Part shown: positions 1 to 32,000 of the stretch, in pieces
Position numbering within the stretch: position 1 is the first letter of the stretch
How the letters are laid out: the number at the start of each line of letters is the position of its first letter
Assembly: GCA_965229705.1 (NCBI GenBank)
Contig: OZ245922.1
Span: forward strand, 974,763 to 1,006,762
DNA: 32,000 nucleotides
Reading direction: 5' to 3'
From: Candidatus Saccharimonadota bacterium
GTDB taxonomy: Bacteria; Patescibacteriota; Gracilibacteria; BD1-5; UBA6164
Notes under the pieces: model-generated
What the model saw: the letters and a program-made list of their open reading frames with translations, nothing else
The model's database searches: none
Told to the model about the DNA's origin: nothing
Translations under genes and position numbers: made by a program

Positions 1-2
1 AT

Positions 3-317
3 TTTTATAATGAAGTCAAAAAATCATGTCTGAGAGCCTATGAAGCTGAGTCTGATGTTCTTGACTGGATATTTGAAGAGGGAGAGTTGAGTTTTCTTCC
101 AAAGGATATGATAGGAGAGTTTGTAAAAAATAGATTTAATAAGTCTCTCGAGTCTATTGGTATGGAGAAGCTTTTTGAAATAAATGAAGAGCTCTTGCAA
201 GAAACAGACTGGTTTGATGATGAGATTATTGCCACAAAGCATGGGGATTTCTTTTACAAGAGACCCATTAACTATAACAAAAAGTCTAAAAGTATTACGG
301 GAGACGATTTATTTTAA
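3..317 (+). CDS. nrdB: Class I ribonucleotide reductase small (beta/R2) subunit, C-terminal 104 codons; the 5' end is outside the window
   Basis: The frame is open from the window edge and reads FYNEVKKSCLRAYEAESDVLDWIFEEG...DWFDDEIIATKHGDFFYKRPINYNK...ITGDDLF*. The DFF-x-R-x-x-Y block and the acidic/hydrophobic extreme C-terminus (R1-binding tail) are typical of R2. The gene ends 26 nt upstream of the R1 gene. Confidence 0.7.
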   Translation, partial: FYNEVKKSCLRAYEAESDVLDWIFEEGELSFLPKDMIGEFVKNRFNKSLESIGMEKLFEINEELLQETDWFDDEIIATKHGDFFYKRPINYNKKSKSITGDDLF

Positions 318-343
318 ATATTATTTTTTAAACATTTGCAACT

Positions 344-2014
344 ATGAGATGGCTTAATGAACACTCAAAACTTTTTCTGGAAAGAGGATATTTGGTAGAA
401 TGACAAACGGCACAAAAACGACTTCGAGATATTGCAGAAAATGCAGAAAAAATACTCAAAAAACCAGGATTTGCAGATACATTTTATGGATATATGGAAA
501 AAGGGTATTACTCTCTTTCATCTCCTGTTTGGGCAAACTTTGGTCTTGATAGAGGTCTTCCGATTTCTTGTTTTGGTTCATATATTTGAGATGATATGTG
601 AAGTATCCTTCATACGCACGCAGAGGTAGGAATGATGACGAAGTATGGAGGAGGAACAACAGGATATTTTTGAGATTTGCGTCCAAGATGAGCAGAGATA
701 AAAGACAACGGACATTCTTCTGGAGCAGTACACTTTATGAAACTTTTTGATTCGTTGATAGATGTGGTATCTCAGGGAGCTGTAAGACGATGAACATTTG
801 CTACCTATCTTCCTCTTGAACATGCAGATGCAGATGAGTTTTTGGATATTCGTTCAGATGGAAACCCGATTCAGCATATCAATTTTGCCGTAACGGTCAC
901 AGATCAGTGGCTCAATGAAATGGTTGATGGAGATGAAGAAAAACGAAAACTGTGGGCAAAAGTCATTCAACGAAGGAGTGAGTGAGGTCAGCCATATATT
1001 TTCTTTACTGATAATGTCAATAATCATACGGTTGATACATATAAAGACCACAACAAGCGTATTCATATGAGTAATGTGTGTAGCGAGATCATGCTTCCAA
1101 CCGATGAAAATGAGTCATTTGTTTGCTGTCTTTCTTCTATGAATGTTGAGTATTTTGATGAGTGGAAAGATACAGATGCTGTGGAGATTATGACCTATTT
1201 TCTTGATGCCGTGATGCAGGAGTTTATTGAAAAACTTGAAGCACTCAGAGATAGCGATGACCTGCAGAAGCAGAGAGCCTTTGGGTTCATGGAGAGAGCA
1301 TATAACTTTGCATACAATCATAGAGCTCTTGGTCTTGGGATATTTTGATGGCACTCATACTTGCAATCAAAGATGATTCCTTTTGAACATCCAGATGCGA
1401 TGCAGCTCAATAAAACGATTTTTCAGTTTCTTCACGAGAAATCTTACAAAGCGTCAACGCAAATGGCAAAAGAGTATGGAGAAGCTCCACTCACACAAGG
1501 ATATGGAAGAAGAAATACGACCCTGCTTGCAGTTGCTCCAACAACCTCATCAGCGTTTATCATTGGTCAAGCATCTCAATCTATCGAGCCGTGGTGGTCT
1601 AACTGTTATGTAAAAGATCTTGCAAAGATGAAAGTCACAATTAAAAACAAATATCTTGAAGCACTTTTAGAAGAGAAGGGAAAAAATGACAGAGATACAT
1701 GGAACTCGATTCGTGATAATGATGGATCTGTACGACATCTCGATTTTCTCTCAGATCTTGAAAAAGATGTGTTTAAGACTTTTGCGGAAATCAATCAGTT
1801 TGTGATTGTAGCACAAGCAGCTGATCGTCAGCAATATATTGATCAAGGACAGTCACTCAATCTGATGGTTCATCCAGATACACCGGTAAAAGATATCAAT
1901 GCTCTTTACATAGATGCATGGAAGCAAGGAATAAAAACGCTTTATTATCAGCATAGTAAGTCTGCAGCCCAAGAACTTTCGAGAAAGATTAGTTGCGTTG
2001 GGTGTGAAGCGTAA
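344..2014 (+). CDS. nrdA: Class I ribonucleotide reductase large (alpha/R1) subunit, 556 aa, no N-terminal ATP-cone
   Basis: Start is ATG 344. The standard-code fragments (e.g. 1067..1348, 1361..2014) join in one frame through in-frame TGAs. Motifs present are SCFGSYI[G]DDM, KYGGGTTGYF[G]DLRPR[G]AEI, the catalytic loop SNVCSEI and a C-terminal Cys pair (...SCVGCEA*). Confidence 0.9.
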
Positions 2015-2801
2015 ACTCCGTACACTCCTTTTCTCAAAACTCTCATGCTGACTCCTCTATAAATGCTATTCTCTCAGAACTTATAGGATGAGTTGAAAAA
2101 TATACTCCATATTGTTCCCAATCCTCCTGGTTTCTCTCGAAAAATCATATCGCGCAACGAGTGTTCAACTGGAGATCGTGCAAAAGTTCTACTCCTCAAG
2201 CATCTGCGCTTCGTTCTAAACTGCGAGATTGAGTATTGCTAAATATTTGGGCAATCTCACTGATAGGAATACCAGAATCAAACCCCAGAAAAGCAAGACC
2301 AAGAGTCATAGGTGCGTGTACCAGGAGTCATCGAAGAGCGTCCCTATTTTCTAAATGTTCTATTTCATGACCGAGGATAAATAACAGTTCCTCTTCATAC
2401 TGTATTGCTTCTAAGAGTCACCTTGTTATCATGAGGGTTGCTCCTATCATCGCAAAGGCATTTTCTGCTTCTTCCTCAAGAATATAGATGTCATAGTCTT
2501 TACTTTGAGGAAGACGATACTGAAGACGACTCATATCAAGCTTTTCTAGCGAAGTATCAAGAAAGAGGGGACCAAGATATTTCTTTTCTTTTTCGAGGTC
2601 TATGATTAGGAGAACAGACCACGCAAATATCCAAAATGCCACATAACAAAACACTATAGCAGCGATGAGATAGCCAAGCGTTATCATTGCCCACCTCAGA
2701 TTTGGACGCAGAGGAAGTGCTTCGTGAATATTTATAGGAAGCTCTATTTTTTCAATCTCTTTCTTTTTTGTCTCATCTTTCATAGGAAAAAAATTCGTCA
2801 A
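1989..2801 (-). CDS. M48-family zinc metalloprotease (HtpX/Ste24-like), membrane anchored, 270 aa
   Basis: ORF 2418..2801(-) continues through its TGA and five further in-frame TGAs to TAA at 1989. It has an N-terminal TM segment, the motif ILGHEIEHLENRD (HExxH) and a downstream STHPISSERI (THP..eR). The 3' end overlaps the convergent nrdA stop by 26 nt. Confidence 0.75.
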
Positions 2802-2851
2802 AGAGTATTATTTTTTATAATATGAAAATATTATTTTTGTAAATAATCTCT

Positions 2852-5110
2852 ATGTCAAAGGAAAGCAAAATCATACGACCAAAGTTTTGGAGCTTTATGC
2901 TCCCTCGAAGCATAATGCTTGTGATCCTCACCATTATTATGCTATTTGTGAGTATATGACTCATGATGGAAGATATGCTTATAGGAGCAGTAGTAGCTCT
3001 TGTGAGTTTTGTCATAGTATCCTTTCTCTACTATCTTCTCTATGTGATGTACACAAAAGAGTCATATCACTTCGAAGGAAATAAAATAGTGAGATACTAT
3101 GGAACACTTTTTTCTGATAATCATCTGGAGTTACAGCTTCATCGAACAGCAATCCTGCGTCTTACCAGGCCATTTCTTTTACAAATATTTTTTTGAACTG
3201 GACATATTGCTATTCAGGCAGCAGGAAGTTCGGGAGCAAGATTTTTTCTCCAACATATAGGGAATCCTAAAGAGGTCTATGAAGAAATTCAATGATACCT
3301 GCAAGAATCGTGATTTCACCTCAAGAAAGAAAAACTCGTCCAAGAGGCTCGTCCTCATCCACTTGGAGTGTTTTGAGAAATAGGAAAGAAACTCGCAGTA
3401 ACAATATTTTTTACGGCGTATATTCTTGGTTCAATCATATATGAGTTTTCTTCACAGCTCAGTTTTGCTGGATTAGGATTTCTATCATATTTTAGCAGCT
3501 GAACTCTCATCTTGATCATATTGGGAGTATATATCTCTTTGAGCTATATGGATCTCAAGAGAAGGCGTTACAACATATATGAAGATGCAGTTGAGTTTTA
3601 TGAGTGATTTCTTACAAAAAGATATAGTGTGATTCCTATGGAAAATGTGAGCGATGTAGAAAACACGCAAAGTTTTCTCTCAAAGATTTTTGGCTTACAT
3701 GATATAAAAGTGAGTTGTGCATGATGAGAAAACGAAGTGCTATTTAAAAATATGACGCAGGGAGAAAAGATGATAGAAAATCTCAAATTTCTTAAAAATG
3801 AGATTATCCCAAAAGAGAGAGCAAAAAGTATCCCAAAAGACACTCGTTCTCTTATCAGCTTTATCGATAAGATTGAGGAGCCTCTAAAGTACGATGAGTG
3901 ATTTACCGGAGAATATAGGATGAAGTATATCAGATCTATCGCGCCATACCTGCTCTTTCTTATTCCACCACTTACCCCTGTGGGTATTGGGATGATTGTA
4001 TGGGAAACTCTTAGAGTAAAATTTACTGATTATAGTATCACTCCGTCAAGCATTGATAAGAGATTTCATTTTCTCTCAAACAAACATGTGAGCTACAGTA
4101 TTGAGAAGATTACAGGAATGATAGTGAAGAGAAATGTCATTGATATTATTTTTGGGACATGCTCTGTGAGCTTTTTGTCTCTTGGTTCAAGTGGAACGCT
4201 TGATTTTTCCAATATTGCATATAGCGAAGATATTGAGAAACATATGAGGCAAAAGGTCTGAATATATCTTCCTAAAGAACAACCTATTCTTCCTATTCGG
4301 TTTGGATATATAAACTTTTTTAAGGCAAATATTTTTTGGTCATGGTTTCTACCACTTTCTTTACCGATATATGCTTATAAGCTCTTTTTTTATTCACAGC
4401 GATTTTACAAAAATATATTTTTTGATGAGTGTATTTGTGCAAAAAAGGGAATTTTTATGCAAACAACTTTTTACGCTCTTTCGAGAAATATCAAATGAAT
4501 CACTTCTGTGAAGTATCCTCTTACTCAGGTAGGACAACTGAACTTGAATGTTGCAGGAGAGAAAATGATTCAAAGCAAAAATAAAAAAGGCTCATGACAA
4601 TGAATTATGCTGTTATCTCATAAAATACATATTCCATATCTAGATAACGTACAAGATGCTCAGGATTATTTTGATACGAGATTTTTTGGGACATGATTTT
4701 CTCGTGAAATGGTGGTTGAGACTTGACAGTCAGTAAAAAATACGCTTTTCTCTCTTAGTATTCCTTTTGCGATATTTATAGCATACATTTTTAGTCAAGG
4801 TATTATGTGACTTCTTGTATGTATAGCGCTTTTGTTAGGGTGCGCATGAATGATAGTATGGGTAATTCGTATGAGGTATTTTCGTTTGGAGAAGTCGAGA
4901 GTGATTTTCGGATCATGAATTATCTATAAAAGACGGCAGTCTATCTTGTACTCAAAATTGAACTTTATCGAGCTCAATAGATGATTTCTCAATAAGATTT
5001 TTACAAATGGGAGTATTGGAATATATACACTTGGGAGTACTTCTCGTGAGATGACGCTCAGAGATATAGATGAGTACCAAAACTTGTATGAGCTCTTACA
5101 AACTCAATAG
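2852..5110 (+). CDS. Membrane protein with about five bPH_2 (YdbS/YdbT-like bacterial PH) repeats, 752 aa
   Basis: One frame runs from ATG 2852 to TAG 5108-5110 and joins ORFs 2963..3196 and 3920..4261 through many TGAs. A pattern recurs: a hydrophobic hairpin followed by Y-x-(F/I)-...-G-(F/I)L-...-(I/V)P-...-I-...-FG-...-(I/L)-...-G. Examples are YNIYEDAVEFYE[G]FLTKRYSVIPMENVSDVENTQSFLSKIFGLHDIKVS and YFRLEKSRVIFGS[G]IIYKRRQSILYSKLNFIELNR[G]FLNKIF. Confidence 0.6.
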
Positions 5111-5164
5111 GGAAATACTAAGAAACTGCGAAAAAACTTCGTATTCTAGACGGTTTTTCCCTTG

Positions 5165-5560
5165 TTATTCACTTCAAAGATTTTCCTCCATTCTTTGCAT
5201 AATCTCTTTTGAAAGTGAGCTTTCATCTTGCTCCATGAGGTGTAGAAGAACTTCGCTTGATAGGACAATGACCTCAAGTTCTTGAGTGGCAACTACGCTT
5301 GCGCTTCGAACCTCTTCACTGAGAAGAGCCATTTCTCCAAAGATATCTCAAGTTCTCATGATATGCCGTGATCCTTGGGGTGTTGATACTTCGACAGATC
5401 CAGAAAGAATAATATATCATTCCCCATTTGGTTCCTCTCCTTGAGAAATAATAGTTTCTCCCTCGAGAAATTTCTTGGTACTACTAGCGGCGATAATCTC
5501 CTCTATCACTTCGTCTTTGAGACCTTGGAATATTTTGAGATGAGAATAATAGGAACTCAT
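5165..5560 (-). CDS. Stand-alone cyclic-nucleotide-binding (CAP/Crp effector-type) domain protein, 131 aa, no HTH
   Basis: ORF 5417..5641(-) extends through two in-frame TGAs, with a third near the 3' end, to TAA at 5165. It reads FQGLKDEVIEEII...KKFLEGETIISQGEEPNGE[G]YIILSGSVEV...[G]DIFGEMALLSEEVRSASVVA, the classic cNMP beta-roll with the FGE motif. I prefer ATG 5560 as the start. An upstream ATG at 5641 would add 27 aa that look like translated AT-rich leader. Confidence 0.65.
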
Positions 5561-5816
5561 AATCTTTATATTTAAGAAATAAAAAATACTTGCTTTAGGA
5601 AATGCGGAAAAAATTCGTATTTTATCGTCAAAAACCAACATTAACTAGTACGCTTATTTCAGCCAAGTTGATTTTTCCTTGAACTACTTGTTTTTACACA
5701 TTTCTTATTTTCTATGCTTACTGTTAGTATAGGCTATATTTTTTTTATAAGCAAATAATTGCTCTGAGTATCATAATATGATACGATACTTTCAGTAGAA
5801 GTATAAAAAGAGTATT

Positions 5817-6659
5817 ATGAGTATGCAACATTTTCTTGAAACTTTGAGTGTATTTTATATTTCTCCCTCTATGATGGGGATAGTTTTTGTGATGTTGTTT
5901 CTTTTAGGAATTTCTTTTCTTTTTACGAGATTCCCTGAGAGTAACTTTTCTCTTGTATGAGATATGTTTTACGAAAAAATATTTTCTTTTTTTGATGACC
6001 TTTTATGAAGCGACTTTTCTCTTGGTACAAAAACATTTATTGTGAGTCTCTTTTTCATTATTCTTTTCACAAATATTCTTGGAATATTTTTGGATTTTTT
6101 GGCTCCTATCTTTGGTGTGAGTGAAGGGGGCTTTGTTTTGGAAAAATTTATTCGTATTCCGAGCGCTGATGTTCAGTTTAATATGGCATTAGCAATCGTC
6201 AGTATGGTACTGCTCATCTATTTACAGTTTTTAGCTCTTGGAAAAAAAGATTTTTTTCTGAGCTATTTTCCGATATATGGGAAAGGATATCTAGAATTGC
6301 AGAAGGGAAGTATGAACCATATTTTGTATTGGATCGTTTTTCCTTTGGTCAAAATTTTTGATATTCTTATATCATTTTTTCTGAGTTTTTTGGATATTAT
6401 TGGCTTGTTTGCAAAGGTCATTTCTCTGTCGTTTCGTCTTTTTTGAAATATTGTTTCAGGCGGAGTTCTCCTAGCGATACTCATAGTTGCTCTTGGGAAC
6501 TTTACGGAGTCCCTTACAAGTTTTATGGGAGGGATTCATTTTCCTGTAATACTTCCGTTGATAGTATATGCGCAGTCACTGCTTATAGCAGTGATACAGG
6601 CTCTGGTATTTTCTCTCTTGGTTGCGATATTTATGAAGGTAAGTCAGGGGGAGAATTAG
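5817..6659 (+). CDS. atpB: F-type ATPase Fo subunit a, extra copy (a1) belonging to an F1-less a/c-c/b module, 280 aa
   Basis: The frame from ATG 5817 joins to ORF 6042..6446 and onward through three TGAs. The protein is polytopic and hydrophobic. It carries the stator-arginine motif LSFRLF[G]NIVSGGVLL and the C-terminal helix AVIQALVFSLLVAIF. Confidence 0.85.
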
Positions 6660-6737
6660 GAGACAAGAGGCTACTTTTTTGCACTTATAATAAAAGTATG
6701 ATAGCATAGAAATATATTATTTCTTACACAGACACTT

Positions 6738-7187
6738 ATGGATATCTCGGCAATTTCACTTTGAGCGTCACTTTCAGTATGACTTGCAGGAATCTGAGTA
6801 GCTCTTGGTCAATCAGGACTTGCAAGAACAGCTATCGAAATGATAGGGAAGTCGCCACGACTCTCAGGAACTATGCTTATTTATACTATTCTTGGATTGG
6901 CACTTGTCGAAACAGCAATTATTTATGGACTGGTAGTAGCTTTTTCGATTATCGGAGCAACAGATGTAGGGAGTAGCCATCTTATAGGCGCTGGTCTTGT
7001 TATGGGTCTTACAGCTTTTTGAGCTGGTTATGGTGAAGGGAGACTTCTCTGCGCTGCTCTTGAAGCCGTAAATAGAAACCCAGAGAACAAGGCGCAAATA
7101 CTTCAGTATATGGTACTTTTTGCAGCACTTGTCGAGACTTCTGCTATATATGGACTGATTATTGCGATGAAACTCCTTAACGCTTAA
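6738..7187 (+). CDS. atpE: Fused tandem (double-hairpin, 4-TM) F/V-type proteolipid c-c subunit, 149 aa; both hairpins keep the carboxylate
   Basis: ATG 6738 to TAA 7185-7187, with four in-frame TGAs. Hairpin 1 reads GIGVALGQSGLARTAIEMIGKSPR...LALVETAIIYGLVVAF. Hairpin 2 reads AF[G]AGYGEGRLLCAALEAVNRNPE...AALVETSAIYGLIIAM. Each aligns position by position with a canonical c-subunit hairpin. Confidence 0.85.
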
Positions 7188-7192
7188 ATATC

Positions 7193-7660
7193 ATGCTCCA
7201 AATAGACATATACATTCTTTTTGCGCAAATAATCAATTTTTGAATTCTCTTTTTTATATTCAAAAAATATATTGCCAATGCGATGAATGCTCGAATACAG
7301 GAGCGCAGAAGAGAGCTAGAAAAACTCAAAAAAGCCGATGAACACTACGAACAAAAAATGTCTCTTGCACAACAACAAAAAAAAGAAATACTTGATACCG
7401 CTCGAGAAACAAGCTCAGCATTGATGAAAGAGTCAGAAGTGATTATACAACAAAAGGTAGGAACAATTATTGCAAAAGCCAAGCAAGAAGCTCTTGCTAT
7501 TTTGGAGAGTGGTAAACGCGAGCTGGAAAAAGACCGTCTTTCTATGCTCTCTCAGATGAAGTCTCATATTATTGATGTCTCACTCAAACTGAATGAGAAA
7601 ATGTTTGGAAAATGAAAAACCAATAAAGAGTTTTTAGAAAAAGAGTTAGAGAATTTATAG
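7193..7660 (+). CDS. atpF: F-type ATPase Fo subunit b, extra copy (b1), 155 aa
   Basis: ATG 7193 lies 5 nt after the c-c stop. One N-terminal TM segment (IYILFAQIINF[G]ILFFIF) is followed by a long charged coiled-coil region. The C-terminal block LKLNEKMF matches the LKLNEKLF of the second b gene. Two in-frame TGAs; stop TAG 7658-7660. Confidence 0.8.
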
Positions 7661-7674
7661 AAAGCTCTGAATTT

Positions 7675-7708
7675 AAACCCCGGGGTATAATACCCCGGGG
7701 TTTATTTT
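7675..7708 (+). terminator. Rho-independent terminator closing the a1/c-c/b1 unit
   Basis: AAACCCCGGGG (7675-7685) and CCCCGGGGTTT (7693-7703) form a perfect 11-bp GC-rich stem with loop TATAATA. A T-rich tail (ATTTT) follows. Confidence 0.8.
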
Positions 7709-7851
7709 GAGTGGAGGTTGGTGTGAACTCGAAGATTTTTTCTTCTTTACATACTCATAAATCCAATACAATAAAAAGTAAGATATATTCTCTTGCTTTT
7801 TCATGCTCAAAATCTCTCTCAAAATCTTTGTAATAATTCTCTGAAATTTAT

Positions 7852-7879
7852 TTGCGTTTCTCACTCTTTGACTTATACT
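7852..7879 (+). promoter_or_regulatory. Candidate sigma70-type promoter for the main atp operon
   Basis: TTGCGT (7852-7857), a 16-nt spacer, then TATACT (7874-7879), about 30 nt upstream of the small leader ORF. The call rests on pattern match only. Confidence 0.3.
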
Positions 7880-7910
7880 TGGGCGCGTTTTTAATGCAGA
7901 GGCACAATGG

Positions 7911-8018
7911 ATGATAATCATGATGGTTCTTTCCATACTTCCCCTGTACTGGTTTCTCATCAGCGTTATGAGAAATTTTCGAAAAGAATCAGAATTATTA
8001 TATAAAGATCCAGAGTAA
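7911..8018 (+). CDS. Small hydrophobic ORF (35 aa), possibly an AtpI/AtpZ-like operon-leader membrane peptide
   Basis: It reads MIIMMVLSILPLYWFLISVMRNFRKESELLYKDPE*. Its TAA (8016-8018) directly abuts the atpB ATG (8019), which suggests translational coupling. I recognise no family-level motif. Confidence 0.3.
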   Translation: MIIMMVLSILPLYWFLISVMRNFRKESELLYKDPE

Positions 8019-8858
8019 ATGGCTGAAGCATATCCTGAAAAAACAGATACCACTCCTATTGGAGAAACCTCTCACGCGCAGTCACATCATGAGTGACCAC
8101 ATATTCCTTTAATACAAGGAGAGACTGTGTATGGTCCGATTTCTAATACGACACTTACCAGTTTTATATTTTTGGTTATTGTCTTTTTTGTTGCTATTTC
8201 AGCAAAGAAAGCCCTCCTCAATAATAAAAAATCAAAACCCAAGCTCTTTTTTCTCACTTTTGTAAAATTTTTTGATGATCAGCTTCGAGATGCTTTTGGA
8301 AATAAGAAAATGGCAAGAGCCTATTTTCCCCTCATCGTAGGAATGTTTTTTCTCATACTTTTTGGAAATCTCTTTTGACTCCTCATAGACTGGTTTGGTC
8401 TTTCAGTTATGCCAAATATCCTTTACTACTTGAGACCTATGCATAGTGACATGAATACTACTCTTGTACTTGCGAGTATTACCGTTGTAATACTTCTCAC
8501 AATACAGATAAAAACTCATGGGACAGGAGGAATGCTCAAATCATATTTATGGAACTTTCAGGGAGACGGCATCATGTCAAAATGTATAAATGTCTTTGTT
8601 GGATGGCTTCATCTTATTGGTATTCCAGCGACTCTAGCATCTCTTTCTCTTCGTTTATTTGGAAATATTTTTGCGGGAATCGTTTTGATTGGAGTGATAA
8701 GTTATTTGATGGCATGAGCAACATGAGCAGTTTTTGAGATTGGAAGATTGGCAGTAATACCGTTTTGGTTTTTTGAAGTATTTGTCGCGCTGATTCAGGC
8801 GATCGTTTTTACATTTTTGATGATTGCATACTTTAAGTGAGCAAGCGAACACCACTAA
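8019..8858 (+). CDS. atpB: F-type ATP synthase Fo subunit a (a2), 279 aa
   Basis: ATG 8019. ORFs 8127..8378 and 8409..8717 join in frame through TGAs. Motifs are LSLRLFGNIFAGIVL (essential Arg) and ALIQAIVFTFLMIAYF. Stop TAA 8856-8858. Confidence 0.92.
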
Positions 8859-8927
8859 AAAGTAAGATACATATTTTCTCTTTATTTTTCAAGAAGAGAA
8901 AATATAATTTTATTTTTTATACTATAA

Positions 8928-9158
<231 letters not shown>

Positions 9159-9274
9159 ATATGCAGAAGCTTTGTGCTTCTTTGCTCTCGCTTTGCAGTG
9201 TGCTTCGCGGGATGAGTAAAAAGAATAGATGAGTTTTTACATGCAAAAAGTATTTTTATTATGTGAGCATCACT

Positions 9275-9283
9275 TGGTATAAT
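9275..9283 (+). promoter_or_regulatory. Candidate extended -10 promoter element (TGgTATAAT) in the atpE-atpF spacer
   Basis: TGGTATAAT at 9275-9283 lies 63 nt upstream of the atpF ATG, inside an unusually long 187-nt spacer. I see no good -35. Confidence 0.3.
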
Positions 9284-9345
9284 ATTTTTTACTCTGTATC
9301 TCATTATCTTTAAGTATTTTTAATAAGTAATTTATAATTGATTTT

Positions 9346-9846
9346 ATGGCAGCACAACAAGCCCAAGGACTTATAAATCTTCAATTTGTCACAGTAGAAA
9401 CATTTATTATTCAGTTTATTATACTCTTAGTAGTATTATGGGTATTGAATAAATTTGTTTTCAAACCATATCTTGCGTATCTCGATGAATGGGAGGCAAA
9501 ACAAGAAAAGGTGCAAGAAGACTATAATAACGCTGAAAAAATACTTGAAGAAAAGCGTCAACAGTGAGATAAGATGCTCGAGAATGCTCGCATGAAATGA
9601 AACCTACTCATAGAAGAGTCGGAAACACTTGCAAAACAAAAAAAGGAAAAAATACTTCTTGATGCTGAGACAGAAGCTCAAAATGCTGTAAACGCTGGAC
9701 AGAAACAAATAGAACAAGAACGCCGATGAATGCTTTCGGATATGAAAGAAAATGTTATGAACCTGGCACTTAAACTCAATGAGAAACTTTTTCAAGATGA
9801 AAAAGCCTCAAAAGATTTTATGAAAAAGCATATAGATACCCTTTAA
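9346..9846 (+). CDS. atpF: F-type ATP synthase Fo subunit b (b2), 166 aa
   Basis: ORF 9346..9567 continues through three TGAs to TAA 9844-9846. It has an N-terminal TM segment (FIIQFIILLVVLWVLNKFVF), a charged coiled coil and the C-terminal LKLNEKLF block. Confidence 0.88.
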
Positions 9847-9858
9847 TAACTGATATAC

Positions 9859-10206
9859 ATGCAATACATTGATACGCTTGATGCATCTTCCGCAACGGTA
9901 GTGCTTTGAGAACTCAAAAAATACGCTGAACTGAGAAAGAAGCTCGGAAAAAGAGGGAGAGATCTTTTTCATCGCAAACTTAGTGGTCAAAAACATCTTG
10001 TTGTAGAGCATGCGCAAAGCGTCTCTGAGGATATGGCGTGGCAGCACGCTGAGTGAGTATTTGAAAAAACTTTTTGACACAAGACAGAAAAACGGCAGGT
10101 AGTATTTGTTCCTCGATCATCTCTCAAAGGCTGAATGAAAGTATATCTTGATGATATGATGGTTGATGTGAGCTTTAAAAAAGTAGAAAAACACATGCAA
10201 AAATAA
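9859..10206 (+). CDS. atpH: F-type ATP synthase subunit delta (OSCP), unusually short at 115 aa
   Basis: The position between atpF and atpA supports the call. The C-terminal part reads VVFVPRSSLKG[G]MKVYLDDMMVDVSFKKVEKHM, which matches the delta C-terminal signature (..liGG..v..gd...D.S....l). Only about 35 aa precede the C-terminal domain. Confidence 0.6.
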
Positions 10207-10240
10207 AAAACATAATTTTATAATCTAAACAAAATAAAAT

Positions 10241-11746
10241 ATGTCACAAGATGTATTACAGTCAATTATCTCTGAAATAGAGGCAAAGATAGATTCTACT
10301 GATTTTTCTCCTGAGATTGAAAATGTTGGAGAAGTTTTTTATCTCTGAGATGGAGTTGCAAAAGTATCAGGACTAAGAGGAGCAAAATACAATGAAGTCT
10401 TGGAGTTTGATTCTGGAGCAACAGGAGTAGCTCTCAATCTTGAGGATCACTTTGTTGGTGTAGTGATTCTCTCGGGTTTTGCTAGTGTAAAAGAGGGAGA
10501 AAAAGTTACTTCTACCGGGAAAACACTTGAGGTACCAGTTGGAAAGGAGATGATAGGAAGAGTTGTTGATGCTCTTGGAAGACCGATCGATGGACTTTGA
10601 GAGATAGCTACAAAGGAGCATTATCCAGTAGAGAGAACCGCAGAATGAGTAATGGCTCGTAAGTCGGTTCATGAACCTATGGAGACAGGTATCAAGGCGG
10701 TTGATGCGCTCGTACCTATTGGACGAGGACAGCGTGAACTTATTATTGGTGATAGGCAAACAGGAAAAACACAGGTAGCAATAGATACGATTCTCAACCA
10801 AAAAGGTCAAAATATGATGTGTGTGTATGTTGCTATTGGTCAAAAAGAAGGAAAAGTATCACGAACAGTAGAAGAACTCCGAAAGAGAGGGGCTATGGAC
10901 TACACTATTGTTGTTTCAGCAGGGGCTTCAGAACCAGCAGCAATGCAGTATCTTGCTCCATATACAGGGTGTGCTATGGCTGAGTACTTTATGTACAACA
11001 GTCAGCACGCACTTATTATTTATGATGATCTCTCAAAACAGGCAACGGCGTATCGTGAAATGTCTCTCCTCCTCAGAAGACCACCAGGACGAGAGGCGTA
11101 TCCGGGAGATGTATTTTTTCTTCACTCACGACTTTTGGAAAGAGCTGCCAAACTCTCAGATGAAAAAGGTGCTGGATCTATGACAGCGCTTCCGATTATT
11201 GAAACGCAAGCAGGTGATGTATCTGCTTATATCCCGACGAATGTGATTTCTATTACTGATGGGCAGATATTTCTCGACTCAAACCTCTTTAACTCAGGAC
11301 AAAAACCAGCGATATCAGTAGGTCTTTCAGTTTCACGAGTTGGATGATCAGCGCAGATGAAAGCCATGAAAAAAAATTCTGGAACACTCAAACTTGATCT
11401 TGCTCAGTATCGTGAACTTGCAGCATTTTCACAATTTGCTTCTGATCTTGATGAGGCAACGAGAGCCCAGCTAGACAGAGGAGCTCGTATGATGGAACTT
11501 CTCAAACAAGGGCTTAATGCTCCAGTACCAGTACCAAAACAGGTATGTGCACTCTATGCGGGAGGAAAAGGATATCTTGATGGTATTTCAGTAGAAAAGG
11601 TTTTGAAATTTGAAGAAGATTTACACGCTGCTCTTGATCAGGATAAGAAAGTACTTGAGACGCTTGCAAATGAGAAAAATCTCTCAGAAAATACAGAAAA
11701 AGATCTGGTAAAGATCATAGAAAAAGTAGTTGAGTTACATAAGTAA
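10241..11746 (+). CDS. atpA: F-type ATP synthase F1 subunit alpha, 501 aa
   Basis: ATG 10241. ORFs 10400..10600, 10652..11347 and 11357..11746 are in one frame, joined by TGAs at conserved Gly positions (RPIDGL[G]E, AE[G]V, SRVG[G]SAQ). Walker A is GDRQTGKT; also [41 protein letters not shown]. Confidence 0.97.
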
Positions 11747-11751
11747 AAAAC

Positions 11752-11883
11752 ATGTTCAATTCTGAAAAAGGAATCGTTGATTTTGACATAGATGGTAATG
11801 TTGTAGAGATAGAAATGTTTTGAGTAAAGAAGACTTTTGCGAAAAATAATATTTTTCTTGATCAAAAAGAATTAATAGCATAA
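11752..11883 (+). CDS. Short ORF (43 aa) resembling the C-terminal half of a DUF2283 (YuzE-like) protein; possibly a gene remnant
   Basis: It reads MFNSEKGIVDFDIDGNVVEIEMF[G]VKKTFAKNNIFLDQKELIA*. The block G-I-V-D-F-D-x-D-G-N-V-V-x-I-E resembles the DUF2283 core (vvvDfDe.G.vvGIEil). It starts 5 nt after the atpA stop. The resemblance is recalled from memory, not searched. Confidence 0.3.
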
Positions 11884-11890
11884 ATGTAAA

Positions 11891-11946
11891 CTTTTTACTT
11901 TTATCTTTTAACCTTAGACTTTCCACTTTAAACTTTCCACTATTGA
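11891..11946 (+). repeat. Array R1: four tandem 14-bp units (consensus CTTTyyACTTTAAA)
   Basis: The units are ctttttacttttat | cttttaaccttaga | ctttccactttaaa | ctttccactattga. The last unit overlaps the -35 of the cassette-1 promoter. Confidence 0.8.
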
Positions 11947-11969
11947 GAAATACAAAAAAAATATATAAT
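11943..11969 (+). promoter_or_regulatory. Candidate promoter of TA cassette 1
   Basis: TTGAGA (11943-11948), a 15-nt spacer, then TATAAT (11964-11969), with the antitoxin ATG 27 nt downstream. The whole block 11932-11999 recurs almost identically at 12472-12539. Confidence 0.5.
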
Positions 11970-11995
11970 AGAGGCAGTATTTTCTAAAAAAAATT

Positions 11996-12193
11996 ATGGC
12001 AACAATACAAGTTGAGTTACCTGAACAAGTACAAGATACATTTAAAATATCAGAAGAGCCAATAACAACAGAAGACTTTCTGACTCGTCTTGAACAAGCA
12101 GAAGAAGACATGTGGATTGATATAGAGTTAGATGAACCAATATCTATGCAAGAATTTTCCAGGATGCTAAAAAAAGATATTTATGGTTCCTAA
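11996..12193 (+). CDS. Putative antitoxin of TA cassette 1, 65 aa, acidic
   Basis: It reads MATIQVELPEQVQDTFKISEEPITTEDFLTRLEQAEEDMWIDIELDEPISMQEFSRMLKKDIYGS*. The N-terminus (xIxVxLPExV) is reminiscent of a ribbon-helix-helix beta-strand. The 3' end overlaps the toxin start by 11 nt. It is paralogous to ORF 12536..12730, sharing W-x-D-(I/V)-x-(L/F)-DEP-(I/V)-x-x-x-EFS-x-x-LKK-x-I-x-G. Confidence 0.6.
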   Translation: MATIQVELPEQVQDTFKISEEPITTEDFLTRLEQAEEDMWIDIELDEPISMQEFSRMLKKDIYGS

Positions 12194-12422
12194 ATGGCTG
12201 AAAATTATTCAAAAATCACCATATGAATCTCAACTACAAAAAGTTTCTGAGAATATCGTTTTAGGGGATTTTCGATGATTAGATATTAAGAAGATACGAT
12301 GAAAGTTTTGAATATATAGGTGTAGAGTGTGAGACTATAGAATTATTTTTGAGGAGAGAGTAAATGGTGAATACAAAATTCTCCACATAGGAGGAAGAGG
12401 AGATATTTACAAAAATATATAG
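12183..12422 (+). CDS. RelE/ParE-family type II toxin, 79 aa
   Basis: Missing from the standard-code track because it has four in-frame TGAs. It reads MVPKWLKIIQKSPYESQLQKVSENIVLGDFR[G]LDIKKIR[G]KF[G]IYRCRV[G]DYRIIFEERVNGEYKILHIGGRGDIYKNI*. The YR-x-RVGDYRII(F/Y)...I..I..RgdiYk signature is the RelE/ParE hallmark, and its invariant Gly is a TGA. Confidence 0.8.
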
Positions 12423-12426
12423 TATA

Positions 12427-12485
12427 CTTTCCACTTTAAACTTTCTACTTTAAACATCTTTTAACTTTTCGCTTTCCACTATTGA
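12427..12485 (+). repeat. Array R2: four 14-bp units with a 3-nt hiccup
   Basis: The units are ctttccactttaaa | ctttctactttaaa | (cat) cttttaacttttcg | ctttccactattga. The last unit again overlaps the -35. Confidence 0.8.
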
Positions 12486-12508
12486 GAAATACAAAAAAAG
12501 TATATAAT
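12482..12508 (+). promoter_or_regulatory. Candidate promoter of TA cassette 2
   Basis: TTGAGA (12482-12487), a 15-nt spacer, then TATAAT (12503-12508). The geometry matches cassette 1. Confidence 0.5.
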
Positions 12509-12535
12509 AGAGACAGTATTTTCTAAAAAGAAATT

Positions 12536-12730
12536 ATGGTTGTAATGGAGGTAGAGGTTCCACAAAAAATAGCAGAATCGTTTTTTGAATCAAAACAAAG
12601 AATTAGCTATGCTGACTTGAGGAAAAAAGAACAAGAAATCGAGGCGACAGAGTGGACGGACGTTATGTTTGATGAGCCTGTCCCTATAGAAGAATTTAGT
12701 GTCTACCTCAAAAAACAAATACATGGTTAA
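12536..12730 (+). CDS. Putative antitoxin of TA cassette 2, 64 aa
   Basis: It reads MVVMEVEVPQKIAESFFESKQRISYADLRKKEQEIEATEWTDVMFDEPVPIEEFSVYLKKQIHG*. It is a paralogue of 11996..12193 and overlaps the downstream toxin ATG (12723) in the same way. Confidence 0.6.
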   Translation: MVVMEVEVPQKIAESFFESKQRISYADLRKKEQEIEATEWTDVMFDEPVPIEEFSVYLKKQIHG

Positions 12731-12960
12731 AAAATGGCAGAAAACGATAAAAAAAGCTCCGAATAAAGAAAAAATTAATGAAGTAATTGATAAGATATTT
12801 AGTACAAGATTTTCAGGAATTAGATATCGATATACTTCATGGAAAAGAAAAGCACTTTCGTTGTAGAATATGAGATTTTAGAATCATATTTTCCAAGAAA
12901 AATGGAAAAATAGAGATAGAGGGAGCCGGACATAGATGAGATGTTTACAAAAATATATAG
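12723..12960 (+). pseudogene. RelE/ParE-family toxin copy 2, disrupted by an apparent +1 frameshift in a T-run near 12798-12800
   Basis: The N-terminal frame (ATG 12723) reads MVKKWQKTIKKAPNKEKINEVIDKI, colinear with toxin 1, but runs to TAG at 12864. The +1 frame from about 12799 reads LVQDFQELDIDILHGKEKHFRCRI[G]DFRIIFSKKNGKIEIEGAGHR[G]DVYKNI*, ending at 12960. Deleting one T from ATATTTAG restores a full-length RelE-like ORF colinear with toxin 1. Confidence 0.65.
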
Positions 12961-12964
12961 TATA

Positions 12965-13048
12965 CTTTTAACCTTAGACTTTCCACTTTAAACTTTTAAC
13001 TTGTAACTTTAAGCTTTAAACTTTTAACTTATAACTTGTAACTTCCCG
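12965..13048 (+). repeat. Array R3: six tandem 14-bp units ending at the atpG start codon
   Basis: The units are cttttaaccttaga | ctttccactttaaa | cttttaacttgtaa | ctttaagctttaaa | cttttaacttataa | cttgtaacttcccG, and the final G is the first base of the atpG GTG. The first 32 nt (12965-12996) are identical to 11905-11936 in R1. Confidence 0.85.
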
Positions 13049-13953
13049 TGGCAAACGCAAAAGAAATAGGACGAAAAATTTGAAGTATTAAAAATACCTC
13101 AAAAATCACCAAAGCAATGGAACTCATCTCAACAGTGAAGATGAAGAAAGCTCAAGACCTTGCAATGCAAAAAAAAGACTTTGTGATAGAAATGCTGAAA
13201 GTATTTTCTCGTATTGAAGGTTTTTTAGAAGATTTTTCATATTTTCAAAAATATGAGAGTCAGAAAACTCTGGGGATCATTATCACTTCAAATAAAGGTT
13301 TATGTGGAGGGTATAATGTAAATGTTTTAAAAAAAGTACATGAGTACACAAAACAAAATCCAGATGAAGATATGGACTATATCAGTCTTGGGAAAAAAGC
13401 AGCAGCCTTTGTAACTCGAACAGGAAATACGCTTCATGCAGATTTTTCTCCAGAGTATACAGATAATATTGATACACGCTTTGTAAAATCTCTCACGCAG
13501 ACTATGTATGATGCCTATCTTTCTGGAAAATATGGGAAGGTTGTAGTGTTTTATAACTACTATGTCAACTCTATTAAACAAATTCCGGTTGCCCGAGAGT
13601 TTCTTCCTATTGATGCTCAGGGAGTACGAAACTATCTTGAGAGCATTATTGATGACGAAAAGGTTCTTGAAGATATAGGAAGCGAGACTATAGATTATAT
13701 TATAGAACCAAGCTCAGAGTCTATTGCTGATGATCTTATACCAATGATTCTTGATATGATGTTTTATGATATTTTACTTCAGGCAAAAGCCTCAGAACAC
13801 TCAGCAAGAATGGTTGCGATGAAAGCAGCAAAAGACAATTCTCAAAAAATTGCGGATATGCTCACACTGCAGTTTAATAAAGCCCGCCAAGGACTCATTA
13901 CTAGAGAAGTATCTGAGATAGTCGCAGGTGTTGAATCTCTCAAGGATACCTAA
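13048..13953 (+). CDS. atpG: F-type ATP synthase F1 subunit gamma, 301 aa, GTG start
   Basis: Starting at GTG 13048 the N-terminus reads (M)ANAKEIGRKI[G]SIKNTSKITKAMELISTVKMKKAQ, the canonical gamma N-terminus. The C-terminus reads ...ARQGLITREVSEIVAGVESL. ORF 13117..13953 is the part downstream of the TGA. Confidence 0.93.
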
Positions 13954-14022
13954 CAATTCTTGAGAGAAGTATTTGAAAAACACGATACAAGAAAGATTTT
14001 ATTTTTTTACACATATCTTCGT

Positions 14023-14475
14023 ATGAAATATATAAGCATAGCTCTCAAGATGATGATAAATATCGCGTTATATTGTATATATGTGATTTGTATTTCTTTT
14101 GTTTTTTCTTTCTTTTTCCCTCTAGCACTCAGACTTATGGGAAAAAATATTCCACACTACGCAGATCCAGTTTTTGTCAAAATCCAAGTATTTATTGCAG
14201 CTCTTGTACTCCTATTGTCCCTTATTTTTCGTAAATATCTCTACACTTCCTGTAAGGATAAAAAATATCTTTCTGCAAAAAATCAGAAATCTAGTAGTAA
14301 TCCAACAACTACTCAAGCTCATAATCATCAAAAAACAGTGAAAAAAACGGTAAAAACACCAGCAAAGAAAACTCCTGCAAAAGCAAAAAAACCAGTAAAG
14401 AAAAGAGCAAGTTCTCAGGCAAAAACAAAAAAAGAAGATGATATGAAAATATATGTAGAAAAAGAAATAAAATAA
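14023..14475 (+). CDS. Hypothetical membrane protein with a Lys/Pro/Ala-rich basic tail, 150 aa
   Basis: ATG 14023 lies within ORF 13960..14475. There are two predicted TM helices (INIALYCIYVICISFVFSFFF and VFIAALVLLLSLIF). The tail reads KTVKKTVKTPAKKTPAKAKKPVKKRASSQAKTKKEDD, resembling a histone-H1-like AKP repeat. I recognise no family. Confidence 0.5.
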   Translation: MKYISIALKMMINIALYCIYVICISFVFSFFFPLALRLMGKNIPHYADPVFVKIQVFIAALVLLLSLIFRKYLYTSCKDKKYLSAKNQKSSSNPTTTQAHNHQKTVKKTVKTPAKKTPAKAKKPVKKRASSQAKTKKEDDMKIYVEKEIK

Positions 14476-14558
14476 TTTCGGGATTTATTCAAATCCTCAA
14501 GTAAAAGAATTATTCTTTTGTTTGATCTTTTGAATAAATACACATACAAAAAGGAATA

Positions 14559-14607
14559 TCGAGACCGGTCTCGAGTTCCAAATATTTAGTAACAGGAGAC
14601 CGGTCTC
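14559..14607. promoter_or_regulatory. Pair of GC-rich perfect palindromes sharing the core GAGACCGGTCTC; candidate operator or RNA structure upstream of rnhA
   Basis: TCGAGACCGGTCTCGA (14559-14574, a 16-bp perfect palindrome) and GAGACCGGTCTC (14596-14607) have centres 35 bp apart. They lie 13-61 nt upstream of the rnhA ATG in otherwise AT-rich DNA. Confidence 0.4.
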
Positions 14608-14619
14608 TCTCAAGAAAAG

Positions 14620-15018
14620 ATGTTACTACGAGTATATACAGATTGAGGATCTAGAGGGAACCCATGAGTGGCAGGCCTAGGAGTGTATATAGTGGACAAA
14701 GAGGGAACACCTCTTGAGAGACGCTATAAGTATCTCGGAACGACGACCAATAATATCGCCGAGTATACAGGGGCATTCTATGGAATAAAAAGAGCTCTTG
14801 AGCTCTGAGCTACACAGATAGAACTCTATATGGATTCAAAACTGGTTATATCGCAACTCAAGGGAGAGTGGAAGGTAAAAGACGCTGAGCTCAAAAAAAT
14901 TTATTTAGAGATTCTCCAGTTAGTATGAGACAGAGATGTGAGCTATAACTGGATCCCAAGAGAGCAAAATACTGAGGCAGATGCACTCAGTAATAAAGCT
15001 ATGGACGAAAAGATCTAA
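14620..15018 (+). CDS. rnhA: Ribonuclease HI (type 1 RNase H, short archaeal/actinobacterial-like form), 132 aa
   Basis: Absent from the standard-code track because it has four in-frame TGAs. It reads MLLRVYTD[G]GSRGNP[G]VAGLGVYIV...TNNIAEYTGAFYGIKRALEL[G]ATQIELYMDSKLVISQL...WIPREQNTEADALSNKAM. The D-E-D-D catalytic positions are present (YTDGG, AEY, MDS, EAD). Confidence 0.8.
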
Positions 15019-15045
15019 AAATAATTATTAAACATATTTTATCCT

Positions 15046-16437
<1,392 letters not shown>

Positions 16438-16448
16438 TAATAAACACT

Positions 16449-16880
16449 ATGAAACTTAGCGTATTGTCATTTTCAGGAGAAAACTTTTTTCATGAAAATA
16501 TTCTCTCTGTGACACTCATGACAAAGTCATGAGAAATAACCATTCTCGATAATCATGCTCCAATGATTGCATTGATTGAACCTTGTGTTCTTTATACGAA
16601 ATATAAAGATGAAAATGGTATTGAGCAAAGGGATGATTTTGCAATAGGAACGGGTGTAGTCGAGATACATAATTCGAGCGTAAAAATCATGTCAGATATG
16701 CTTATTGATGTGGAAGAGGTAGATCTTGATCAGGCGCAACTTGCAAAAGAGAGAGCTCTAGAACTTATGGAGAAATACAAGCACAGAAAAGATAGGGTTG
16801 ATATGGAAAAGTTTATTGAGGCTGAGGATCAGCTCCTCAAATCTATAGCGCAGCTCAAGCTCTATGATCTGAAAAAATAG
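16449..16880 (+). CDS. atpC: F-type ATP synthase F1 subunit epsilon, 143 aa
   Basis: ATG 16449 follows atpD. It reads MKLSVLSFSGENFFHENILSVTLMTKS[G]EITILDNHAPMIALIEP, the epsilon beta-sandwich motif (G..gIl..HaP.i..L), followed by a helical C-terminal domain. Confidence 0.9.
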
Positions 16881-16885
16881 ATAGT

Positions 16886-16916
16886 AAAAGACATTGAAAA
16901 TTCTTCAATGCCTTTT
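16886..16916 (+). terminator. Probable terminator of the atp operon
   Basis: AAAAGACATTGAA-aattc-TTCAATGCCTTTT. The core stem CATTGAA/TTCAATG is 7 bp and is extended by a G-C pair and A-T pairs. The T-run is partly within the stem. Confidence 0.5.
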
Positions 16917-16961
16917 ACGGGTAAGACATAGTAGAGAATTTATATTTTTCATATCTCCTTA

Positions 16962-17062
16962 AGGAAACTCTGAGAAACAAAAAATTTCTAATCCTCTCTG
17001 GCTCTAACGAGCCATCTCTCCTTTGAAAAAGGAGAGGAAAAAGGACTTTCTCAGAGATTCCT
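16962..17062. other. Nested inverted-repeat element of ~100 nt (possible structured RNA or miniature repeat element)
   Basis: The outer arms are AGGAAACTCTGAGAAA (16962-16977) and TTTCTCAGAGATTCCT (17047-17062), complementary at 15 of 16 positions. They enclose two hairpins: GGCTC-taac-GAGCC (17000-17013) and CTCTCCTT-tgaaa-AAGGAGAG (17016-17036). Confidence 0.4.
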
Positions 17063-17090
17063 AAAAAAATATTTTTTCACTCCTTAATAT

Positions 17091-17618
17091 ATGGAAATAC
17101 TGATACCAGTATGTGTATTTCTCTTCTTACTGAGTATTCTTATTCCAGCGCTTTCTCTGGCTCCTTGGGTTCCTACTCGCATGCTGGATATAGAAAGACT
17201 CTTGAAACTTATACATCTCAAAGCTGGAGATACATTCCTCGAAATTGGATCTGGAGACGGAAGAGTGTCCCTTATACTTGCAAAACATTTTCCTCATTCG
17301 CATATTAGGGGAGTAGAGTTTGCTTTTCCGTTCTATTTCCTATGATATATGAGGGCGTATATATATGGGAAACCTACAAATCTTTCTCTCGTTTTTTGAA
17401 ATGCTTTTTGTGAAGATTTTTCAAAATATGACGGGATATATGTGTATGGAATGCCAGAGCAGATGCAGTCAAAAATTGTACCAAAGTTTCTTGCAGAAGC
17501 CAAAAAATGAGCAAAACTTTATTCATATATATTTTCTATTCCCAAAGAATACTCTGAAAGTGTGGTATCTCATGGAGGAGAAAATCAGCCGAAGATACAT
17601 GTACTCGAAAAAAAATAA
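17091..17618 (+). CDS. Class I SAM-dependent methyltransferase with an N-terminal membrane anchor, 175 aa
   Basis: ORF 17091..17345 extends through three TGAs to TAA 17616-17618. An N-terminal TM segment (ILIPVCVFLFLLSILIPALSLA) is followed by motif I, FLEIGSGDGRVSLILA. Confidence 0.65.
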
Positions 17619-17649
17619 TACTCTTTTTTAGCTCCTAAAATATGTAAGC

Positions 17650-19473
17650 ATGTGCTGAATATTTGCCTATGTTGGAAAAAGTGATTGTCGCAGCCTCCTT
17701 TTACATGCTCTCAGAGACCTTGAATATAGAGGCTATGATAGCGCTGGAATGGTCTGTATAAATGAAAATAATAAGATATTTCTCGAAAAAGCAGTATGAA
17801 GAGTCTCAGCTTTAGCACACAATATTGATGCCCGAAAAGCAGATACTACCATATACTCTTGCGGTATCGCTCATACTCGCTGGGCAACACATGGAGGCGT
17901 AACGCGAGAAAATACTCATCCCCATAGTTCTTCCAGAGAGCGTTTTTTTATAGTGCATAATGGAATTATCGAAAATTATAAAGAACTCAAAAAAGAGCTT
18001 GAGTGAGTCTATAGTTTTTCTTCAGATACAGATACAGAAGTGGTTATCAAACTCGTAGAACATCTCTATGATGGAAGTCTTAAATCTACTCTCCAAAAAG
18101 TTGCAAAAAGACTTGTTGGCGCTTATTCTCTGGCAATTATTGATAGAGAAAATCCAAAAGAAATTGTTGCCATGAAGCTCGGGAGTCCTCTAGTTGTAGG
18201 AGTTGCATCTCAGAGCGTCTTTCTCTCAAGCGATATACAAGCTCTTTCACAGCTAACGGATAGATACACGGTTTTAGAAGACCATGAGATTGTCGTGATA
18301 CACTCAGAGAAGTATGACATTTCTATGTTTGGGAAAACAGTAGATCGTGAAGCAGAAAAACTTGAAAGTCACCAAAAAGCAGAAGCACTCTGAAACTTTA
18401 CAACATATACAGAAAAAGAAATCTTTGATATCCCAAGTGTGCTTGAAAATGTATTTTCATGAAGGATTCATTTTGGGAGAAAAGAAATCTGTAATGAAAC
18501 ACTCGAAACACTTTGAGGTATGAATATTGAGAGAATATGTGTGGTTTCTTCAGGTTCGAGTTACTATGCCGGAGATGTAGGAACATATTTTTTTCGAAAA
18601 TTTGCTGGAATTCCAGCGCAAGCAATTATTTCAAGTGAGTTTCTTGCTGATAGCTTTATCCCAGATATGAAGACTCTGTATATATTTCTTTCTCAATCTG
18701 GAGAAACCGCAGATGTGCGAGAATGTATGAAGATCGTTCAAGCGAAGTGATGTATGAGTTTTGGGATTGTAAATGTTGTAGGGTCAAGCATTGCTCGCAT
18801 GGCAGATATTGGTCTCTATTCTCATGCAGGAGTAGAACGATGAGTAGCCAGTACAAAAAATGTCATCGCGCAACTCGCAGTCATGCTGATGATGTCTCTC
18901 AGTCTTGGAGCAAAGCATGATATGCAAATCTCAGAAATTCGTGATATTATTTCAGAGCTTCATACGCTTCCAGATATGATTCACAAGGTATTGAGGCAAA
19001 AAGAATATATTCGCACGCTTGCAGAAAAATATGCAAAATATAATAGTATGTTTGTTCTTGGGAGAAACTATTTTTATCCTGCTGCAGGTGAAGCAGCACT
19101 CAAGTGTAAAGAGCTTTCATATATTCATTGTGAGAGCTACTCTGCAGGAGAGCTCAAACATGGTCCACTCGCTCTTGTAGGAGAAGATTTTCCGGTCATA
19201 GTTTTTAATCCTATGGGGAAGTTTCATCGTAAAACAGTTTCAAATATTCAAGAGATTCTTGCTCGAAAAGCACCGATTCTCGGTTATATTTCTCACAATG
19301 ATAGCCACAAAGAGCTCTACACTGACACTATAGAACTTCCCGAGAGTTCTGAACTTATCTCGCTTTTTACCTGACTCACAGCAAGTTATCTCTTTGCTTT
19401 GTATACGGCAGAATTTCTAGGAAGAGATATTGATAAGCCGAGAAATCTTGCAAAAAGTGTGACGGTAGAGTAA
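17650..19473 (+). CDS. glmS: Glutamine--fructose-6-phosphate aminotransferase (isomerising), 607 aa
   Basis: It starts ATG-TGC-TGA-ATA, which is the universal N-terminus MC[G]I with the catalytic Cys2. ORFs 18040.., 18520.. and 18883.. all share this frame. Motifs include [17 protein letters not shown] and the C-terminal ...[13 protein letters not shown]. Confidence 0.97.
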
Positions 19474-19480
19474 ATATTTT

Positions 19481-19515
19481 AACCCCGGGGCATAACACCC
19501 CGGGGTTGTTTTTTT
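19481..19515 (+). terminator. Rho-independent terminator after glmS
   Basis: AACCCCGGGG (19481-19490), loop CATAACA, CCCCGGGGTT (19498-19507), then GTTTTTTT. The core is the same as the terminator at 7675. Confidence 0.85.
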
Positions 19516-19559
19516 GAGACTTCGAGCAAGGAGAGAAAAAAGAAGTTTTTCAGAGCTTT

Positions 19560-20711
19560 TTAATATATCACATTCTTGTGTCACATCTTTCTTCCAGCTT
19601 TCGCTTCTCATTTTCCATAACTTGTCACTACTTCGTTTTCTACAAAGTATGTTCCAAATCGACACCAGTCTACCTCATCCATCTCAGCAATATCATTTCC
19701 AATCATATTGGTCATTTTTCCTACATGTAGATTTCGTATATATCATGGCATAGGCTCATCGAGCATTGCCATAATCTGTAAATCAAACTGACTTATAGGG
19801 TGAGTATCTTGAGTGATGTGACCACTATTGTGTGCTCGCGCGGCAATCTCATTGGCTCGAAAACTCCCATCTTTTAGCAGAAACATCTCCATACACATGA
19901 TTCACTCAAGCCCGAGTCACTCTGCAACTTTTTTGGTAAATGCTATCATGTTTTCACATACTTCTTGGTCTACTCATATGTTACCGGTCTGAGTTGTTCG
20001 CAGGATTCATCATTCATGATGATTGAGAAAGGGATCATACCACGCAAACTCTCACCGAGAATTTCGTCCTACTATGACTGAAAGTTCTTTGGTAAATGGA
20101 ACATTTTGTTCATATACGAGTTTTGGGATATTTCGCATCTTCTCCATTTCACAAAAGGCATTTTCGAGATCAGATTCTTGCGTGATGGCCCACTGACCTT
20201 TTCCATCATATCATCACTCACAGGTTTTGAGTCGTCATGCTCAAAGACTGCTAAATGCTTGCAATGCTGCATCAAGACTTGAAACCTCTTCATACGCAGC
20301 AGTAATAGTCTCTCCATGTATACTGTTAATTGCAGCTTTTTCTCGACCTCTATGTTGTGTTGTTTCGAGTACCTCCCATCCTGGCTTAAGATAGAGAGCA
20401 TTATTTTCAAGATATTTGAGAGCATTGAGAGGAGCATTTTCCCAGTCAAATGCTACTGGTGCTCAACGCGAGAGAGCATAGACAAAACTATCAAGTCATT
20501 GCCGATTGAGATATTTTTCTGCCACTGTGTCTCCACCAGAAGAAATAATAGAGGTACCCGGCTGATTGTTTTTGTTTCACTCAAGGATTACTTGCGCTGC
20601 TGACGATGTAGCACTTGTTCCGAGTACTACAGGGTGAAGTCATCTTGCTTGAGCACTTTGACATCACATCGCAGCAAGTTGTCAGTCACAGATATATCCA
20701 ATATATCCATT
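19560..20711 (-). CDS. purK: N5-carboxyaminoimidazole ribonucleotide synthase (ATP-grasp); 5' boundary unresolved
   Basis: The minus-strand frame ends at TAA (19560-19562) and carries roughly 19 in-frame TGAs. It reads IGYICD[G]QLAAM (GGGQLG-type loop), [GG]YDGKGQW with both Gly as TGA, AARAHNSGH and GRKM[G]H. There is no in-frame ATG/GTG/TTG upstream of the glycine loop. The nearest ATG (20710) is out of frame. Confidence 0.8.
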
Positions 20712-20931
20712 TGTATTATTTTCTATACTACTATAATAAACTTATAAATTATACCTTAGCAATGTACTTTTTTAATAAGTATTGTCAAAAAAATTTGCAA
20801 AAAATAAAAAAACGTATATATAGAGATGTATGAATATATATAGCATTATAAAAACAACGAAAAAACTTGAGGCATATCTCCCCAAGGTTTTTGTTGTATA
20901 GTGTTAGAAATATTCACATATCAACATAGAG

Positions 20932-20956
20932 TCTCAGGGGAACCTGAGATTTTTTT
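20932..20956 (+). terminator. Orphan terminator-like hairpin in the lysC leader (candidate attenuator or riboswitch expression platform)
   Basis: TCTCAGG-ggaa-CCTGAGA followed by TTTTTTT ends 21 nt before the lysC ATG. No plus-strand gene ends upstream of it; purK is divergent. Confidence 0.5.
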
Positions 20957-20977
20957 ATTATTTTACTATAGATCAAC

Positions 20978-22504
20978 ATGCAATATATTACCGTTAAAAA
21001 GCTCTGAGGAGAAAATGCTGCGCAGATAGCAAGCAGTATAGAGAATATTCTCACAGATCACAGAGATCAAGTTTTACAGATCATCGTTGTATCAGCAATG
21101 AGATCTTCAGAGTATAATACAACTGATATACTCATACAACTCTGAGAAATGCTTGCTGCCTGAGAAGATTTTCAAAAAATACAGGAAGTATTATGGAGTA
21201 TACAGGAGTTTCATAGAGGAGTACTACAAAAGAATTTTACATGAAATGCATATAAGCACCTTCTTTCATTTTTAGAAAAAGCGTGCGTGAAACTCAAAGA
21301 AGATGTTACTTTCTTTTATTCTCTTACGCAAGATACGCGAAAAACATGTTTATGAGATAACGACTATATGATACGTACAAAGACGGGAGAGGGATATTCA
21401 CTCATATGATTTTGAGAAGTACTCTCGAGTAAAATATTTTCTTTGGCTCTTTGTCTTTCAGATGAAGATGTTCTTTGATCTGAAGCTATAGATCTTTCAC
21501 ATCTCGTAGTGAACCAAGAACTTTCGTGAAAAAATCAGGGAGAAGTATTTCTCCATATATCTGATAAAATATATCAGACAGTACAAGAGACACTTTCTCA
21601 TGAGAAAGTTTTGGTATTGCCATGATATATTTGAGAGTTTGAGGAAGGGATTGATACGGTTCTTGGTCGATGATATACAGACGCAACAGCAGCTATGCTC
21701 TCAGTATGACTGCAAAATCATTGATATACAGCAACCCTTGAGATTCAAAAGTCTGTCAGAGGAATATTGAGCGCTGATCCACGAGTTCTCGAGAGACCTG
21801 AAGATGCGGTTATTCTTTCACATATAGACTATACCACTGCAAGAGAAATTACATGAGACAGTTGAGCTCATGCGAAACTTCTTCATTCACAGGCGCTTCG
21901 TTCAGAACTCCAAGATGCTTGAGTCAATATTCATATAGTTGATCCTTTTTCTGATGAGCAGGGAAGTTGGGTGATGCCAAAAGTTTCAGACGAAGTTTTG
22001 AGAAAGACTCCTGTGTTTATAGGAGGAAGAAAAGACATCACTTTTTTTTCTATTAGCTCTGGAAAGATGTTTGAGCGAGGAGTATTGTCAGGTATTTTTG
22101 ATATTGTAAGAAATTATTATACTGTTGATATTGTCTCCACTTCGGAAACGGAGGTGACGTTCACTATTGATCAAAATCAATGAATAGAAAATAAGAGTTT
22201 TTTTCAGATGCTCAAACAGCTGAGAAACAGACTCTCGATACCAGAAAATTCTCAAGGAGAGTTTATAGAATATGAGAAGAATAAAGCGTTGATATTTTGT
22301 ATAGGATCTTCTCTTCGAGATAGAGTATGAGTTTTAGCTCAGGCAACATCAGCACTCTCACAGCAGTGAGTGAATATAGAACTTGCTTCTCAATGAAGAC
22401 TGCAACGAGCAATGGTATTTGGTATAGACTCAAGAGATATGCAAAAAGCGGTAAATACTCTCCATGATATTTTTGTTTGTGAAAATTGAGTTTTTGAAAA
22501 ATAG
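20978..22504 (+). CDS. lysC: Aspartate kinase with C-terminal ACT domains, 508 aa
   Basis: ATG 20978. The frame joins ORF 21971..22183 and neighbouring fragments through many TGAs. Motifs are VKKL[G]GE (KFGG-type), VLGR[G]YTDATAA (GRGGSD-type) and KSVRGILSADPRV (DVdGv.taDPR). The C-terminal repeats look like ACT domains. Confidence 0.85.
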
Positions 22505-22566
22505 ACAAATATTACTATTATAGAGTGTAGCTGTAATGATATTTGATTCGTATTAAGGTAATAGCT

Positions 22567-23040
22567 ATGAAGAAAAAAATATTTGATATTCTCGACTCTT
22601 TAGAGATAGACTATACCAATTATGAGCATGATGCCGTATTTACTTGTGATGAGGCAAAATGAGTAGATATTCCCTGAAAGAGAGTGAAGTCACTACTTCT
22701 GAGAAACAAAAAGGCAACAAACTACTATATGATAGTATTGCCCGACTATAAAAAACTTGATATAAATAGTATTCGAGCAATATTTGATGAGTCGAAAATG
22801 AGCTTTGCCAGTGAAGAAGCCATGATGAATAAGATAGGACTCAAGCCTTGAAATGTGAGTCCTTTTGCTCTGATACATAATGAACAGAGAGATATTCCAG
22901 TGGTGTTTGATGTATCACTCAAGTGACGACTTATTGGCTTTCATCCTCTACAAAATGATAATACGATTGTATTAGAAATGAAAGATGTTGAGCATTTTTT
23001 AGAAAATATTTGCGTGAAATATATCTATACAGAACTATAA
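22567..23040 (+). CDS. YbaK/ProX-type aminoacyl-tRNA trans-editing deacylase, 157 aa
   Basis: The frame ATG 22567 to TAA 23038-23040 has four TGAs. It reads ...KSLLLRNKKATNYYMIVLPDYKKLD...IGLKP[G]NVSPFAL...[G]RLIGFHPLQNDNT, which fits the YbaK/EbsC/ProX fold signature (G-x-V-S/T-P-F). Confidence 0.65.
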
Positions 23041-23047
23041 AATACAT

Positions 23048-24337
23048 ATGAAAAAGAAACTATACTGGATTTTGTGTTCTCTTCTCAAGATAGCAGCAAA
23101 AACCTATCTCTGGAGAACGCAGGTGTATGTAATAGGGATTACAGGAAGTGTTGGAAAAACAAGTTGTCGCATGATAGTTACTCAGGTACTCCAGCAAGTT
23201 GGAAAAGATACGGTTTTTTATACTTCACCACAGAACTTCAATTCTGAGCTGGGACTTATTTTTTCTATTTTTCAAATAGAACACTATCAGCCAGGATATA
23301 AAAATCTCTTGACTATTAGTGCTTATATTTTGAGAAAGGCATTATTTTCGAGAAAACATTATGACGTCTTAATCGCTGAGTATGGAATAGATAGTCCAGG
23401 AGATATGGATTTTCTTCTCTCAGTTATGAGACCTCATATAGGAGTTTTGACGAAACTTGATCGTGTACATTCTGTCAATTTTCCATGAGGAACCACAGAG
23501 TATTGGCAGGATAAAATGAAACTCCTCATAGCAAGTTCGGAGTATGTATTTTATAATGCTGAAGATACATATATACATGAAAAACAAGAGTATATCACTG
23601 TCCCAAAGAAAGATATTTCTCAAGGGGGGATACAAAAGGGTGTAGAAATATATGAGGATCGTATACAGCAAAGATTTCTGTATGACTCTTATGATATCTC
23701 GATAAATCTTATCTGAGATGAAAACAGGAACTATACAGTGCTTGCTTTTGATATTGCGAAGATACTAGGTATTTCTCTGAAAGTAGGAAAATACCATTTT
23801 GAATACACTTTACAGCCATGAAGATTTTCGCTTTTTACAAAAAATGAAAATATATTTATTGACTCAAGTTACAATGCGAGTCCTGAAAGTATGAAAAATA
23901 CCATAGATAACACTCGTACTCTTCATAAGCACTTGTATCCAAAACATAAGATTCTCTATGTTCTTGGGGATATACGTGAGATAGGAGAGGTGTCTTCAAG
24001 TGTTCATAAGTCTCTGGCAAAGCTCTTGTATGAAAGTGAGCTTGTTTGTACGGTTGGGCCAGAAATGTATACATATCTTGTGTGAGCACTGCACTGAGAG
24101 AATTATCAGTGACAGATATATAGTTCTCTTTCTTCAAGAGAAGTGTGAAAATATATAAAGAAATATCTCAGAGAAAATCAGCAGGAAAAATACATCGTTC
24201 TTTTTAAAGGATCTCAAAACACTATTTTTATAGAAGAGGCTTTAGCCTTGCAGTTATCTCACAGGCAGAGAAAAAATCTCCCGAGGCAATCTGAGAATTG
24301 GCAGCAAAAAAAAGAAGCGTTTTTTCAGAGTTTATAA
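23048..24337 (+). CDS. murF: Mur ligase family protein, most like UDP-MurNAc-pentapeptide synthetase, 429 aa
   Basis: ORFs 23048.., 23516.. and 23891.. are in one frame through TGAs. The P-loop is VIGITGSVGKTS. The MurF-like motif FIDSSYNASPESM is present, followed by the C-terminal domain VLGDIREIG. Confidence 0.7.
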
Positions 24338-24521
24338 ATCTCATTTAGCAAAGGCTATGTAGTTATCTGGATTTATGGTGATAAGAGTTGTATTTTTGTA
24401 TCATATATATGATATTAGCGACTAATTTTGATATAAATATGGATGATTAACCAACCAATTTTTATATGTTTTTAGTTGGTTTACAAAGTTTTTTCAGTGC
24501 TATACGCGTAAAGAGTCCACT

Positions 24522-24713
24522 TTATCGAAAAATCTTATAGTTTCAAAATTTGACATAGTTTTCTTCATGTGATTTTTTTCATCAAGTACCTGATCAAAAA
24601 AGCATAAAAATACCAATAATCACGCAGGCTCAACCTATGATATATGCAATAAAGTCGGGAAATACAATATTGGTTATCCCAAAAAGAATGAGAAAAATAG
24701 CTGTTTTGTTCAT
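24522..24713 (-). CDS. Small two-TM membrane protein, 63 aa (hypothetical)
   Basis: It reads MNKTAIFLILFGITNIVFPDFIAYIIG[G]ACVIIGIFMLF[G]SGT[GG]KK... It starts 33 nt downstream of the murA stop on the same strand. This is a weak call based on hydrophobicity. Confidence 0.35.
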
Positions 24714-24746
24714 AGTCATATAAGTAAATATGTAAAGAGATGAGAG

Positions 24747-26000
24747 TTATATTTCTTCTATGTCTACACCGAGACTTTGAAGCTTTTCCAAGAGATTATC
24801 ATACCCCCTTTTAATCCAGTAAATGTTCTCCACAAGTGTCTCCCCCTCAGCAATTATACCAGCCAAAACCATAGCTGCTCATGATCGCAGATCCCAACTA
24901 TTGACCCGAGATCAATGTAGGCGAGATTTTCCTTGTATTTTTGCTTCATGAGGATTGATAATGCGAGGAGTATTTCCTAACCTTTCATATTCTACCAGCC
25001 AGTTGAGGCGTCATTCATAGAGTATTTCATGAATACGACTCTCTCACTCACACTGCGTTAAAAGAACAGTAAAAAGAGGCATCAAGTCAGTTGGAAACCC
25101 AGGAAAGATATTTGTTTGAAGATTGACAGCCCGAAAGTGATCACTTCTATAGACTCTCAAGGTATCATTTCAGAGATCTTCTGTCTTTCCACCTGCCTCA
25201 TGCAACTTGTAGAGAAAGGCAGATAAGTCAGCTATCCGAGCATTATGAATATCAATATAGTCTTTACTTGCAAGTGTCCCAAGAATGATAAAGGTTCAAG
25301 ACTGGAGATAGTCCGAGATAACCCGATGTTGAATATTTTTTTGCAATGAAACTCATCCATGTACGATAATTGTATGATCATAGCGAATATCTATGGGGAC
25401 TCAGAGCTTTCGGAGAAAATCTATGAGGTTAAATATATGAGGTTCAAAAGCGCAAAGCTCAATACGCGTTATCGCTTTTCGAGAGACAGCTCACAGTATC
25501 AGATTTGCTGTAGCAGTAACAGCAAAGTAGGCATGAGTAGTAACATCTTTTTGTCATCCATCTCCAGAGAACTTGAGTATGCCTTCATCTTCATAAAACT
25601 CATACCCCATATCTGTGTATCCATGAATATGCTCATCTATTGGTCGTTTTCCTATCTTGTCACCTGCAGGAAAGGGAATATGGGCTTTTCAGAATCTTGT
25701 AAGTAGTCAAGCAATACAATATATTCATGCTCTCGTTCGTGCGAGCTGAGAAGTGTTTATGCGCTCTTCTTTGATATCAGAACAATCAATCTCAAGTGTA
25801 TTTCCCCGAAAAGTTACTGGTGCTCAAATACTTTCATAAAAATGAATAAAATCATGCACATCATGAATATCAGGAACATTTTCAAATATACTTTTTCCGC
25901 ATACAAGCATAGCGCTCGAAATCAGAGGAAGCGCTGCATTTTTACTTCCAGCAATATTTATAGATCATTGTATGTACTTTCCACCACGAATACGATACAT
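24747..26000 (-). CDS. murA: UDP-N-acetylglucosamine 1-carboxyvinyltransferase, 417 aa
   Basis: The minus strand runs from ATG 26000 to TAA 24747-24749 with about 15 in-frame TGAs. It reads MYRIRGGKYIQ[G]SINIAGSKNAALPLISSAML, FPAGDKIGKRPIDEH, FPGFPTDLMPLFTVLLTQ, DLRS[G]AAMVLAGIIAEGET and IKRGYDNLLEKLQSLG, colinear with MurA throughout. Confidence 0.93.
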
Positions 26001-26106
26001 AGAAAAAGATGGTAATTGAAGATATAAACATTTTCTATTTTTTGATACTTCTTTAGTATATCGGACTTAAAAAAATAATAAAGAAAAAGGGAGAAAAGTT
26101 TTTTCT

Positions 26107-26135
26107 TTGACAAAGATACTCAGTGAGGATATTAT
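26107..26135 (+). promoter_or_regulatory. Candidate sigma70 promoter for the 639-aa gene
   Basis: TTGACA (26107-26112), a 17-nt spacer, then TATTAT (26130-26135), about 108 nt upstream of ATG 26243. Confidence 0.45.
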
Positions 26136-26242
26136 TTTTTTACTGTGTAAAATCTGAGTAATACAAGAGTCGTTTTTTCTCTAATAAATGTACACAAACC
26201 CAGCACTACTGTAAAAAATTATTCAAAAAAGTATAGATATAT

Positions 26243-28162
26243 ATGTTTCAAAGTGATATCCGCAAGCATGTGCTTGCCTCAGACTCATCAAAACTCAAGA
26301 TGAGTGTTATGCCTCTGAGCGATGACGTGGAGGCAATCATCATGATTTCCTGTGAAGATGAAAATAAAACGGTTCTTTTATATCATCGTATACTTGATGC
26401 ACTTCTCGATCATATAGATACGCAGAATGTGTATAAGAACTTTTCTCTCGCGCTTGAACATGTAAATGCCTTGCTTACATCGTGGAGAGACGGAGATGGA
26501 AATATCTCATGACTTACAGCTATTATTGCTGTTTATGCTCAAGATACACTCTATTTTTCTCCTTTTTGACCATCATTTTTGTCTCTATACAATTCTTGAA
26601 AACAGCTTGTTGAGATCACAGAAAAGCATCAGAGCATGAGAGAGTTTCATTATATTTCCAGTGGAAAGATCATTCCGTGAGAGACTCTTATTTTTTCGAC
26701 AACTCGTCTTTTAGATACGCTTTCGGAAGATGATGTGATAGATGTTTTATGTAGTAGTAATGTTCATACAATAGGAAAAGATTTGCTCACAATGGTATCT
26801 CGTGAATATTATAATGAGAGTGTTGGTGTCATCGTTATCAAAAAAGAAGATCCCTTATACACTTCTTCAGTGCAGACAAATGTTTCTTCCCTCGTAAAAG
26901 ATTATGCTCTTAAAGCTTGCGATAATTTTCTCGTAAAAAAATGACTTTCATATATATATCAGATTCAGGATATCATGGCTGCTCAGTGAAAGGTAACGCT
27001 GCAGATAGTATTTTGAACAACTTTTTGTATTACGCTATATATTGTATATCTGATACTTTCTTCGTTTTTGACTCTTGATGCATCACAAAAAGATTTACAG
27101 GCACATAAGGAATTGTTATTCTCAGCTCAAAACAGCATTATTACTGCAAGCGAGAGCTTGCATAACTCAGATATTTTTGCTCTAGAGATAGAAAAAGCGG
27201 AAAAAAATCTTGATATACTTCAATCAAAAAACCTCTTCACAAGCGATAGTACAAAACTCAGAGAAGAAATATATATACTGCAAAAACAGTTTAATGGGGT
27301 AGAGATATTTTTTCCTAAAGAATCATCATATATTATGTCTTTTACCTCAAGAAAAGATGTGGTAAAAGTACTCGGACTCGAAAATAAAATATATCTTGTC
27401 ACAAAAAAGTCAGTGATAGGTCCGGTTTTTTCATGACAAACTCCTCAAGAACGCGTCTTTAATAAGCTTACGGCAAATGATGTTTTTCAGGATGCAACAT
27501 CTCAGGAAGGTGATATCATCTTGATAACACAAGAGTGAAAACTCGTACGTTACGCTGACGCAAAGTATTTTTCTTATATAGATATTACAGGAGATACTCT
27601 CTGGCAAAAATCAAATATTCTTACAGCCTATGGCTCAAATATTTATCTTACTTCAGAAGATGAGAGACAAATACTAGTACATAAAAGAAGACTTGGGGCT
27701 TATGGTGAAGCAGTAGAGTACCTCAAAGACGCTGATAGTCTGAGTTTGTGAAAGATTCTTTCTCTCGCAATAGATGGATGAATATATATCCTAAAACATG
27801 ATGGATCTTTGTTGAAGTTTTTTCGTGTTCCCGGCTATAGGCTCGAATCTTTGAGTCTGAATAATCTTCCAGAAAACTATAACTTTGATAAAATTGATGT
27901 CGAAAAACTTCCTTCTGTCAGAGCGAGAATTGATCTTGCATATGTATATATGCTTCTGGATCACCGTATATATGTTTTCCAGCCAAACTCGAAAAGGTAT
28001 CAGGATACAAAATCTTTGAAGTATATAGGTCAGATAGAACGCTCAGATATAGAAATACAAGATTTTTATGTAGAAGACGATGGAGAACTTGTTGTTGCAA
28101 GTGATGATGGAGTGTATCGGCTCAGTTTTGAAATAGAGGAGGATCGACTATTTTTAAGATAG
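26243..28162 (+). CDS. Hypothetical 639-aa protein: degenerate PP2C/SpoIIE-like N-terminal domain, one TM helix, repeat-rich (beta-propeller-like) C-terminal domain
   Basis: ORFs 26243.., 26735.., 27068.. and 27809.. are in a single frame with only TGAs between them. The N-terminal domain reads [G]LTAIIAVYAQDTLYFSPF[G]PSFLSLYNS[G]KQLVEIT...ETLIFSTTRLLDTL...NESVGVIVIKK. This follows the PPM fold pattern, but the metal-binding Asp positions are replaced (GDS to GPS, SDG to TTR, DN to NE). The TM segment is TTFCITLYIVYLILSSFL. The C-terminal domain has recurrent blocks such as IYLVTKKSVIG, GDIILITQE[G]KLVRY, [G]IYILKHDGSLLKF, RIYVFQPNSKRY and GELVVASDDGVYRL. Confidence 0.6.
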
Positions 28163-28225
28163 TTACTATTTCCTACTCTTAGGGAAGTATGGAAAATAAT
28201 AAATACGGAGTTTTTCTACATTTCT

Positions 28226-28996
28226 TTAGGTTCGAAATGTATTTTTTTCTATAAAATCGTCTACCTCTTTTTGGAGTTCAGGGGAGATTATTTCGTTACT
28301 TGAAATAATATTTACATCCTCATCTTTTTCAAAAGCCTCTCGCATTTTAGTAATCTTGAGAGCCTTATCAAAATCTATGACTTCTACTTCATTATCAGCT
28401 ATATAATCAAGTTTTGATTCATAGAGTTCTACTGAATGTTGCTGGAAAAAATTTTCCACAGATATACAGTCTTCAATCTCTGTGATAATCTTTATGTATC
28501 ACGCTTCTTTCCCAATATCTAAAACGTCAGTTTCTATAGCAAGCTCTTCGATATAATCATAGGTATGTTTTTGAGGATCAATAAAGATCACTCATTTTTT
28601 GTGAAACATCCATGAGACACTTCAAGTCTCTCACATATTTCCTCCGTATTTTGAAAAAATACTTCGTATATGAGAAACAGTACGATTTTTGTTATCGGTC
28701 AGTGTTGAAATGATAAATGCAACGCCACCAGGAGCATAGCCTTCGTAGCATATTTCTGATATTTGCGAGGCATCGGTATCTTCTCAGCTTCATTTTTTTA
28801 TGGCTCTTTCGATCGTATCATTGGGAACACCATTTTTTTTTGCTTTGGTTATGAGACTTGCAAGTGATGGATTATCTTCTGGTTTTCATCATTCCATTGC
28901 TGCAAGAGCAATGAGCTTTGCATGCATGGAAAATACTTTTCCCTTAGCAGCATTTACGGCATCTTTTCGTGCCTGAACTACAGGACCTCTTCACAT
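28226..28996 (-). CDS. yebC: YebC/PmpR-family transcriptional regulator, 256 aa
   Basis: ORF 28226..28459(-) extends upstream through TGAs to ATG 28996. It reads [48 protein letters not shown][G]S[G][40 protein letters not shown], colinear with YebC. The N-terminus is slightly shorter than usual. Confidence 0.85.
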
Positions 28997-29076
28997 GAGA
29001 AAATAGTAATTGATAAACAAAAAGATACTAGCATTTTTCTGCTCTGTGTAAAGTGAGAAAAATAAATAAAAAACTT

Positions 29077-29104
29077 TTGCAAGAAATATGTTTTTGTATA
29101 TAGT
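29077..29104 (+). promoter_or_regulatory. Candidate promoter for rplY
   Basis: TTGCAA (29077-29082), a 16-nt spacer, then TATAGT (29099-29104), 41 nt upstream of the ATG. Confidence 0.35.
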
Positions 29105-29144
29105 TTCACGGCTTTAAAATACGTATTATTTTTTTAGATATATT

Positions 29145-29768
29145 ATGTCGAATTTTGCTATATCAGCGGATATCCGTGAAAAAGGAATAAAAACTTCTCT
29201 TTTGAGAAAACAGCAAAAAGTTCCATGAGTGGTATATGGAAAATCACAAGAACCAGTCTCACTGAGTCTTGATGCATCTGACTTTCTCAGACTTTATAGA
29301 GCAGCATGAGAGAGTAGTATTATAGAACTGAGCGCAGGAAAAAAGAAAATAGAAGTTCTGATTCATGCAACACAAAAAGATCCTGTTATTGGAAACTTTA
29401 CTCATGTAGATTTTTATGCCATTACGCGAGGTGAAGTGCTGCAGACAAAAATTGCACTTACGCAAGTTGGAGACTCACCAGCTACGAGAGAAGGAGCTAT
29501 TCTTGAAGAATCACTCAGAGAAGTAGAAGTAAAATGTCTTCCAAGACACTTAGTAGATCACTTTGATGTAGATATTTCAGCTCTTGAAAAACCAGGAGAT
29601 GTTCTCAGAGTTTCAGATCTTGGTCTTGATGGAGAAAAGTATGAGATCGTTACAGCAATAGATGATGTAGTTGTTTCTGCGAGCCTTCCTCGAGCAGCAC
29701 TTGCAAGTGATGATGAAGAACCTCAAGAAGAAGTATCAGCAGAAACAGAAGAAAAAACAGAAGCATAA
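29145..29768 (+). CDS. rplY: 50S ribosomal protein L25 / general stress protein Ctc (long form), 207 aa
   Basis: ATG 29145 joins ORF 29436..29768 through two TGAs. It reads LRKQQKVP[G]VVYGKSQEPVSLSLD and VLIHATQKDPVIGNFTHVDFYAI, the L25 signature (..hPv......HvDF). An acidic C-terminal tail follows. Confidence 0.88.
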
Positions 29769-29835
29769 TAATTGATTTTTAGAACTTCTTCTCTATATTT
29801 TGAGGAGAAGTTTTTTATTTCTTATATTTTTTTCT

Positions 29836-30153
29836 ATGAAAGTCTATATATGGTGATCATCTGATGAAGCCACACATTTAAAAAATGCAGTTGCTGGAGT
29901 GCTGGAGGAACTCGGACTTACCGACTTTGTCGCACTAGAACAGTGACAAGATGAAGAGCTCAAGAAAAAACTATCTATTTCAAAGGATTCGGCTCTTGTT
30001 ATAGAAGAAGAGAGTATAGACTTTCAGGATATGATTTTTGAAGGAATGGTTCCTGAGGCAGAAGAGTTGAAGTCAATGTTTGTTTCGATTATTTGAGGAG
30101 GTTCTGGTGGATGATGTGCTCCTGGATGATGTGGAAGTTGATGTAGTTGTTAA
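29836..30153 (+). CDS. Thioredoxin_3-like small protein lacking the CxxC site, with a Gly/Cys-rich C-terminal tail, 105 aa
   Basis: It reads MKVYIW[G]SSDEATHLKNAVAGVLEELGLTDFVALEQ[G]QDEELKKKLSISKDSALVIEEESIDFQDMIFEGMVPEAEELKSMFVSII[G]GGSGG[G]CAPG[G]CGS[G]CSC*. The N-terminal ~85 aa are colinear with the small redox-active-disulfide-protein-2 fold (MKI.vLGsGCxkC...PALvi.g......G.vPs.eei), but GSGCxxC is replaced by GSSDEAT. A strong terminator follows. Confidence 0.55.
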
Positions 30154-30187
30154 AGAAACCCCGGGGTATACCTCGGGGTTTCTTTTT
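30154..30187. terminator. Terminator shared by convergent genes (stronger on the + strand)
   Basis: AGAAACCCCGGGG-tata-CCTCGGGGTTTCT forms a 13-bp stem with one G-U pair on the + strand RNA, followed by TTTTT. It has the same CCCCGGGG-type core as the terminators at 7675 and 19481. Confidence 0.8.
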
Positions 30188-31649
30188 ATGCTTCATCAGA
30201 GATAAGTTTCTCTTTTTCTGGTATGATTTCTTCTGGAACTGTTTCAAGAGCAGGAGGAGTTTCCTCTTGTACTGGTAGAGCTGGTGGTGGAGTCTCGCTT
30301 CGAGTTGGAGCAGTCTGTTTTACAATAGTATAATAGTCTGTGTATACCTTTTCTCCATCTTCTCCAAAATAATCTATTTTGTATTGATTGGTTCACTCTT
30401 GAAGATTATCAAATCTTGTAAACGCATGATACCTCCACGTACTTCCATTAAAAGACTTGAGCGTGAACCCATTAACTTGAACACTACTAATATTTTCTGC
30501 TGTGGTAATTCATCGAATAGTGATTTCTTGGCCACTGGTAGTAAATTTTCCAGTGACAGATGGAGCAGTGAAACCGAACTGATTTGCATCAACGCTATAA
30601 GTAGTAACTCATTGTGAGGCTGAAGAAGTAGTCGATGAGTCTTGTATCTTTGCGTTTGTATAAAGGGTGATAATCGATTTTTCTAGGATATTTTTTTCTT
30701 CATCAAAAATTTTTATGACTAGATCATGAACATTGCCACTGAGAGGAAAATCCTCAAGAATAAAAGTCTTTTCATTTTGATTGATACTGGCATCTATATT
30801 ATTAAAACTGATAGCTCAGAGATTGGTTGGTGTCGTGATTCTTCCGGCAATATTGATACTTGAAGAGCTGAGCTGTATTTCATCTTCTATGTTTTCAAGC
30901 TCTATATACGAGCTGATACTTTCTCAGCTGGAAGTATCTTCGCTTTGAAGAGATGTTTGTGAACTTATGAGATAGCCTTCGTTTTCAATATACCAATCAC
31001 TTTCCTTAAAGTATGTGTCAATATTGGTTTTTTCTATAGAAAGATCAATATCTTTTTTTGCGGCGTTTTGAGCAGAAATACTTATCTTTTGCCCTGCAGA
31101 GAGCTGGGTGCTTACTCATCAGAGGTTCTCAACTTTTGCGCTTCCTCTCAGAACATATATAGTGCTTCCTGCTTCGTTTTGAGTGAGAGATACAATACTT
31201 TGACTATTTGCATATACATCAGCATATCTCATAGAGATATGCATCTTTTCTGTGACATCAAACCAGGCATCAGAAGAATAAAACGAGAAACTTTCGTCGT
31301 TATTATATTTGAGCTCTGCAATCTTGTTGAGTGCGATTTGAGAACCATTTATAAGACTCAATTCTACAATACCTTCTTTGACGCTGAGAGTTTCTCATTT
31401 ATAGAGTCCTTCGTCATCATTGATACTTTCTTTTTTATTCCCAGGATAACTGATAATAGACTCTGTTGAGCTAGTTTTAAAACTTATATCGATAGGGGTA
31501 GCATTTGTCGCAGGTAGAAGGTCACCAGAAGAATTGTCTCATCGCAGAAAACTATATAAGATCAGGAGGATCAGAACTCATCATATAATAGGTACGATGT
31601 AGTCCTTGAGAGTGTTTTGAAGAGAGTTTCTTTTTCTGTAGCGAGACAT
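30186..31649 (-). CDS. Membrane-anchored FecR-domain-like surface protein with a Pro-rich C-terminus, 487 aa
   Basis: ATG 31649 to TAA 30186-30188, with ORF 31119..31361(-) in frame. There is an N-terminal TM segment (IVPII[GG]VLILLILYSFL). The block GSQIALNKIAELKYN...SSDAWFDVTEKMHISMRYADVYANSQSIVSLTQNEAGSTIYVLRGSAKVE resembles the FecR sensor-domain pattern. The C-terminus reads TAPTRSETPPPALPVQEETPPALETVPEE. Confidence 0.55.
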
Positions 31650-31818
31650 AGATAAGAGTTAGAAATATATATATCTGTATTTATAATGAGCTTTGAGAAT
31701 AATACAAGAAAATTTTTTTTGACTTTGAAGACATTTTTTTTAGTCTTCGTCTTGTATAGTGATTGAAAATAAAAAATATGCTTTCTTATTTACAGAAATT
31801 GCACCTGCTTCCCGTTTT

Positions 31819-31847
31819 CCCTTCTTTCTCAAGAAAGGGTGTTTTGT
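31819..31847 (+). promoter_or_regulatory. First terminator-like hairpin of the proS leader
   Basis: CCCTTCTTT-ctc-AAGAAAGGG pairs at 8 of 9 positions counting one G-U, and is followed by TGTTTTGT. Its 3' arm GAAAGGG can alternatively pair with CCCTTC of the next hairpin. Confidence 0.35.
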
Positions 31848-31867
31848 AAGATTTTTTGAAAAACTGC

Positions 31868-31901
31868 AATCCCTTCTTCGAGAGAAAGCAGGGATTTTTT
31901 T
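31868..31901 (+). terminator. Terminator-like hairpin 24 nt upstream of the proS ATG (candidate attenuator)
   Basis: AATCCCT-T-CTT / cgagaga / AAG-C-AGGGATT gives 10 bp with one internal mismatch, followed by TTTTTTT. Confidence 0.45.
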
Positions 31902-31924
31902 ATATATTATAGCTTATAACTCTT

Positions 31925-32000
31925 ATGCTAAAACTTTCTAACTTTCCATTTCAGACCCTCAAGTCAGCTCCAAAAGTGAGTGATAACCGTTCAACCAGTC
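31925..32000 (+). CDS. proS: Prolyl-tRNA synthetase, first 25 codons (continues beyond the window)
   Basis: It reads MLKLSNFPFQTLKSAPKVSDNRSTS... This matches the ProRS N-terminal pattern M..S.....TLKe.P.dae..Sh.L. Only 76 nt are visible. Confidence 0.5.
   Translation, partial: MLKLSNFPFQTLKSAPKVSDNRSTS

What the first reader, a model, noticed from the sequence alone, without database searches (positions are those of the whole stretch)
5817..7708. F1-less Fo module (a, fused c-c, b) with its own terminator, directly upstream of a complete F1Fo operon
Three tightly packed genes encode a subunit a with the essential Arg (LSFRLF[G]NI), a fused double c subunit and a subunit b. A strong terminator follows, and then a second transcription unit carries its own a, c, b, delta, alpha, gamma, beta and epsilon. 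The module has no delta or F1 genes of its own. The two a subunits are highly diverged. The two b subunits still share a C-terminal LKLNEK(M/L)F block, so both could plausibly dock the same delta/F1. Known multi-copy situations differ from this. Acetobacterium woodii keeps extra c genes inside one operon, and N-ATPase operons carry a full F1 set plus atpQ/atpR. A separate, swappable membrane sector competing for a single F1 head is not an arrangement I recognise as described.
Basis: partly seen in the sequence, partly recalled or inferred. Interest (0 to 1): 0.85.

Follow-up and report, generated by a model that had tools for sequence, protein, structure and literature searches.

The report
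Two membrane motors, one ATP synthase head
This recoded (TGA=Gly) Gracilibacteria genome has two complete, conserved sets of membrane-sector genes for its rotary ATP synthase but, as far as could be checked, one catalytic head, and relatives run on either set alone, so the cell probably builds two versions of the enzyme.

Summary
Read with table 25, 5817-7660 encodes an F-type subunit a (invariant Arg), a double-hairpin subunit c and a subunit b. A strong hairpin terminator follows at 7674-7708. Downstream lie a second a, c and b, a 115-aa delta-like gene, and alpha, gamma, beta and epsilon.

The framing needs turning round. In about 35 related Gracilibacteria loci, including Vampirococcus, a1/cc/b1-type genes sit directly in front of the same delta-like gene and the F1 genes. 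No second Fo set lies within 10 kb there. In other Gracilibacteria that position is held by the a2/c2/b2 type, which always carries a small AtpZ-like leader gene. The window belongs to a clade of at least 12 loci that keeps both cassettes in tandem.

Both sets are intact and under purifying selection. The two b types differ at the membrane end but share the delta-proximal C-terminus. The fused c has polar, Na+-type ion ligands; c2 has none.

The best reading is two alternative Fo sectors sharing one F1. I found no description of this in the papers I searched. A second F1 elsewhere, expression and ion specificity were not tested. The strong terminator is strain-specific.

The parts
5165..5641 (-). 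Stand-alone cyclic-nucleotide-binding protein (158 aa), transcribed divergently from a1. It is a candidate regulator or sensor linked to the ATP synthase locus.
   Evidence: PF00027, E=2.3e-20. The same gene lies divergently upstream of whichever Fo cassette comes first: a1 in dual-Fo loci and in L026/L054, a2 in L082.
5817..6659 (+). a1: type-1 Fo subunit a (280 aa).
   Evidence: PF00119, E=1.4e-22. The RLFGN Arg and the IQA..VF helix-6 motif are invariant in 39 a1-type sequences. It is 28% identical to a2. Orthologues lie next to delta/F1 in about 35 loci.
6738..7187 (+). cc: type-1 Fo subunit c, two fused hairpins (149 aa), both keeping the ion-binding Glu.
   Evidence: Two PF00137 stretches. 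The best PDB hit is A. woodii c1, 4BEM_J, E=4.9e-13, full length. E58, E133, Y63 and Y138 are invariant or nearly so in 24 homologues. Ligand pattern Q-E-T-A-Y and E-E-T-S-Y. dN/dS is 0.033 against L086.
7193..7660 (+). b1: type-1 Fo subunit b (155 aa).
   Evidence: PF00430, E=1.4e-10. The TM end is type-specific and related to SR1 b. The C-terminal 46 aa are shared with b2-type proteins. dN/dS is 0.058.
7674..7708 (+). Intrinsic-terminator-like palindrome (14-bp stem, 8 G-C, loop 3) followed by TTTT.
   Evidence: dG -30.4 kcal/mol, z -5.8. It is absent from the near-identical relative L086. Comparable hairpins within 35 nt of the b1 stop occur in L084/85, L007, L009, L010 and L012.
7803..8018 (+). 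AtpZ/AtpI-like small membrane protein (71 aa, two hydrophobic helices). It is the first gene of the type-2 cassette, and its stop abuts the a2 ATG.
   Evidence: A conserved ORF sits directly upstream of a2 in every dual-Fo and a2-only locus and never upstream of a1 (HMM E from 1e-10 to 1e-34). The L011 orthologue hits PF09527 ATPase_gene1 at E=2.2e-5, 24.8 bits against a cutoff of 26.6.
8019..8858 (+). a2: type-2 Fo subunit a (279 aa).
   Evidence: PF00119, E=2.7e-37. The best PDB hit is Chloroflexus aurantiacus subunit a, 9ITJ_T. There are 420 homologues, and every named one is Gracilibacteria or Altimarinota.
8937..9158 (+). c2: type-2 Fo subunit c, a single hairpin (73 aa) with an apolar ion site.
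   Evidence: PF00137. The best PDB hit is C. aurantiacus c, 9ITJ_H, E=1.8e-19. The ligand positions read V/I-E-A-I/V-Y in all 15 type-2 sequences.
9346..9846 (+). b2: type-2 Fo subunit b (166 aa).
   Evidence: PF00430. The C-terminal block is shared with b1.
9859..10206 (+). Delta/OSCP-like subunit cut down to 115 aa. The C-terminal domain is kept and only about 45 aa remain N-terminal to it.
   Evidence: It always lies between b and alpha in all Gracilibacteria classes. There is no Pfam or NCBIfam hit. A profile of 23 orthologues hits one PDB sequence only, the C-terminus of yeast OSCP, E=0.62.
10241..11746 (+). F1 alpha (501 aa).
   Evidence: Translation. phmmer shows orthologues in all loci. 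Pfam domains were recorded for the orthologue in L001.
13048..13953 (+). F1 gamma (301 aa, GTG start).
15046..16437 (+). F1 beta (463 aa).
   Evidence: 82-92% identical to Gracilibacteria beta subunits.
16449..16880 (+). F1 epsilon (143 aa).

Best explanation
The segment 5817-7660 encodes a complete, functional 'type-1' Fo membrane sector: stator subunit a1, a rotor made of double-hairpin c subunits, and stalk subunit b1. This is the Fo type shared by most sampled Gracilibacteria and SR1. In this lineage a second, more conventional 'type-2' Fo cassette (AtpZ-like, a2, single-hairpin c2, b2) lies between it and the single set of delta-like and F1 genes.

I propose that the cell assembles two alternative F1Fo isoforms on one F1 head. 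Each stator pairs with its own rotor ring in the membrane. Both b dimers dock on the same short delta through their shared C-terminal segment.

The two sectors differ in rotor architecture and in ion-site chemistry. The fused c carries Gln/Glu32, Glu65, Thr66, Ser67 (in one hairpin) and Tyr70, which are Na+-type ligands. c2 carries only Glu65 and Tyr70, a proton-type site. They would therefore give the enzyme two coupling ions, or two ion/ATP gears. They are probably expressed differently, because in this strain a terminator separates the two units.

Shown: gene identities, conservation, synteny classes, the mosaic conservation of b, and the residues at the ion sites.
Inferred: sharing of F1, separate assembly, ion specificity and regulation.
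For: 1. Identity and intact catalytic residues of all six Fo genes.
2. In about 35 loci the order is a1-type, cc-type, b1-type, 115-aa delta, alpha, gamma, beta, epsilon, with no other Fo in the 10-kb flanks. In L081-L083 the order is AtpZ-like, a2, c2, b2 and then the same delta and F1 genes, with no type-1 genes nearby. The 1.49-Mb contig of L081 is not among the contigs listed for the 68 cc hits. So each Fo type sits directly in front of this F1 type.
3. The dual arrangement recurs in at least 12 loci (window, L001, L007-L013, L084-L086). Alpha identity among them falls to about 80% and a1 identity to about 45%.
4. Dual-Fo a1 sequences form one clade, and the a1 and a2 tree topologies broadly agree, which indicates long co-inheritance.
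5. Purifying selection acts on both sets. Against L086, dN/dS is 0.033 for cc, 0.058 for b1 and 0.049 for b2. Against more distant dual-Fo loci, dN is far below a saturated dS.
6. The b subunits are mosaics. The TM end is 16% identical between types and the C-terminal 46 aa are 42% identical, close to the within-type 53-54%. Type-1 b resembles SR1 b at the TM end (37%) but not at the C-terminus (14%).
7. The ion-site contrast is conserved across the clade. It was read against the published Na+ coordination (PMC3692424; PMC2359735).
8. The two units are physically separated: a terminator here and in several relatives, an opposite-strand gene between them in L084/85, and relocation of the type-1 cassette 3 kb downstream of epsilon in L077.
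Against: - There are no expression or protein data.
- The strong terminator is missing from the closest relative, and no terminator was detected in 5 of 12 dual-Fo loci. The promoter scan found no more sites than shuffled sequence, and none at its threshold in the 100 bp ahead of the AtpZ-like gene.
- At matched alpha divergence, a1 is 11-17 identity points less conserved in dual-Fo genomes than in single-Fo genomes, which points to partly relaxed constraint.
- In L086 a 2-kb insertion separates a1 from cc, and L009 carries a decayed extra type-1 copy.
- Hairpin 1 of cc has Ala at position 67, so only every second site of a cc ring would have the complete Na+ ligand set. The authors of the Vampirococcus genome judged their c subunit to be proton-type.
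- I could not scan a whole dual-Fo genome for a second F1 (one search was inconclusive).
- The trees are neighbour-joining without support values.
Confidence: 0.55

Rival explanations
1. Both cassettes contribute to one enzyme particle. Possible forms are two different stators (a1/b1 and a2/b2) clamping one ring as in Chloroflexus aurantiacus, a b1-b2 heterodimeric stalk as with b/b', or a mixed cc/c2 ring as in Acetobacterium woodii.
For: - C. aurantiacus F1Fo has two a subunits and two stalks joined by a dimer of delta subunits with a shortened N-domain. Deleting the delta N-domain let an engineered Bacillus PS3 enzyme take up to three stalks (PMC12002316).
- The delta here is far shorter still, at 115 aa.
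- a2 and c2 match the C. aurantiacus chains best in the PDB.
- cc matches the A. woodii c1 subunit, which sits in a mixed ring.
- b1 and b2 share their C-terminal end.
Against: - The short delta is common to single-Fo genomes too, so it does not explain why two different sets are kept.
- Each cassette brings its own a, c and b, and each stands alone in relatives.
- The TM ends of b, and the a subunits, are strongly type-specific (16% and 28% identity), which suggests that each stator is matched to its own partners.
- The units are separated by terminators or by an opposite-strand gene, and in L077 they are unlinked.
- A ring mixing polar and apolar sites would have to pass both a subunits.
Confidence: 0.18
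2. This is a frozen intermediate of cassette replacement. One of the two Fo sets, most likely type 1, is redundant, little used and on its way to loss. Only one Fo works with F1.
For: - Fo type is distributed patchily over the F1 tree, with a1-only and a2-only genomes interleaved, which implies repeated gain or loss.
- a2-only sequences sit next to dual-Fo a2 sequences in the tree.
- a1 and b1 evolve faster in dual-Fo genomes.
- L086 has a 2-kb insertion between a1 and cc. L009 has a fragmentary extra type-1 copy.
Against: - All six genes are full-length, with invariant catalytic residues, in at least 12 dual-Fo loci spanning deep divergence.
- dN/dS is 0.03-0.06 for cc and b1 against the closest relative.
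- The a1 and a2 topologies are congruent, which indicates long joint inheritance rather than a brief transition.
Confidence: 0.12
3. a1-cc-b1 works without F1, as an ion channel or an ion-driven rotor used for another purpose.
For: - In the window the module has no delta or F1 gene of its own and may be transcribed alone.
- In L003-L005 and L072 a related a-cc-b trio lies away from F1 genes.
Against: - Orthologues are the only Fo found beside F1 in about 35 loci.
- b1 keeps the delta-proximal C-terminal block that it shares with b2, which would be pointless without F1.
- From general knowledge of E. coli Fo, free Fo is an uncoupling leak.
Confidence: 0.05
4. The module belongs to a second F1 set encoded elsewhere in the genome, as a split N-type or other second ATPase.
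For: This cannot be excluded directly. No whole dual-Fo genome could be scanned, and the beta search lists only the closest 120 hits.
Against: - The NCBIfam 'alternate F1F0' models score far below their cutoffs: a1 23 against 302 bits, cc 60.5 against 130.9, b1 32.7 against 224.7.
- There are no atpQ or atpR genes nearby.
- The orthologous trio lies directly in front of delta and F1 in relatives.
- Only one close beta cluster is listed for each of the large dual-Fo contigs, 1,355,370 and 739,812 bp.
- The largest contigs and complete genomes among these loci are about 1-1.5 Mb.
Confidence: 0.03

Closest known systems
Acetobacterium woodii Na+ F1Fo ATP synthase (c1 double hairpin plus c2/c3; PDB 4BEM)
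   Same: It has an F-type double-hairpin c subunit with Na+-type ligands (Q/E32, E65, T66, S/T67, Y70). It is the best PDB match to cc over the full length.
   Different: A. woodii c1 has lost the carboxylate in its second hairpin (AVAQTTGIY in the alignment). cc keeps both. From my own knowledge, the A. woodii c genes share one operon with a single a and b and form one mixed ring. Here the fused c comes with its own a and b, and a second full a-c-b set follows.
Genomes carrying an F-type operon plus an N-ATPase (alternate F1Fo) operon
   Same: There are two different membrane sectors in one genome, one with extra polar or carboxylate ion ligands.
   Different: From my own knowledge, N-ATPase operons carry their own beta, epsilon, alpha and gamma plus atpQ/atpR, and lack delta. 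Here there is one F1 set, no atpQ/atpR, and the N-ATPase models are not met.
Chloroflexus aurantiacus F1Fo (alpha3 beta3 gamma epsilon delta2 a2 b4 c10; PDB 9ITJ; PMC12002316)
   Same: It has a shortened delta N-domain. Its a and c are the closest solved relatives of a2 and c2. It is a precedent for more than one a subunit and more than one stalk per F1.
   Different: In the structure paper both copies of a, and all four of b, are described as the same subunit. Here there are two divergent a, b and c genes, and delta is much shorter (115 against 157 aa). No structure exists for this enzyme.
b/b' heterodimeric peripheral stalks of cyanobacteria, chloroplasts and some proteobacteria
   Same: Two diverged b paralogues serve one F1 (background).
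   Different: Those enzymes have a single a and a single c type. Here each b travels with its own a and c, and each occurs alone in relatives.
Alphaproteobacterial split atp operons (Fo genes and F1 genes in separate transcription units)
   Same: The Fo genes form a unit of their own, apart from the F1 genes. This comparison rests on my own knowledge.
   Different: Those genomes have one Fo set. Here there are two, one of which is still linked to F1.
Methanopyrus kandleri A-type subunit K (13 hairpins in one polypeptide)
   Same: The rotor ring is encoded as one chain (PMC2359735). Relatives of cc have 4 to 13 hairpins in one ORF.
   Different: That is an archaeal A-type enzyme. These are bacterial F-type operons. 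The window's own cc has only two hairpins.

Membership tests
F-type ATP synthase Fo sector | Subunit a of about 230-290 aa with the essential Arg in helix 5 (R-L-x-x-N) and a conserved helix-6 Gln. | tested here: met
   PF00119, E=1.4e-22. RLFGN and IQA..VF are invariant in 39 a1-type sequences.
F-type ATP synthase Fo sector | Subunit c hairpin(s) with a membrane-embedded carboxylate and a polar loop. | tested here: met
   Two PF00137 stretches. E58 and E133 are invariant in 24 homologues.
F-type ATP synthase Fo sector | Subunit b with one N-terminal TM helix and a long helix reaching delta. | tested here: met
   PF00430 covers residues 8-137. The C-terminal block is shared with b2.
F-type ATP synthase Fo sector | Encoded next to delta and the F1 genes and functioning with them. 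| tested here: inconclusive
   Adjacency is met in about 35 related loci. In the window it is met only across the inserted type-2 cassette. Physical association was not testable.
N-ATPase (alternate F1Fo) | Match to the dedicated models for a, c and b (TIGR03306, TIGR03322, TIGR03321). | tested here: not met
   Scores of 23.2, 60.5 and 32.7 bits against cutoffs of 302.1, 130.85 and 224.7.
N-ATPase (alternate F1Fo) | Its own beta, epsilon, alpha and gamma genes and atpQ/atpR in the operon, with no delta. | tested here: not met
   None of these lies next to a1-cc-b1 in the window. Relatives have a delta-like gene right after b1.
A. woodii-type hybrid rotor | A double-hairpin c that has lost one of its two carboxylates, encoded beside single-hairpin c genes in one operon with one a and one b. 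| tested here: not met
   Both carboxylates are kept. cc and c2 lie in separate a-c-b cassettes.
V/A-type proteolipid (subunit K/c) | A four-helix proteolipid partnered with a large a/I subunit of about 650 aa and with E/G-type stalks. | tested here: not met
   The V-type K models score below their cutoffs, for example 43.9 against 211 bits. The partner is a 280-aa F-type a, and the stalk is an F-type b.
Chloroflexus-type multi-stator F1Fo | Shortened delta N-domain. | tested here: met
   Delta is 115 aa here and in all Gracilibacteria classes. Only its C-terminal motif is recognisable as OSCP.
Chloroflexus-type multi-stator F1Fo | Two a subunits and two peripheral stalks in one particle. | not testable with these tools
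   This needs a structure of the native enzyme.
Na+-coupled F-type rotor | The complete ligand set: Q/E32, E65, S/T66, a polar residue at 67, and Y70. | tested here: inconclusive
   Hairpin 2 is complete (E, E, T, S, Y). Hairpin 1 has Ala67. c2 has V, E, A, I, Y.

The most novel reading that the evidence does not exclude
The 115-aa delta no longer limits the F1 head to one peripheral stalk. In dual-Fo Gracilibacteria a single enzyme would then carry two different stators at once (a1/b1 and a2/b2), or would exchange whole Fo sectors on one F1. One ATP-driven head would be coupled to both Na+ and H+. In a cell with no respiratory chain, such an enzyme could interconvert ATP, a proton gradient and a sodium gradient.
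Probability: 0.1. Interest if true: 0.9.

Novelty: new variant of a known kind. Interest (0 to 1): 0.68.

Why it matters
Genome papers report that Gracilibacteria and SR1 lack a respiratory chain, and those papers call the presence of an F1Fo ATP synthase puzzling. This analysis shows three things about the membrane half of that enzyme in this phylum:
- It comes in two interchangeable cassettes.
- A whole clade keeps both cassettes.
- The two cassettes differ in rotor build and in ion-site chemistry.

That gives a concrete handle on the puzzle. One can ask which ion each isoform moves, in which direction, and when each is made.

For ATP synthase mechanics, this would be a natural case of one F1 head matched to two different stator-rotor pairs. 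The b subunit shows a clear division of labour. Its membrane end follows its own cassette, and its top end follows the shared delta/F1.

The work also points to natural F-type rotor rings encoded as single chains of 10 to 13 hairpins. If one chain forms the whole ring, the ring size can be read straight from the gene.

Tried and rejected
- **Second F1 elsewhere.** I searched with beta, but only the closest 120 hits are listed, so a divergent second beta would be missed.
- **Closest relative by cc.** The look-up for P0001 found no record. L086 was reached through a2 instead.
- **Promoters.** The sigma-70 scan found fewer sites than shuffled sequence, so it says nothing about a separate promoter.
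- **Rfam.** Only sub-threshold matches appeared, all caused by the terminator hairpin.
- **Remnant-gene idea.** I tested whether the b1-a2 spacer is a remnant of the 294-aa minus-strand gene seen in L084. There is no similarity. The spacer holds the AtpZ-like ORF instead.
- **N-ATPase, V-type K and A. woodii hybrid-rotor membership.** All were rejected on their defining features.
- **First hairpin scan.** It used fixed even window lengths and missed the window's own 31-nt palindrome. I replaced it with a stem-extension scan.
- **Literature.** Searches on Gracilibacteria, Absconditabacteria and Patescibacteria ATP synthase, two Fo sets and multi-hairpin c found no description of dual Fo cassettes. 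The library is incomplete, so this is absence of evidence only.
Full report
**1. Genetic code and gene calls**

Under table 11 the region is a patchwork of short ORFs. Reading TGA as a sense codon gives long ORFs across the whole window. TGA falls at positions that are Gly in relatives. One example is the Gly of the RLFGN motif in a1, which is Gly in 39 of 39 homologues. The window therefore uses table 25.

Its best protein matches are Gracilibacteria. The flanking genes are ordinary chromosomal ones: ribonucleotide reductase, an M48 peptidase, GlmS, PurK, aspartate kinase, a Mur ligase and MurA.

**2. The observation**

| Gene or feature | Coordinates | Size | Evidence |
|---|---|---|---|
| a1 | 5817-6659 | 280 aa | PF00119, E=1.4e-22 |
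| cc | 6738-7187 | 149 aa | two PF00137 stretches |
| b1 | 7193-7660 | 155 aa | PF00430 |
| terminator | 7674-7704 | 14-bp stem, 8 G-C, then TTTT | dG -30.4 kcal/mol, z -5.8 |

Downstream lie a2, c2, b2, a 115-aa ORF, alpha, gamma, beta and epsilon. a1 and a2 are 28% identical. b1 and b2 are 32% identical.

Three details need correcting.
- The 358-bp 'spacer' contains a conserved 71-aa, two-helix ORF (7803-8018) that ends exactly where a2 begins. One orthologue hits the AtpZ/AtpI family PF09527 at E=2.2e-5, just under the curated cutoff.
- 'Delta' has no Pfam or NCBIfam match. A profile of 23 orthologues hits one PDB sequence only, the C-terminal end of yeast OSCP, weakly (E=0.62).
- The F1 gene run is interrupted by two small paralogous ORFs, a membrane protein and an RNase HI gene.

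**3. What relatives show**

The fused c has 66 homologous clusters at 38-97% identity. Both ion-binding Glu residues are invariant in them. A scan of one genome per species with that alignment returned 75 loci. They come from Gracilibacteria, Absconditabacterales/SR1, Vampirococcus lugosii and MAGs labelled Peribacteria. I called table-25 ORFs in all loci and scored them with the window's proteins. Four gene orders emerge.

| Class | Gene order | Where found |
|---|---|---|
| I | a1-type, cc-type, b1-type, 115-aa delta, alpha, gamma, (membrane protein), (RNase H), beta, epsilon | about 35 Gracilibacteria loci, including Vampirococcus and the closed genome CP042461.1 |
| II | cNMP-binding gene (minus strand), a1, cc, b1, about 300 bp holding the AtpZ-like ORF, a2, c2, b2, delta, F1 | window, L001, L007-L013, L084-L086 |
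| III | a1-type, cc-type, b1-type, about 500 bp, alpha and onward | SR1 |
| IV | AtpZ-like, a2, c2, b2, delta, F1, with no type-1 genes within 10 kb | L081-L083, found by searching with a2 |

The 1.49-Mb contig of L081 is not among the contigs listed for the 68 cc hits.

The AtpZ-like ORF precedes a2 in every class II and class IV locus. It never precedes a1.

The operon's 'own' Fo is a second cassette. Each cassette sits directly in front of the same short delta and F1 genes in other genomes. The scan was seeded on cc, so it cannot say how common class IV is. Only 10-kb flanks were examined, so a second Fo set elsewhere in class I genomes is not excluded.

**4. Is either set decaying?**

All six Fo genes are full-length in every class II locus.

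| Gene | dN/dS against L086 (97-99% identical) |
|---|---|
| cc | 0.033 |
| b1 | 0.058 |
| b2 | 0.049 |
| gamma | 0.031 |
| alpha | 0.044 |

a1 and a2 carry too few changes to judge. Against more distant class II loci, dS is saturated and dN stays well below it. The ranges are a1 0.36-0.55, a2 0.23-0.40, cc 0.14-0.36 and c2 0.09-0.18. The essential Arg and the helix-6 motif are invariant in 39 a1-type and 12 a2-type proteins.

In a neighbour-joining tree of subunit a, the two types are deeply split. Class II a1 sequences form one clade, sister to class I. The branching inside class II is broadly the same for a1 and a2. The pair has therefore been inherited together for a long time.

There are signs of looser constraint on type 1.
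- At matched alpha divergence, a1 is 11-17 identity points less conserved in class II than in class I. a2 and b2 behave like class I a1 and b1.
- L086 has two unknown ORFs (110 and 504 aa) inserted between a1 and cc.
- L009 carries a fragmentary third copy.

**5. Can both sectors use the same F1?**

I split the b-subunit alignment into three regions.

| Region of b | Within type 1 | Within type 2 | Between types | Type 1 vs SR1 b |
|---|---|---|---|---|
| N-terminal / TM | 54% | 70% | 16% | 37% |
| C-terminal 46 aa | 53% | 54% | 42% | 14% |

The membrane end of b tracks its own cassette. The end that reaches delta and F1 is common to both Gracilibacterial types. This pattern is expected if both stalks dock on the same delta/F1. 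Together with the gene orders of classes I and IV, it is the main support for a shared head.

**6. How the sectors differ**

The best solved relative of cc is the A. woodii c1 double hairpin (4BEM_J, full length, E=4.9e-13). A. woodii c2, I. tartaricus c and F. nucleatum c also match. The best relatives of c2 and a2 are the c and a chains of Chloroflexus aurantiacus F1Fo (9ITJ).

I used I. tartaricus numbering as a ruler. The ligand positions read as follows.

| Subunit | Position 32 | 65 | 66 | 67 | 70 |
|---|---|---|---|---|---|
| cc hairpin 1 | Q/E | E | T/S | A | Y |
| cc hairpin 2 (9 of 12 class II loci) | E | E | T | S | Y |
| c2 (all 15) | V/I | E | A | I/V | Y |

Published structures show Na+ held by residue 32, Glu65, Ser66, the Val63 carbonyl and a water positioned by Thr67. 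A comparative study found a polar residue at position 67 in all predicted Na+ enzymes. So c2 is a plain proton-type site. cc has a partial to complete Na+ set, and at best every second site of its ring is complete. Different coupling ions are therefore plausible but unproven. The Vampirococcus authors judged their c subunit to be proton-type.

**7. Transcription units**

The window's palindrome is strong but strain-specific. L086 has different sequence there, while the rest of the spacer is nearly identical.
- Terminator-like hairpins within 35 nt of the b1 stop occur in L084/85, L007, L009, L010 and L012.
- None was found in L086, L001, L008, L011 or L013.
- L084/85 have a 294-aa gene on the opposite strand between b1 and the AtpZ-like ORF.
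- In L077 the cNMP-a1-cc-b1 block lies 3 kb downstream of epsilon.

Separation of the two units is thus common but not universal. No promoter call is reliable.

**8. Mechanism**

The most likely reading, at about 0.55, is two alternative F1Fo isoforms that share delta and F1. Each has its own a, ring and b. They differ in rotor build and ion chemistry, and they are probably made under different conditions.

The main rival, at about 0.18, is co-assembly in one particle. It is prompted by the C. aurantiacus enzyme, where a shortened delta N-domain goes with a delta dimer, two stalks and two a subunits. It is also prompted by the engineered Bacillus PS3 enzyme lacking the delta N-domain, which takes up to three stalks. 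The Gracilibacterial delta is far shorter still. However, it is equally short in single-Fo genomes, so it does not explain why two different sets are kept.

The other rivals are redundancy on the way to loss (0.12), an F1-independent role (0.05) and a second F1 elsewhere (0.03).

**9. Comparison with known systems, and novelty**

The module is a true F-type Fo by every feature I could test.
- It is not an N-ATPase. The model scores are far below their cutoffs, and there are no atpQ/atpR genes and no F1 of its own.
- It is not a V-type proteolipid system.
- It is not an A. woodii-type hybrid rotor, because both carboxylates are kept and the cassettes are separate.

I found no paper describing two full a-c-b cassettes with one F1. 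The genome papers on Gracilibacteria and Vampirococcus mention only 'an F-type ATP synthase'. I rate this a new variant of a known kind. It is of real interest to ATP synthase and CPR specialists. It falls short of a new category, and its functional core is untested.

Noticed in passing
L076 2388-4643 (Vampirococcus lugosii); L056 9935-12193; L053 1071-3764; L015 6091-8994 and 9986-11329; many others: In relatives the cc-type gene is a single ORF of 4, 6, 7, 8, 10, 12 or 13 hairpins (about 300 to 968 aa), with odd-type and even-type hairpins alternating. In the three ORFs printed in full (L076, L053, L056), every hairpin keeps the Glu. These would be whole F-type rotor rings in one polypeptide. 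I know of such rings only for the archaeal M. kandleri A-type enzyme and for engineered fusions. Some genomes have two such genes flanking a1 (for example 13+6, 12+2, 6+6). A few internal repeats are identical in protein sequence, so long-read confirmation is advisable.
   Followed up: partly
window 9859-10206: The delta subunit is only 115 aa in all Gracilibacteria classes, against roughly 180 aa in typical bacteria (from memory) and 157 aa in Chloroflexus. The N-terminal domain that limits F1 to one peripheral stalk is mostly gone, which raises the possibility of multi-stalk enzymes across the phylum.
   Followed up: partly
window 7803-8018: A conserved 71-aa, two-helix ORF (AtpZ/AtpI-like, weak PF09527 signal) sits in what looked like a non-coding spacer. 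It always accompanies a2 and never a1.
   Followed up: yes
window 13960-14475: A membrane protein with a Lys-rich tail lies between gamma and beta. A weakly similar ORF (28-75 bits) occupies the same position in most Gracilibacteria loci of classes I and II and in one of three class IV loci. It is a candidate lineage-specific ATP synthase accessory subunit.
   Followed up: partly
window 14620-15018: An RNase HI gene (PF00075/PF13456) sits inside the F1 gene run between gamma and beta, in the same place in many relatives. Other loci have an asparaginase (L081) or a ParE-like toxin (L083) inside the operon.
   Followed up: partly
window 11996-12193 and 12536-12730: Two paralogous small acidic ORFs (65 and 64 aa) lie in a 1.3-kb gap between alpha and gamma. 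Similar ORFs occur at the same place in L008, L009 and L086. Their function is unknown.
   Followed up: no
window 5165-5641 (minus strand): A stand-alone cNMP-binding protein with no DNA-binding domain is conserved as the divergent upstream neighbour of the first Fo gene, whichever Fo type that is (L001, L002, L006-L013, L026, L054, L082).
   Followed up: partly
L086 6780-8632; L084 10925-11809; L009 323-3884: The locus changes structurally between strains. A 97-99% identical relative has two unknown ORFs (110 and 504 aa) inserted between a1 and cc. An 82% relative has a minus-strand gene between b1 and the AtpZ-like ORF. One sea-ice MAG has a fragmentary third a1-cc-b1 copy among repeated elements.
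   Followed up: partly
L019 6570-10375 (CP060225.1); L069 4666-9309: Other lineages have reached two Fo sets independently. One SR1-like complete genome has a tandem duplicate of a1-cc-b1. Another MAG has a1-cc-b1 followed by a divergent a, a single-hairpin c and a b.
   Followed up: no
L047 (WFPU01000238.1): A 2.5-kb contig filed under a Sulfurimonas MAG carries a Gracilibacteria-type a1, a six-hairpin c and a b1. It is probably a mis-binned contig.
   Followed up: no
L003-L005, L072: In a group whose fused-c gene contains no TGA codon (it reads identically under table 11), and in oral SR1 HOT-345, the a-cc-b trio lies away from any F1 gene within 10 kb. In L003-L005 it sits between a PD-(D/E)XK nuclease gene and a pseudouridine synthase gene.
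   Followed up: no

What the first reader, a model, noticed from the sequence alone, without database searches (positions are those of the whole stretch)
6738..7187. The fused c-c proteolipid carries Na+-type ion-site residues in both hairpins, while the canonical c looks H+-type
I aligned each hairpin by hand to the Ilyobacter tartaricus c subunit, whose Na+ site uses Gln32, Glu65, Ser66, with Thr67 and Tyr70. Hairpin 1 has GQS...VETAIIY, giving Gln, Glu, Thr(+1) and Tyr(+5). Hairpin 2 has GEG...VETSAIY, giving Glu at the Gln32 position, Glu, Thr(+1), Ser(+2) and Tyr(+5). Hairpin 2 therefore resembles the two-carboxylate Na+ motif described for Fusobacterium nucleatum. The single-hairpin c of the main operon has GVG...AEAIAIY, with no polar ligands, which is the H+ type. 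Unlike the A. woodii c1 duplication, both hairpins here retain the carboxylate. One reading is two Fo sectors of different ion specificity, or a hybrid ring, in a reduced CPR genome.
Basis: partly seen in the sequence, partly recalled or inferred. Interest (0 to 1): 0.75.

Follow-up and report, generated by a model that had tools for sequence, protein, structure and literature searches.

The report
Second ATP-synthase rotor module, fused c-c
This small recoded bacterium (a CPR/Gracilibacteria relative) carries two separately transcribed membrane modules for a single ATP synthase head: an ordinary proton-type one, and one whose rotor subunit is a fused double hairpin with polar, partly sodium-type ion sites, so the enzyme may be able to switch or mix coupling ions.

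Summary
Read with genetic code 25 (TGA=Gly), 6738-7187 encodes a 149-aa double-hairpin F-type c subunit. The canonical c is fully hydrophobic (V-E-A-I-Y), so H+-type.

The per-hairpin reading needs correcting, because ion sites form between neighbouring hairpins. That gives two alternating sites:
- Q25/E58 + T134/S135/Y138 passes the complete published Na+ motif.
- E100/E133 + T59/A60/Y63 lacks the position-67 hydroxyl and fails it.

A two-carboxylate motif is not diagnostic of Na+.

The "two Fo sectors" reading is well supported. a1-cc-b1 is a conserved module with its own conserved terminator and a divergent cNMP-binding gene. In relatives the same module leads directly into delta-alpha-gamma-beta as the only Fo. 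Relatives also encode 4- to 13-hairpin c subunits as single proteins, and one clade is circularly permuted.

Complete Na+ sites are enriched where an H+-type Fo is also present (4/5 vs 1/14 patterns). Ion specificity still cannot be settled from sequence: a similar motif proved H+-selective in Burkholderia pseudomallei. The ProAD database already lists a class of "2-hairpin F-type c with one H+ and one Na+ site". I found no description of the dual-Fo layout.

The parts
5165..5560 (-). Stand-alone cyclic-nucleotide-binding domain protein (131 aa from the second Met), transcribed divergently from a1. A candidate regulator or partner of the module.
   Evidence: PF00027 E=1.5e-20. The same divergent neighbour of a1 occurs in 12 distinct loci, including the stand-alone module L003 and the fused-only operons L023 and L040.
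5817..6659 (+). a1: F-type a subunit of the fused-c module (280 aa). Essential Arg207 (LSFRLFGN) and Gln261 are kept. There is no acidic residue at R+9 (Gly216) or Q-7 (Ser254).
   Evidence: PF00119 E=1.4e-22. Alignment to Bacillus PS3 a. Family alignment. Residue numbers. About 28% identical to a2.
6738..7187 (+). cc: fused double-hairpin c subunit (149 aa, code 25). Hairpin 1 is roughly residues 1-74, hairpin 2 roughly 78-149. Inter-protomer site: Q25, E58 + L131(C=O), T134, S135, Y138. Intra-protomer site: E100, E133 + L56(C=O), T59, A60, Y63.
   Evidence: Two PF00137 domains. Best sequence and structure match is A. woodii c1, 4bem_J. An AF2 model of the 77%-identical homolog P0004 has pLDDT 94.9 and four helices. 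Site conservation. The interface rule comes from the literature.
7193..7660 (+). b1: F-type b subunit of the fused-c module (155 aa).
   Evidence: PF00430 E=1.4e-10. About 32% identical to b2. Always follows cc in relatives.
7674..7704 (+). Intrinsic-terminator-like hairpin (14-bp stem, 8 G-C pairs, then a T-run) 14 nt after the b1 stop. It separates the two modules.
   Evidence: A stem-loop plus T-run follows b1 in 8/8 dual-module loci with different sequences, against 0-3 of 7-8 at the other gene junctions.
7803..8018 (+). Small conserved 2-TM ORF (71 aa) heading the canonical operon, in the position usual for AtpI/AtpZ. The function is inferred only.
   Evidence: Conserved in W, L002, L004 and L005. 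No significant Pfam hit.
8019..8858 (+). a2: canonical a subunit (279 aa) with Arg212, Gln260 and Glu253 at Q-7.
   Evidence: PF00119 E=2.7e-37. Alignments to solved a subunits. Residue numbers.
8937..9158 (+). Canonical single-hairpin c (73 aa from the ATG). Site residues are V-E-A-I-Y, fully hydrophobic and H+-type.
   Evidence: PF00137 E=2.9e-17. [V/I]-E-A-[I/V]-Y in 8/8 dual-module loci.
9346..9846 (+). b2: canonical b subunit (166 aa).
   Evidence: PF00430 E=2.1e-15.
9859..10206 (+). Short delta (115 aa), apparently only the C-terminal part of OSCP. Single copy, so it is shared by both Fo modules.
   Evidence: Weak PF00213 match, E=0.027, profile positions 100-163. Same size and position in all relatives, including directly after b1 in fused-only operons.
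10241..11746 (+). alpha subunit (501 aa), single copy.
   Evidence: Translation. 74-90% identical in relatives, with Pfam ATP-synt_ab domains on the homologs.
13048..13953 (+). gamma subunit (301 aa), single copy.
   Evidence: PF00231 on homologs.
15046..16437 (+). beta subunit (463 aa), single copy.
   Evidence: 84-90% identical in relatives.
16449..16880 (+). epsilon subunit (143 aa), single copy.
   Evidence: PF02823 on homologs.

Best explanation
a1-cc-b1 is a second, separately transcribed Fo (membrane) module that assembles with the same single-copy F1/stalk genes (delta, alpha, gamma, beta, epsilon) as the canonical a2-c-b2 module. This gives the cell two ATP synthase/ATPase isoforms with different rotor chemistry.

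The cc rotor is a ring of n fused double hairpins, so hairpin types 1 and 2 alternate strictly and every hairpin carries a transporting Glu (2n sites). Because each site is built from two neighbouring hairpins, the fusion hard-wires two alternating site types:
- Inter-protomer site: Q25, E58 + L131 C=O, T134, S135 (via water), Y138. This is a complete Na+ ligand set.
- Intra-protomer site: E100 (presumably protonated, Gln-like), E133 + L56 C=O, T59, Y63, with Ala60 where Na+ rings have Thr/Ser.

Sites load and unload against Arg207 of a1.

Most likely the polar cc ring is the Na+-capable (Na+ or Na+/H+-promiscuous) isoform, and the fully hydrophobic canonical ring is the strictly H+ isoform. 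In an organism of a lineage reported to lack a respiratory chain, both probably run mainly as ATP-driven ion pumps, or exploit whichever gradient is available.

Shown: gene structure, conservation, module autonomy, and the link to F1 in relatives. Inferred: ring assembly, sharing of F1, ion identity, and direction of operation.

Sub-probabilities:
- Separate alternative Fo sharing F1: about 0.8.
- Na+ actually translocated at one or more site types: about 0.45.
For: (1) Module autonomy. The a1-cc-b1 order is conserved in every context seen. A terminator follows b1 in 8/8 dual loci, against 0-3 of 7-8 elsewhere. The module has its own divergent cNMP-binding neighbour. It occurs alone in L003 and L008-L011.

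(2) It is a true Fo for this F1. In L016, L021, L023, L025, L030, L033, L037, L038, L040 and others, an a1-type a, a fused c and a b lead directly into delta-alpha-gamma-beta with no other a or c. a1 keeps the essential Arg and Gln.

(3) Both carboxylates are conserved (61/62 and 62/62). The model is a four-helix double hairpin with pLDDT 94.9, closest to A. woodii c1.

(4) The site Q25,E58|T134,S135,Y138 meets the published motif [Q/E]..E + previous hairpin [S/T][S/T/Q]xxY. It equals A. woodii c2/3 Q-E-T-T-Y with a Thr-to-Ser change.

(5) The canonical c is maximally hydrophobic in all dual loci.

(6) Complete Na+ sites are enriched in dual-module loci: 4/5 patterns against 1/14 in fused-only operons, Fisher p=0.006, uncorrected for phylogeny.

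(7) Genomes with several rotary ATPases usually combine H+ and Na+ types (PMC11738941).
Against: - The second site type has Ala at position 67 and fails the strict Na+ motif. A ring cannot turn on Na+ alone unless that site also binds Na+.
- B. pseudomallei E-E-T-M-Y was predicted Na+ and measured H+-selective. All c-rings are intrinsically H+-selective.
- Many relatives' fused rings contain plainly hydrophobic sites (QE|VVY, ME|SAY, RE|VTY). The ancestral fused-c Fo was therefore probably H+-coupled.
- No Na+ signature could be identified in a1. The apparent covariation of a1 residue Q-7 with ring polarity did not survive a control: a subunits next to QESSY c subunits carry Asp there.
- The enrichment test is small and phylogenetically confounded.
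- No genome-wide view of Na+ cycle genes was possible.
- Sharing of one F1 by two Fo modules is inferred from gene content only.
Confidence: 0.55

Rival explanations
1. Two alternative Fo modules, both H+-coupled. The polar residues of cc only tune the pKa and gating of the glutamates. The isoforms differ in ring size (ion/ATP ratio), in direction preference (pump versus synthase) or in regulation, not in the ion used.
For: - Sequence-based Na+ prediction failed for the very similar B. pseudomallei site E-E-T-M-Y.
- Two-carboxylate sites occur in H+ rings, and Glu32 is equivalent to Gln.
- One of the two site types lacks the position-67 hydroxyl.
- Fused-only relatives have clearly hydrophobic sites yet must run the whole enzyme.
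- The Vampirococcus study judged the Absconditabacteria c subunit H+-type.
Against: - The other site type is a complete Na+ set, identical in kind to the experimentally Na+-coupled A. woodii c2/3.
- Thr59, Thr134 and Ser135 are conserved within the window's clade, while the co-resident canonical ring is maximally hydrophobic.
- Complete sites are enriched where an H+ Fo is also present.
- Ala (small) rather than Leu/Ile/Val/Met at position 67 leaves room for a water ligand (inference).
Confidence: 0.3
2. Hybrid complex. cc and the single-hairpin c co-assemble in one heteromeric ring as in A. woodii (c1 + c2/3), b1 and b2 form a b/b' heterodimer, and only one complex exists.
For: - A. woodii sets a precedent for an F-type ring that mixes a double-hairpin and single-hairpin c subunits.
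- b/b' heterodimers are known in cyanobacteria and chloroplasts (established knowledge).
- The two modules are adjacent on the same strand.
Against: - Two complete a subunits, each with the essential Arg, are unexplained.
- A conserved terminator separates the modules.
- In A. woodii all c genes lie between one a and one b, whereas here each c type has its own a and b.
- The fused-c module works as the sole Fo in many relatives and also occurs alone elsewhere in genomes.
Confidence: 0.07
3. The a1-cc-b1 module acts without F1, for example as a regulated ion-conducting or rotary membrane device gated by the cNMP-binding protein.
For: Stand-alone a-cc-b trios with no F1 genes within 10 kb occur in L003 and in the widespread permuted clade L008-L011. 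A conserved cNMP-binding partner is present.
Against: - b1 is a full-length peripheral-stalk subunit whose only known role is to hold F1.
- The cc loops keep the R/K-x-P motif that contacts gamma/epsilon (role from established knowledge).
- In many relatives the same module is directly fused into the F1 operon.
- Whether the stand-alone genomes have F1 elsewhere could not be checked.
Confidence: 0.03

Closest known systems
Acetobacterium woodii F-type c1 subunit (PDB 4BEM chain J), the F/V-hybrid rotor
   Same: An F-type double-hairpin c subunit. It is the best sequence match (E=4.9e-13 over both hairpins) and the best structural match (TM 0.87, rmsd 2.0 A). It belongs to a Na+-type ligand family (Q, E, T, T/S, Y).
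   Different: - A. woodii c1 lost the carboxylate of hairpin 2 (Gln), giving one site per two hairpins. Here both Glu are kept, giving two sites.
- c1 is a minority component (1 copy with 9 single-hairpin c) encoded between one a and one b. Here cc has its own a and b and is the only c type of its module.
Fusobacterium nucleatum c11 ring, two-carboxylate Na+ motif (PDB 3ZK1; PMC3692424)
   Same: Glu at position 32 together with Glu65, a Ser/Thr at 66 and Tyr70, as in the site formed by E100, E133, T59 and Y63.
   Different: F. nucleatum has Thr67 holding the water ligand, whereas this site has Ala60. F. nucleatum c is a single hairpin with identical sites. That paper itself states that Glu32 behaves like Gln32 and that the motif also occurs in H+ rings.
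Burkholderia pseudomallei N-type c17 ring (PMC5376962)
   Same: The site composition E30, E61, T62, M63, Y66 is the closest characterised analogue of E100, E133, T59, A60, Y63: two carboxylates, Thr at 66 and a non-polar residue at 67.
   Different: It is a single hairpin and part of a complete separate N-ATPase operon. It carries a bulky Met at position 67 rather than a small Ala. It was measured as H+-selective, which warns against reading Na+ from the sequence.
Archaeal A-type multi-hairpin K/c subunits: Methanothermobacter (2 hairpins, 2 sites) and Methanopyrus kandleri (13 hairpins) (PMC2359735, PMC9171764)
   Same: Gene fusion of hairpins without loss of ion sites. Relatives of this window's cc reach 12-13 hairpins in one chain, paralleling M. 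kandleri.
   Different: Those are A/V-type enzymes with subunit I and so on. Here the partners are F-type a (PF00119), b (PF00430) and F1. In this family the hairpins are of two alternating, non-identical types.
[quoted passage not shown] Fig. S3B)
   Same: Applying ProAD's rule to cc gives exactly this class: one site passes and one fails. The class has therefore already been catalogued.
   Different: ProAD gives only a logo in a supplement. I found no taxon, no operon context, no dual-Fo architecture and no poly-hairpin F-type forms discussed there. Whether its class consists of these code-25 lineages could not be checked.
Genomes with two complete rotary ATPases of different ion specificity (F+N, F+A; Dibrova 2010, ProAD)
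   Same: An H+-type and a predicted Na+-type rotor coexist in one genome.
   Different: Here only the membrane module (a, c, b) is duplicated. delta, alpha, gamma, beta and epsilon are single copy in the locus, which implies one F1 serving two Fo sectors.

Membership tests
F-type ATP synthase subunit c, double-hairpin form | Two ATP-synt_C (PF00137) hairpin domains in one polypeptide, forming four transmembrane helices | tested here: met
   PF00137 E=1.3e-28 with 2 stretches. The AF2 model of the 77%-identical homolog has helices 5-38, 40-72, 78-112 and 114-146, pLDDT 94.9.
F-type ATP synthase subunit c, double-hairpin form | Encoded with an F-type a (PF00119) and b (PF00430), and linked to F1 genes | tested here: met
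   Relatives have a1-type a, fused c and b followed directly by delta-alpha-gamma-beta.
F-type ATP synthase subunit c, double-hairpin form | Membrane-embedded carboxylate in the C-terminal helix of a hairpin | tested here: met
   E58 and E133, conserved in 61/62 and 62/62 sequences.
Na+-binding c/K site (Mulkidjanian 2008 / ProAD motif) | [Q/E] at position 32 and Glu at position 65 of the site-forming hairpin | tested here: met
   Q25/E58 and E100/E133.
Na+-binding c/K site (Mulkidjanian 2008 / ProAD motif) | [S/T] at position 66 and Tyr at position 70 of the previous hairpin | tested here: met
   T134/Y138 and T59/Y63. Rule.
Na+-binding c/K site (Mulkidjanian 2008 / ProAD motif) | [S/T/Q] at position 67 of the previous hairpin (holds the water ligand). 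All residues are required. | tested here: inconclusive
   Met for one site type (S135) and not met for the other (A60). Ala is found here in 48/62 family members. ProAD would still label the subunit Na+ because at least one site passes.
Na+-binding c/K site (Mulkidjanian 2008 / ProAD motif) | Experimental Na+ dependence: Na+-stimulated ATPase, Na+ protection from DCCD/NCD-4, 22Na+ transport | not testable with these tools
   Requires biochemistry. A sequence prediction failed for B. pseudomallei.
Two-carboxylate Na+ motif of the F. nucleatum type | Glu32 + Glu65 + Ser66 + Thr67 + Tyr70 contributing to one site | tested here: not met
   The site containing E100 and E133 receives T59, A60 and Y63 from hairpin 1, so the Thr67 equivalent is Ala.
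A. woodii-type F/V hybrid rotor subunit c1 | Double hairpin with the carboxylate lost in one hairpin (one site per four helices) | tested here: not met
   HMMER aligns E133 to the Gln of c1 hairpin 2. Both Glu are present and conserved here.
A. woodii-type F/V hybrid rotor subunit c1 | Encoded together with single-hairpin c genes between one a and one b gene | tested here: not met
   cc is flanked by its own a1 and b1, and a conserved terminator separates it from a2-c-b2.
N-ATPase (atpDCQRBEFAG) | Complete separate operon with its own beta, epsilon, AtpQ, AtpR, alpha and gamma | tested here: not met
   Only a, c and b are duplicated. delta, alpha, gamma, beta and epsilon are single copy in the locus.
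V/A-type proteolipid (K / c subunit) | Partnered with V/A-type subunit I/a and V/A stalk subunits | tested here: not met
   The partners are PF00119 and PF00430. V-type proteolipids are only weaker structural matches than F-type c1.

The most novel reading that the evidence does not exclude
The fusion hard-wires a dual-ion rotor. Na+-selective sites (Q,E|T,S,Y) and H+-preferring sites (E,E|T,A,Y) alternate strictly around the ring. Each turn therefore carries n Na+ and n H+ in fixed 1:1 stoichiometry through one a subunit, and the motor is driven by (or builds) the sum of the sodium- and proton-motive forces. The same F1 can alternatively dock onto a pure H+ Fo, perhaps chosen through the conserved cNMP-binding protein. 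The circularly permuted clade and the 4- to 13-hairpin single-chain rotors of relatives would then be different ways of fixing the order of non-identical sites in a ring.
Probability: 0.15. Interest if true: 0.9.

Novelty: new variant of a known kind. Interest (0 to 1): 0.68.

Why it matters
How CPR/Patescibacteria energise their membranes without a respiratory chain is an open question. Published genome papers treat their enzyme as one ordinary F-ATP synthase and judged "the" c subunit H+-type (PMC8080830, PMC6851277).

This locus shows something different: one F1 with two interchangeable, separately terminated membrane modules whose rotors differ sharply in chemistry. If the polar fused rotor uses Na+, these organisms can build or exploit both Na+ and H+ gradients with a single catalytic head.

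For rotary-motor research the family offers:
- F-type rotors with covalently fixed alternation of two different ion sites.
- A natural circular permutation.
- Whole 12-13-hairpin rings in one polypeptide, previously known to me only from the archaeon Methanopyrus.

These are ready-made constructs for asking how site order, ring size and ion selectivity are determined.

Tried and rejected
Rejected after the literature showed that sites are formed between neighbouring hairpins.

2. **Using the a subunit to call the ion.** a1 lacks an acid at both R+9 and Q-7, while all solved H+ a subunits aligned have at least one. The a1 Q-7 residue (S/G versus E) seemed to covary with ring polarity. A control then showed that a subunits next to single-hairpin QESSY (full Na+ motif) c subunits carry Asp at Q-7. 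The feature is therefore not ion-diagnostic, and I dropped it as evidence.

3. **Structure prediction of the window's own cc.** I used the 77%-identical NCBI homolog P0004 instead. No coordinates are returned, so site geometry could not be measured.

4. **Papers on selectivity and structure.** Leone 2015, Schlegel 2012 and Matthies 2014 are not held in the library. The effect of removing the position-67 hydroxyl therefore rests on reviews only.

5. **Organism name and habitat of the source.** Neither was obtainable.

7. **N-ATPase and V-type membership.** Both were considered and rejected on gene content.

8. **Promoter scan.** It was uninformative: 11 hits against 13.7 expected.
Full report
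**1. The observation**

With the standard bacterial code the region is a set of fragments. Every large gene in the window, including ATP synthase alpha and beta, is interrupted by TGA. Reading TGA as sense raises long-ORF content about five-fold.

With code 25 (TGA=Gly), 6738-7187 is one ORF of 149 aa. Its four TGAs (residues 9, 15, 20, 95) fall on glycine positions of the helix-1 GxGxGxG motif. Database homologs carry W at those positions where correctly translated relatives carry G, so Gly is the right reading rather than Trp.

The protein has two ATP-synt_C domains (PF00137, E=1.3e-28).

Its register is right. In both hairpins the candidate position-32 residue lies 15 residues before the loop Pro, and the Glu lies 18 after it, as in I. 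tartaricus c by my own count of that sequence recalled from memory. HMMER independently aligns Q25 and E100 with the GQG glutamines of A. woodii c1 and c2/3, and aligns E58 and E133 with their Glu (or, in c1 hairpin 2, Gln).

An AlphaFold model of the 77%-identical, correctly translated homolog P0004 is a confident four-helix double hairpin (pLDDT 94.9). Its best structural match is A. woodii c1 (TM 0.87, rmsd 2.0 A), ahead of V-type proteolipids.

The canonical c (8937-9158) has V-E-A-I-Y at the five site positions.

**2. Conservation**

A search of the protein universe found about 65 clusters of 146-151 aa, from 97% down to 38% identity. The few that are named are all called ATP synthase F0 subunit C of Candidatus Gracilibacteria. 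Counts across 62 sequences:

| Position | Residues |
|---|---|
| E58 | Glu in 61 |
| E133 | Glu in 62 |
| 59 | Ser/Thr in all 62 |
| Y63 | Tyr in 60 |
| Y138 | Tyr in 62 |
| 100 | Glu 56, Gln 6 |
| 25 | Gln 42, Glu 19 |
| 60 | Ala in 48 |
| 134 | Thr/Ser 44, Val/Ala 18 |
| 135 | variable: Ser 22, Val 16, Ala 10, Ile 10 |

**3. Sites are inter-hairpin**

- In I. tartaricus, Gln32 and Glu65 come from subunit A, while Val63 C=O, Ser66 and Tyr70 come from subunit B. Thr67 corresponds to E. hirae Gln65, which lies on the same helix as Thr64, Leu61 and Tyr68 (PMC2359735).
- The F. nucleatum structure paper says the same (PMC3692424).
- ProAD formalises the rule for multi-hairpin subunits: a hairpin binds Na+ if it has [Q/E]...E and the previous hairpin has [S/T]-[S/T/Q]-x-x-Y (PMC11738941 supplement).

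Applied here, the two sites are:

- **Site I** (between protomers): Q25, E58 | T134, S135, Y138. This is a complete set, equal to A. woodii c2/3 Q-E-T-T-Y with a Thr-to-Ser change.
- **Site II** (within the protomer): E100, E133 | T59, A60, Y63. This lacks the position-67 hydroxyl.

The F. nucleatum paper also states that protonated Glu32 is energetically equivalent to Gln32, and that two-carboxylate sites occur in H+ rings. The closest characterised analogue of site II, B. pseudomallei E30/E61/T62/M63/Y66, was predicted Na+ but measured H+-selective (PMC5376962).

Across the family, the site II residues are the best conserved ones, and EE|SAY is the commonest site overall.

**4. Context: two Fo modules, one F1**

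The locus reads as follows:

- cNMP-binding protein (5165-5560, minus strand)
- a1 (5817-6659), cc, b1 (7193-7660)
- terminator-like hairpin (7674-7704)
- small 2-TM ORF (7803-8018)
- a2, c, b2
- short delta, alpha, gamma, beta, epsilon

Both a subunits keep the essential Arg and the helix-6 Gln.

The same dual layout recurs in L002, L004, L001+L005, L013, L014, L015 and L017. A stem-loop plus T-run follows b1 in 8 of 8 such loci, with different sequences. At the other gene junctions it occurs in 0-3 of 7-8 loci and is mostly weak. a1-cc-b1 is therefore most likely its own transcription unit.

The divergent stand-alone cNMP-binding gene (PF00027, E=1.5e-20) accompanies a1 in 12 distinct loci.

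**5. The fused-c module is a real Fo, and in relatives often the only one**

In L016 an a1-type a, cc and a b lead straight into delta-alpha-gamma-RNaseH-beta, with no a2-c-b2. A metagenome scan, analysed with code 25, shows the same for many loci whose alpha is 74-78% identical to the window's. More distant lineages (alpha 57-59%) show it too.

In these loci the c gene is often a single long ORF. The forms seen were:

| Hairpins | Loci |
|---|---|
| 4 | L021, L023, L025, L038, L040 |
| 6 | L018/L022, L030, L036 |
| 7 | L045/L046 |
| 8 | L037 |
| 12 | L033 (897 aa) |

Their TGAs are spread over glycine positions and do not sit at unit boundaries. The alpha and beta genes of the same loci carry many in-frame TGAs, so these are not read-through artefacts.

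An exhaustive profile search confirms the long forms in independent public gene calls: 968, 528, 524, 447, 375 and 299 aa. The 968-aa protein has 13 hairpins, each with Glu.

Further variants:

- One widespread clade (P0062, L008-L011) is circularly permuted. Its first hairpin is of type 2 and its second of type 1. It sits in a stand-alone a-cc-b trio. A permuted fusion yields the same alternating ring, which supports the idea that the alternation is the functional point.
- L003 also has a stand-alone trio.
- L018/L022 have two a1-type modules.

Parsimony suggests the fused-c Fo is the clade's usual Fo and that the canonical a2-c-b2 is an addition in the window's subclade. The small leader ORF upstream of a2 makes the opposite history possible as well. 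a2 and b2 contain in-frame TGAs, so if the canonical module was acquired, the event was not recent.

**6. Which ion?**

For Na+:
- Site I is complete.
- The co-resident canonical ring is maximally hydrophobic in all 8 dual loci.
- Complete sites occur in 4 of 5 distinct dual-module patterns, against 1 of 14 fused-only operons (Fisher p=0.006, not corrected for phylogeny). This fits sub-functionalisation.
- Genomes with several rotary ATPases usually pair H+ with Na+.
- Ala, rather than Leu/Ile/Val/Met, at position 67 leaves space for a water ligand (inference).

Against Na+:
- Site II fails the strict motif, and a ring cannot turn on Na+ unless every site can be neutralised.
- The B. pseudomallei precedent applies.
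- All rings are intrinsically H+-selective.
- Many relatives' rings contain plainly hydrophobic sites (QE|VVY, ME|SAY, RE|VTY).

I tried to read the ion from the a subunit. a1 has no acid at R+9 or Q-7, whereas every solved H+ a subunit aligned has at least one, and the a1 Q-7 residue seemed to covary with ring polarity. In a control, however, a subunits next to full-motif QESSY c subunits carry Asp at Q-7. I do not use this as evidence.

My estimates:
- About 0.8 that this is a separate alternative Fo sharing the F1.
- About 0.45 that Na+ is actually translocated at one or more site types.
- About 0.15 for a fixed dual-ion rotor.

**7. Comparison with what is known**

- The protein is an F-type double-hairpin c, closest to A. 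woodii c1. It fails c1's defining features: loss of one carboxylate, and co-encoding with single-hairpin c genes between one a and one b.
- It is not an N-ATPase, because there is no second F1. It is not V/A-type, because its partners are an F-type a and b.
- Retention of all sites after fusion parallels Methanothermobacter and Methanopyrus A-type subunits.
- ProAD's supplementary Fig. [quoted passage not shown] The bare two-site fused F-type c has therefore been catalogued.

Searches of the paper library for Gracilibacteria or Absconditabacteria together with ATP synthase found only generic mentions. One analysis of "the" c subunit judged it H+-type (PMC8080830, PMC6851277). I found no description of any of the following:
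- the dual-Fo, single-F1 layout
- the conserved inter-module terminator
- the cNMP-binding partner
- the circular permutation
- F-type poly-hairpin rotors

**8. Verdict**

Two Fo sectors with different rotor chemistry: yes. Na+ coupling: plausible for one of the two alternating site types, but unproven.
- Novelty: a new variant of known kinds.
- Interest is fairly high. It rests mainly on the architecture (one F1 with two Fo modules, and hard-wired alternation of non-identical sites) and on the family of single-chain F-type rotors it points to.

Noticed in passing
whole window: The genome uses genetic code 25 (TGA=Gly). Standard-code ORF calling shatters almost every gene. Many public homologs are mistranslated with Trp at these positions.
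   Followed up: yes
window 5165-5560 (-): A stand-alone cyclic-nucleotide-binding domain protein (about 131 aa, no DNA-binding domain) is transcribed divergently from a1. The same neighbour occurs in 12 distinct related loci, including loci where the module stands alone or is the only Fo. It may be a regulator or a direct partner of this ATP synthase.
   Followed up: partly
window 7674-7704 (+): A perfect 14-bp GC-rich palindrome plus T-run lies right after b1, in a 36% GC genome. An equivalent terminator-like stem-loop is conserved after b1 in all 8 dual-module loci, although the sequence is not conserved.
   Followed up: yes
window 7803-8018 (+): A conserved 71-aa ORF with two predicted transmembrane helices heads the a2-c-b2 operon, in the position of AtpI/AtpZ. 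It has no Pfam hit and is also present in L002, L004 and L005.
   Followed up: partly
window 9859-10206 (+): The delta subunit is only 115 aa and matches weakly only the C-terminal part of OSCP. It is the same short size in all relatives, so the N-terminal alpha-binding domain appears to be missing in this clade.
   Followed up: no
window 11747-13047: A 1.3-kb insertion lies between alpha and gamma; relatives have gaps of about 20-100 nt. It contains a tandem duplication of about 540 bp carrying two acidic paralogous small ORFs (11996-12193 and 12536-12730). It also has three clusters of 7-nt-period ACTTTnn repeats (11873-11949, 12409-12457, 12947-13058). Function unknown.
   Followed up: partly
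window 13960-14475 and 14620-15018 (+): A membrane protein with a Lys/Pro/Thr-rich tail and an RNase H-like protein (PF13456/PF00075) sit between gamma and beta. Both are conserved at this position in several relatives, which is unusual content for an atp operon.
   Followed up: no
L021, L023, L025, L038, L040 (4 hairpins); L018/L022, L030, L036 (6); L045/L046 (7); L037 (8); L033 5965-8658 (12); protein P0099 (13): Relatives encode poly-hairpin F-type c subunits as single polypeptides of up to 897-968 aa, meaning half or whole rotor rings in one chain. Every hairpin keeps its Glu. Some type-1 hairpins have Arg, Met, His or Ile at position 32.
   Followed up: partly
L008-L011 (protein P0062 and cluster): This clade of the fused c is circularly permuted, with hairpin type 2 first and type 1 second. 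It sits in a stand-alone a-cc-b trio followed by a pseudouridine synthase, with no F1 genes within 10 kb. It is very widespread: one member was seen on 375 contigs.
   Followed up: partly
L018 and L022: Two a1-type Fo modules lie in one locus: a1-cc-b1, then a1-(6-hairpin c)-b1-delta-alpha. Duplicated Fo modules for one F1 therefore recur in a second configuration.
   Followed up: no
L013 8127-9959: A 610-aa ORF with no Pfam hit is inserted between a1 and cc in an otherwise syntenic relative.
   Followed up: no
window a1 residues 216 and 254; family alignment of a1: a1 has no acidic residue at either of the two helix-5/6 positions (R+9, Q-7) where all aligned solved a subunits have at least one. 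Within the a1 family, Q-7 is Ser/Gly or Glu, loosely tracking ring polarity. Gln at Q-8 is invariant. The meaning is unclear, since the control showed this feature is not ion-diagnostic.
   Followed up: yes

Follow-up and report, generated by a model that had tools for sequence, protein, structure and literature searches.

Putative RelE-type toxin–antitoxin cassettes form a strain-variable insert between atpA and atpG in a TGA-recoded Gracilibacteria genome

In the Gracilibacteria genome analysed here, the ATP synthase genes atpA and atpG are separated by an insert that most likely represents strain-variable accessory DNA, consisting of two RelE-kind (RelBE-like) type II toxin–antitoxin (TA) modules in an insertion-tolerant atp spacer. 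The insert is real but fairly ordinary accessory DNA in an unusual place. We analysed a window of 32,000 nt, meaning the whole stretch of DNA under study; all positions below refer to it, and all features lie on its plus strand. The upstream flank of the insert is atpA (10241–11746; F1 alpha, 501 aa, a code-25 ORF), and the downstream flank is atpG (13048–13953; F1 gamma, 301 aa), whose GTG start has the same position as in relatives. The gap between them, 11747–13047, is 1301 nt long, in line with the initial annotation, which placed about 1.3 kb of DNA with co-oriented TA cassettes at this junction. The gap holds the remnant of a DUF2283 gene and two cassettes, both in the orientation of the operon. 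Each cassette pairs an acidic ORF of 64–65 aa with an overlapping basic ORF of 78–79 aa, the latter readable only if TGA encodes Gly. In cassette 1, the putative antitoxin gene A1 (11996–12193) overlaps the toxin gene T1 (12183–12422) by 11 nt; in cassette 2, A2 (12536–12730) overlaps T2 (12723–12960) by 8 nt. The two-cassette layout had been recognised from the outset, and T1 is indeed intact, but T2 proved to be frameshifted. The repeat period within the insert is 539 nt and, together with enriched heptamer arrays and recurrence in independent assemblies, this places the arrangement beyond chance.

When TGA is read as a sense codon, the window resolves into long genes. Sequence comparisons support a host code in which TGA specifies Gly, because TGA in one sequence corresponds to GGG in the other at two toxin positions when the window is compared with a related locus (L001), because a code-11 homologue has G at four, D at two and W at none of the positions aligned with the six in-frame TGAs of atpA and atpD, and because TGA makes up 30% of the Gly codons across all genes of the window. 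T1 has four in-frame TGA-Gly codons, which explains, as proposed earlier, why the toxins are hidden in code 11. We rejected the idea that TGA-rich toxins serve as a genetic-code firewall or translation throttle: TGA accounts for four of the nine Gly codons of T1, which does not differ significantly from the 30% seen across the genes of the window (Fisher p = 0.25).

The DUF2283 remnant (11752–11883) consists of the C-terminal 42 aa of the gene and a new ATG, and includes one TGA-Gly codon. Its match to PF10049 (E 0.002) reaches 18.7 bits, short of the gathering score of 23, and is confined to positions 29–48 of the 49-position profile. Nevertheless, the DUF2283-like fragment listed in the initial annotation is genuine, since over 42 aa it shares 55% identity with the full-length 66-aa DUF2283 protein of L001, which itself passes Pfam with 58.6 bits. 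The remnant is probably a pseudogene. It is more degraded in L040, a strain of the same species, and the two strains differ strongly in this segment. No further copies of A, T or DUF2283 were detected in the 32-kb window outside the insert, and a search for known RNA families returned nothing at gathering scores in the window and nothing at E ≤ 1 in 11600–13200.

The same TA family occupies the atpA–atpG junction in six independent assemblies (L001, L002, L003, L009, L036 and L040), which excludes an assembly chimera, an artefact that the initial annotation had considered. Antitoxin and toxin are paired in seven places: in the window (twice), in L001, L002, L003, L009 and L040 and, away from the atp genes, in L037. 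L036 retains an antitoxin whose C-terminus is altered, but lacks a toxin. At the protein level, atpA is 86–91% identical to the closest Gracilibacteria loci (L003–L011, L034) and 68–79% identical to more distant ones. An insert is present at the junction in 13 of 32 Gracilibacteria loci, seven of which carry ORFs there (TA, HD-domain, DMP19-like or unknown), and we conclude that the junction is a recurrent insertion site in Gracilibacteria. Spacing is tight, 5–40 nt, in 19 of the 32, and close relatives L005–L008, L010 and L011 lack any cassette, their atpA and atpG genes lying 12–16 nt apart. The initial annotation called TA modules within so conserved an operon unusual; their position truly between atpA and atpG stands, but the frequency of inserts at this junction tempers the claim. 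Elsewhere in the operon, most of the 32 loci have an RNase H-like gene and/or a membrane ORF between atpG and atpD.

The content of the junction also varies within the species. L040, which shares approximately 96–97% nucleotide identity with the window, has cassette 2 only, with an intact toxin gene. The indel that distinguishes the two strains is bounded by a repeated array-plus-promoter segment forming direct repeats of approximately 100 nt, which points to homologous recombination. Type 1 cassettes occur alone in L001 and L009, and type 2 cassettes alone in L003 and L040. A1 is 82% identical to the antitoxin-position ORF of L001 and 52% identical to that of L009; A2 is 56% identical to the L003 antitoxin and differs from that of L040 by one amino acid. 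By contrast, A1 and A2 share only 34% identity, and T1 and T2 share 47% over their full length. The description of the cassettes as tandem is therefore correct insofar as two lie in the same orientation, but they are not simple duplicates. Given this divergence, and given that each type occurs alone in relatives, we rejected a recent tandem duplication; judged from their sequences, the cassettes are two old, divergent types. No DNA match linked the insert to phages or plasmids, A1 had no match among phage or plasmid sequences, and T1 had only distant RelE-like matches there (47–54% identity over about half its length). Anti-phage defence models (PADLOC) gave no match, and a metagenome scan with the antitoxin alignment yielded 123 pattern matches, of which none was confirmed.

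A candidate promoter precedes each antitoxin gene. The promoter and 5′ UTR block of cassette 1 (11942–11995) contains TTGAGA (11943–11948) and TATAAT (11964–11969) separated by a 15-nt spacer, and that of cassette 2 (12481–12535) contains the same elements at 12482–12487 and 12503–12508, likewise 15 nt apart. Both are absent from the consensus-scan list, since the scan requires a spacer of 16–18 nt and theirs is suboptimal. Conservation is high: the cassette 1 block is 96% identical to that of cassette 2 and 94% identical to that of L001, as compared with 78% for atpG; the cassette 2 promoter is identical to that of L040 over 65 nt (12474–12538); and TATAAT and TATTTTCTAA are invariant in five cassettes. 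Six of the seven cassettes examined (L036 not listed) share a small conserved palindrome, TATTTTCT..AGAAA(A)T, situated between the -10 box and the ATG. In cassette 2 its arms are TATTTTCT (12517–12524) and AGAAATTA (12529–12536); in cassette 1 it is degenerate, the conserved TATTTTCT at 11978–11985 forming the left arm. We regard these blocks as plausible, highly conserved promoter candidates. A metagenome scan with the DNA pattern of promoter and 5′ UTR gave nine matches. No homologue of A, T or an atp gene is encoded by any of them, and they represent chance matches in AT-rich contigs.

Heptamer arrays of the form ACTTTNN alternate with the cassettes. Array 0 (11887–11941; approximately eight units including degenerate ones, TRF period 7/14) lies 5′ of cassette 1, array 1 (12426–12478) lies between the cassettes, and array 2 (12964–13044; 11.6 units, TRF score 93) forms the leader adjoining the atpG start codon. 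The array pattern has 12 matches against 0.03 expected, every one of them within the insert. Array 2 is shorter in relatives, with approximately six units in L040 and three to five in L001 and L002, and as RNA it is less structured than 200 of 200 shuffled sequences (z = +2.39). No terminator-like site was found in 11500–13300, and hence transcription from the predicted cassette promoters into atpG-atpD-atpC is plausible.

These features raise the possibility that the cassettes have been co-opted as regulators of the atp operon. Autoregulated promoters and an unstructured heptamer leader would drive or tune atpG-atpD-atpC, and loss of antitoxin under stress would couple the supply of F1 gamma, beta and epsilon subunits, or cleavage of atp mRNA, to TA activation. 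The shared orientation, the lack of a terminator-like site downstream, the abolition of the tight spacing typical of relatives, the expansion of an unusually unstructured array next to the atpG start, and a promoter block more conserved than atpG itself would all fit such a role. However, six close relatives have no cassette at all, a strain of the same species lacks cassette 1, the junction carries unrelated cargo in other lineages (HD-domain, DMP19-like and unknown ORFs), and heptamer arrays are missing from L003, L009 and L036, which carry the TA family or its antitoxin. Taken together, these observations are better explained by dispensable cargo than by an integrated regulator, and we consider co-option unlikely. 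An equally doubtful proposal is that in this Gracilibacteria clade the junction acts as a recombinase-free cassette-exchange site, at which RelE-type TA modules of different specificity types are swapped, stacked or deleted by homologous recombination through the promoter block and the expandable arrays, the promoters and the unstructured leader having been recruited for atpG-atpD-atpC. If that were so, the supply of F1 subunits would depend on the state of a TA module.

The insert could instead be decaying junk, that is, non-functional TA remnants kept in place solely by the lethality of deletions that extend into atpA or atpG. The truncated DUF2283 gene, with its further decay in L040, the lone, altered antitoxin of L036 and the variable cassette content among strains might be read in this way. 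The same is true of T2, which three-frame translation and alignment with L040 show to be disrupted. Relative to the intact 78-aa toxin gene of L040, T2 is 98.7% identical with a single 1-nt indel: the TTT run at 12798–12800 has one T more than the TT of L040. As written, T2 encodes a truncated product of 47 aa (stop at 12864–12866), the out-of-frame C-terminal part ending at 12960, and the gene call in the source record is a fragment of 57 aa (P0020). T2 thus appears to be inactivated by a 1-nt insertion, unless the TTT run reflects a homopolymer sequencing error, which it could. Decay of the insert as a whole is nonetheless improbable. A1 and T1 are intact, and cassette 1 is under purifying selection: dN/dS relative to L001 is 0.08 for A1 and 0.09 for T1, equal to that of atpG (0.09), although the values are rough because dS is close to saturation (pS 0.58–0.68). 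In addition, conserved basic and aromatic toxin residues are kept in both types, T2-type toxin genes are intact in L040 and L003, and the promoter block is 94–96% conserved. The preferred reading therefore remains that of accessory TA modules at a site that tolerates insertion.

The initial annotation assigned the toxins to the RelE/ParE superfamily and suggested HMM searches of the ORFs. T1 (79 aa, pI 9.8) matches PF05016, the Pfam model of that superfamily, with 24.0 bits, above the gathering score of 23 by only 1 bit; T2 falls below this cut-off, with 17.5 bits when frame-repaired and 19.0 bits in its intact L040 version. A profile of the toxin family matches Pyrococcus horikoshii aRelE (1WMI_A; 3e-6) and Methanocaldococcus jannaschii RelE3 (3BPQ_B; 7e-5) in the PDB, whereas Mycobacterium tuberculosis Rv2866 (E 0.38) is not significant, and all significant PDB sequence matches are RelE proteins. 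As a proxy for T1, we modelled the fold of a family member (P0021) that is 39–40% identical to it; the model has a pLDDT of 85.9 and the layout H-H-E-E-E-E. Its best fold matches are RelE structures (TM 0.81, 0.79 and 0.74), with individual values of 0.81 for 3BPQ_B, 0.74 for 1WMI_A, 0.71 for 9G12_B and 0.68 for 2KHE. A fold search with the model places RelE, YafQ and YoeB structures first, the matches including 4FXE, 9LEW and 7BWF.

Residues R46, R48, R53, R72, Y76 and K77 are invariant across the five junction toxins, and in the wider family the same holds for all but K77, which is nearly so. They align with R58, R60, R65, R85, Y89 and K90 of aRelE. Takagi et al. are said to have found in 2005 that R85, R58 and R65 matter for aRelE activity. 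On the T1 Pfam score, the family profile and the proxy fold model, the predicted toxins are of RelE type within the RelE/ParE superfamily, and the original family assignment is upheld. That they are instead ParE-type gyrase poisons rather than RelE-type mRNA interferases is very improbable: the sole Pfam match is to a model named ParE_toxin, but PF05016 spans RelE and ParE proteins alike, the significant PDB matches are to RelE only, ParE2 structures appear in the fold search at rank 35 or lower (E > 0.3), the C-terminal R-G-D-[IV]-Y-K motif aligns with R85...Y89-K90 of aRelE, and two wider-family relatives, the L003 toxin (P0017) and P0025, carry the name RelE in their sources.

The putative antitoxins are harder to place. 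A1 (65 aa) has a pI of 4.05 and a net charge of -12; A2, also intact, has 64 aa and a pI of 4.6. Searches of Pfam, NCBIfam, PADLOC and the PDB with A1, A2 and a 13-member family alignment found no RHH, Phd, RelB or other known-family match, so that the suggested HMM search succeeded for T1 but not for the antitoxins. The family is unannotated and small: of 1.84 billion cluster representatives, only 12 belong to it at E ≤ 1e-3. DUF3631 is the only recurrent match, found in five of 13 members and below cut-off (best 20.8 bits versus 24). We rejected a PDB match between the antitoxin profile and DAHP synthase (7e-4) as spurious; it involves only a segment of 37 residues at the C-terminus of this 262-residue enzyme. 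The N-terminal part, approximately 38 aa, matches none of the RHH, AbrB, Phd/YefM or HTH families, no DNA-binding domain is recognisable in the antitoxin, and the structure model of A1 is of low confidence (pLDDT 64). In A1, only the C-terminal 23 aa can be aligned to the C-terminal end of a DUF6364/RHH-type antitoxin, whose partner is a T-family toxin (hhalign E 1.3e-4, probability 54%), and the C-terminal 22 aa of A2 are 68% identical to the RHH-type antitoxin of L043. Distant T-family toxins pair with recognised antitoxins, namely MazE/AbrB (25.9 bits, gathering score 24.7) and DUF6364/RHH (29.2 bits, gathering score 27.3).

Taken as accessory TA modules, the cassettes would each work as a unit in which a sigma-70-like promoter precedes an acidic antitoxin gene, with a basic toxin gene overlapping the latter. 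We infer that the toxin has an archaeal-RelE-like fold, cleaves mRNA as a ribosome-dependent endonuclease and is neutralised by the conserved C-terminal residues of the antitoxin, approximately 25 in number. The unclassified N-terminal residues, approximately 38, would mediate dimerisation and repression at the conserved palindrome between the -10 box and the start codon. Cassettes would be gained and lost by homologous recombination between the repeats of approximately 100 nt, each made up of a heptamer array and a promoter, that flank the units. Given the lack of a terminator-like site in the atpA–atpG interval, transcription from the atp promoter probably runs through the cassettes. The cassettes' own promoters probably contribute further transcripts, extending into atpG-atpD-atpC, and might thereby influence atpG expression.

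The finding leaves the understanding of TA systems and of ATP synthase unchanged, yet it has several implications. In TGA-recoded, small-genome bacteria of the Candidate Phyla Radiation, toxin genes can be hidden by standard code-11 annotation, and strain-variable selfish or accessory cargo can occur even within the F1 gene block of the ATP synthase operon. The small new antitoxin family, whose putative toxin-binding tail is common to an RHH-type antitoxin, adds an example of antitoxin modularity. Finally, one or two cassettes within a species (L040 and the window) and none in related species provide a natural comparison for the effect of TA promoters on downstream expression of an essential operon.

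The insert shares features with several known systems. Chromosomal integron arrays such as the Vibrio superintegrons hold tandem, promoter-bearing TA cassettes of strain-variable content with repeats at their boundaries, and the insert resembles them in each of these respects. However, integron boundaries are attC-like imperfect palindromes, whereas those described here are direct heptamer arrays with a promoter, and the inverted repeats in 11700–13100 are short and scattered rather than of the attC type that marks an integron cassette array. In the relA-mazE-mazF-mazG cluster of Escherichia coli, a chromosomal type II TA pair is co-oriented and transcriptionally linked with core metabolism or stress genes. 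The insert similarly embeds a chromosomal TA pair in a housekeeping operon; unlike the E. coli pair, it splits the F1 gene block between alpha and gamma and is present or absent within one species. A literature search found no report of a TA module within an ATP synthase operon.

As in bacterial RelBE, YafQ-DinJ and YoeB-YefM, the modules are bicistronic, with the antitoxin gene first and the toxin gene overlapping it, the toxin is predicted to have the RelE superfamily fold, and the antitoxin appears modular, with a variable N-terminal domain and a C-terminal toxin-binding tail; they differ in the unmatched N-terminal part of the antitoxin and in the tiny size of its family. Archaeal RelBE (P. 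horikoshii aRelE-aRelB, 1WMI; M. jannaschii RelB3-RelE3, 3BPQ) provides the best sequence and fold matches of the toxin family. The toxins described here are approximately 10 aa shorter than the archaeal proteins and 20–28% identical to the solved structures, the antitoxin family has no detectable sequence similarity to aRelB or RelB3, and the host is a code-25 bacterium whose genes contain TGA-Gly codons. Nevertheless, for aRelB, too, no DNA-binding domain of a recognised type is known (reviewed in PMC4803016), and the two share a small acidic partner of approximately 65 aa and a toxin shorter than 90 aa, in which two N-terminal helices are combined with a four-stranded sheet and an R...YK motif at the C-terminus.

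Translation table 11 breaks the region up into a patchwork of short ORFs; reading TGA as sense yields long genes across the window. Three lines of evidence identify TGA as a glycine codon in our comparisons. Glycine codons are exchanged between the window and L001, a locus from another assembly: the window has GGG and L001 TGA at ..L-G-D-F.., with the reverse swap at ..K-F-G-[IM]-Y... In atpA and atpD, the six in-frame TGA codons line up with glycine (four) or aspartate (two) of a code-11 Omnitrophota homologue, and never with tryptophan. TGA accounts for 30% of glycine codons across the window's genes, and the nearest genomes are all metagenome-assembled genomes of Candidatus Gracilibacteria.

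With TGA read in this way, the atp operon can be followed from 5817 to 16880. Its F_o genes occur as two tandem sets (5817-7660 and 8019-9846), the second of which leads into atpA. The first consists of atpB1 (5817-6659; 280 aa), atpE1 (6738-7187; 149 aa, two fused c-subunit hairpins with two PF00137 stretches) and atpF1 (7193-7660); a small membrane ORF of 71 aa (7803-8018) separates it from atpB2 (8019-8858), atpE2 (8931-9158; 75 aa) and atpF2 (9346-9846). An ORF of 115 aa in the delta position (9859-10206), which had no Pfam match, precedes atpA (10241-11746). The 1301-nt insert (11747-13047) is followed by atpG (13048-13953; GTG start), a membrane/Lys-rich ORF (13960-14475), an RNase HI-like gene (14620-15018; PF13456 2e-20, PF00075 6e-12), atpD (15046-16437) and atpC (16449-16880).

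The insert opens with a DUF2283 remnant (11752-11883), reduced to the C-terminal 42 aa of the gene product, and continues with two cassettes at a period of ~539 nt. In cassette 1, an array of the heptamer ACTTTNN (11887-11941) is followed by a promoter/5′ UTR block (11942-11995; TTGAGA, 15 nt, and TATAAT at 11964-11969), the putative antitoxin gene A1 (11996-12193; 65 aa, pI 4.05) and the toxin gene T1 (12183-12422; 79 aa, pI 9.8), which overlaps A1 by 11 nt and contains four TGA-Gly codons. Cassette 2 has the same order: an array (12426-12478), a promoter block (12481-12535; TATAAT at 12503-12508), A2 (12536-12730; 64 aa, pI 4.6) and T2 (12723-12960), which overlaps A2 by 8 nt. A last array of 11.6 units (12964-13044) reaches the atpG GTG. 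The initial annotation listed an overlapping toxin in each cassette. However, alignment with the intact, otherwise 98.7% identical gene of L040, a strain of the same species (~96-97% nt identity), places one extra T at 12798-12800 that shifts the frame and truncates T2 to 47 aa; the gene call in the source record is a 57-aa fragment. The extra T lies in a TTT run and could alternatively be a homopolymer error, in which case T2 would be intact. Nor are the cassettes a simple tandem duplicate: they belong to two divergent types, type 1 being found alone in L001 and L009, and type 2 alone in L003 and L040.

The assignment of T1 and T2 to the RelE/ParE family stands, since T1 scores 24.0 bits against the PF05016 cut-off of 23; T2 falls below it. 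A profile of five toxin sequences matched Pyrococcus horikoshii aRelE (3e-6) and Methanocaldococcus jannaschii RelE3 (7e-5), and gave a weak, non-significant match to Rv2866 (E 0.38). The structure model of a family member other than T1 (pLDDT 86; layout alpha-alpha-beta4) was closest to RelE structures (TM 0.81, 0.79 and 0.74), followed by YafQ, YoeB and E. coli RelE. R46, R48, R53, R72, Y76 and K77 are invariant across the five junction toxins and align with aRelE R58, R60, R65, R85, Y89 and K90, residues that reportedly matter for activity, in work by Takagi and colleagues from 2005. A ParE-type toxin is disfavoured by the profile matches, by this residue alignment and by the fold ranking, which places ParE2 no higher than 35th. 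On this evidence from profiles and a model, we consider the junction toxins to be RelE-type rather than ParE-type.

Searches with the antitoxins and toxins recovered independent assemblies that carry the same TA family at the atpA-atpG junction, which bears out the proposed location of the cassettes and rules out an assembly chimera. L001 and L002, from two sequencing runs, have a 52-aa ORF, a full DUF2283 gene and one type-1 cassette; genome scans yielded L009, with one type-1 cassette, and L003, with a membrane ORF and one type-2 cassette whose toxin is intact. Two ENA contigs complete the set: L036 has the DUF2283 3′ end and an antitoxin only, and L040 the DUF2283 remnant and cassette 2 only, with its toxin intact. 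In L001 (59-408), the 52-aa ORF directly follows atpA and overlaps the DUF2283 gene downstream of it, which is complete (66 aa, 58.6 bits); the ORF had no Pfam match, and the two may be another two-gene module.

The junction itself was surveyed in 32 Gracilibacteria loci. The atpA-atpG distance is 5-40 nt in 19 of them, a spacer of 130-205 nt is present in six, and seven carry ORF-bearing inserts of 660-940 nt. Besides the TA cassettes of L003 and L009, the cargo comprises an ORF of 307 aa that resembles a lipoprotein and has a DMP19-like domain (L004 1130-2053; 2.5e-16), a 223-aa ORF with an HD domain (L031 5293-5964; 1.3e-14), a 223-aa ORF counted as an HD-domain protein through its close homology to the L031 ORF (L033 5288-5959), a 265-aa ORF without a match in the Pfam scan (L029 5200-5997) and a 283-aa ORF for an unknown protein (L032 5120-5971). 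Two distant Gracilibacteria, L017 (5885-5990) and L024 (5930-5995), have a common GC-rich hairpin-like spacer element, ctctttcccctg(t/g)taaggggagagaattcaagagagaggta. Between atpG and atpD, 28 of the 32 loci have an RNase H-like gene, a membrane ORF or both, which went undetected in L003, L010 and L026, whose contigs terminate inside atpG; across these loci, we regard the pair as a conserved, lineage-specific intercalation in the operon. Given this and the recurrent junction cargo, the atp operon of the phylum routinely tolerates intercalated genes, which makes the location of the TA cassettes less surprising. That location is unusual, as first described, and varies between strains, but it is a lineage-wide insertion site rather than one unique within the phylum, 13/32 loci having a spacer of at least 130 nt or an insert.

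Duplicated junction sequence suggests how the cassettes arrived. In L003 (5470-5512) and L009 (5347-5385), a copy of the first 35-45 nt of atpG, (G/A)TGTCAAACGCAAAAGA.ATACAACGAAAA, precedes the cassette and is fused to the -35 element, and in L009 a copy of the atpA 3′ end (aaaaaagtaatagaacttaataaataa; 5890-5925) follows the toxin. These duplications look like scars of cassette entry, and suggest that the cassette originally came in through the junction sequence itself or was propagated by recombination inside it. The indel between the window and L040 is bounded by a ~100-nt array-plus-promoter repeat, since either window copy can be aligned with the L040 segment; we read this as the signature of one-unit gain or loss via homologous recombination. 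From 8026 to 15018, divergence from L040 is mosaic. Cassette 2, atpB2 and the bulk of atpA fall in low blocks, at 0-3 differences in 200 nt; these alternate with high blocks, at 10-37, which comprise atpF2/atpH, the 3′ end of atpA together with the DUF2283 remnant, and the array preceding atpG. At 7-16 per 200 nt, atpG lies in between; synonymous divergence (pS) is 0.02 for atpA and 0.20 for atpG. Because the mosaic extends along the whole operon, it points to frequent recombination generally, beyond the cassettes alone.

The heptamer arrays may be slippage-prone spacers that provide homology for such gain or loss of units. The ACTTTNN pattern occurs 12 times, in the insert only, against 0.03 expected. 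Arrays are limited to the window, L040 and the L001/L002 lineage, with 3-5 units before atpG in L001/L002, ~6 in L040 and 11.6 in the window; elsewhere the TA family does without them. As RNA, the array and atpG start are less structured than 200/200 shuffles (z = +2.39), and an added role as an unstructured AU-rich atpG leader is possible.

Relative to L001, dN/dS is 0.08 for A, 0.09 for T and 0.09 for atpG, rough values with dS near saturation. Between the two window cassettes and L001, the promoter/5′ UTR block shows 94-96% identity, compared with 78% for atpG, and neither TATAAT nor TATTTTCTAA varies across five cassettes. L001, L003 and L009 have a -35/-10 spacer of 16 nt, against 15 nt in the window, which is why a consensus scan did not list the window promoters. 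In 6/7 examined cassettes, the stretch from the -10 box to the ATG contains a short palindrome, TATTTTCT..AGAAA(A)T (within the block also written TATTTTCT..AGAAATTA), which is degenerate in cassette 1 and unlisted for L036; it is a candidate operator. No terminator-like site was found between atpA and atpG; together with the promoter features, this makes two predicted routes of transcription into atpG plausible, one continuing from atpA and the other starting at the cassette promoters.

The A proteins had been expected to fall into the RHH, Phd or RelB families, but matched nothing in Pfam, NCBIfam, PADLOC or the PDB, and when 1.84 billion cluster representatives were searched exhaustively with HMMER, only 12 antitoxin-family proteins reached E <= 1e-3. 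Their model is of low confidence (pLDDT 64), with helices at 10-15, 25-38 and 51-63. We assign them a putative antitoxin role because of their upstream overlapping position, which is conserved also in L037, a TA array unrelated to atp; their charge, opposite to that of the toxins; the partners of related toxins; and a shared C-terminus. The more distant T-family toxins have partners of established antitoxin types: MazE/AbrB in L041 and DUF6364/RHH in L043; the L042 partner has an AbrB-like N-terminus similar to that of L041, below the Pfam cut-off (17.2 bits vs 24.7). The RHH-type antitoxin of L043 ends in VTFDEGVPAEEVLAYLQKQIHG, which shares 68% identity with the C-terminus of A2 and was placed by hhalign at positions 43-65 of the family (E 1.3e-4). 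This tail and the partner types suggest a modular antitoxin, in which toxin binding would fall to the C-terminal ~25 residues and the N-terminal ~38 residues would form an unclassified dimerisation or DNA-binding part. In L037 (4386-6071; contig 24% GC, TGA also sense), three different TA pairs lie in tandem, of the ParE, A/T and YafQ families; the latter two are each preceded by a near-identical promoter-bearing spacer (ttttttgattttatttaaaaata[ga]atataataaa), and the T-family toxin has 8 TGA-Gly codons and zero GGN codons.

We conclude that the antitoxin family is small and previously unannotated, and that the modules are RelE-type type II TA systems, a known kind. The A antitoxins resemble aRelB, the P. 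horikoshii RelB, in having no assigned DNA-binding type, that of aRelB likewise being given as unknown in a review (PMC4803016).

What the first reader, a model, noticed from the sequence alone, without database searches (positions are those of the whole stretch)
12965..13050. The longest repeat array ends exactly on the atpG GTG start and has no promoter block
R3 lacks the conserved TTGAGA...TATAAT block found in R1 and R2. Its sixth unit supplies the first base of the atpG GTG start codon. Expression of atpG, and probably atpD and atpC, therefore appears to depend on read-through from the TA cassette promoters or from far upstream. The translation-initiation region of gamma is built from putative antitoxin-operator repeats. 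This raises the inference that TA status could gate F1 gamma, beta and epsilon supply at the DNA or RNA level.
Basis: inference. Interest (0 to 1): 0.65.

Follow-up and report, generated by a model that had tools for sequence, protein, structure and literature searches.

The report
Variable heptad tract ahead of atpG
The repeat run touching the start of the ATP-synthase gamma gene is the strain-variable 7-base repeat tail of a toxin-antitoxin cassette that has lodged inside the ATP-synthase operon of a Gracilibacteria genome; it is probably not an antitoxin binding site, and most likely just forms the gene's unstructured leader.

Summary
Window 12964-13047 is 12 head-to-tail heptads (ACTTTNN). 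They end one base before the atpG GTG (13048) and lack the TTGAGA-15-TATAAT block that follows R1 and R2.

The genome uses code 25 (TGA=Gly) and none of the 30 genes checked shows a Shine-Dalgarno motif upstream. Two RelE/ParE-type toxin-antitoxin cassettes sit between atpA and atpG. Toxin 2 is frameshifted.

Cassette-free relatives have a 15-37 nt atpA-atpG spacer, and one of them also starts atpG with GTG. The tract before atpG has about 3.5, 7 and 12 heptads in three strains. In L126 the same promoter block has no array upstream of it. More distant cassette-bearing relatives have no heptads. A related cassette upstream of glmS (L131) ends in the same heptad tail, in the same register against the ATG.

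My reading is that each cassette is [promoter block, antitoxin, toxin, heptad tract], and R3 is simply the last tract. It is G-poor, weakly structured and carries stops in all frames. I infer that it acts as an SD-independent leader and spacer.

Read-through expression of atpG is plausible but unproven. The operator and "TA gates F1" ideas are not supported. Interest is moderate: a new variant of known kinds.

The parts
10241..11746 (+). atpA (F1 alpha), 501 aa under code 25
   Evidence: Code-25 ORF. Orthologs in L001, L002 and L005 carry Pfam ATP-synt_ab domains.
11752..11883 (+). 43-codon remnant of a DUF2283 gene (C-terminal half only)
   Evidence: Pfam DUF2283 model positions 29-48 of 49, E=0.002, below the curated cutoff. 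It is collinear with the intact 66-aa DUF2283 gene of L126.
11887..11943 (+). R1: heptad array of about 8 units, upstream of promoter block 1
   Evidence: TRF period 7/14 and parsing. It shares a 32-nt identical stretch with the start of R3. Its origin is unresolved.
11940..11995 (+). Conserved promoter-like block 1: CTATTGAGA-15-TATAAT...GTATTTTCTAAAAA, up to the antitoxin ATG
   Evidence: 94.7% identical to block 2, while the coding DNA is 59% identical. It is conserved in L001 and L126, and its core in L128 and L129.
11996..12193 (+). Antitoxin 1 (65 aa), from a rare family with no Pfam or NCBIfam name
   Evidence: Only 12 representatives among 1.84 billion proteins.
12183..12422 (+). Toxin 1 (79 aa, three TGA=Gly codons), RelE/ParE superfamily
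   Evidence: Pfam PF05016 ParE_toxin at 24.0 bits against a cutoff of 23. It overlaps the antitoxin by 11 nt.
12426..12481 (+). R2: heptad tract following toxin 1, with a 3-nt register slip. It is the 3' tract of cassette 1 and lies upstream of block 2.
12479..12535 (+). Conserved promoter-like block 2
12536..12730 (+). Antitoxin 2 (64 aa), 34-38% identical to antitoxin 1 depending on the aligner
   Evidence: Its coding sequence is 99.5% identical to that of L001.
12723..12962 (+). Toxin 2, disrupted by a +1 frameshift: one extra T relative to the intact 78-aa gene in L001
   Evidence: The N-terminal and C-terminal halves read in different frames. L001 reads ...GATATTAGTACAAG... where the window has ...GATATTTAGTACAAG....
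12964..13047 (+). R3: 12 heptads, the finding itself. It is the 3' tract of cassette 2 and the leader of atpG.
   Evidence: A 35-nt (5-unit) indel separates it from L001. 4 G in 84 nt. TAA at -23, -16 and -9, one in each frame.
13048..13953 (+). atpG (F1 gamma), 301 aa, GTG start
   Evidence: Pfam ATP-synt E=1.6e-76, model positions 1-285. 98% identical to P0001.

Best explanation
R3 is the 3'-terminal heptad tract of toxin-antitoxin cassette 2. It is not an operator array that has lost its promoter.

In this Gracilibacteria lineage (code 25, no SD-like motif upstream of the genes checked), small RelE/ParE-type TA cassettes have lodged in the atpA-atpG junction, co-oriented with the operon. 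Each cassette has the layout [conserved promoter block, antitoxin, toxin, run of ACTTTNN heptads]. When cassettes lie in tandem, each tract ends up just upstream of the next cassette's promoter; that is R2. The last tract, R3, abuts the host gene, so it naturally has no promoter block.

The tract behaves as a 7-nt minisatellite. It changes length by slippage or unequal recombination, giving about 3.5, 7 and 12 units in three strains. It also supplies the homology through which whole cassettes are gained or lost: L001 lacks cassette 1 and has an R1/R2 chimeric array.

Functional part (inferred): the tract is G-poor, pyrimidine-rich and weakly structured, and it carries TAA or TAG in all three frames. 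I therefore infer that it separates toxin translation from the host gene and provides the unstructured, SD-independent initiation region from which atpG (GTG) is translated. The mRNA would be made by read-through from the atp promoter and/or the cassette promoters.

Shown: the anatomy, the strain variation, the absence of heptads in cassette-free relatives, and the same tail at a second locus. Inferred: read-through transcription, the leader/spacer function, and the slippage mechanism.
For: - Code 25 and the gene map. No SD-like motif upstream of 30 genes. The sister lineage Absconditabacteria is classed as SD-scarce (PMC10783764).
- The heptad motif is confined to the three arrays and absent from the cassette-free relatives L002, L004 and L005. 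Those relatives have 15-37 nt atpA-atpG spacers.
- L126/L127 have the block directly after the DUF2283 stop with no array, and about 3.5 heptads between the toxin stop and the GTG.
- L001 (atpG 98% identical) has one cassette, 7 heptads before the GTG, a clean 35-nt indel relative to the window, and a chimeric R1/R2 left array.
- In L131 a related toxin (T2-like) upstream of glmS is followed by ...ACTTTTA ACTTGGA ACTTGTA ACTAATC ATG. This matches the R3 tail at 24 of 31 positions in the same register to the start codon. Other leaders score 6-14, and shuffled 32-kb sequence reaches at most 21.
- No terminator-like site and no + strand sigma-70-like site in R3.
- G content is 1/54, 1/56 and 4/84 in the arrays against 19% in the window.
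- Leader folding (-60..+20) is -4.1 kcal/mol against a median of -7.8 for 31 genes.
- Stop density in R3 is 0.119 against 0.026 for the window, with TAA at -23, -16 and -9 in three frames.
Against: - R1 does not fit the simple model. It follows a DUF2283 remnant, not a toxin, and the homologous position in L126 has no array.
- The leader's low folding energy is not an outlier; several genes score -2.9 to -3.9.
- Mean unpaired probability inside R3 (0.46) is no higher than in its flanks.
- Only one independent second locus (L131) supports 'tract belongs to the cassette 3' end'. Its run is short (3-4 units) and separated from the toxin stop by about 60 nt of other sequence.
- More distant cassettes (L128, L129) work without any heptads, so the tract is not required for cassette tolerance.
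- There are no transcript or protein data.
Confidence: 0.55

Rival explanations
1. First reader's model. The heptads are operator sites for the antitoxin or the toxin-antitoxin complex. R3 is an operator array without a promoter that acts as a roadblock or RNA-level gate, so that TA status controls gamma (and beta and epsilon) supply.
For: - Arrays of at least 4 contiguous 7-bp repeats next to a promoter are how the RHH protein omega/ParB of pSM19035 binds (PMC9499535).
- R1 and R2 end exactly at the -35-like TTGAGA.
- The L131 antitoxin has an RHH-type DUF6364/CcdA-like N-domain.
Against: - The same promoter block in L126/L127 has no array.
- The homologous cassettes in L128 and L129 have no heptads.
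- Unit number differs by 5 between 98%-identical strains.
- The units are heterogeneous.
- The 65-aa antitoxins lack the RHH N-domain seen in L131. Their AF2 model (pLDDT 80.5) has no PDB fold match and there is no Pfam or NCBIfam hit.
- A more conventional operator candidate exists inside the block: the imperfect inverted repeat TTGAGAAATAC...GTATTTTCTAA around the -10.
- Toxin 2 is frameshifted.
Confidence: 0.1
2. Neutral minisatellite. The tract is a by-product of replication slippage in an A/T-rich spacer. It has no role beyond being tolerated, and its position against the start codon only reflects where the cassette was inserted.
For: - Large copy-number differences between close strains.
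- Degenerate units.
- More distant cassette-bearing genomes manage without it.
- The leader's structure values are not outliers.
Against: - The last ~28 nt are conserved, in register with the start codon, between two different loci and diverged cassettes: atpG in the window and glmS in L131.
- G is strongly depleted.
- The motif is absent everywhere else in 32 kb and in cassette-free relatives.
Confidence: 0.25
3. R3 hides an independent atpG promoter, for example TTTAAG-16-TATAAC at about 13008-13035, producing a nearly leaderless atpG mRNA.
For: - A -10-like TATAAC lies 12 nt upstream of the GTG (read directly from the sequence).
- Several genes in the window have TATAAT-like hexamers close to their start codons.
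Against: - The sigma-70 scan finds no + strand site in R3.
- TATAAC lacks the conserved final T, and the -35 candidate matches only 3 of 6.
- L126 and L131 lack TATAAC at that position.
- Promoter rules for Gracilibacteria are unknown.
Confidence: 0.07

Closest known systems
Chromosomal type II toxin-antitoxin modules of the RelE/ParE superfamily
   Same: - Two small overlapping genes with the antitoxin first.
- The toxin hits Pfam PF05016 and has the ...YRCRVGDYRIIF...RGDIY motifs.
- The module has its own promoter-like block.
- It shows strain-variable presence and decay: a frameshifted toxin here and an orphan antitoxin in L129.
   Different: - The antitoxin belongs to a very rare, unnamed family (12 representatives among 1.84 billion proteins) with no recognisable DNA-binding domain.
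- The cassettes sit inside the F1Fo operon, between atpA and atpG.
- They carry a 3' heptad tract.
- The non-coding blocks are 95% identical while the coding DNA is 59% identical.
Heptad operator/parS arrays of omega (RHH ParB) in inc18 plasmids such as pSM19035, which also regulate the omega-epsilon-zeta TA operon
   Same: Contiguous 7-bp repeats, 7-12 in a row, placed next to promoters of a TA-containing unit.
   Different: - The unit sequence differs (ACTTTNN here).
- All units are direct repeats.
- The arrays are not conserved with the promoter across relatives.
- One array (R3) has no promoter.
- No RHH regulator was identified.
- Copy number is unstable between strains.
Intergenic short tandem repeats / VNTRs, such as the cyanobacterial STRR heptamers or contingency-locus repeats
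   Same: - Head-to-tail 7-nt units.
- Copy-number polymorphism between close strains with conserved flanks.
- They serve as recombination substrates.
   Different: - The tract is tied to a specific gene cassette, not dispersed through the genome.
- It is positioned in register against a start codon.
- It is not in a coding region or between -35 and -10, so classic phase variation does not apply.
A/U-rich unstructured leaders and translational enhancers for SD-independent initiation, for example the T7 gene 10 'epsilon' UUAACUUUA (recalled from memory)
   Same: - A G-poor, U/A/C leader directly upstream of the start in a genome where no SD-like motif was seen upstream of the genes checked.
- L126 contains TTAACTTTAA and the window contains GTAACTTTAAG.
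   Different: - No evidence of 16S complementarity or of enhancer activity here.
- The resemblance is short and could be chance.
- It was not tested.

Membership tests
Type II TA, RelE/ParE superfamily | Toxin matches the family profile above the curated threshold | tested here: met
   T1 scores 24.0 bits against a cutoff of 23 for PF05016. Repaired T2 scores 17.5 bits, below the cutoff, but is 47% identical to T1.
Type II TA, RelE/ParE superfamily | Small antitoxin gene immediately upstream of, and overlapping or abutting, the toxin on the same strand | tested here: met
   AT1 11996-12193 and T1 12183-12422. AT2 12536-12730 and T2 from 12723.
Type II TA, RelE/ParE superfamily | Antitoxin with a recognisable DNA-binding domain that autoregulates the operon | tested here: inconclusive
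   No Pfam, NCBIfam or PDB sequence hit. The AF2 model (pLDDT 80.5) has no Foldseek match. A dimeric ribbon-helix-helix fold cannot be excluded from a monomer model.
Type II TA, RelE/ParE superfamily | Toxicity and neutralisation | not testable with these tools
   This needs expression experiments.
omega-type heptad operator array | At least 4 contiguous 7-bp repeats | tested here: met
   About 8, 8 and 12 units. The requirement is taken from PMC9499535.
omega-type heptad operator array | Array is an integral, conserved part of the regulated promoter | tested here: not met
   L126/L127 have the block without an array. L128 and L129 have no heptads. R3 has no promoter.
omega-type heptad operator array | A cognate RHH repressor is encoded with it | tested here: inconclusive
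   No RHH is detectable in AT1 or AT2. Only the L131 antitoxin has a DUF6364/CcdA-like domain.
VNTR / minisatellite | Head-to-tail repeats with copy-number polymorphism between close strains and conserved flanks | tested here: met
   12 units against 7 between the window and L001, a single 35-nt indel with identical flanks. About 3.5 units in L126.
Independent sigma-70 promoter for atpG within R3 | -35 and -10 hexamers with 16-18 nt spacing on the + strand | tested here: not met
   No + strand site in 12964-13047. The consensus used is E. coli-type, so the test is weak for a CPR organism.
Known structured RNA (riboswitch, leader, sRNA) | Match to an Rfam covariance model | tested here: not met
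   0 matches at E<=1 in 11600-13300, both strands.

The most novel reading that the evidence does not exclude
Gracilibacteria harbour a family of promoter-bearing RelE/ParE cassettes that settle immediately upstream of the start codons of essential genes inside operons: atpG here, glmS in L131. Each brings a 3' heptad tract that rebuilds an SD-independent initiation region for the host gene. The essential gene then becomes transcriptionally and translationally wired to the cassette. The tract's length, which varies between strains, would tune host-gene output and mediate cassette gain and loss.
Probability: 0.15. Interest if true: 0.7.

Novelty: new variant of a known kind. Interest (0 to 1): 0.42.

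Why it matters
If the tract really is a cassette-borne leader, it would show how a selfish TA module can insert between two tightly coupled essential genes without killing the host, in an organism with a recoded genome and apparently no Shine-Dalgarno use. It would also give a natural length series (about 3.5, 7 and 12 units) for testing what makes an SD-independent initiation region work in CPR bacteria, which cannot yet be cultured or manipulated easily.

It also documents the atpA-atpG junction as a recurrent insertion hotspot in this clade.

If the tract is only a neutral minisatellite, the finding is an ordinary strain-variable repeat next to an ordinary TA pair.

Tried and rejected
It returned 120 heterogeneous loci from cyanobacteria, Bacteroidota, Acidobacteriota and other phyla. 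None had a RelE/ParE motif upstream, and none approached the window's 4.7-fold gain in long-ORF sequence under code 25 (all under about 2.5-fold; the window itself has 36% GC). The generic heptad is not diagnostic, and the scan was effectively wasted.

2. A metagenome-contig scan for the conserved block TATATAATAG-N4-5-AGTATTTTCTAAAAA found nothing. The toxin-based metagenome scan found only an unrelated Phd/RelE-like pair, L130.

3. A viral-contig scan for the R3/L131 tail found nothing, so there is no sign that the cassette is phage-borne.

4. An Rfam search of 11600-13300 found nothing.

5. The antitoxin could not be assigned a fold. The 3-sequence AF2 model was poor (pLDDT 64). The 13-sequence model was better (80.5) but had no PDB match, and the PDB sequence search gave only spurious hits.

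6. I first thought the tract grew out of the native atpA-atpG spacer. I dropped that idea because L131 has the same tail upstream of a different gene.

7. Rho-utilisation site idea: the tract is C>G and unstructured, but most C residues follow A rather than a pyrimidine. I did not pursue it.

Full report
**Genome context**

The window is not a standard-code genome. Under table 11 the ORFs are shattered: ORFs of 100 aa or more sum to 3,812 aa. Under table 25 (TGA=Gly) they sum to 17,897 aa and give a clean gene map. The in-frame TGA codons fall where glycine is expected, for example atpG ...RKIGSIKNT... and the toxin motif ...RGKFGIYRCRVGDYRIIF. The closest gamma subunits in public data are annotated Candidatus Gracilibacteria.

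None of the 30 genes checked has a Shine-Dalgarno-like sequence upstream. The sister lineage Absconditabacteria is classed as 'SD-scarce' in PMC10783764. The missing ribosome-binding site at atpG is therefore normal for this genome.

**Anatomy (code 25)**

| Feature | Coordinates | Notes |
|---|---|---|
| atpA | 10241-11746 | |
| DUF2283 remnant | 11752-11883 | 43 codons |
| R1 | about 11887-11943 | heptad array |
| Block 1 | 11940-11995 | promoter-like |
| Antitoxin 1 | 11996-12193 | |
| Toxin 1 | 12183-12422 | Pfam ParE_toxin, 24.0 bits against cutoff 23 |
| R2 | 12426-12481 | heptad array |
| Block 2 | 12479-12535 | promoter-like |
| Antitoxin 2 | 12536-12730 | |
| Toxin 2 | 12723-12962 | frameshifted |
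| R3 | 12964-13047 | heptad array |
| atpG | 13048-13953 | GTG start |

Toxin 2 is split by a +1 frameshift. Its N-terminal and C-terminal halves read in different frames. The 98%-related strain L001 has the intact 78-aa gene with one T fewer.

**Checking the observation**

R3 is real and non-random. TRF reports period 7, 11.6 copies, score 93. Twenty of the 22 near-matches to ACTTTNNACTTT in 32 kb lie in the three arrays, against about 7 expected, and no shuffle reached 22.

R3 is the longest array at 84 nt. The 75-nt conserved block exists in only two copies, after R1 and R2. The sigma-70 scan finds no + strand promoter-like site and no terminator-like site in the region.

The GTG at 13048 is the true atpG start. 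The Pfam gamma model aligns from its first position at residue 3, and an in-frame TAA lies three codons upstream.

The statement that the sixth unit supplies the G of GTG depends on choosing a 14-nt register starting at 12965. In the natural 7-nt register the array ends at 13047.

**Relatives**

Twelve context look-ups, 11 of which returned a locus, give a graded series of atpA-atpG junctions.

| Locus | atpG identity | atpA-atpG junction | atpG start | Heptads |
|---|---|---|---|---|
| L002/L003 | 81% | 18-nt spacer, no cassette | GTG | none |
| L005 | 76% | 15-nt spacer | ATG | none |
| L004 | 78% | 37-nt spacer | ATG | none |
| L136/L137 | 77% | 402 nt with an unrelated ~100-codon ORF | ATG | none seen in the gap |
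| L128, L132-134 | 79% | homologous TA pair (antitoxin 52% identical), flanked by a duplicated atpA-3'/atpG-5' junction | ATG | none |
| L129 | partial gene, not measured | DUF2283 end, core block, orphan antitoxin, 21-nt spacer | GTG | none |
| L126/L127 | 78% | 52-aa ORF, intact DUF2283, block directly after its stop, cassette-1-like pair | GTG | about 3.5 (TCTTTAA ACTTTTA ACTTTAA ACTGACC) |
| L001 | 98% | DUF2283 remnant, array, block 2, antitoxin 2, intact toxin 2 | GTG | 7 |

The L128 arrangement is an insertion footprint. In L126/L127 the block has no array upstream of it.

The window differs from L001 by one whole cassette and by a clean 35-nt (five-unit) indel inside R3, with identical flanks. 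L001's left array is R1-like on its left and R2-like on its right. That is what recombination between R1 and R2 would produce.

**What this means for R3**

Relatives without cassettes do keep a short spacer, and at least one keeps GTG. The start codon therefore owes nothing to the repeat.

Second, the heptads are not an integral part of the cassette promoter. The block is conserved without them in L126, and more distant cassettes lack them altogether.

Third, the tract is consistently found after the toxin and against the next start codon. The strongest evidence is L131. This is a different locus in another code-25 organism. A T2-like toxin, paired with an antitoxin that has a DUF6364/CcdA-like N-domain, is followed by ...GTA ACTTTTA ACTTGGA ACTTGTA ACTAATC ATG of glmS. 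This 31-mer matches the tail of R3 at 24 of 31 positions, in the same register to the start codon. The leaders of other window genes score 6-14, and shuffled 32-kb sequences give at most 21.

The economical reading is that the cassette unit is [block, antitoxin, toxin, heptad tract]. R2 is cassette 1's tract, which happens to lie upstream of block 2. R3 is cassette 2's tract and abuts the host gene. That explains why R3 lacks the promoter block without invoking a degenerate operator.

R1 does not fit neatly. It follows a DUF2283 remnant, and it shares 32 identical bases with the start of R3. Gene conversion or an earlier lost cassette could account for it, but I could not resolve this.

**Concerted evolution**

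The two blocks are 94.7% identical while the antitoxin and toxin coding DNA is about 59% identical (antitoxins 34-38% at the protein level, toxins 47%). The orthologous block in L126 is only 85-87% identical to either window block. The non-coding junctions (toxin 3' end, tract, block) are therefore being homogenised within the genome. That fits their role as recombination substrates.

**Likely function**

The arrays contain almost no G: 1/54, 1/56 and 4/84, against 19% genome-wide. The atpG leader (-60..+20) folds at -4.1 kcal/mol against a median of -7.8 for 31 genes, although several genes are similar. Stop-codon density in R3 is 0.119 against 0.026 for the window. Because 7 is not a multiple of 3, the last three units place a TAA in each frame, at -23, -16 and -9.

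I infer that the tract serves as a spacer that halts any upstream translation, and as an unstructured, SD-independent landing region for initiation at the atpG GTG. Transcription would enter from upstream. The ancestral 15-37 nt spacing implies co-transcription of atpA and atpG, the cassettes are co-oriented, and no terminator is predicted. None of this has been measured.

**The operator hypothesis**

Contiguous 7-bp repeats beside a promoter recall the omega/ParB system of pSM19035, where an RHH protein needs at least four contiguous heptads (PMC9499535).

The evidence here points the other way:
- The arrays are not conserved with the promoter.
- Their copy number is unstable between near-identical strains.
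- The 65-aa antitoxins belong to a tiny family (3 proteins by word-indexed search, 12 representatives by exhaustive HMMER).
- That family has no Pfam, NCBIfam or PDB match.
- The AF2 model (pLDDT 80.5) matches no solved fold.

A more conventional operator candidate is the imperfect inverted repeat TTGAGAAATAC...GTATTTTCTAA that brackets the TATAAT inside the block (read from the sequence).

The proposed gating of beta and epsilon is weaker still. atpG and atpD are 1.1 kb apart, with a conserved small ORF and an RNase HI gene between them.

**Verdict**

The read-through inference is reasonable. The operator and gating interpretation is not supported.

What is there is a strain-variable heptad minisatellite that forms the 3' end of RelE/ParE cassettes nested in the ATP-synthase operon of a Gracilibacteria genome, and it doubles as the leader of atpG. 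I found no description of TA cassettes inside atp operons or of such tracts in the literature searches. It combines known kinds of elements (type II TA and VNTR) in an unusual place, and I score it as moderately interesting.

Noticed in passing
window 1-32000: The genome uses genetic code 25 (TGA=Gly). Code-11 ORF calling shatters nearly every gene, so any annotation of this window must use table 25.
   Followed up: yes
window 12723-12962 (extra T near 12797-12799): Toxin 2 carries a +1 frameshift relative to the intact gene in strain L001, while its antitoxin is intact. This is either TA decay or a homopolymer assembly error.
   Followed up: partly
window 5817-7660 and 8019-9846: There are two consecutive sets of Fo genes: a, c and b, then a, c and b again. 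The first c subunit is double length (149 aa). The arrangement is conserved in L001 and L005. L001 has two extra genes (110 and 504 aa) inside the first set that the window lacks.
   Followed up: no
window 13954-15045: atpG and atpD are separated by 1.1 kb. This holds a small ORF conserved in relatives (123-141 aa) and an RNase HI gene (14620-15018) present only in the window and L001. Three terminator-like hairpins there lie on the minus strand.
   Followed up: partly
L128 2903-3568 (also L132-L134): The TA cassette is flanked by a duplicated atpA-3'-end/atpG-5'-start junction. A 34-nt atpG 5' fragment lies before the cassette and a 30-nt atpA 3' fragment after it. This looks like a footprint of insertion by single-crossover or Campbell-type recombination.
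   Followed up: partly
L136 3099-3500; L129; L126 59-408: The atpA-atpG junction is a recurrent insertion hotspot in this clade. Different strains have an unrelated ~100-codon ORF, an orphan antitoxin, or a 52-aa ORF plus a DUF2283 pair.
   Followed up: partly
window 11940-11995 vs 12479-12535: The promoter-like blocks of the two cassettes are 94.7% identical although their coding regions are only about 59% identical. They are closer to each other than to the orthologous block in L126. This suggests gene conversion of the non-coding junctions.
   Followed up: partly
L131 1292-1900: A related toxin is paired with a longer antitoxin, whose N-domain is DUF6364/CcdA-like (RHH type) and whose C-terminal tail resembles antitoxin 2. 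The pair sits upstream of glmS. Antitoxins in this family appear to swap N-terminal domains.
   Followed up: partly
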